Shown here piece by piece: positions 1-32,000 of a DNA stretch of 32,000 nt. The notes beneath the pieces were generated by a model. It was given only the letters and a program-made list of their open reading frames with translations, was not told where the DNA came from and did not search any database. Positions within the stretch are counted from its first letter, which is position 1; every line of letters begins with the position of its first letter. Source of the stretch: Idiomarina loihiensis L2TR (GTDB lineage Bacteria > Pseudomonadota > Gammaproteobacteria > Enterobacterales > Alteromonadaceae); NCBI RefSeq assembly GCF_000008465.1, contig NC_006512.1:2340001-2372000 (forward strand), in the 5' to 3' direction. A program made the position numbers and the translations under genes.

Positions 1-5
1 GCTAT

Positions 6-932
6 TTACATCACACCATCATTACTTTTGAAACGCTGTAGCATAAAATCAATAAACAGCCTTACCCTGTATGGAATATTTTCTCTGTCCCGGTAGAGCA
101 TTTCACACCCGCGAGCCTGGTTGCTCCAGGCCGGTAAAATGTGTTGAATTTTGCCTGACTCGAGCAGAGGTTGCGCGTGGTAGTCGGGAATAAAGCCAAC
201 GCCTATGCCACCCGCTATCACTTCAGTCAGTAAACTCATGTCATCCACTTTTAAGCGTATGTTGTCGGTAGCCGTATAAGCCTGCTTTTCACCCGAGTGA
301 ATATGCTGCAGACTCCAGGTCAGCATAGGCGAACACAGCACCGTGGGTAACCCGGCTAAGTCGGCGGGAGCCTTTATGTGGGATACATCCAAATTTGCCG
401 GACCGCAAATAGCAAAACGAATATTGGTTAACTGTCGGCCAATCCAGTGAGTTGCGCTGTGATGACCAATGCGAAAAGCCAGGTCCATGGCTTCTTCATC
501 AATGTCTATAGTTTGGTTGGATAGCTTTAAGTCGAGCTCAATGTCCGGATACTGCCTCATAAACGCATTAAAATGATGAACCAGTACCTGAACGCTGAAA
601 TTAATTGGGGCAGAAATTCTTATCGTACCCTTGGCCTCGTTTCTGTCCTGCTGCAGGCATGCAGCCACATTGTCCAGCTCGTCGAAAATGGGCGCACTTC
701 TGCGATAATACCGTTGCCCCGCAAAGGTTAGTTGCACACGGTGAGCGTCCCTATTAAAAAGCCGCAACGCTAAGTCTTGTTCCAGCTTGGCAATTCTGCG
801 ACTGAGTGTGGAAAGCGGCATTTGTAAGGCAACCGCCGCTTGTTTAAAACTGCCATACTGCGCCACCATGCAGAAGCAGCGCATGTCATCCAGTGAGTAA
901 TTAGGTTTCATATTTGGAATTTTAATTCCCAT
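6..932 (-). CDS. LysR-family transcriptional regulator
   Basis: 308-aa ORF. The N-terminal winged-HTH 'SFKQAAVALQMPLSTLSRRIAKLEQDL' is typical of LTTRs and is followed by a co-inducer-binding-type domain. It is divergent from a DMT transporter gene. Confidence 0.85.
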   Translation of the reverse strand: MGIKIPNMKPNYSLDDMRCFCMVAQYGSFKQAAVALQMPLSTLSRRIAKLEQDLALRLFNRDAHRVQLTFAGQRYYRRSAPIFDELDNVAACLQQDRNEAKGTIRISAPINFSVQVLVHHFNAFMRQYPDIELDLKLSNQTIDIDEEAMDLAFRIGHHSATHWIGRQLTNIRFAICGPANLDVSHIKAPADLAGLPTVLCSPMLTWSLQHIHSGEKQAYTATDNIRLKVDDMSLLTEVIAGGIGVGFIPDYHAQPLLESGKIQHILPAWSNQARGCEMLYRDRENIPYRVRLFIDFMLQRFKSNDGVM

Positions 933-939
933 TTTCTCT

Positions 940-956
940 TATTTATACCGTAAATA
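940..956. promoter_or_regulatory. Candidate LTTR operator: inverted repeat TATTTA-taccg-TAAATA (contains a T-N11-A core)
   Basis: Perfect 6-bp inverted arms with a 5-bp spacer in the 78-bp divergent lysR/DMT intergenic region, where LTTR boxes normally lie. Confidence 0.3.
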
Positions 957-1010
957 GAATCTATACACTGTCAGCCATGATTTCTCAAGTTTCTTCCTGC
1001 GGAGATACCT

Positions 1011-1937
1011 ATGAACCGTTCAGCCAATACAAACGCTGTTTTGCTATTACTATTATGCGCTTTTTTCTGGGGAGCTTCCTTTCCCGTAGGCAAACACGCT
1101 CTGGGAGAAGTTCACGCCCTGACGTTAGTTATTTGGCGTTTTGCTATAGCCGCCGCGTGTCTGTTTGCCTTTATAAAGTGGAAGCGCATACCCATACCCG
1201 AGTTAAAAGCTAAACAATGGCTGTGGGTAGTTGGTGTTTCCATTGTTGGCGTAGGCGGACTCAACCTTGGGTTATTCACTGGGCTGGCTCAAACCAACGC
1301 CAGTAATGGCGCTTTGATTATGGCGCTAAGCCCGTTAACCACATCGCTAATTGGCTCTTTATTACAACGTAAGCTGCTGACCCGCGGAGCCGTATTCAGC
1401 CTGGTGGTGTGCTTGTCGGGTGTATTGCTTGTGCTCACCAACGGCGAACTGAAACGCTTACTCAGTTTCGAATTCAACCACGGTGACCAGATCATCTTCT
1501 TAGGTATGCTGTGCTGGAGCCTGTATACCTACTTAACGCAAGGCATTAGCCGCTGGATGCCTATGATCCCCTACACCTTTATTGGCATGCTAGCCGGCCT
1601 TGGCGTTATTTCTGTAGTAGCGGCGTTTAGCGCAGAAGCCCACCCTGTCCAGGAAAGCCTGGCAATAAGCCAAATTGTCTTAGCCGACTTACTCTTCATT
1701 GGTGTTTTTGGCACCGTGGGTGGTTATTTACTGTGGATTTCCGGCGTTAAACAGCTTGGTGCCGCAAACGCCTCTTTGTTTTTCAACTTCGTGCCCATTT
1801 TTGCTGCACTCACGGCTGTAACTTTTGGCCAGAACGTGGCCAGTTTACAGCTACTGGGTATGGCTATTGTCATCTCCGGATTGCTGCTGCCGCGACTAAC
1901 TCATTGGCGACAGCAGCGTTTTGCGCGGATGGGTTAA
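1011..1937 (+). CDS. EamA/DMT-superfamily permease
   Basis: 308-aa highly hydrophobic ORF with about 10 predicted TM segments in two EamA-like halves. It is divergently paired with a LysR gene. Confidence 0.85.
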   Translation: MNRSANTNAVLLLLLCAFFWGASFPVGKHALGEVHALTLVIWRFAIAAACLFAFIKWKRIPIPELKAKQWLWVVGVSIVGVGGLNLGLFTGLAQTNASNGALIMALSPLTTSLIGSLLQRKLLTRGAVFSLVVCLSGVLLVLTNGELKRLLSFEFNHGDQIIFLGMLCWSLYTYLTQGISRWMPMIPYTFIGMLAGLGVISVVAAFSAEAHPVQESLAISQIVLADLLFIGVFGTVGGYLLWISGVKQLGAANASLFFNFVPIFAALTAVTFGQNVASLQLLGMAIVISGLLLPRLTHWRQQRFARMG

Positions 1938-2077
1938 GCAAAGTTGCTGGTGAGAATTGTTGCTTGTCATATCTAGCCACTATTCATAAAACCAATAACA
2001 CTTAATACAAACTATCCATTATACAAATAGCACGACCGGCGCAATACTAAGAACACTGTTTCAACCGGAGTGCTCTA

Positions 2078-2635
2078 ATGTCAAAAACGCTTATCTTACT
2101 TTTTCATCCCGATATAGCACGCTCAAGTGCCAATGCAGCCCTTTCCTCTGCCGCTTCAAGAATCGAAGATTTCGACATCTTCGATGTACAGCGAGCCTAC
2201 CCCAATGGCGAAATTGACACCGACGCCGAGGTACATCGCTTGTTGAACGCAGAGCGAATTGTCCTGCAGTACCCTATGCAGTGGTACGCTACCCCACCGA
2301 TATTAAAAGCATGGCTGGACGCGGTGTTAACACGACTTTTCTACATTAACTACGAGTCGGAGGGGCGCAGACTAGTAGGTACGCCAATAATGGTCTCGGT
2401 TACCGCCGGCAATACGCCTGATGCTTATAGCGAAGGCGGACGTAATATGTTCACCATGCTTGAGCTACTTGCTCCAATGCGAGCTACAGCCCATCGCTGT
2501 AACCTGACCTGGCACAGACCCTTTATCGTGTACCGTGCTAATCAGCTATCTCCGAGTGAGCTCAAAGTGGAAGGACTCCGCTACACAAAGGTATTAAAAT
2601 CCTGGATTTCATCATCCGCGCCGCAGAAGGCTTAA
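2078..2635 (+). CDS. Flavodoxin_2-fold NAD(P)H oxidoreductase (KefG/KefF / general stress protein 14-like)
   Basis: 185 aa. 'LILLFHPDIARSSANAAL', 'IVLQYPMQWYATPPILKAWLDAVL' and 'SVTAGNTPDAY' match the KefG/KefF pattern (E. coli KefG 'VLLLYAHPESQDSVAN...[23 protein letters not shown]'). A GGAG sequence lies 7 nt upstream of the ATG. Confidence 0.8.
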   Translation: MSKTLILLFHPDIARSSANAALSSAASRIEDFDIFDVQRAYPNGEIDTDAEVHRLLNAERIVLQYPMQWYATPPILKAWLDAVLTRLFYINYESEGRRLVGTPIMVSVTAGNTPDAYSEGGRNMFTMLELLAPMRATAHRCNLTWHRPFIVYRANQLSPSELKVEGLRYTKVLKSWISSSAPQKA

Positions 2636-2637
2636 TA

Positions 2638-3555
2638 TTATTGAATAGAAGTTGCGATACCCTCTTTTTGGAAGAGATGTTGTAGCGTTTCGATTACATG
2701 TTTTACAACCAAATCGCTATCTCTTCGTGCATGCCAGGCTAAATGCAGACTGAAGCCTGGCACCGCGATGGGCGGCTCAAAAATAGCCAGCCCCTGGGGG
2801 TCAGAAAGACAATTCATGGGCGTGGTCGCAATCATATCGGTGGCTTTAATCAAGGGGTCGATCATAGTGAAATTTGGTACAACAGCACCAACATGGCGAA
2901 CTTTTCCTTGTTGAGCTAGTACTTCTTCCACGGACCCGCGTGCATTCCCCTCCCCGGAAACAACGATATGTGGCCAAGCCAACCATTCGTCCGCGTTAAA
3001 CTTCTGCGCGGCAGGATGCGAGGCCCGCATGGCCACAACATAGCTTTCATATGCAATTTGTTGCCGATAAAATTTTGGAGGCAACGCAGGAAAGGTTGAA
3101 ATTGCAATGTCGGCCTCGCCATTCTCAAGACGATGAAGTGCGTCCTTACTGCTGCGCCATGGCAATAACGATAAATTCACTTTTGGCGCACTGGTACTTA
3201 ATTTAGTTAAAAGATGGGTCATGACGATAAGTCCTGGTTGATCCGCCATTATTAAGCGAACCGTTTGCCGAACTTGCGTCAATTCAACTTTAGGTATCTC
3301 CACAATAGCCGTTATAGCAAGCAAAGCCTGGGACAGCGGCTCTTTTAACGACTGTGCTTTAGCCGTTAATCGCATCTCACCGGCAACACGCTCTAATAAT
3401 GGATCATCAAAAATATGTCGACACCTGTCTAGAGCATTACTCGTTGCTGGTTGCGACAAAGCAAGACGTCGAGCGGCCCGCGTTACATGTTGCTCTTCTA
3501 GCAAAGCATGCAAAATTACCAGCAGGTTAAGATCCAAAGAGCGAAGATTGACCAT
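2638..3555 (-). CDS. LysR-family transcriptional regulator
   Basis: 'LRSLDLNLLVILHALLEEQHVTRAARRLALSQPATSNALDRCR' is a canonical LTTR wHTH. The ORF is open up to 3633, but the internal Met at 3555 gives the usual LTTR N-terminus, so the start is uncertain (3555 or 3633). Confidence 0.8.
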   Translation of the reverse strand: MVNLRSLDLNLLVILHALLEEQHVTRAARRLALSQPATSNALDRCRHIFDDPLLERVAGEMRLTAKAQSLKEPLSQALLAITAIVEIPKVELTQVRQTVRLIMADQPGLIVMTHLLTKLSTSAPKVNLSLLPWRSSKDALHRLENGEADIAISTFPALPPKFYRQQIAYESYVVAMRASHPAAQKFNADEWLAWPHIVVSGEGNARGSVEEVLAQQGKVRHVGAVVPNFTMIDPLIKATDMIATTPMNCLSDPQGLAIFEPPIAVPGFSLHLAWHARRDSDLVVKHVIETLQHLFQKEGIATSIQ

Positions 3556-3883
3556 ATCAATTACCAAGGTTAAAAGAGACTGAATCGAACCGGTAAATTC
3601 GGAGGTGTATCTGTTTAAATCATGCTGCCTCATCTTCTGCTAATTGTCGATAACGGCTACTTTTATATTCGGCAGGTGTGATATCTCTGATGATATTGAA
3701 CCGTTTCATAATCCAAGAATGCATCGTGGACTGGCAAAACACGAGTAGCGGTTTAGTGCGATTTTAAACCGGACGAGATAAGGGGGGGGAGAATCCGAGA
3801 GAGCTTCGCAAAGTCAAACAGGAACTCCCCGAATCTTCACCATTTCACCTCTCACATACGGCTGCTGACTCAGGTGATTGTGC

Positions 3884-3902
3884 GAGCTACATAAGAGCCA
3901 TT
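3884..3902 (+). repeat. Left copy of a 19-nt direct repeat (GAGCTACATAAGAGCCATT)
   Basis: Matches 7450-7468 (GAGCTACATAAGCGCCATT) at 18 of 19 positions in the same orientation. The two copies bracket the AT-rich four-gene islet. Confidence 0.5.
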
Positions 3903-4186
3903 GGAGAAGTTTGTATTCCCGCCTGAAAACATCCTATCAAATTTCTATACGACGCTAACTTTGATATGGAAACAGGGGAGATAAGGTTAGGCCAGTACGA
4001 CCGAAAGCCGTTATTTAAAGTTGTTGGTTTGCAGTCCAATGGTAAGCATCTTTTAACCAGAACTGAAAGCTGGCATCGGTGTTCCGAGTCTGGGGCGGCA
4101 TAGCCGCCTTCCTTGGAGTACTGGGAATAACTGTACTAATTTTTTAACGCAAGGTAAACTTTGCCCATCTTTAAGGCTGTAAATTA

Positions 4187-4765
4187 ATGAGCAAGATGCT
4201 ACGTGACATCGACATTAGACAATCCCTAATCGAACATTTAACTACTAGGTTTAAGTCTGAATATAAGTTGGTTGAGGAGCTCAGCATCTCTGACAAAAGA
4301 GCAAGAGCCGACGTCGTCGTTTTAGCAAAGAGCCTCTTCAACTACGAAATTAAAAGTGACGTCGATTCACTTTCGCGCTTCACAACTCAAATGTTCTTTT
4401 ACGATAGAGTTTTTGAACGAAATTTTATCGTCACTACAGACAAGCACTTAGCGAAGGCAATAGAGCTCTTGCCAAGCCACTGGGGGCTCCTCTCTGCTTC
4501 TCCGAATAGACAAGGGAGTGTAAAAATAAAAACTATTAAAGCCGCAAAAATGAGCCCTCACTGGGAGCCCGCCACGGCGCTTTTTACACTTTGGAAATCG
4601 GAGCTAATCGATATATATGAAGAGCTAAAGCTCACAGGGCCTACAAAATCATTAAGCAGAGAACAGTTGATTGAAGAAATTTCCACTAGCTCAAAACGAG
4701 GTCTTAAGCAGTCCTTTAAGAAAGCTTTAACAACCAGGGACTTCACTAGTAGTTTAAGAAAGTAG
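4187..4765 (+). CDS. PD-(D/E)xK-type nuclease-like protein (sce7726 / MmcB-like family)
   Basis: 192 aa. 'VEELSIS..RARADVVVLAKSLFNYEIKSDVDSLSRF' gives an E30/E31...D42...E54-x-K56 arrangement. The downstream 'YDRVFERNFIVTTDKH...LPSHWGLL' resembles the sce7726/MmcB family layout as I remember it. It is convergent with the Beta-family gene and their 3' ends overlap by 12 nt. Confidence 0.6.
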   Translation: MSKMLRDIDIRQSLIEHLTTRFKSEYKLVEELSISDKRARADVVVLAKSLFNYEIKSDVDSLSRFTTQMFFYDRVFERNFIVTTDKHLAKAIELLPSHWGLLSASPNRQGSVKIKTIKAAKMSPHWEPATALFTLWKSELIDIYEELKLTGPTKSLSREQLIEEISTSSKRGLKQSFKKALTTRDFTSSLRK

Positions 4766-5830
4766 TCTACCCATATATGTAATATGAGCCAATGTAGTTA
4801 CTTCTACCCATTTTGACGCCCCACCGCAGGAGGGAACTTTTCCGCGTCTAGGTTTATATACAAGGTTTTCGCGCTTTGCCACTTTTTCAATATATTCTTC
4901 AGCTTCGCAGTAGTAAGCGCGGAAAAAATCAACGTTTATAACTTTCTCAGCCAAATCGAAAAACTGACCGGTTCCGAACCTACGCATCCCTCCACCTCGA
5001 ACTACATATAATTCCCGTTCATCAGTGTAAATTATCTTGGGGGTTTGAACGTCATACATTATTTCCGGAGCGATATCTGCATCCGAATACTCAGGCGAAA
5101 CAACCCCATAATCTCCATAAACTAAACCGAGCTCTCTGTATTTTTCCCAAAGAACCCACTCAACTCGTTTTTTTCTTAGTTCAGAGTGAGGTTTCAATAG
5201 CTCAGATATAGATTTAGGAATTGAGGACGATGTCAATATAAAGTAATTAAAAGTTATTTTGCTTTCACTTATTAAAGTAAAAAAATCTTCGAGGTTTATT
5301 TCTTGATCAAAACTCTCAAGGTCTAATTGAACTCGGAAATCTATAATCAGGGCTAAATCAATATGGCTAGGAATTTCAGAAACCAAATCCTCCAGCTCCT
5401 CTGTAAGAGTTCTAGGAGCGCTAAATTCGCTTGAGTCGACCCTGACGAAAATAGTATCAAAATTATCAACTCTATCGATCACAGCCCTGTTATGATTTTC
5501 GGTACGGTCCAAACCAATAACTGGGGAGCAATCTAAATCTGAAAAGGTTTCTAGTACATAGTCATAAAGATGCGTTTTTTCAATTAACACATCTTCATCC
5601 AAGTCGTATATATCAATAACAAACGGAAAATAGGCCTTATCTTGTGCTGCTTTCATTTGTCTATAAGAAAGATCAACTTTGCCTTTAATCGCTTCTTCTG
5701 TCTCTTCCTCTGATTTCGGGATATCAAAAAAGGGAGTGCAAAGTCCGTCATTTTCTTTCGTCAACTTTACAAAAGCAGAAAGCTCGTTTTTTTTTAACTT
5801 TAGAAAAGAAACGTAGTTGTTAATATCCAA
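4754..5830 (-). CDS. Beta-family protein (PF14350, phage P4 beta / sce7725-like)
   Basis: 358 aa. The N-terminus 'YVSFLKLKKNELSAFVKL....PFFDIP' matches the family signature (Y-x-P-x-LK-x-K-x-gE-x-x-AL...P-l-x-e). The C-terminal 'YGDYGVVSPEY...PKIIYTDERELYVVRG...GQFFDLAEKV...FF' matches the conserved C-terminal block. Its start overlaps the upstream M78 gene by 11 nt. Confidence 0.65.
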   Translation of the reverse strand: MDINNYVSFLKLKKNELSAFVKLTKENDGLCTPFFDIPKSEEETEEAIKGKVDLSYRQMKAAQDKAYFPFVIDIYDLDEDVLIEKTHLYDYVLETFSDLDCSPVIGLDRTENHNRAVIDRVDNFDTIFVRVDSSEFSAPRTLTEELEDLVSEIPSHIDLALIIDFRVQLDLESFDQEINLEDFFTLISESKITFNYFILTSSSIPKSISELLKPHSELRKKRVEWVLWEKYRELGLVYGDYGVVSPEYSDADIAPEIMYDVQTPKIIYTDERELYVVRGGGMRRFGTGQFFDLAEKVINVDFFRAYYCEAEEYIEKVAKRENLVYKPRRGKVPSCGGASKWVEVTTLAHITYMGRLLS

Positions 5831-6701
5831 AATAATCCCTTATATTTATCCTGTTTACTATATCTGAAAATATCGTGTAGTTATTAGTTTCCTTTCTCAC
5901 TCGGCCAGCCACAATTGCAGGATGCACGCCTGCTTTATCCGCTATCAAGTGTAAATTTTTAATAGACGGTTTGAAGGTACTTATATTTTGAGCCTTTCTC
6001 CAGATACTTCTTGGAATAAGGTTATTTTGGGCAAATATATCTGCCTCACTCTCCAGTTTAGAGTCATTATCAAACTCCATATCCTTTGAATCTAGTATTG
6101 GTTCACTTATATTTTCTAGATGTTGGCTAACATGACCTAGCTCATGGAACAAAGTAAACCAAAAATGATCTATTCTTGGATATCTAAGGCTTAGCCCTAT
6201 ATATGGCCTGCCATCTATTGTTTTTCCCGTCACCCCATCAGTTTTTGATTTTGGTAGCGCTTTTTCCACAATTAATATTATTCCTACGCTCTCTAATACA
6301 TCTATGACATTACTGTAGTTTTCCGGGTCTCTACTTAAAACTTTAAGCTCATTTAAAGTATCCTTACTGAGCTCATCATATCTAGCAATACTCTTTTCTA
6401 TACACGTTTTATTTGCTTTATCCTCTACAATCTTTGCCCATAAAAAAGACTCATCCCTCTCTTCTTCAAGGTTTCGTCTAAATAGTCTGGAGCCCGAGGT
6501 CGAGTTTCGTAATAAAAATTCTCCAATACTTCTCGTTGAGTTGTCTTTTATTACACCTGTGCTAATTAAATCTTTTACTAAACTCTTATTACTAAGCCTC
6601 TTAGCATAAGACCATAATTTTGCTAATTCTCGTATAGAACAGTCGTTCTCGCTAGGCCTATGACCATTAATCTGAGATAAGTGAAAGTCTAGATCATTCA
6701 T
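5820..6701 (-). CDS. ImmA/IrrE-family (M78, COG2856) zinc metallopeptidase
   Basis: It has the HEXXH motif 'FTLFHELGHVSQH' and the downstream 'ESEADIFAQNNLIP' (family pattern E-x-E-A-N-x-F-A...P). The preceding 'VLESVGIILIV...DG...PYIGLSL' is typical of the IrrE N-terminal-like domain. The ORF is open to 6737, but the Met at 6701 forms an ATGAATGA overlap with the GNAT stop codon, so I take it as the likely start. Confidence 0.8.
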   Translation of the reverse strand: MNDLDFHLSQINGHRPSENDCSIRELAKLWSYAKRLSNKSLVKDLISTGVIKDNSTRSIGEFLLRNSTSGSRLFRRNLEEERDESFLWAKIVEDKANKTCIEKSIARYDELSKDTLNELKVLSRDPENYSNVIDVLESVGIILIVEKALPKSKTDGVTGKTIDGRPYIGLSLRYPRIDHFWFTLFHELGHVSQHLENISEPILDSKDMEFDNDSKLESEADIFAQNNLIPRSIWRKAQNISTFKPSIKNLHLIADKAGVHPAIVAGRVRKETNNYTIFSDIVNRINIRDYFGY

Positions 6702-7311
6702 TACAAAGCTCCTCAGCAACATTTTGAGGCATCTCAAAATATGTCAAACCTTGCTTATCTGAACTCGAAGGAATACGCTGCATTCCGATTTTGGTGTAAT
6801 ACGGGCATGACTGCGGTAGAGAGTGCAATGAGCAACCTTGTCGATACCCCTCGCTTTCGTTGAAGTATTTAAGTGTAACCTTAATTAACCCCGTACCAAG
6901 CCCTTTTTTAGGTGTTGTAGTTTGCGAGACTTTAGCTCTGTTCCAAGGCGCTACACAGATATACTCTATATAAAATATATTTTGTGTATCTATCTCGGAC
7001 GTAACTGGGTGCTTTGTAATGACTACCGCTTCAATTGATTCGCCACTCTCAGCGGAAAACCATTTATACTCATCGTTAGAGAAGGCTAGCGCTTTACTAG
7101 CCCAATTCCAATGAAAATCCTGAAAGCCCTCATCCATTAAGCATTCAATGATCTCTTCTTCAGTCTCGGCCTGATGTTTTTCACAGACATCGTTAATTAA
7201 CAATGCTAGAGAAGCACTCCACTCGTCGTTAAATTTTAAAACCTTCTTTATATCTTGTCCTTCCAGGTAATCAATACCCAATCCATTATCTGAGGCGATA
7301 TTGTTGCGCAT
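6694..7311 (-). CDS. GNAT-family N-acetyltransferase (atypical, islet-encoded)
   Basis: 205 aa. 'IFYIEYICVAPWNR...KKGLGTGLIKVTLKYF' looks like beta4/motif A (R/Q-x-x-G-x-G/A) with an insertion. 'CSLHSLPQSCPYYTKIGM' resembles the C-terminal GNAT motif B (..A..fY.k.GF). AAGGA lies 6 nt upstream of the ATG. This is the first gene of the three-gene operon. Confidence 0.6.
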   Translation of the reverse strand: MRNNIASDNGLGIDYLEGQDIKKVLKFNDEWSASLALLINDVCEKHQAETEEEIIECLMDEGFQDFHWNWASKALAFSNDEYKWFSAESGESIEAVVITKHPVTSEIDTQNIFYIEYICVAPWNRAKVSQTTTPKKGLGTGLIKVTLKYFNESEGYRQGCSLHSLPQSCPYYTKIGMQRIPSSSDKQGLTYFEMPQNVAEELCNE

Positions 7312-7393
7312 TTTTAATCCTTTAACTAAAGCGTCTCAATTTTTAGAAAAAACGAGGAGTATCTTTGGGACTTAATAATGAGGATGTAGCTTC

Positions 7394-7414
7394 AATATAC
7401 ATGTGCTGTATATT
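7394..7414. promoter_or_regulatory. Inverted repeat AATATACA-tgtgc-TGTATATT upstream of the islet operon (possible operator)
   Basis: Perfect 8-bp arms with a 5-bp spacer, 83-103 bp upstream of the GNAT start codon. It lies within a cluster of AGCTACA(T) motifs. Confidence 0.3.
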
Positions 7415-7449
7415 TTTTCAACGTAAAATCGAATAAAGCAGCTACAACA

Positions 7450-7468
7450 GAGCTACATAAGCGCCATT
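7450..7468 (+). repeat. Right copy of the 19-nt direct repeat (GAGCTACATAAGCGCCATT)
   Basis: 18/19 identity with 3884-3902. It lies 49 nt beyond the 3' end of the tRNA. Confidence 0.5.
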
Positions 7469-7474
7469 AAATTC

Positions 7475-7497
7475 AAAAAAGTTGGCGGATACTAACT
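7475..7497 (-). terminator. Weak candidate intrinsic terminator after tRNA-Ile2
   Basis: The minus-strand RNA AGUUAGUAUCCGCCAACU can form a 4-bp + mismatch + 2-bp stem with a tetraloop, followed by UUUUUU. The stem is short. Confidence 0.3.
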
Positions 7498-7516
7498 AGG
7501 TAATCTTTTAAATAAG

Positions 7517-7592
7517 TGGTGGCCCCTCCCAGATTTGAACTGGGGACCAACCGATTATGAGTCGGGTGCTCTAACCACTGAGCTAAGGGGCC
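7517..7592 (-). tRNA. ileX: tRNA-Ile2 (anticodon CAU, lysidine-dependent; minor AUA decoder), encoded CCA
   Basis: The reverse complement GGCCCCTTAGCTCAGTGGTTAGAGCACCCGACTCATAATCGGTTGGTCCCCAGTTCAAATCTGGGAGGGGCCACCA folds as a cloverleaf: acceptor GGCCCCT/AGGGGCC, D stem GCTC/GAGC, anticodon loop CTCATAA, T arm CCCAG-TTCAAAT-CTGGG. The acceptor stem and overall sequence match E. coli ileX as I recall it, rather than elongator or initiator tRNA-Met. Position 27:43 is a C-U mismatch. Confidence 0.85.
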
Positions 7593-7623
7593 ATTTTTGA
7601 TTGGAAGCTGTGAAGCGGCGCAA

Positions 7624-7652
7624 ATTATACGAACTTTTTAGGCTTTTGTCAT
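7624..7652 (-). promoter_or_regulatory. Sigma70-type promoter for tRNA-Ile2 (-35 ATGACA, 17-bp spacer, -10 TATAAT, GC-rich discriminator)
   Basis: The minus strand reads ATGACA-aaagcctaaaaagttcg-TATAAT-ttGCGCCGCttc, about 25-30 nt upstream of the mature tRNA 5' end. A GCGCC-type discriminator is typical of stringently controlled stable-RNA promoters. The promoter overlaps the stop codon of the upstream kinase-like gene. Confidence 0.5.
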
Positions 7653-9056
7653 GGGTATCAGCACGTTAAATCGTGAAGTTTTATCAACTTTTTCATAACT
7701 GATGTCGCCACCCTGGCTGTGCAGCGTGTCCCGCACTACCTTAAGGCCTATGCCATACTGTGTTGGTGACAGCTCGTCGGCGTGGAAGAGTAAATGCTTG
7801 TTTTTCTCTTCTATCCCCGTGCTTTCGTCGCTAACGGCAATTTTTATAAAGTTTTCTTCGGTGGTTGCCTGCAGCATAATTTCGGAATTTATCGGCACAA
7901 AGCTCATTATATGGCGTATTAAGTAGTCCATTGCAAAGCGCACAAGTAAGGGGTCAGCCTCTAGCTTCAGCCCTTTTTCTGCTATGGCGGTTAACGTAAT
8001 ATCTTTTTCGTTACCATGGCCTTCGTGGTAGTCGGCCAGATTATGCAGAAAGTCTTCTACATCCATTGAAACGGCTTTGCCATTGCCCATTTCTGAGGTG
8101 ACTTTTTCAAACGAATTAAACAGCTCGGTTAGCTGCGAAACCTTGTGCTTAATGTCGTCTTCACTCATTTTTGAGAGCTTGCGCTGCATGTCTTCCAGGT
8201 CAGCTAATGCCAGCGCTGTCATAGAGCGGGCAATGCGCCCCACCAGGGTTTTCTGGTTAGCCATAATCACTTTGTTCATCTGCTGGCTAAGCTCACGCTC
8301 TTTGGCCTGAATTTTCTGACGCGCCTGATACAGCAACAGCAATAATGGCTGTATTTCTGGTATTTCGGTGGTAACGGTAACGGCCTGAGAACTGTCTTCA
8401 GCCTGCGCCACAATGCGGTCACGTTCAGAGTGCCAGTTGCGGTTAAATACCGACTCGCACACCACCAGTATGCCGCCAATAATGGCAAGCAACACAAAGA
8501 GTACGCTTACAATAATAGAAAAGTCGGGCGGTACCAGCTGCACTTCTTTTTTTAGCCAAATGCCCAGGTTGTAATGGTTTGTCTCGGGGCAAGCAGCGAC
8601 TACTGCCGCGACCCGGTCATTCGACTGTACCGAAACCACCTCGCGCTGCTGCTCTAACGAGCGCTGTACTGCAGAACGAACAATAGGAACATCGTCATTA
8701 CTAATGCCAATTTCCGAGGCGCTACTGCCGCTGGTAGGGAATGCAAAGCCCATAAAACCTTGGGCTGTGTGCCAGAAGCCACCTTTAACACCCTTAGTGT
8801 CGCCTATAGCGTCGCTGAGTGCCTGATGCATTAAGTCGGGGTTGGCCACTTGTTGCTGCGGTGATTCAGAAGCAGGGAAAAGGCTATTTACCGCTAACTG
8901 CACATTCTGGCAGGAACGACTCATGGCATTTTGGTTGCGCTGCAGAGTTTCACTTGCCGAGAACCAGAACGCAACTAACAAACCGCCGACAGCTACTGCA
9001 ATTATGGCAATAGCTAACCAGCGGTTATGTTTAGTGTGAGATGAGAGAGACTGCAC
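7638..9056 (-). CDS. Membrane sensor histidine-kinase-like protein with degenerate catalytic motifs (NarX/HisKA_3-like)
   Basis: 472 aa. TM1 is 'WLAIAIIAVAVGGLLVAFWF', followed by a ~160-aa periplasmic segment and TM2 'IIVSVLFVLLAIIGGILVV'. Next come a coiled coil and a GHKL-like C-terminus with G1 'VSDESTGI' and G2 'YGIGLKVVRDTLHSQGGDI'. The H-box position reads 'RIARSMTALALADL' where the family has RIARELHDxxxQxL. Confidence 0.6.
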   Translation of the reverse strand: MQSLSSHTKHNRWLAIAIIAVAVGGLLVAFWFSASETLQRNQNAMSRSCQNVQLAVNSLFPASESPQQQVANPDLMHQALSDAIGDTKGVKGGFWHTAQGFMGFAFPTSGSSASEIGISNDDVPIVRSAVQRSLEQQREVVSVQSNDRVAAVVAACPETNHYNLGIWLKKEVQLVPPDFSIIVSVLFVLLAIIGGILVVCESVFNRNWHSERDRIVAQAEDSSQAVTVTTEIPEIQPLLLLLYQARQKIQAKERELSQQMNKVIMANQKTLVGRIARSMTALALADLEDMQRKLSKMSEDDIKHKVSQLTELFNSFEKVTSEMGNGKAVSMDVEDFLHNLADYHEGHGNEKDITLTAIAEKGLKLEADPLLVRFAMDYLIRHIMSFVPINSEIMLQATTEENFIKIAVSDESTGIEEKNKHLLFHADELSPTQYGIGLKVVRDTLHSQGGDISYEKVDKTSRFNVLIPMTKA

Positions 9057-9074
9057 TTACCTCACTCTCTGTTT

Positions 9075-9884
9075 CTAAGGTAAATTGTAAAAGCTGCGGG
9101 CATTTTGATAAAAAACTTTATCAACGGCCTCTTCGCTATCCAGAGCATTCACAATATTAGTGATGTCTGAAGGCTCGAATGAACGGTTACTACGCGTGCC
9201 TGGTAAATCGGTGCCAAACATCAACGCGTCCGGGTTCGTTTCATTCAGGGTTTTAATCGCCTCTTCAATATTCACTTCAGTACGACCAAAACCACTGGCT
9301 TTAATTTTTACGCCACCTTCGGCTAAACGACGAACCTGAGACAGGCCAGACTTCGCCATACCTAAGTGGTCGACACTGAGTTTCGGCAATTTAAGCAGAG
9401 TAGGAACCATGTCGTCCAGCTCGCGGCTGTCAACATAGATTTCCAAATGCCATCCGGCTAAGTCCCAAATGCGCTTACCAAAATCAACAATACCTTCAAT
9501 ATCACGATGTACACCGCGCTTTAAATTAACGCGCACACCGCGAATGCCGTGCTCTTTCAACTGCTGAATTTTTTCATCGCTAACAGTTCCCGGCAACTGG
9601 GTAACACCCACAAAATTGTTGCCCAGGTTTTCCAGCGCGGCTTTCAGGTAGCGCTGTTCAAAACCCTGGAACGAACCTGACACAATGACTCCGCCTTCAA
9701 TAGGCATGCCACGTACCAGGTTACGATAGTCATCAATGTAAAAAGGCTCAGGGATATGACCTTGGTTTTCAATTAGCGGAAACTCGTCATCATAAATGTG
9801 TAAATGCGAGTCAATAATACGTTTCGGCCAATTGTCACGGTTGTTACCCATGCTGCCTCCTTTGTCAGAGAATATCTTACTCAT
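9075..9884 (-). CDS. Amidohydrolase_2-family (TIM-barrel metal-dependent) hydrolase
   Basis: 269 aa. '[10 protein letters not shown]', 'SVDHLGMA' and 'MFGTDLPG' match the PF04909 metal-ligand pattern. The ATG at 9884 overlaps the rpoD stop codon (GATGAGTAA). An alternative start is the Met at 9851. Confidence 0.75.
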
Positions 9885-11706
9885 CCAAGAACGATTTAAG
9901 CTGCTCTGAGCGGCTTGGATGGCGAAGCTTTCTTAATGCTTTGGCTTCAATTTGACGGATTCGTTCACGCGTCACATCAAACTGCTTGCCCACTTCTTCT
10001 AAAGTATGGTCGGTATTCATATCAATACCAAAGCGCATACGCAATACTTTCGCTTCACGTGCCGTTAAACCACCCAGTACATCGCGAACCGAGTTACGCA
10101 GGCTTTCTGATGTTGCCGAGTCAATTGGCAAGTCCAGCGTGTTGTCTTCAATAAAGTCACCCAGATGCGAATCTTCATCGTCGCCAATTGGGGTTTCCAT
10201 TGAAATAGGTTCTTTCGCTATTTTCAGTACTTTGCGAATTTTGTCTTCCGGCATCATCATGCGCTCTGCCAGTTCTTCCGGCAGTGGCTCGCGACCCATT
10301 TCCTGCAACATTTGGCGAGAAATACGGTTCAGCTTATTGATGGTTTCAATCATATGAACCGGGATACGAATAGTACGTGCCTGGTCCGCAATTGAACGGG
10401 TAATTGCCTGACGGATCCACCAAGTCGCATAAGTTGAGAACTTATAACCACGGCGGTATTCGAATTTGTCCACGGCTTTCATCAAACCAATGTTACCTTC
10501 CTGAATTAAGTCCAGGAACTGTAAACCACGGTTGGTGTATTTTTTAGCAATAGAGATAACCAAACGCAGGTTAGCTTCAACCATTTCTTTTTTCGCACGA
10601 CGCGCTTTGGCTTCGCCAATGGACATGCGACGGTTAATTTCTTTAACTTTACCAATGGTTAAGCCAGTTTCGCGTTCTACGTCAACCAGCTTGTTTACGC
10701 AGCGTTCAATTTCGCCGCGAACTTCTTTCAATGTGTCGGAGTAGCTTGCACCAGAGTCAATTTCTTTATCAACCCAGGCCATGTTGTTTTCATGGGTGGC
10801 AAAAGCTTTCATGAAGTTGCGTTTAGGCATTTCGCCCTGTTCAACGCTTATCTTCATAATAATACGTTCCTGCACACGGACACGCTGCATCATGGCACGC
10901 ATGTCTTTAACCAAACGGTCAAATTGCTTAGGAACCAAACGGAACTGTTTGAATAAGTCGCTTAACTTGTCGATTTCAACACGAGCACCTGCACCATCAC
11001 GACCATGCTTAGCAATGGCCTGACGTGTAGCTTCGTATTGTTCGCGCAGTGCATTAAATTTGCTGCGTGCGAATTCCGGATCAATACCGGTATCCGCTTC
11101 TTCCTCGTCTTCGTCATCATCGTCGTCTGATTTTTCCAGCTCTTCGCTTGGAAGTTCAGAACCAACGTTAGTAGCAGCTACAGGCGCTTCGTCTACTTCG
11201 TCTGGGTCGATGAATCCGGAAATAATGTCGGTTAAGCGCAGCTCTTCGGCTTCGTAGGAGTCCCACTGCTCAAGCAAGAAGTTAATGGCTTCCGGGTACT
11301 CAGCAACAGAGCACTGAACCTGGTTAATGCCTTCTTCAATACGCTTGGCAATATCAATTTCGCCTTCACGAGTCAGTAGCTCAACGGTACCCATTTCACG
11401 CATGTACATGCGCACTGGGTCAGTTGTGCGACCAATTTCGCCATCGACAGAGGCTAATGCTTGCGCGGCTTCTTCGGCAGCGTCTTCATCTGCAGCACTT
11501 TCTGCCATCATCAGATCATCGGCATCGGGTGCGCTTTCAAACACGCGAATACCCATGTCGTTGATCATGCGAATAATGTCTTCAACCTGATCGGAATCAA
11601 CAATTTCCTGAGGTAAATGGTCATTGACCTCAGCAAATGTCAAAAACCCTTGTTCTTTGCCTTTCGCAATAAGGACCTTAAGTTGCGATTGCCGATTCTG
11701 CTGCAT
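9877..11706 (-). CDS. rpoD: RNA polymerase sigma factor RpoD (sigma70)
   Basis: 609 aa. It has the acidic region 1.1/non-conserved domain, region 2 '[32 protein letters not shown]' and region 4 '[30 protein letters not shown]'. Confidence 0.97.
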
Positions 11707-11808
11707 ACAGACGTTCCACCTGTGACTGTGAATGTAGAGTATCCAAAATGACCAAATAGTATATCAGAATACTGATTTTGAAGCTAGCGTAAGGCGTACC
11801 CAGATGTA

Positions 11809-13554
11809 CTATCTTGCCTTACTCAAATACTGAATCAGCGTCTGATATTCCTGACGCTCAACTCGTGTTAATGCGCCTTCCTGCTCTTTCTTTAAAAGTG
11901 CGTTCGCGCGCTGCTCAAAATATTGGTCAATTAGATAAATAAATATATCGTTAAATTCTTGCTCAACGTTGTCTTCGTCAAGCTGATGTTGCCATAACGC
12001 GAGTTTCTGCAAAGGCTGGTAATACTCAGTATCGCGCCAGCCTTCTAACACCTGCGCCGTGGTCATTTGGCGTTCTGCACACTGCTTGTGCAAAGCAATA
12101 AGTAAATCAATGCCGCTAACCTGTAGCTCTCGCAGTTCTTCACGAACCGGAACCGATTGCGCCAGTTGCGGGTATTGCAATAACAAAGCAATGGCCTTGC
12201 GTAACGGCGTCATTTTTACGCTTTCTTTTGGTCGCGACTGACGTTGCGGCTTTTCAAACTGACGTTCCAGTTGCGACGTTTCGCGGCGAAGCTTTTCTGC
12301 TAAACGCTGCATTAAGGTGTCGCGATAATATTCACTCGCCACTTTCTCAATTAAGGGTTTCGCAATATTCAGTAATTGCGAGCGTCCGGCGTCGCTACTA
12401 ACGTCAATATCGGCCTGTAAATGCTCGAAGAAATATTCAGTGAATGGTGTCGCCTTTTTTAATTCACGCTCAAAGGCTTCGGCACCGTGCTCGCGCACAA
12501 CTGAATCTGGGTCTTCGCCTTCCGGCAAGAACAGAAACGCCATATCCAGGCCATCGCGCAACAGTGGCAAGGCATTTTCTAATGCACGCCAGGCGGCGTC
12601 GCGGCCTGCGCGGTCACCGTCGTAACAACAAACAATTCTGCCACTAGTACGGAATAAACGCTGTAATTGTTCACTGGTAGTAGCCGTACCCAAAGACGCA
12701 ACGGCGTAGTGAATGCCTGCTTCGGACAAAGCCACCACGTCCATATAGCCTTCGACAATACAAACCTGTTCTGGTTTCCTTACGGCCTGTTGCATATGCC
12801 AGTAACCGTATAGCTCACTGCCTTTGTGAAACAGGCGGGTTTCCGGAGAGTTTAAGTACTTAGGTCCGTCGCCATCAATAATGCGACCACCAAAGCCCAC
12901 CACCCGGCCACGCCGGTCATGAATAGGAAACATGACCCGGTCACGAAAAAAGTCGTAATGCCGGCCTTTCTCGTTACGGTTAATAAGCTTTAATTCCAGT
13001 AACTGCTGGCGTTGCGGGGCCGAGCTGCCAAATGTGCTTAGCAGGCCGTCCCAGGCGTCGGGTGCATAGCCAATTTGAAAACGTTTTACCGTTTCGCCGC
13101 TTAAACCCCGACCTTTTAAGTAGTCTATAACCCGATTTGAGTTTTCATGGTGCTTTAACTGATGCTGGAAAAAACGAGCTGTTTTACTCATAAGCTCCGA
13201 GTCGTCCTGCATCTGTTGCTGTTTCTTTTGTGCTAACTGAGGGTTCTCCGGTTGTTCCCGCGGAACCTCAACTCCCATAATGCCGGCCAGTTCTTCCACC
13301 GCATCGGGGAAGTTTAAACCGTCAAATTCCATTAGAAAATCAATAGCGTTACCGTGCTCCCCACAGCCAAAGCAATGGTAAAACTGCTTGTCCTGGCTAA
13401 CGGTAAACGACGGCGTTTTCTCATTATGGAACGGGCAACAGGCCTGATGGTTTCTACCGGCCTTTTTCAACGGTACGCGGCTATCAACTATTTCAACAAT
13501 GTCTGCTCGTTCGAGCAAATCATGGATAAAGCTTTTGGGGATCAGGCCTGCCAT
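11809..13554 (-). CDS. dnaG: DNA primase DnaG
   Basis: 581 aa. It has the zinc ribbon 'CCPFHNEKTPSFTVSQDKQFYHCFGCGEHGNAIDFLM' and the TOPRIM region 'IVEGYMDVVAL...CYDGDRAGRDAAWR'. It lies between rpsU and rpoD, as in the macromolecular synthesis operon. Confidence 0.97.
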   Translation of the reverse strand: MAGLIPKSFIHDLLERADIVEIVDSRVPLKKAGRNHQACCPFHNEKTPSFTVSQDKQFYHCFGCGEHGNAIDFLMEFDGLNFPDAVEELAGIMGVEVPREQPENPQLAQKKQQQMQDDSELMSKTARFFQHQLKHHENSNRVIDYLKGRGLSGETVKRFQIGYAPDAWDGLLSTFGSSAPQRQQLLELKLINRNEKGRHYDFFRDRVMFPIHDRRGRVVGFGGRIIDGDGPKYLNSPETRLFHKGSELYGYWHMQQAVRKPEQVCIVEGYMDVVALSEAGIHYAVASLGTATTSEQLQRLFRTSGRIVCCYDGDRAGRDAAWRALENALPLLRDGLDMAFLFLPEGEDPDSVVREHGAEAFERELKKATPFTEYFFEHLQADIDVSSDAGRSQLLNIAKPLIEKVASEYYRDTLMQRLAEKLRRETSQLERQFEKPQRQSRPKESVKMTPLRKAIALLLQYPQLAQSVPVREELRELQVSGIDLLIALHKQCAERQMTTAQVLEGWRDTEYYQPLQKLALWQHQLDEDNVEQEFNDIFIYLIDQYFEQRANALLKKEQEGALTRVERQEYQTLIQYLSKAR

Positions 13555-13617
13555 ATTGTTTCAATACCGAAGTTGCGAAAACAAGAAAGTTGCGAAAACA
13601 AAAAGTAGCAGAAACAC

Positions 13618-13647
13618 GAAAGCCGCGACGATATAGTCACGGCTTTC
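13618..13647 (-). terminator. Hairpin between rpsU and dnaG (candidate partial terminator/attenuator)
   Basis: GAAAGCCG/CGGCTTTC forms an 8-bp stem, extended after one mismatch by GAC/GTC, with a 6-nt loop. It is followed on the minus strand by GUGUUUCUGC. The position corresponds to the internal terminator known between rpsU and dnaG in E. coli. Confidence 0.45.
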
Positions 13648-13693
13648 AGCACTTTACGGAAAAGTGAACACTCAAATTGTCGTAGGTATGGTC

Positions 13694-13909
13694 TTAGTAA
13701 AGACGAGTACGACGAGCGTTATCACGAGACAGTTTTTTCGCGTGACGCTTTACCGCAGCAGCTTTCTTGCGCTTACGCTCTGAAGTCGGCTTTTCATAGT
13801 GCTCGCGACGACGAACTTCAGAGAGAACACCTGCTTTTTCACAAGAGCGCTTAAAGCGACGCAAAGCTACGTCAAACGGCTCGTTTTCTTTCACTTTAAC
13901 GACTGGCAT
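13694..13909 (-). CDS. rpsU: 30S ribosomal protein S21
   Basis: The 71-aa '[42 protein letters not shown]' is near-identical to enterobacterial S21. A GAGGTGA Shine-Dalgarno lies upstream. Confidence 0.97.
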
Positions 13910-13965
13910 TAAAAAATCACCTCGGGTAAATTATCTGTTTCGGTTAAAAATTAACCACTACGGGT

Positions 13966-14766
13966 TCAATTGGTGCTGAATTGTACCGACTCAGATTCGC
14001 CTTGTAAAGTGTTATCCGAAGCATCCCATCCAGGGTCATTATCGCTAAGCAGTTCGCGGACTGGCGTAGAGTGAAGGAAAAGCTTACTGACTAAATCCTG
14101 TAAATTATTTGGTTTTTCTTTGTACGACAAACCGAGTTGCCATAACTGCGGGCCGACCGACCGAATACTTCGGGTTATCAGTTGCTGAAGCAAAATGGTT
14201 TCGTCGTCTGTTTTGACTCTGACTTCAGCTTCTAAACCTCTGCTGTCCTCGATATTAACCGGCGAGGTGCCAAAGTAATTAAATGCGATACCTTTATTGG
14301 AAATATCCACAATTTTACCGGTAAGAGGCTCACCGAGTTTATCTTTTAGCTGCAGCTGGAGTCTTGCATCGCAATTTACGCCAACCCTTGGTGACGACCG
14401 CAGAATTTCCACACTGGCATTTCTGGGGTAACTGACAAACAAAAGTTTTTGTGGGTATTGGGTAATGTGGAGAATGTCGACCACGCCGGTTACCTGCTCG
14501 CCTTTCGGAGAGACCGTTTTTATTGCAACATTCTTTTCTGTAGCCAGCATTGGCAAGATATCTTGCCAGCAATACTGTCTGGAAAGTTCCAGAATAAGAT
14601 AATCAGGATGCTGTTGACCCACTAGCGTCATATTTAAGCGTTTATAGCTCTGCTTATCTTTAATCTGGACTTCGACGGACTGCCTGAATCCACTGTTTGC
14701 CAAAACATCGCTGTTCTCCCGCATCAGTGTTAACCCCTGCTTTATTATTTTTATGAAACTCATCAT
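13966..14766 (-). CDS. PilZ-domain c-di-GMP-binding protein (YcgR-like two-domain layout)
   Basis: 266 aa. It has the RxxxR motif 'LRSSPRV' followed by D-x-S-x-x-G 'VDISNKGIAF', the two PilZ c-di-GMP-binding signatures. About 120 aa of N-terminal domain precede them. Confidence 0.7.
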   Translation of the reverse strand: MMSFIKIIKQGLTLMRENSDVLANSGFRQSVEVQIKDKQSYKRLNMTLVGQQHPDYLILELSRQYCWQDILPMLATEKNVAIKTVSPKGEQVTGVVDILHITQYPQKLLFVSYPRNASVEILRSSPRVGVNCDARLQLQLKDKLGEPLTGKIVDISNKGIAFNYFGTSPVNIEDSRGLEAEVRVKTDDETILLQQLITRSIRSVGPQLWQLGLSYKEKPNNLQDLVSKLFLHSTPVRELLSDNDPGWDASDNTLQGESESVQFSTN

Positions 14767-14925
14767 AGCTTATATCTAAGGTTTTTTAAGCCACAGACTA
14801 ATTATTTTTGTTTGATGTCAATTGACGTCATTTAATGCATACACTGTAAGCTCTTCCTCAAAACCTGTTGTTTGGTGTTTGTCATCGTTAGACTGGATTT
14901 GAGCTTAAGTAGTAAGGATACGAGT

Positions 14926-17366
<2,441 letters not shown>

Positions 17367-17385
17367 TCACTTCAGTGTATTAAGT

Positions 17386-18441
17386 TTAGCGCTGTAACAG
17401 CATGGCGTCGCCGTAGCTAAAAAAGCGATAGCGCTCTTTAATGGCTTCATTATAAGCCTTCATAATTAAATCACGACCAACAAATGCCGAAACCAGCATA
17501 ATGAGCGTGGACTCGGGCAGGTGAAAGTTGGTTATCATGCTATCGACCACTTTAAATTCATAACCCGGATAAATAAAAATATTGGTGTCATCAAAAAACG
17601 GTTCAATGCTTTCATTAGTTGATGCCTGAGCGGCCGATTCCAGCGAACGAACCGAGGTTGTGCCTACAGCAATAACCCGGCCACCCGAGGCTTTGGTCTG
17701 CTTAATGGCATTGCAGGTTTCAGCACTGACTTTCGCGTATTCGCTGTGCATAACATGGTCGTTAATGTCTTCCACTCGCACCGGCTGGAAGGTTCCGGCG
17801 CCTACGTGCAGGGTAACATAGGCAGAGTTCACGCCTTTATCGCGCAGCTGTTGCAGTATTTCGTCGTCAAAATGCAGACCGGCAGTAGGGGCAGCAACGG
17901 CACCCGGCTCGCGGTTATAAACGGTTTGGTAACGCTCTTTATCAGAGCTTTCATCCGGACGGTCAATGTACGGCGGCAAAGGCATATGCCCGTATTGCTC
18001 AAGCAGTTCCAGCACGGTTTCATCGTGTTCAAACTTCAGTTCAAAGAGTGCGTCGTGGCGCGCCAGCATCGTTATCTTTACGTGACCTTCCAACAGCAAT
18101 TCAGCACCCGCTTTGGGAGCGCGGTTAGCACGGACATGCGCAAGCACCCTATGGTCATCCAGTAGGCGCTCGACCAGAACCTCGACTTTACCACCGGACA
18201 CTTTTTCGCCCAGCAAACGCGCAGGAATAACCCGGGTGTCATTAAACACCAACAAGTCACCGGCGTTTATCTCATCCACAATATTTTTAAAGTGTTTATG
18301 CTCAATGCTGTTTTCATTGGCTTTTACCGAGAGCAACCTACTGGCACTACGTTGCTCCTGCGGATAGCGGGCAATAAGCTCATCGGGTAGCTCAAATGAA
18401 AAGTCACTGACTTTTAAAGTAGAATGATTGGTATCTGACAT
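17386..18441 (-). CDS. queA: S-adenosylmethionine:tRNA ribosyltransferase-isomerase
   Basis: 351 aa. '[19 protein letters not shown]', '[21 protein letters not shown]' and '[18 protein letters not shown]' match QueA. It sits upstream of tgt, as in many gammaproteobacteria. Confidence 0.97.
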
Positions 18442-18493
18442 ATCCGTGCTGTAATTGCGAGATGTAGTGAAGCGCGGATTTTACTGGAAAGTA

Positions 18494-18520
18494 GGCAGCC
18501 TGTCACTGTTGCAGGCTGCC
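18494..18520 (-). terminator. Candidate terminator hairpin downstream of pitA
   Basis: GGCAGCCTG-tcactgttg-CAGGCTGCC forms a perfect 9-bp GC-rich stem 15 nt after the pitA stop codon. The trailing U-tract on the minus strand is weak (UACUUUCC). Confidence 0.5.
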
Positions 18521-18534
18521 CGTTTATCGCAAGT

Positions 18535-19806
18535 TTATGCTACGCCGAAAATTGCTTTTAAAATGTAGAAGAAAATAATCGACATAATGGCACCCGCCGG
18601 CAAGGTAACGACCCACGAAATAACGATGTTGCGAACAACACCAAGATTCAGAGCGGCAATACCGCGCGCCATGCCGACACCTAAAACAGCACCTACCAGA
18701 GTTTGCGTGGTTGATATTGGCAACCCGGTACCTGAGGCAAGAACCACGGTTGACGCAGCAGCAAGTTCCGCCGCAAAACCACGACTGGGGGTTAAGTGCG
18801 TAATACCATTACCAATGGTGGCAATAACACGTTTACCCAGCATGGCAAGACCAGCCACAATACCAACAGCGCCTAAAGGTAATACCCACCAGGCTAATGT
18901 CGCTTTACTACCAATATCACCACCGCTGGTAACCACGCTCACTACAGCGGCCAGTGGCCCGATAGCGTTAGCAACGTCGTTTGAACCATGAGCAAAGGCC
19001 ATAGCACAGGCGGTTACTACCATTAATATCGCGAAGACTTTCTCCACGTTGGTGTAGTGCATGTCTTTGTCGTCTGAAGGGTTAAACTTAAGACGTCCAA
19101 TTGCCATCTTACCTATAACAAAGACCAGTACCGCAATACCTAATGCCCACAGGTAACCTTCAATGCTGCCAAGGTTTAACCCTACGTGCTTAAGACCTTT
19201 TTTGATGGTGACCAGCGACAACACAAAACCCGCTAACCCCATATAATAAGGAACATAACGCTTAGCCATTGCTAACGGATTAGAGCGGTCAAAAATGAGC
19301 TTTTGTGCGCTCATAAATATGAGGTAGGCGATGAACCCGGATATAGCCGGAGTGACGACCCAGCTTCCAACGACACCTCCAACTTTCATCCACTGAACCG
19401 ACTCCATGCTAACGCCAACGGCGGAGAAACCAACAATAGCGCCAATAATGGAGTGAGTGGTTGATACCGGCCAGCCCAGATAAGAGGCAATTAAGAGCCA
19501 GAACCCGGCAGCTAGTAACGCCGAAATCATGCCGAACACAAGCAATTCAGGCTGATCGACGAAGTAAGCGGAATCGATAATGCCTTTTCGAATGGTTGAG
19601 GTAACTTCACCACCAGCCAGGTAAGCACCTGCAAACTCAAAAATCATGGCAATAAGAATTGCCTGTTTTATTGTCAGTGCTTTAGAACCAACCGACGTTC
19701 CCATAGCATTGGCAACGTCATTGGCCCCGATACCCCAGGCCATAAAGAAACCGAAAACCGCGGCCATCCCGATAAGCAGGACGCTATAGCTAGAAATAAT
19801 ATCCAT
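18535..19806 (-). CDS. pitA: Inorganic phosphate transporter, PiT family
   Basis: 423-aa polytopic membrane protein with the duplicated PiT signature 'GANDVANAMGTSVGS' / 'GSNDVANAIGPLA'. Confidence 0.9.
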   Translation of the reverse strand: MDIISSYSVLLIGMAAVFGFFMAWGIGANDVANAMGTSVGSKALTIKQAILIAMIFEFAGAYLAGGEVTSTIRKGIIDSAYFVDQPELLVFGMISALLAAGFWLLIASYLGWPVSTTHSIIGAIVGFSAVGVSMESVQWMKVGGVVGSWVVTPAISGFIAYLIFMSAQKLIFDRSNPLAMAKRYVPYYMGLAGFVLSLVTIKKGLKHVGLNLGSIEGYLWALGIAVLVFVIGKMAIGRLKFNPSDDKDMHYTNVEKVFAILMVVTACAMAFAHGSNDVANAIGPLAAVVSVVTSGGDIGSKATLAWWVLPLGAVGIVAGLAMLGKRVIATIGNGITHLTPSRGFAAELAAASTVVLASGTGLPISTTQTLVGAVLGVGMARGIAALNLGVVRNIVISWVVTLPAGAIMSIIFFYILKAIFGVA

Positions 19807-19820
19807 AAATCAGACTCCGC

Positions 19821-20501
19821 TTAGACGCGCGCTAGCATTAGTTCGAAACGTGCACCGACTCGTTCAGCCAGGTCAGCTAAGTCGCCAACCCAGTCAAGAA
19901 TACGGTATAAGAACATCGCATCTACAGGGTTCATATCGAGCTCGATTTTACGTAGATCCTGACGCAGTTTAATTTGAAGTTGATCGGTGTCGGCTTCAAT
20001 GGCATCAAGTTCTATAATGAAGTTATCGACAAGGTCTCGTTCGCGTCCTTTAAAACCAGTTTCCAGCAAGTCATCAAACTCGCCGATGGTTTCGCGGGCT
20101 TTATCGGTCGCATCCAGACAACGGTTTAAGTAAGCATCAAAATCTTTAATCAGTGGTTCCGGGATAATCAACTCACGCCCCGTAACCAGACCGGAGATGT
20201 CTTTGGCTTTATTGGCAATTTTGTCCTGCTGAGAAACCAGCTCAAGCAAGTCCGCTCGCTCTACAGGCATAAATAAGCCACTGGGAAGGTTCAGACGGAT
20301 TTTACGCTTCATATCATCCGCGGTTGATTCGTGTTTTACGATGGTTGCACGAGCCACTTCTGCGCTCTTCCAATCCTTCGAATAAACCGCTTTAAAGAAA
20401 TCTTTAAGCGCATAGGCGCAGCGGTGCACTTCGTCCATGTGCTCAATCATCGGTTTAATAGGGGACTTTGCAAATACCCCAAGAAATGAGTTCACTGACA
20501 T
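19821..20501 (-). CDS. DUF47/TIGR00153-family protein (PhoU-like partner of PiT transporters)
   Basis: 226-aa helical protein immediately upstream of pitA (14-nt gap). The N-terminus 'FLGVFAKSPIKPMIEHMDEV' is typical of the family, and the pairing with PiT is conserved. Confidence 0.8.
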   Translation of the reverse strand: MSVNSFLGVFAKSPIKPMIEHMDEVHRCAYALKDFFKAVYSKDWKSAEVARATIVKHESTADDMKRKIRLNLPSGLFMPVERADLLELVSQQDKIANKAKDISGLVTGRELIIPEPLIKDFDAYLNRCLDATDKARETIGEFDDLLETGFKGRERDLVDNFIIELDAIEADTDQLQIKLRQDLRKIELDMNPVDAMFLYRILDWVGDLADLAERVGARFELMLARV

Positions 20502-20592
20502 AACATTATCCGATTTTTTTCAGCCGATGTTAGCTGCGGCGAATGTTAGCGAAATCTAAAGGTAAAGGGAACCGTAAGATTTGATTAATTCA

Positions 20593-22515
20593 TCACTCGC
20601 TGAACGCCCGTTCTATTTGAGTTCGCTGAGTATCCACTTCAGCTTCCACTTGTCTTAACAACTGGTGTGCGTTGTCCATTTCGTTTACTAATTGCTGTAA
20701 CTGCACTGAGAATCCGTTAACTTTGTCTGTTTGCTGTTCCGCCAACCGAAATGAAGTTTTAGCTTCCTCGGTTGAAGCCTGCGCCTGAGCAGAAACCTCA
20801 TTTGCAGTTTCTACCAAGCGTTCAACGAATTGCTGTTGCGAATGACTTGCCTCGGCAATGTCCTGGTAGCCTTTTTCAATGGAAAGCGATGCGTCCGTCA
20901 GTTGGTTCAGAGAGTCGTTAATACCACCAAGAGAGGACTGTGTTTTCTGCGCCAGCTGCCGGACTTCGTCAGCCACCACTGCAAAACCGCGCCCTTGCTC
21001 GCCCGCTCTGGCAGCTTCAATGGCGGCATTCAGCGCCAGTAAATTGGTTTGATCGGCAATGCCTGAAATAATGGACAGCGCGTCTTTTACCTCTTTTACC
21101 GAATGGTCCAGCTCTTCTGCCGAGCGCTTGGCCGTTTCTATGGCTTTTTCATTTTGCTCTGAGGCGTCTCTCAATTTCAGAATATGCTGGCGGCTCTGCT
21201 TCATTGAGTCCTGGGTATCGAGCGCATTCTTTTCCAGGGTATTGGTGCACTGGTTTAATTCTTCGGTCAACTCGCTCAGTTCAGTAATACCGTGAATAGT
21301 GACCGAAGCGGATGACTGCGTATCGGCAGAGGATTGCACAATCTGCTGCAACTCTTGTATTACCCGCTTCAACGCTTCATTGACCACCGTCATTTGCTGA
21401 GACTTTTCCTCGTCGCTACGCTGAGTCTGTTCGAGAATGCCGTTAAAGAATCGGGCTATCTCTGCCATCTCGGTATCGCGATCGGCGTTGGGTAAATAAT
21501 TGAGCTCCTGCTTAACCAGTAAAGTTTCCATGGCGTCGCGTAAGCTTCGCAGAGGAGTCAGAACCATGCGTTTAAGTAACACAAAGTTCAGTATTGCAAA
21601 CACCAATAGCACAGCCACCAAGGCTACAAGACTCAGCTTCATCTGCATCAGGCTGGCTTGCTGGTCTTTCAAGAGACTCTGCTCTACCTTTACCGCCAGC
21701 GACTGAATGTTGGCAATGTCATCGGAGATTGAAGCAAAGGCTTCACGTCTCGACTGAATAAGCTGTAATGTAGAGGACAGCTCTTTTGGGTACCGCTGAA
21801 TTAAGCTGTTCATTTCTGAAATGATTTTCGGCCCCAGCTCTTTGGCTTCTCGCGGTACCAGCATCATTGACTGGTCGGGCAGCTCTTCTTTTACACCTAG
21901 CTTGGGTAATTGCTGCAGCCGGGCAATTTCTTTTTGCATAGCGGTAAGCACTTGCTCCAGTGCCTGCTCCTCGGCCTCACCATTAGATAAACGTTCCCGC
22001 GTATGTACCAGGTCGGCAATTAATAATACTAAGTCGCTACCGATACTTTGGTAACTTTCGGCAGCTGCAGGGTTATTGCTGCTGCCTTTTTGCACGTAGT
22101 CAAACAAACGAGATAATTCGTTAAATAAAGACCGCTCGGCATTAACCAGCAAAGCAGCCTCCTGGCCGGAGAGTTTACCTATGGCGCGATAGTCATCAGA
22201 AATTCTGCTACGGATATTATCCAGCTGTTCCTGCATAACCGAAGTGGAGGTTAAGTTCAGCGTATCGAGCTGAGCGTTCACTTCATTGACCGAGGCCTCG
22301 GCTTGATTCAATAAAAGCGCATTCCCCGATTGCAGATAACCACTGAGCTCGGTTACCACTTCAACCATGAGTTTCTCTTTTATCGATGAATAAATATTCT
22401 GCTGTTGTTCAAAGTGCTGTAATTGACTATTAGCCCAAATAAGCACTGACAAAAACACTAACGATAAGCCCAGCAAAGAAAACGACGAAACACGACTAAA
22501 GGTTGAAACGCGCAT
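20593..22515 (-). CDS. Methyl-accepting chemotaxis protein
   Basis: 640 aa. It has two TM segments flanking a ~270-aa periplasmic domain, a HAMP region, and the signalling hairpin '[40 protein letters not shown]'. Confidence 0.9.
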
Positions 22516-22571
22516 AAATAAGCCCAGTTGGTATCACCCGGACAGCTTAAGACGTTTTTATGACAGCTTAA

Positions 22572-22599
22572 TGAAAAAAGCCGCGACAATTGCCGCGGC
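22572..22599 (-). terminator. Rho-independent terminator after the DUF481 gene
   Basis: The minus strand reads AGCCGCG-gcaattgt-CGCGGCT followed by UUUUUUC, i.e. a 7-bp GC stem plus a U-tract, 35 nt after the stop codon. Confidence 0.75.
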
Positions 22600-22633
22600 T
22601 CTGAGGTTTCTCGAGGTATAGAACGCTGTTTTC

Positions 22634-23419
22634 TTAGAAAGAATAAACCAGTGTAACGGCCGTTTCTGTATCGAGCTTCTCAATACTCTCATCAGCAACA
22701 TGAGAGTTGTGATTCGCACCCAGAGACACTTTCATAGCCAACGCGCTGTTAATGTTCGCTGACACTGACAGTTCGGCTTTGCTCTTCGTGTTGTCTTCAC
22801 CAACTTCAGACGACAGTAAAGCACTGAAACGCGAGTTTTCACTGATTTTCCAGTTTAAGCTACCGGCTAAACGCAGAATCATTGAGCCATCGGATTCAAC
22901 CGGTGGTTCACCTTCAACCTGCACAGGTTTGGTGCGTGAATAACCCGGACCAATTTCGTAATCAGCGTAAATGTCTTCGTCGTAACGATAACGAGCACCA
23001 TAACCCGTTGCGACAGTAGCTTGATAAGCAAAGCCACTGAATTCATCTTCTTCGTATGAACCGAAGACAAACAATGAATCGCGACTGTCAGGATCAAACT
23101 TATAGTTGCTCTGCGCCGAAATAAATATCCGGTCTGCAGTTTCGTTCATTTCACCTGTATCCTGATCTTTCTGCTCAGAGGTGTAATAATCGAATACGCC
23201 TTTATGGCGCCAGTTCTGCACGTCCCGCGATGCGGTAAACTTGCCTTTAAGACTTTCTGTTTCAGTGTTACCTGAGGTGTAAAGCAGGCCGAATTCGGCA
23301 CTGGCTTCCCACTCTTCTACGGTTTCAGTATCAATGTCGTCAGCATCGTCAAACATAAACGTTTGCGCACTTGCTGCGACCGGTAAAAACAAACTAGCGA
23401 ATAATAAAGAAAGTCGCAC
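22634..23419 (-). CDS. DUF481-family (YdiY-like) outer-membrane beta-barrel protein
   Basis: It has the signal peptide 'MRLSLLFASLFLPVAASAQ', the family signature 'WEASAEFGLLYTSGNTETESLKGKF......WRHKG', alternating beta-strand pattern and a C-terminal aromatic residue (..VYSF). Confidence 0.8.
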   Translation of the reverse strand: MRLSLLFASLFLPVAASAQTFMFDDADDIDTETVEEWEASAEFGLLYTSGNTETESLKGKFTASRDVQNWRHKGVFDYYTSEQKDQDTGEMNETADRIFISAQSNYKFDPDSRDSLFVFGSYEEDEFSGFAYQATVATGYGARYRYDEDIYADYEIGPGYSRTKPVQVEGEPPVESDGSMILRLAGSLNWKISENSRFSALLSSEVGEDNTKSKAELSVSANINSALAMKVSLGANHNSHVADESIEKLDTETAVTLVYSF

Positions 23420-23456
23420 ACTAACCTCGTATCTGTATCTTTTATAAAGTTCTTAA

Positions 23457-24521
23457 TTACTTAACTATGGCGTCTAATTCGCCGTTTTCGTAACGTTGGA
23501 ACATTGTTTCTAAATTAATTGGCTTTATTTTACTCGCCATACCCGCGCAGCCAAAGGCTTCGTAGCGCGCGCGACAAATATCTTCCATCGCTTTGGTTGC
23601 CGCGGTAAAGAATTTGCGCGGATCAAAGTTTGACGGGTTCTCCGCCAAATGACGACGAATAGCACCGGTTGAAGCCAGGCGTAAATCGGTATCAATGTTC
23701 ACTTTGCGCACGCCGTGTTTAATACCTTCCTGAATTTGCTCAACTGGCACACCATAAGTTTCCGGAATTTCGCCGCCAAATTCGTTAATAATTTTCAGCC
23801 ATTCCTGCGGTACAGATGATGAGCCATGCATAACTAAGTGTGTACCCGGAATGCGACGATGAATCTCTTTAATGCGGTCAATGGCTAAAATATCGCCTGT
23901 TGGTGGACGAGTAAACTTGTAAGCACCGTGTGACGTACCGCAGGCAATTGCCAGCGCGTCAACGTTGGTGGCTTTAACAAATTCCGCCGCTTCTTCAGGG
24001 TCGGTCAGCAGTTGTTCGTGTGACAACTTACCTTCAGCACCAACACCGTCTTCTTCACCAGCTTCACCGGTTTCCAGTGAGCCCAGACAACCCAGCTCAC
24101 CTTCAACAGAAACACCACAAGCGTGTGCCATTCCTACGGTTTGTCTGGTTACTTTTACATTGTAATCGTACTCTGCAGGCGTTTTGCCATCGTCCAGCAA
24201 TGAGCCATCCATCATTACCGAGCTAAAGCCCAGTTGGATAGAACGCTGACATACCGCCGGAGAAGTACCGTGATCCTGGTGAACAACCACCGGAATATGG
24301 GGCCATTCTTCAACCGCAGCCTGAATTAAGTGGCGCAGGAATGGTGCACCGGCGTACTTACGAGCACCAGCTGAGGCCTGCACGATAACCGGGCTGTCAG
24401 TGGCATCGGCGGCTTGCATAATTGCGCGCATTTGCTCTAAGTTGTTGACGTTAAACGCCGGTACGCCGTAATCGTGTTCTGCGGCATGGTCTAGTAACTG
24501 TCGTAATGACACCAGGGCCAT
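23457..24521 (-). CDS. fba: Class II fructose-1,6-bisphosphate aldolase (Pseudomonas/CbbA-like subtype)
   Basis: 354 aa. '[40 protein letters not shown]' and '[11 protein letters not shown]' match the subtype. It is the last gene of the tkt-epd-pgk-fba cluster. Confidence 0.95.
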
Positions 24522-24551
24522 AAAAATACTCCTTAATTAAAAAACTTGTGT

Positions 24552-25733
24552 TCAGGCGTCGTTAGCCCGTTCTTGTAAAATAGCAACGGCTGGTAATGTT
24601 TTACCTTCGAGGAATTCAAGGAATGCCCCACCACCTGTCGAGATATAACTAATCTTATCAGCGATAGCGTATTGATCAATTGCTGCTAAAGTGTCGCCAC
24701 CTCCGGCAATTGAAAACGCATCGCTTTGCGCAATCGCTTCGGCTATGGTTTTTGTACCATGCCCAAATTGCTCAAATTCAAAAACACCTACCGGCCCGTT
24801 CCAGACAATGGTTCCTGCGTTTTTCAGCATAGCCGCTAATTGCTCTGCGGTGTCAGGGCCAATATCAAAAATCATATCGTCGTCAGCAACAGCATTAACG
24901 GCTTTAGTTTCTGCCTTGGCTTCTGCGCTGAACTCTTTACCTGTTACTACATCGACAGGTAATGGAATGTCGCCGCCTTTAGCTTTTGCCTGCGCCATTA
25001 AACGGTTAGCTTCGTCGGTTAAGTCCGCTTCGTAAAGCGACTTACCCACATTATGGCCTGCCGCCGCAACAAAAGTGTTCGCAATACCGCCGCCCACAAT
25101 TAACTGGTCAACAACACCGGACAAGGACTCTAATACCGTCAGTTTTGTCGATACTTTAGAACCACCGACAATAGCCACTAACGGGCGCTTCGGATTTTCC
25201 AGTGCTTTGCCTAAAGCTTCTAATTCGCCGGCCAGCAAAGGCCCTGCGCAGGCAACGGGGGCGTATTTAGCCACACCATGAGTGGATGCCTGAGCACGAT
25301 GTGCGGTACCAAACGCGTCCATTACATAGACATCACATAAGCTGGCTAATTTTTTAGCAAGCTCGTCATTATTCTTCTTTTCGCCAACATTAAAGCGGAC
25401 ATTCTCAAAAACTACCAGTTCTCCGGCCTTTAGTTCAATACCGTCGAGGTAGTCTTTACATAAGCGTACCGGGCAATCCAGCACTTCTTGTAAGTAATCA
25501 ACAACGGGTTGCAGCGAAAACTCTTCGTCGTACTCGCCTTCAGTTGGACGACCCAGATGAGACATTACCATGACTTTAGCGCCAGCTTTCAACGCTTGCT
25601 GAATGCTGGGCAGTGCGGCTTTTAAACGCGCGTCGGAAGTGACTTTTCCGTTTTTAACCGGAACGTTTAAATCTTCCCGAATAAGTACTCGCTTGTTACT
25701 TAAATCCAAATCAGTCATAGCAATGACAGACAT
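24552..25733 (-). CDS. pgk: Phosphoglycerate kinase
   Basis: 393 aa. '[26 protein letters not shown]' closely parallels E. coli Pgk '[26 protein letters not shown]'. '[19 protein letters not shown]' lies at the C-terminus. Confidence 0.97.
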
Positions 25734-25751
25734 GCGATATCCTCTCTAAGC

Positions 25752-26777
25752 TTAATGTTCTGTTTGTTCAGCCATCGTTTTTGCTGTGTCCAGCAAGCGA
25801 TTCGCAAAACCCCATTCGTTGTCGCACCAGCACAGCAGCTTAACCAGCCGCTTGTGACTAACACGGGTTTGCGTGCCATCAACAATGGATGAATGTGGGT
25901 CATGGTTAAAATCTATTGAGACTAAAGGCTCTTCGGTGTAATCCAGTATACCCGCCAGCTGCCGCTCGCTCTGCTCACGTAAAACCTGATTAATTTGCTC
26001 AATAGTGGCGTCGCTGTTTAACGTAACGCTTAAATCCATAGCTGTAACATTGGTCGTAGGCACGCGTACGGCTATGGCCTCGAACCGCCCTTCTAAGTGC
26101 GGCAGTATTCGTTCAATACCGCGCGCCAAACGGGTATCCACCGGAATAATAGAACGTCCGGCGGCACGAGTCCGTCTCAAGTCAGGATGGTATGCATCAA
26201 TAACCTGCTGGTCGTGCATAGCCGAGTGAATGGTTGTAATAGCACCGGAGTCTATTCCGAAAGCATCGTCCAGTACTTTAATGACCGGCACAATGCAGTT
26301 TGTTGTGCAGGAGCCATTCGACACCACTTTATGGTCAACGGTGAGTTCTTTTTCATTCACGCCATAAATTGCGGTGAAATCGACGTCCGGCTTGCCGGGA
26401 TGAGAAAACAACACTCGTTTTACGCCTTGCTGCAGATAAAGCTGACCGTCGGCCTGACTGCCAAATACACCGGTACAATCAACAACAAAATCGACCTCAT
26501 GAGCGCGCCAGTCAATGGCTTCAATCTCGGTCTGATGAGTTAAAGCAATATTGTCTCCGGCAACCGTCAGCGCATCGCCCGACTGTGTTACCTTTTCTCC
26601 AAAACGACCGTGGCTTGAGTCGTATTTAAGCAAATGCGCTATCGCTTCCGACGCCGCAGGTTCGTTAATAAGCACTACCTGTACGCTGTCGCGATAGCCG
26701 TTTTCGTATAGCGCACGCAAAAAGCTCCGGCCAATGCGGCCGAAACCATTAATCGCAATACGAGCCGGTTCGCTCAT
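25752..26777 (-). CDS. epd: D-erythrose-4-phosphate dehydrogenase (GapA paralogue)
   Basis: 341 aa. '[30 protein letters not shown]' and '[18 protein letters not shown]...[11 protein letters not shown]' match Epd-specific blocks rather than GapA. It follows the epd-pgk-fba synteny. Confidence 0.85.
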
Positions 26778-28778
26778 TTAAGCTCCCAACAAACGTTTAG
26801 CGGCAGCCACGGTGTTTTCTGTAGTAATGCCAAAGTGTTTGTATAAGTCGCCGGCCGGAGCAGATTCACCAAAGGTTGTCATGCCAACGACTTCACCATT
26901 AAGCCCAACGTATTTGTACCAGAAGTCGGCAATACCGGCTTCAACGGCAACGCGGCGAGTCACGCTGGATGGCAACACCGACTCTTTGTATTCAGCATCC
27001 TGAATATCAAACACATTGGTCGACGGCATAGAAACAACGCGCACCTTGTGCCCCTCTTCAGTCAGTTGCTCAAAGGCGTTAACGGCTAAGTCAACTTCAG
27101 AACCTGTCGCAATTAAAATAACGTCCGGCTCGCCGTCACTGTCTTTCAGCACATAACCACCACGGGCAATGTTCGTTAACTGGTCGTCATTGCGCTCTTG
27201 CTGCTGCATGCCCTGACGGCTGAACACTAACGCCGAAGGGGTTTTACTGCTTTGTACTGCGGCTCCCCAGGCTACGGCTGTTTCAACCTGGTCGCACGGA
27301 CGCCAGCACTGTAAATTCGGGGTTTGACGTAAGTTAGCCAGTTGCTCGACCGGCTGGTGCGTCGGCCCGTCTTCACCCAAGCCTATAGAGTCGTGAGTGT
27401 AAACAAAAATACTGGGCTGCTTCATAAGCGCAGACATACGCACGGCGTTGCGCGCGTATTCCATAAACATCAGGAAGGTAGCGCCATAGGCTTTAAAGCC
27501 GCCGTGCAAAGTAACGCCATTCATTATGGCAGACATGCCAAACTCGCGGACTCCGTAGAACACATAGTTACCACTGGCGTCATCGGCAGTAATACCTTTT
27601 GCGTCGTTCCATAAGGTTAAGTTTGAGCCAGCTAAGTCGGCGGAGCCGCCTAGCAGTTCCGGTAGTTTAGGACCGAATTCATTCAGTACGTTCAGTGAGG
27701 CTTTACGAGTCGCTACCGCTTCAGGGCTGCTCTGTAACTGCTTCGCGTAATTGTGCACCGTATTCTCAAATCCTTCAGGCAGTTCGCCGTTTAAGCGACG
27801 CTTCAGTTCTTTTGCCAGCTGCGGATATTCCTGCTCATACGCAACCCAGCGCTTATTCCAGGAGGACTCAACTGCTGCGCCTTTATCCACCGCAGACCAT
27901 TTTTGGTAAACATCGGCCGGTACTTCAAAGGCTTGGTGCGGCCAGTTCAATTGCTTACGCGCAGCAACAATTTCGTCGTCACCCAGCGGGGCTCCATGGC
28001 AGCTTTCAGAACCTTGTTTGTTCGGTGCGCCATAGCCAATTACCGTTTTGCAGATAATAAGAGTCGGTTTGTCGTCATTCGCACGGGCTTCATCAATCGC
28101 ACGGGTTATGGCAGCTGAATCGTGTCCATCAACTTTATTAATTACGTGCCAGCCGTAAGACTCAAAACGTTTTGCGGTATCGTCGGTAAACCAACCTTCT
28201 ACTTCGCCGTCAATGGAAATGCCGTTGTCATCGTAAAAGGCAATGAGCTTACCTAAGCCTAAAGTGCCGGCCAGAGAGCAAACTTCGTGCGAAATGCCTT
28301 CCATCAAACAGCCGTCGCCCAGGAAAGTGTAGGTGTGGTGATCAACAATTTCATGGTTGTCGCGGTTAAATTGCGCAGCCAGTACTTTCTCGGCCAGCGC
28401 CATACCCACGGCATTTGCAAGTCCCTGGCCCAGCGGCCCGGTAGTGGTTTCAATACCAGGGGTATAGCCGTATTCAGGGTGACCCGGGGTTTTTGAGTCT
28501 AACTGACGGAATTGTTTAATGTCTTCAATGCTCAGATCATAACCAGACAGGTGCAATAAGGAGTAAATTAGCATTGACCCGTGTCCGTTCGATAACACAA
28601 AACGGTCGCGATCGGCCCAGCCTGGGTTATGAGGGTTATGTTTTAAATAATCACGCCAGAGAACTTCTGCGATATCCGCCATACCCATGGGTGCTCCGGG
28701 GTGGCCTGATTTGGCTTTCTGAACCGCATCCATACTAAGCGCACGGATGGCATTGGCGAGATATTGACGTTCTGACAT
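26778..28778 (-). CDS. tkt: Transketolase
   Basis: '[37 protein letters not shown]' is the canonical Tkt N-terminus. The ORF is open to 28829, but the Met at 28778 follows AGGGGG-N6. Its stop codon abuts the epd start codon (TAA then ATG). Confidence 0.95.
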
Positions 28779-28869
28779 GAAAAACCCCCTGGAAGATGAA
28801 GAGCAACTTGCGATGCGCGTATTCTCCACATTTCAGGGGGTACAAGCAAATTTATAGGCAATATTTTGT

Positions 28870-30015
28870 TTAAATATCAGCCTGTAAATCGGCAGCTTTG
28901 TCAGTTTGTTCCCACGGCAGGTTATCCCGGCCAAAATGCCCGTATGCCGCTGTCTGTTTATAGATTGGGCGTTCCAGGTCAAGCATTTTGATTAATCCGT
29001 ATGGGCGCAAGTCAAAATGACGACGCACCAGCGCAATTAATTGCTCTTCTGAGTGCTTAGACGTACCGAAGGTATCGATGCTAATTGAAGTTGGCTCTGC
29101 CACACCAATGGCGTAAGAAATTTGCAGCTCGCAACGTTCAGCCAGACCAGCAGCGACCAGGTTCTTAGCAACATAACGCGCTGCATAAGCGGCACTGCGG
29201 TCAACTTTTGACGGGTCTTTACCCGAGAAGGCACCACCGCCATGACGCGCCATACCGCCATAGGTATCGACAATAATCTTACGTCCGGTCAGCCCGCAGT
29301 CACCCATAGGGCCGCCAACCACAAAGCGACCGGTTGGGTTAATGTGAAACTGCGTGTCTTTTGAAACCCACTGTTCCGGCAATACAGGCTTGATAATTTC
29401 TTCCATCACCGCTTCGCGCAACGTTTCCTGAGTAATGTCTTCTCGGTGCTGAGTAGAGAGCACGACCGTATCAATGGCAACAGGCTTACCGTTTTCATAA
29501 ACGAAGGTCAGCTGACTTTTTGCGTCCGGACGCAACCAGTCCAGTGTGCCGTTATTGCGTACTTCCGACTGGCGCTGCATAACCCGGTGCGCGTAAGTAA
29601 TAGGAGCAGGCATTAAAACTGAGGTTTCGTTTGAGGCATAACCAAACATTAAGCCCTGATCACCGGCCCCCTGCTCTTCCGGGTTAGCACGGTCAACGCC
29701 CTGATTGATATCACCACTTTGCTTACCAATGGCATTTAAGACAGCACACGAAGCACCATCAAAACCCATATCAGAGTGTCGGTAACCAATATCTTTTACG
29801 GTTTGACGCGCCAAGTCTTCAACATCAACCCAGGCCTTTGTCGAAATTTCACCACCAACCAGTACCATGCCGGTTTTCACGTAGGTTTCACAAGCAACAC
29901 GGGCTTTAGGATCTTTTGCTAAAATTGCGTCTAAAACTGCATCGGATATCTGGTCGGCAATTTTGTCCGGATGCCCTTCGGACACTGACTCTGAGGTAAA
30001 CAGGTGACGTGACAT
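28870..30015 (-). CDS. metK: S-adenosylmethionine synthetase
   Basis: 381 aa. '[28 protein letters not shown]', '[12 protein letters not shown]' and '[23 protein letters not shown]' are diagnostic. Confidence 0.97.
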
Positions 30016-30130
30016 ATGCCCACTATTCCTTAATTTTAATGAAATCGTTTAATACTGGTTGCATAATGTAACCGATCACTCTGTTTTTTTCTACTTCTGG
30101 ACGTCTAAAAGTCCGAATAAGGCTGACGAC

Positions 30131-30862
30131 ATGCGAGTACCGCGGATTTATCACCCCGCCTCTATAAGCTTACAAAATGAAACCGAATTGAGTGCGGATG
30201 CTTTCCAGCACCTGATCAAAGTATTGCGTTTGAACGTAGGTGATAGCATTGTTTTATTTAACGGTGACGGCCAGAACTACGAGGCGAAAATTACCTCAGT
30301 GCAAAAAAAGTCAGCGCAGTTTGTTGCAACCAGCAGTCAGGCTAACGCATCTGAGTCACCGGTCAATATTCATTTGGCGCAAGTTGTTTCACGCGGCGAC
30401 CGCATGGACTTTGTACTGCAAAAGTCGGTAGAGCTGGGAGTAACCGAAATTACCCCGCTGTTCAGTGAGCGCTGTGGTGTGAAATTAAGTGGCGACAGGC
30501 TGGAAAAGAAACAACTGCAATGGCAGAAAATTGTCCATTCTGCCTGCGAGCAATGTGGCCGTAGCGTGGTTCCACAAGTGAAGCCAGCACAGCAACTCAC
30601 TGATTTTATTGCAAGCAGCTTTGAAGGGTTGCGCCTGACCTTAGACCCAACCGCCACCCAGCCGTTGTCGTCATTTCAGCAGGCCGAGAAGGGAATACAA
30701 TTATTGATTGGTCCTGAGGGCGGGTTCACTGATACTGAAGTCAGTGCCGCCGGACAGCTGGGGTTTAAACCCATGCGTTTAGGACCAAGAATATTAAGAA
30801 CAGAAACCGCCGCGCTTTCAGCGCTAACCGCCGTGCAGTATCAGTTTGGCGACTTAAGCTAA
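30131..30862 (+). CDS. rsmE: 16S rRNA (uracil1498-N3)-methyltransferase
   Basis: 'MRVPRIYHP' is the typical RsmE start. It also has the PUA-like N-terminal domain and the SPOUT C-terminus 'LLIGPEGGFTDTEV......LGPRILRTETAALSAL'. The ORF-track start at 30059 is an upstream extension. Confidence 0.9.
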   Translation: MRVPRIYHPASISLQNETELSADAFQHLIKVLRLNVGDSIVLFNGDGQNYEAKITSVQKKSAQFVATSSQANASESPVNIHLAQVVSRGDRMDFVLQKSVELGVTEITPLFSERCGVKLSGDRLEKKQLQWQKIVHSACEQCGRSVVPQVKPAQQLTDFIASSFEGLRLTLDPTATQPLSSFQQAEKGIQLLIGPEGGFTDTEVSAAGQLGFKPMRLGPRILRTETAALSALTAVQYQFGDLS

Positions 30863-30872
30863 AGGAGTTTAC

Positions 30873-31817
30873 ATGAAGAAGTTAGCTATGGTGATGGACC
30901 CTATCGCCACCGTTAAAACCGAAAAAGACACCAGTTTTCGTTTATTGCTGGAAGCTCAGGCGCGTGGTTATCAGTGTTTTTATCTGGAAATGGGCGACTT
31001 AGTCATTGATAACGGCCAGCCAATGGCCTTTGCGCGGGAAGTTCGTGTTCAAGATCAAAAGACAGACTTTTACAGCTTAAGCGACAATGAATACCGCCCG
31101 CTGGAGGATTTTGACGTCATTATGATGCGTAAAGATCCGCCTTTTGACAGCGAGTTTTTATACGCCACACAAATTCTGGAACTGGCCGAACAGCGCGGTA
31201 GCCTGGTGGTGAATAAACCGCAAAGCCTGCGCGACTGTAACGAAAAGCTTTTTACTTCGTGGTTCGCAGACTCTATTGCCGACACGCTAGTGAGTTCCAG
31301 AGCGGATGTCATTAAAGCTTTCCATAAAAAACACGGTGAAGTGATTTTAAAGCCGCTGGACGGTATGGGCGGCGCTTCAATTTTTAAAGTGGGCGCCGAT
31401 GGTAGTAACTTAGGCGTTATTATTGAAACTCTGACCGAAAAAGGTCAGCGCTACGCCATGGTGCAAAAGTACTTGCCAGAAATTAAAGACGGCGACAAAC
31501 GTATTTTAATTATTGATGGTGAGCCTGTGCCTTATTCTTTAGCCCGTATTCCCAGTGCCGGAGAAACTCGCGGAAACCTTGCCGCTGGTGGCAGCGGCCG
31601 CGCCCAGCCTTTATCGGACAGTGACTGGGCTCTGGCTCGTAAAGTGGCACCAGAACTGAAAAAGCGTGGGCTCATTATTGTTGGACTGGACGTTATTGGC
31701 GACCGCATTACAGAAATTAATGTGACCAGCCCGACTTGCATGCGCGAAATTGAAAACGCCTACGACATCAATATTGCTGAATTGGTCTTTAAGGCAATAG
31801 AAGAAAAGTTGAATTGA
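30873..31817 (+). CDS. gshB: Glutathione synthetase
   Basis: 314 aa. 'MDPIATVKTEKDTSFRLLLEAQARG', 'ILKPLDGMGGASIF' and 'IPSAGETRGNLAAGG' match the ATP-grasp GshB. It follows the rsmE-gshB-yqgE synteny. Confidence 0.95.
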   Translation: MKKLAMVMDPIATVKTEKDTSFRLLLEAQARGYQCFYLEMGDLVIDNGQPMAFAREVRVQDQKTDFYSLSDNEYRPLEDFDVIMMRKDPPFDSEFLYATQILELAEQRGSLVVNKPQSLRDCNEKLFTSWFADSIADTLVSSRADVIKAFHKKHGEVILKPLDGMGGASIFKVGADGSNLGVIIETLTEKGQRYAMVQKYLPEIKDGDKRILIIDGEPVPYSLARIPSAGETRGNLAAGGSGRAQPLSDSDWALARKVAPELKKRGLIIVGLDVIGDRITEINVTSPTCMREIENAYDINIAELVFKAIEEKLN

Positions 31818-31877
31818 AATTCAACTATGCGCCCCCATGTTGTAAGTAGAGATTATCGTTAAGGAGTCGGTGAATCG

Positions 31878-32000
31878 ATGAACAGTTTGCAGAACCATTT
31901 ATTGATAGCAACACCTATGCTGAACGATCCAATGTTTAAACGGACCGTGACCTACATCTGCGAGCACAATGAAGAAGGCGCTATGGGCTTAGTTATTAAT
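31878..32000 (+). CDS. yqgE: YqgE/AlgH-family protein (5' partial, runs off the window)
   Basis: My own translation from the ATG at 31878 is '[41 protein letters not shown]'. It parallels E. coli YqgE '[40 protein letters not shown]'. AAGGAG lies upstream. Confidence 0.85.

Follow-up and report, generated by a model that had tools for sequence, protein, structure and literature searches.

A four-gene cassette of Idiomarina loihiensis as a putative variant of the PD-λ-2 and Gop-β-cII anti-phage systems

A four-gene cassette occupies positions 4187-7311 of the window, the 32,000-nucleotide stretch of Idiomarina loihiensis DNA analysed here. Genes for a GNAT-fold protein, an ImmA/IrrE (M78) peptidase and a Beta-family protein follow one another on the minus strand, and a gene for a cII-like protein converges on them from the plus strand. 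We consider the locus to be, with a probability of roughly 0.7, a self-contained, horizontally acquired anti-phage module of the toxin-antitoxin (TA) or abortive-infection type that belongs to the PD-λ-2/Gop-β-cII superfamily. This reading is preferred because of homology to validated systems, the conservation of the four genes as a module, the architecture of the superfamily, the likely catalytic competence of the proteins, and signs of mobility.

Layout and setting of the islet

The features of the locus are as follows.

3884-3902: left copy of a 19-nt imperfect direct repeat (GAGCTACATAAGAGCCATT) that brackets the islet
3903-4186, plus strand: ORF-free spacer upstream of the cII-like gene, presumed to carry the cII promoter
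4187-4765, plus strand: cII-like (sce7726-family) gene, 192 aa, PD-(D/E)xK signature, convergent on the operon
4754-4765: 12-nt overlap of the convergent Beta and cII 3' ends, junction read directly
4754-5830, minus strand: Beta-family gene, 358 aa, start TTG at 5830
5820-6701, minus strand: ImmA/IrrE (M78) zinc peptidase gene, 293 aa from ATG
6694-7311, minus strand: GNAT-fold gene, 205 aa, distinct small family
7394-7421, minus strand: best σ70-like promoter candidate of the GNAT-M78-Beta operon, TTGAAA-16-TATATT, 10/12 matches
7450-7468: right copy of the 19-nt direct repeat, overlapping a terminator-like hairpin downstream of the tRNA
7517-7592, minus strand: tRNA with anticodon CAT and a tRNA-Ile2-like acceptor stem, with the islet on its 3' side

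When the junctions were read directly, the ORF coordinates and the 8-, 11- and 12-nt overlaps given in the initial annotation proved correct. The GNAT stop and the M78 start have ATGAATGA in common at 6694-6701, an overlap of 8 nt. The M78 stop TAA (5820-5822) lies inside Beta, whose TTG start is preceded by AAGGGA, resulting in an overlap of 11 nt. An in-frame TTG at 6737, upstream of the M78 ATG, is a possible but less likely start. As judged from these junction sequences, the three genes form one translationally coupled operon. At the opposite end, the stop codons of cII (TAG, 4763-4765) and Beta (4754-4756) create the 12-nt convergent overlap, and since the convergent cII transcription unit leaves no room for terminators, the cII and operon transcripts must overlap. 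Overlapping transcripts may allow the ratio of cII to Beta to be set by antisense or collision effects. The σ70-like candidate, a consensus match only, is located 83 nt upstream of the GNAT ATG, and sites of this quality are no more frequent in the region than in shuffles. A consensus scan of the spacer 3903-4186 found no plus-strand promoter-like site, and the spacer has no Rfam match.

The G+C content is 38.4% in the cassette and 47.9% in the rest of the window, and the hand counts made earlier were exact (19/60 at both 5281-5340 and 6301-6360, 28/60 at 2701-2760, and 27/60 at 9961-10020). The two copies of the direct repeat are identical at 18 of 19 positions, and the repeat is longer than those in 20/20 shuffles (maximum 14). 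The position on the 3' side of the tRNA was likewise confirmed. ARAGORN labels this CAT-anticodon tRNA as Met; its acceptor stem, GGCCCCU/AGGGGCC (C4:G69, C5:G68), presumably fits tRNA-Ile2 as in E. coli ileX. Among the ORFs between LysR (2638-3633) and the tRNA there is none for a recombinase, in agreement with the initial annotation. The window copy is surrounded by housekeeping genes and not by a defence island. These neighbours, together with the enzyme-like folds or motifs of all four proteins, would suit an operon of everyday metabolism or housekeeping that combines an acetyltransferase, a peptidase, a TIM-barrel enzyme, and a nuclease and has no part in conflict systems. However, we regard this explanation as extremely improbable, given a composition atypical for the genome, a distribution that is sporadic across phyla yet strictly syntenic, the prophage copies, and the direct homology to validated defence proteins.

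The four proteins

The families assigned earlier (PF14350, Peptidase_M78, and sce7726) were upheld, as was the GNAT assignment, which is weak by Pfam and was settled by the AF2 fold. More specifically, the first-gene product matches Acetyltransf_10 at 1.8e-5, and its AF2 model (pLDDT 91) has 304 PDB matches at E≤1e-3, where all 50 among the matches listed are GNAT acetyltransferases; the model confirms a GNAT fold, a statement that concerns the fold only. Judged by structure matches, its likeness is to GNATs of a generic kind (GCN5/PCAF, PA3270), with nothing that singles out tRNA-acetylating toxins, and it has no match among PADLOC models. The family, comprising 1,210 clusters in 1.84 billion representatives, is distinguished in its alignment by HWxWxxK, APWNR, a GxG motif A, FSLHSLP, and YFEM. 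Type II TA systems of the GNAT/RHH kind include TacAT, AtaRT, KacAT, and ItaRT, and the likeness to them consists of a GNAT-fold protein in a TA-like locus. In contrast to these systems, the window contains no ORF for an RHH/DUF1778 antitoxin, and the window family has its own APWNR insertion and no specific structural proximity to the TA toxins, which we take to be approximately 40-60 aa shorter than the window protein.

Members of this GNAT-like family (HMM E 1e-24 to 1e-35) are also found on plasmids, in RHH→GNAT→HTH→ImmA/IrrE cassettes beside immune loci. These cassettes are divergent from CBASS on three plasmids and from multiubiquitin/ThiF/DUF6527 on two, and one is beside Cas9. The preceding gene encodes an RHH protein of approximately 70 aa that is CopG RHH_1 and not DUF1778, and the M78 proteins of the plasmid cassettes are a different subfamily, missed by the cassette M78 HMM.

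The window M78 protein matches Peptidase_M78 (PF06114) at 1.6e-9 and carries the zinc motif H186-E-L-x-H190...H194...E217, with HExxH invariant across the family. Its match to PADLOC PD-Lambda-2_B (PDLC03982; 9.6e-55) covers only model positions 158-396 of 402, and it aligns at 39% identity with residues 175-394 of a full-length PD-λ-2B homologue (L099 B). The Xre HTH is absent by Pfam, PADLOC, and alignment, with approximately 174 N-terminal residues of PD-λ-2B missing; the earlier observation that the window copy has no HTH thus stands. Matches to RmrA models (8e-11 to 1e-2) are confined to the peptidase region, again without an HTH. The capP model matches at 2e-9 over residues 194-271 only (numbering of the 305-aa TTG-start ORF), and the CapP structure 7t5t is matched by profile. 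The HExxH motif spans residues 186-190 in a protein of 293, too close to the end for a C-terminal GAF to fit. The layout is of the PD-λ-2B/RmrA type, with the peptidase in the C-terminal half, and not of the CapP type.

The Beta protein matches Beta_protein (PF14350) at 8e-81 and PADLOC PD-Lambda-2_C (PDLC03984) at 8.4e-37. The P4-type PADLOC 'beta' model gives no match at E≤0.1, and a cassette-derived Beta HMM picks up P4 β at 1.7e-10; by sequence, the window Beta is a different subfamily from P4 β. Its AF2 model (pLDDT 87.6) is a predicted (β/α)8 TIM-barrel plus a C-terminal subdomain, for which Foldseek returns weak TIM-barrel matches, and the family alignment and model place invariant charged residues at the barrel strand ends.

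The cII-like protein matches NF033832 (sce7726 family) at 1.4e-45, PADLOC cll (PDLC02989, Gop-β-cII) at 4.4e-25, and also PF26915 Phage_P4_cII. Residues E31, D42, E54, and K56 are invariant in 34 sequences of the cII family, P4 cII included. This catalytic signature supports placement in the PD-(D/E)xK superfamily, as the initial annotation had called the convergent gene; no solved structure was found among the sequence relatives. Taken over the cassette, HExxH, E/D/ExK, GNAT motif A, and the Beta charged residues suggest that the enzymes are likely catalytically competent.

Relation to described systems

In PD-λ-2 of E. coli ECOR42, B (M78) is toxic alone and is neutralised by A, while C is needed for defence and the phenotype is one of abortive infection (Vassallo et al. 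2022; PMC9519451). The putative model of the initial annotation, a sensor/protease with effectors, is a reasonable one but did not foresee that the M78 protein would itself be toxic and be neutralised by the first gene. The window resembles this system in having M78 and then an overlapping Beta in one operon, which in PD-λ-2 begins with a toxin-family gene, and its M78 and Beta proteins match PD-Lambda-2_B and PD-Lambda-2_C better than any other defence model. It differs in that the first gene encodes a GNAT-fold protein and not a HigB-like RNase, and in that component B is an Xre HTH fused to M78 whereas the window M78 is the peptidase half only. No window protein matches PD-Lambda-2_A/HigB, and the HigB of a genuine PD-λ-2-type locus is without similarity to the window. 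The published clone ends approximately 396 bp past Beta, which is too short for a full cII, and cII is therefore not required for PD-λ-2 activity; a locus matching the PD-Lambda-2 A, B, and C models (7.5e-41, 2.2e-151, and 5e-74) also carries cII. Among metagenomic Beta-cII loci, 37 extend far enough for the neighbouring gene to be assessed, and 32 of these have an adjacent M78 gene product of approximately 400 aa; the gene upstream of M78 is DUF6932 in 24/33 and HigB in 4/33.

The gop-β-cII cassette of satellite P4 (gop_beta_cll in DefenseFinder and PADLOC) protects against λ and P1 and is credited to Ghisotti 1990 by Rousset et al. 2022 (PMC9122126); it is triggered by phage orf184. Both this literature and the gene order in P4 (gop→β→←cII), where the cII annotation reads sce7726 family, agree with the link to P4 made in the initial annotation. 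The likeness lies in a Beta gene and a convergent sce7726-family PD-(D/E)xK cII, downstream in P4 of a toxic first gene. However, P4 is without M78, the window has M78 and GNAT where gop stands, and P4 has a terminator between β and cII while the window 3' ends overlap. No match to gop, a 133-aa predicted membrane protein, was found in the window or in 80 related loci; P4 gop itself matches the PADLOC gop model at 4.8e-70.

Based on these comparisons, the core of the superfamily is Beta plus a convergent cII-like protein with overlapping 3' ends, usually with M78 upstream of Beta, and the first gene is swappable (HigB, DUF6932, gop, or the GNAT-like family). The proposal that the module was undescribed and without a named system is not supported in that form: PADLOC models of named, experimentally validated systems recognise all but one of the four proteins, and what is left unplaced is the GNAT-like first gene and the HTH-less form of the peptidase that accompanies it. 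Nor is the cassette new in kind, since the architecture X→M78→Beta←cII is common to PD-λ-2-type loci and, without M78, to P4. We describe it as an unnamed variant of PD-λ-2/Gop-β-cII, set apart by its GNAT-fold first gene, its peptidase without the Xre HTH, and the constant presence of cII.

RosmerTA (RmrT/RmrA; Millman et al. 2022, Ernits et al. 2023) is a two-gene system in which RmrA normally has an N-terminal HTH (PMC10440598). It shares with the window an ImmA/M78 peptidase-domain partner and variable, unrelated upstream toxin genes, and two-gene HigB or DUF6932 plus HTH-M78 pairs without Beta exist among the homologues. The window cassette is distinct in that it is without an HTH and that 72 of the 73 assessable loci include both Beta and cII, so that it is not a two-gene system.

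An M78 peptidase of the ImmA/IrrE family is also shared with CapH/CapP, ImmR/ImmA, and DdrO/IrrE. CapP has an N-terminal M78 followed by HTH-like and GAF parts, and the CapH/CapP pair is divergent from the operon that it regulates (Lau et al. 2022). It is conceivable, if rather unlikely, that GNAT and M78 form a stress- or DNA-damage-sensing regulator of this kind, in which a signal such as ssDNA switches the peptidase on, GNAT modifies the circuit or is its substrate, and Beta and cII are the effectors. The plasmid cassettes of the GNAT-like family stand at the position described for CapH/CapP, beside CBASS, ubiquitin-like, and Cas9 loci; in approximately 24 of the 80 related GNAT-type cassettes the gene directly upstream encodes a CapH-like HTH protein (PADLOC capH, 6.7e-23); and the window M78 has the capP and 7t5t matches noted above. 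However, the HTH substrate (CapH) is absent from the window copy and from most proteobacterial copies, the window M78 has the PD-λ-2B/RmrA domain order and is encoded within the operon, in the same direction, the M78 proteins on the plasmids belong to another subfamily, and the PD-λ-2 M78 protein is itself toxic.

Conservation, mobility and proposed working

A search seeded by the GNAT-like protein alone recovered GNAT→M78→Beta←cII in the same order in 72/73 assessable loci from many bacterial phyla. The absence of co-occurrence beyond this genome, which the initial annotation had named as a refutation, is thus decisively contradicted, and its view of one module of the defence or abortive-infection type is supported. 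The pairwise divergences of each protein track those of the other three (r=0.88-0.93, Mantel p=0.001). Junctions inside the operon are mostly within ±8 nt in the 67 complete homologous loci, and the tight junctions are therefore not peculiar to I. loihiensis; the Beta and cII 3' ends overlap in 63/67 GNAT-type and 73/74 non-GNAT loci. The four genes are one conserved module and not a chance grouping. The immediate neighbours of the 67 loci include few defence genes.

At least six prophage or viral contigs, recognisable by terminase, integrase, and CI genes, bear complete copies, one copy lies in Tn7-like cargo, and others have adjacent integrases. Along with the low G+C content, the flanking repeat, and the tRNA side, these contexts point to horizontal acquisition of the islet. 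A selfish addiction module, stabilising itself and its carrier elements by post-segregational killing and without a dedicated anti-phage role, might be expected to have such a patchy distribution over prophages, plasmid-like elements, and transposon cargo. TA-like logic has been shown for relatives, the window copy stands by itself among housekeeping genes, and decayed or interrupted copies exist (L034, L068, L073, and L076; L060 and L080). We nevertheless hold this to be improbable, as both of the closest characterised relatives protect against phages when cloned, one of them being triggered by a specific phage gene, and four conserved enzyme-like genes exceed a minimal addiction module. Addiction and defence are, moreover, compatible with each other.

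More speculatively, the GNAT-like protein and M78 could be a portable, acyl-transfer-based sensor or switch for varied immune effectors: Beta-cII here, and CBASS, ubiquitin-like (ThiF/multiubiquitin), or Cas9 on alphaproteobacterial plasmids. The first position would then not be a simple toxin slot, and Beta would be a TIM-barrel enzyme with new immune chemistry and not an 'antitoxin'. We think this doubtful.

For the anti-phage module that we favour, published PD-λ-2 data suggest that the GNAT-fold protein and the M78 peptidase may hold each other inactive in the uninfected cell, with Beta coupling the complex to a phage cue. Upon infection, the M78 peptidase, with its intact HExxH, would be released or activated. 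The toxic output may come from the GNAT protein acylating a component of translation, from cII cleaving DNA, or from both, such that the infected cell is arrested. The HTH that autoregulates other family members is missing in the window and is a separate CapH-like gene in the approximately 24 related loci. The GNAT-like gene stands where PD-λ-2 and Gop-β-cII carry a small toxin gene.

The four-gene cassette and its proteins

ORF calling placed the four genes of the AT-rich cassette exactly where the initial annotation had put them. These genes, in the order GNAT→M78→Beta←cII (hereafter GNAT-type), and the features around them are as follows.

4187-4765 (+), cII-like gene
4754-5830 (-), Beta gene, convergent with cII
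5820-6701 (-), M78 peptidase gene
6694-7311 (-), GNAT-like gene
3884-3902 and 7450-7468, 19-nt direct repeat flanking the cassette, 18/19 identical and exceeding every shuffle in length
7421-7394, best promoter-like site for the GNAT-M78-Beta operon, a candidate
3634-4186, 550-bp spacer from the LysR start to the cII start, holding only a 50-aa TTG ORF

The junctions described in that annotation were read directly and agree with it. More specifically, ATGAATGA at 6694-6701 contains both the GNAT stop and the M78 start, the M78 stop TAA (5820-5822) falls 11 nt within Beta, and the stops of Beta (4754-4756) and cII (4763-4765) produce the 12-nt convergent overlap. Beta starts at a TTG (5830) preceded by the Shine-Dalgarno-like AAGGGA. 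Judging from these junctions, GNAT, M78, and Beta form a single translationally coupled operon, and cII converges on it without space for a terminator. A promoter search found none for the convergent cII gene. The spacer is free of ORFs of at least 60 aa, and neither an Rfam match nor a plus-strand promoter was detected in it; an A2G8 run lies at 3780-3789.

The hand-counted G+C values of four lines (19/60, 19/60, 28/60, and 27/60) were all correct, and the cassette as a whole has 38.4% G+C against 47.9% in the rest of the window. A tRNA with anticodon CAT lies at 7517-7592(-); its acceptor stem is compatible with tRNA-Ile2, and the right repeat copy overlaps a terminator-like hairpin (7456-7438) downstream of it. 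The claim that no recombinase is present was borne out from LysR to the tRNA. On the strand opposite the tRNA, at 7519-7592(+), Rfam gives a match to 'Plastid-ycf2' of 49.6 bits, below the gathering score of 65.7; this hit almost certainly arises spuriously from the tRNA sequence.

Pfam identifies the first gene as a marginal GNAT (1.8e-5). The model of its product (pLDDT 91) has 304 PDB matches at E ≤ 1e-3, and every one of the 50 matches listed is a GNAT acetyltransferase; the modelled fold is that of a GNAT and includes motif A. With 1,210 clusters at E ≤ 1e-3 in 1.84 billion representatives, the family is small and specific; its signature is HWxWxxK, APWNR, GxG, FSLHSLP, and YFEM. It matches none of the PADLOC protein models, and annotation would therefore probably miss or mislabel the GNAT-type.

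The M78 peptidase carries an invariant HELxH...H...E motif. It matches the PADLOC model PD-Lambda-2_B (9.6e-55) at model positions 158-396 of 402 only, and shares 39% identity with residues 175-394 of a full-length PD-λ-2B homologue. As the match is limited to the C-terminal part of PD-λ-2B, the window peptidase is an M78 protein without the Xre HTH and linker. Profile searches of PDB sequences returned 9vzy and CapP 7t5t as its relatives, whereas the other three cassette families returned none.

Beta matches PF14350 at 8e-81. Its AlphaFold model (pLDDT 87.6) comprises eight β/α units and a C-terminal subdomain, for which Foldseek retrieved remote TIM-barrel enzymes alone (class II aldolases and MtgA, TM ≤ 0.47). 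The family has approximately 30 invariant residues, mainly charged, located at or just past the strand ends, and these would occupy the usual active-site location of a TIM barrel. As modelled, Beta is an enzyme-like barrel.

The convergent gene encodes a sce7726-family protein (NF033832, 1.4e-45), the family of P4 cII (PADLOC cll, 4.4e-25; PF26915). Across 34 aligned members, among them P4 cII and a protein of the Rac prophage, E31, D42, E54, and K56 do not vary, and neither do D60, R64, and Q68; the E31/D42/E54/K56 pattern reads as a PD-(D/E)xK signature. The catalytic motifs of both the peptidase and cII are intact.

Conservation and mobility of the GNAT-type cassette

A search with the GNAT-like family alone, taking one genome per species, yielded 80 loci, which were annotated using profiles made from the four window proteins, with gene starts outside the window taken as first-start ORFs. 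Contig ends interrupted seven of them. The co-occurrence survey proposed in the initial annotation gave a clear outcome: all four families occur as GNAT→M78→Beta←cII in 72 of the 73 assessable loci, a proportion that is indicative only, as the sample rests on one GNAT-family motif. The single exception is L078, where an HTH gene succeeds GNAT. Among the 72, 68 are intact, two of them with an insertion of approximately 1.3-1.5 kb (between M78 and Beta in L060, between Beta and cII in L080), and in the other four a gene is split or has decayed; Beta is broken in two in L034, L068, and L076, and the whole cassette is fragmented in L073. The hosts include Gamma-, Beta-, and Alphaproteobacteria, Desulfobacterota, Campylobacterota, Bdellovibrionia, Planctomycetota, Riflebacteria, and many Verrucomicrobiota. 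Tight junctions are kept across loci, with a Beta/cII overlap of 4-74 nt in 63 of 67 pairs, and the pairwise divergences among the four proteins are correlated (r = 0.88-0.93, Mantel p = 0.001). These conserved junctions and correlated divergences indicate that the cassette travels and evolves as one unit.

A fifth gene on the same strand, directly upstream of GNAT, is present in 24 of the 80 loci and encodes a CapH-like Xre HTH protein (PADLOC capH, 6.7e-23) of 68-180 aa (first-start ORFs), ending within approximately 33 nt of the GNAT start. This form is found mainly in Verrucomicrobiota/PVC MAGs, at the following loci.

L016, L019, L023, L024, L026, L028, L029, L031, L035, L040, L043, L045
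L046, L048, L049, L052, L053, L056, L058, L063, L065, L066, L067, L080

The cassette is a horizontally mobile unit, and a housekeeping operon is a less likely reading of it. Complete copies occur on contigs predicted to be of viral or prophage origin (at least six), near terminases, integrases, CI-like repressors, and replication initiators. At the Idiomarina locus, no islet-free version was found, as every contig with the identical LysR neighbour has the cassette or stops inside or beside it, and the predicted empty-site junction was absent from metagenomes by exact-pattern scan. The case for insertion here thus comes down to composition and the flanking repeat. A whole-cassette DNA similarity search against plasmids gave no match, and the neighbour genes of 67 loci gave no strong defence-island signal. 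The idea that the cassette moves itself as a discrete unit with conserved ends was dropped because flanking repeats are not general; of 64 other loci tested, only L011 was clearly above shuffles (the window's 19 nt having been tested separately). In Acinetobacter ursingii, a related cassette with DUF6932 in first position (DUF6932-M78-Beta-cII, L095:314-6852) lies directly downstream of TnsD-/TnsE-like genes, which suggests Tn7-like cargo.

Relation to PD-λ-2 and Gop-β-cII

Two named anti-phage systems share defining parts with the window cassette. In PD-λ-2, component A is HigB-like, B is an Xre-M78 protein, and C belongs to the Beta family; B alone is toxic, A rescues, defence requires C, and the phenotype is that of abortive infection (PMC9519451). 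The window cassette differs from it in lacking HigB and the HTH. Gop-β-cII protects against λ and P1 (PMC9122126), and its trigger is a phage accessory gene. In P4 the order is gop(+), β(+), cII(-); the convergent β/cII core is common to P4 and the window, although the latter lacks gop.

Homologues of the window peptidase were sampled for related loci. One of these, L099:3705-6892, encodes matches to PD-Lambda-2_A, B, and C (7.5e-41, 2.2e-151, and 5e-74) together with a convergent cII (cll, 1.8e-27), and in another the first position is held by a divergent GNAT-like gene. This sampling also gave a DUF6932→M78→Beta←cII locus in Tn7-like cargo. Two-gene pairs of HigB or DUF6932 with an HTH-M78 protein, without Beta, were also found. 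Such pairs resemble RosmerTA, in which an ImmA-domain antitoxin is combined with varied toxins; the window cassette, in contrast, has no HTH and is not a two-gene unit.

Search patterns could not be derived from broad Beta and cII alignments because of their divergence, and three non-GNAT cII proteins were therefore used to seed a further, less biased set of 80 metagenomic loci (L122-L201). This set represents one cII motif class, so that its proportions are indicative only. In 73 of 74 pairs the convergent Beta and cII genes overlap, by a median of 47 nt. Where there was room to judge, an M78 protein of approximately 400 aa lies directly upstream of Beta in 32 of 37 loci and is absent in five; M78 is in turn preceded by DUF6932 in 24 of 33 cases and by HigB in four of 33. 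No GNAT occurred in these 80 loci. Taken together, the sampled loci give a general architecture, X→M78(±HTH)→Beta←cII, in which X is interchangeable and the window represents the GNAT-type. Remote homology of gop, HigB, and DUF6932 to the GNAT-like family was rejected, as there is no similarity.

The published PD-λ-2 clone (ECOR42 QOYB01000002, 228989-232396) stops approximately 396 bp past Beta, too short for a full cII. Loci of PD-λ-2 type, with HigB or DUF6932, an HTH-M78 protein, and Beta, nevertheless usually include a convergent cII-like gene whose 3' end overlaps that of Beta. The definition of PD-λ-2 and its validated clone both omit cII, which is therefore dispensable for the activity measured.

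Two side observations concern DUF6932 and a pair lacking the upstream genes. DUF6932 (L095:3606-3998; e.g. L157:2872-3351) has the consensus YLDGSYVTGKPxPGDFDACW, which we take to resemble a minimal nucleotidyltransferase motif, and matches the PADLOC candidate PDC-M63A weakly (3.7e-8). A bare Beta←cII pair with a 41-nt overlap lies beside hok/mok in the Rac-SA53 prophage (L082:3992-5627) and on E. coli plasmid pSTEC1024_3 (L094:3492-5127); neither has an annotated first gene or M78, and a stretch of approximately 500 bp before Beta carries no annotation.

We consider it probable, at roughly 70%, that the window cassette is a TA-like anti-phage module of the PD-λ-2/Gop-β-cII superfamily. By analogy with the published relatives, it would combine TA-like logic with abortive-infection defence; a pure addiction module is less likely. 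In the uninfected cell, the GNAT protein and the peptidase may neutralise each other, with Beta connecting their complex to a phage cue. Upon infection, the cell might be arrested by the peptidase, the acyltransferase, the cII nuclease, or some combination of these, and the Beta:cII ratio may depend on overlapping transcription of the two convergent genes. Any specific division of the toxin, antitoxin, and sensor roles among these proteins is doubtful.

CapH/CapP-like relatives and significance

The GNAT-like family also occurs on alphaproteobacterial plasmids in cassettes of the form RHH (~70 aa)→GNAT-like→HTH (~160 aa)→ImmA/IrrE (~310 aa) (L091, L092, and L112-L115; e.g. L092:3124-5389 and L114:2612-4867). 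These are divergent from a CBASS operon on three plasmids (Methylocystis, Nitrobacter, and Methylobacterium), divergent from multiubiquitin/ThiF/DUF6527 genes on two (Nitratireductor and Novosphingobium), and adjoin Cas9 on one (Marinibacterium). Their placement is that known for CapH/CapP, which favours a reading in which GNAT and M78 act as a CapH/CapP-like sensor or regulator and Beta-cII supplies the effectors. However, the window lacks the HTH substrate, and its peptidase has the domain layout of PD-λ-2B rather than that of CapP, so that this reading, the main mechanistic alternative, is unlikely for the window cassette itself. Neither of two CapH/CapP papers mentions a GNAT partner. The window also differs from GNAT/RHH TA systems in having no RHH, and the analysis did not support equating the plasmid RHH partner with DUF1778, the antitoxin that accompanies classical GNAT toxins.

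A small composite defence island occurs in Oleiagrimonas (L098:1-6708): a GNAT-type cassette follows immediately on a CapH/CapP-like pair, which is itself divergent from a Multi_ubiq/E2/ThiF/JAB operon, and an integrase borders the opposite side.

No description of GNAT+M78+Beta(+cII) was found in open-access papers and bioRxiv. The GNAT-type is a variant of known systems, and another toxin swap would hardly astonish specialists. The useful, testable leads are the union of two named systems by Beta-cII, a cII missing from the PD-λ-2 definition, and the link between GNAT and immune regulators. At 3.6 kb, and probably with promoters of its own, the cassette is readily cloned, and direct tests are feasible. 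If confirmed, PD-λ-2 and Gop-β-cII, which were validated separately, would be one superfamily built on a convergent Beta/cII pair and a swappable first gene. The GNAT-type would then be a widespread form of it, present in at least 80 species-level genomes of several phyla as well as in prophages, and the association of the GNAT-like family with CapH/CapP-like regulators would provide a concrete entry point to a partner of the M78 immune peptidases that has received no study.
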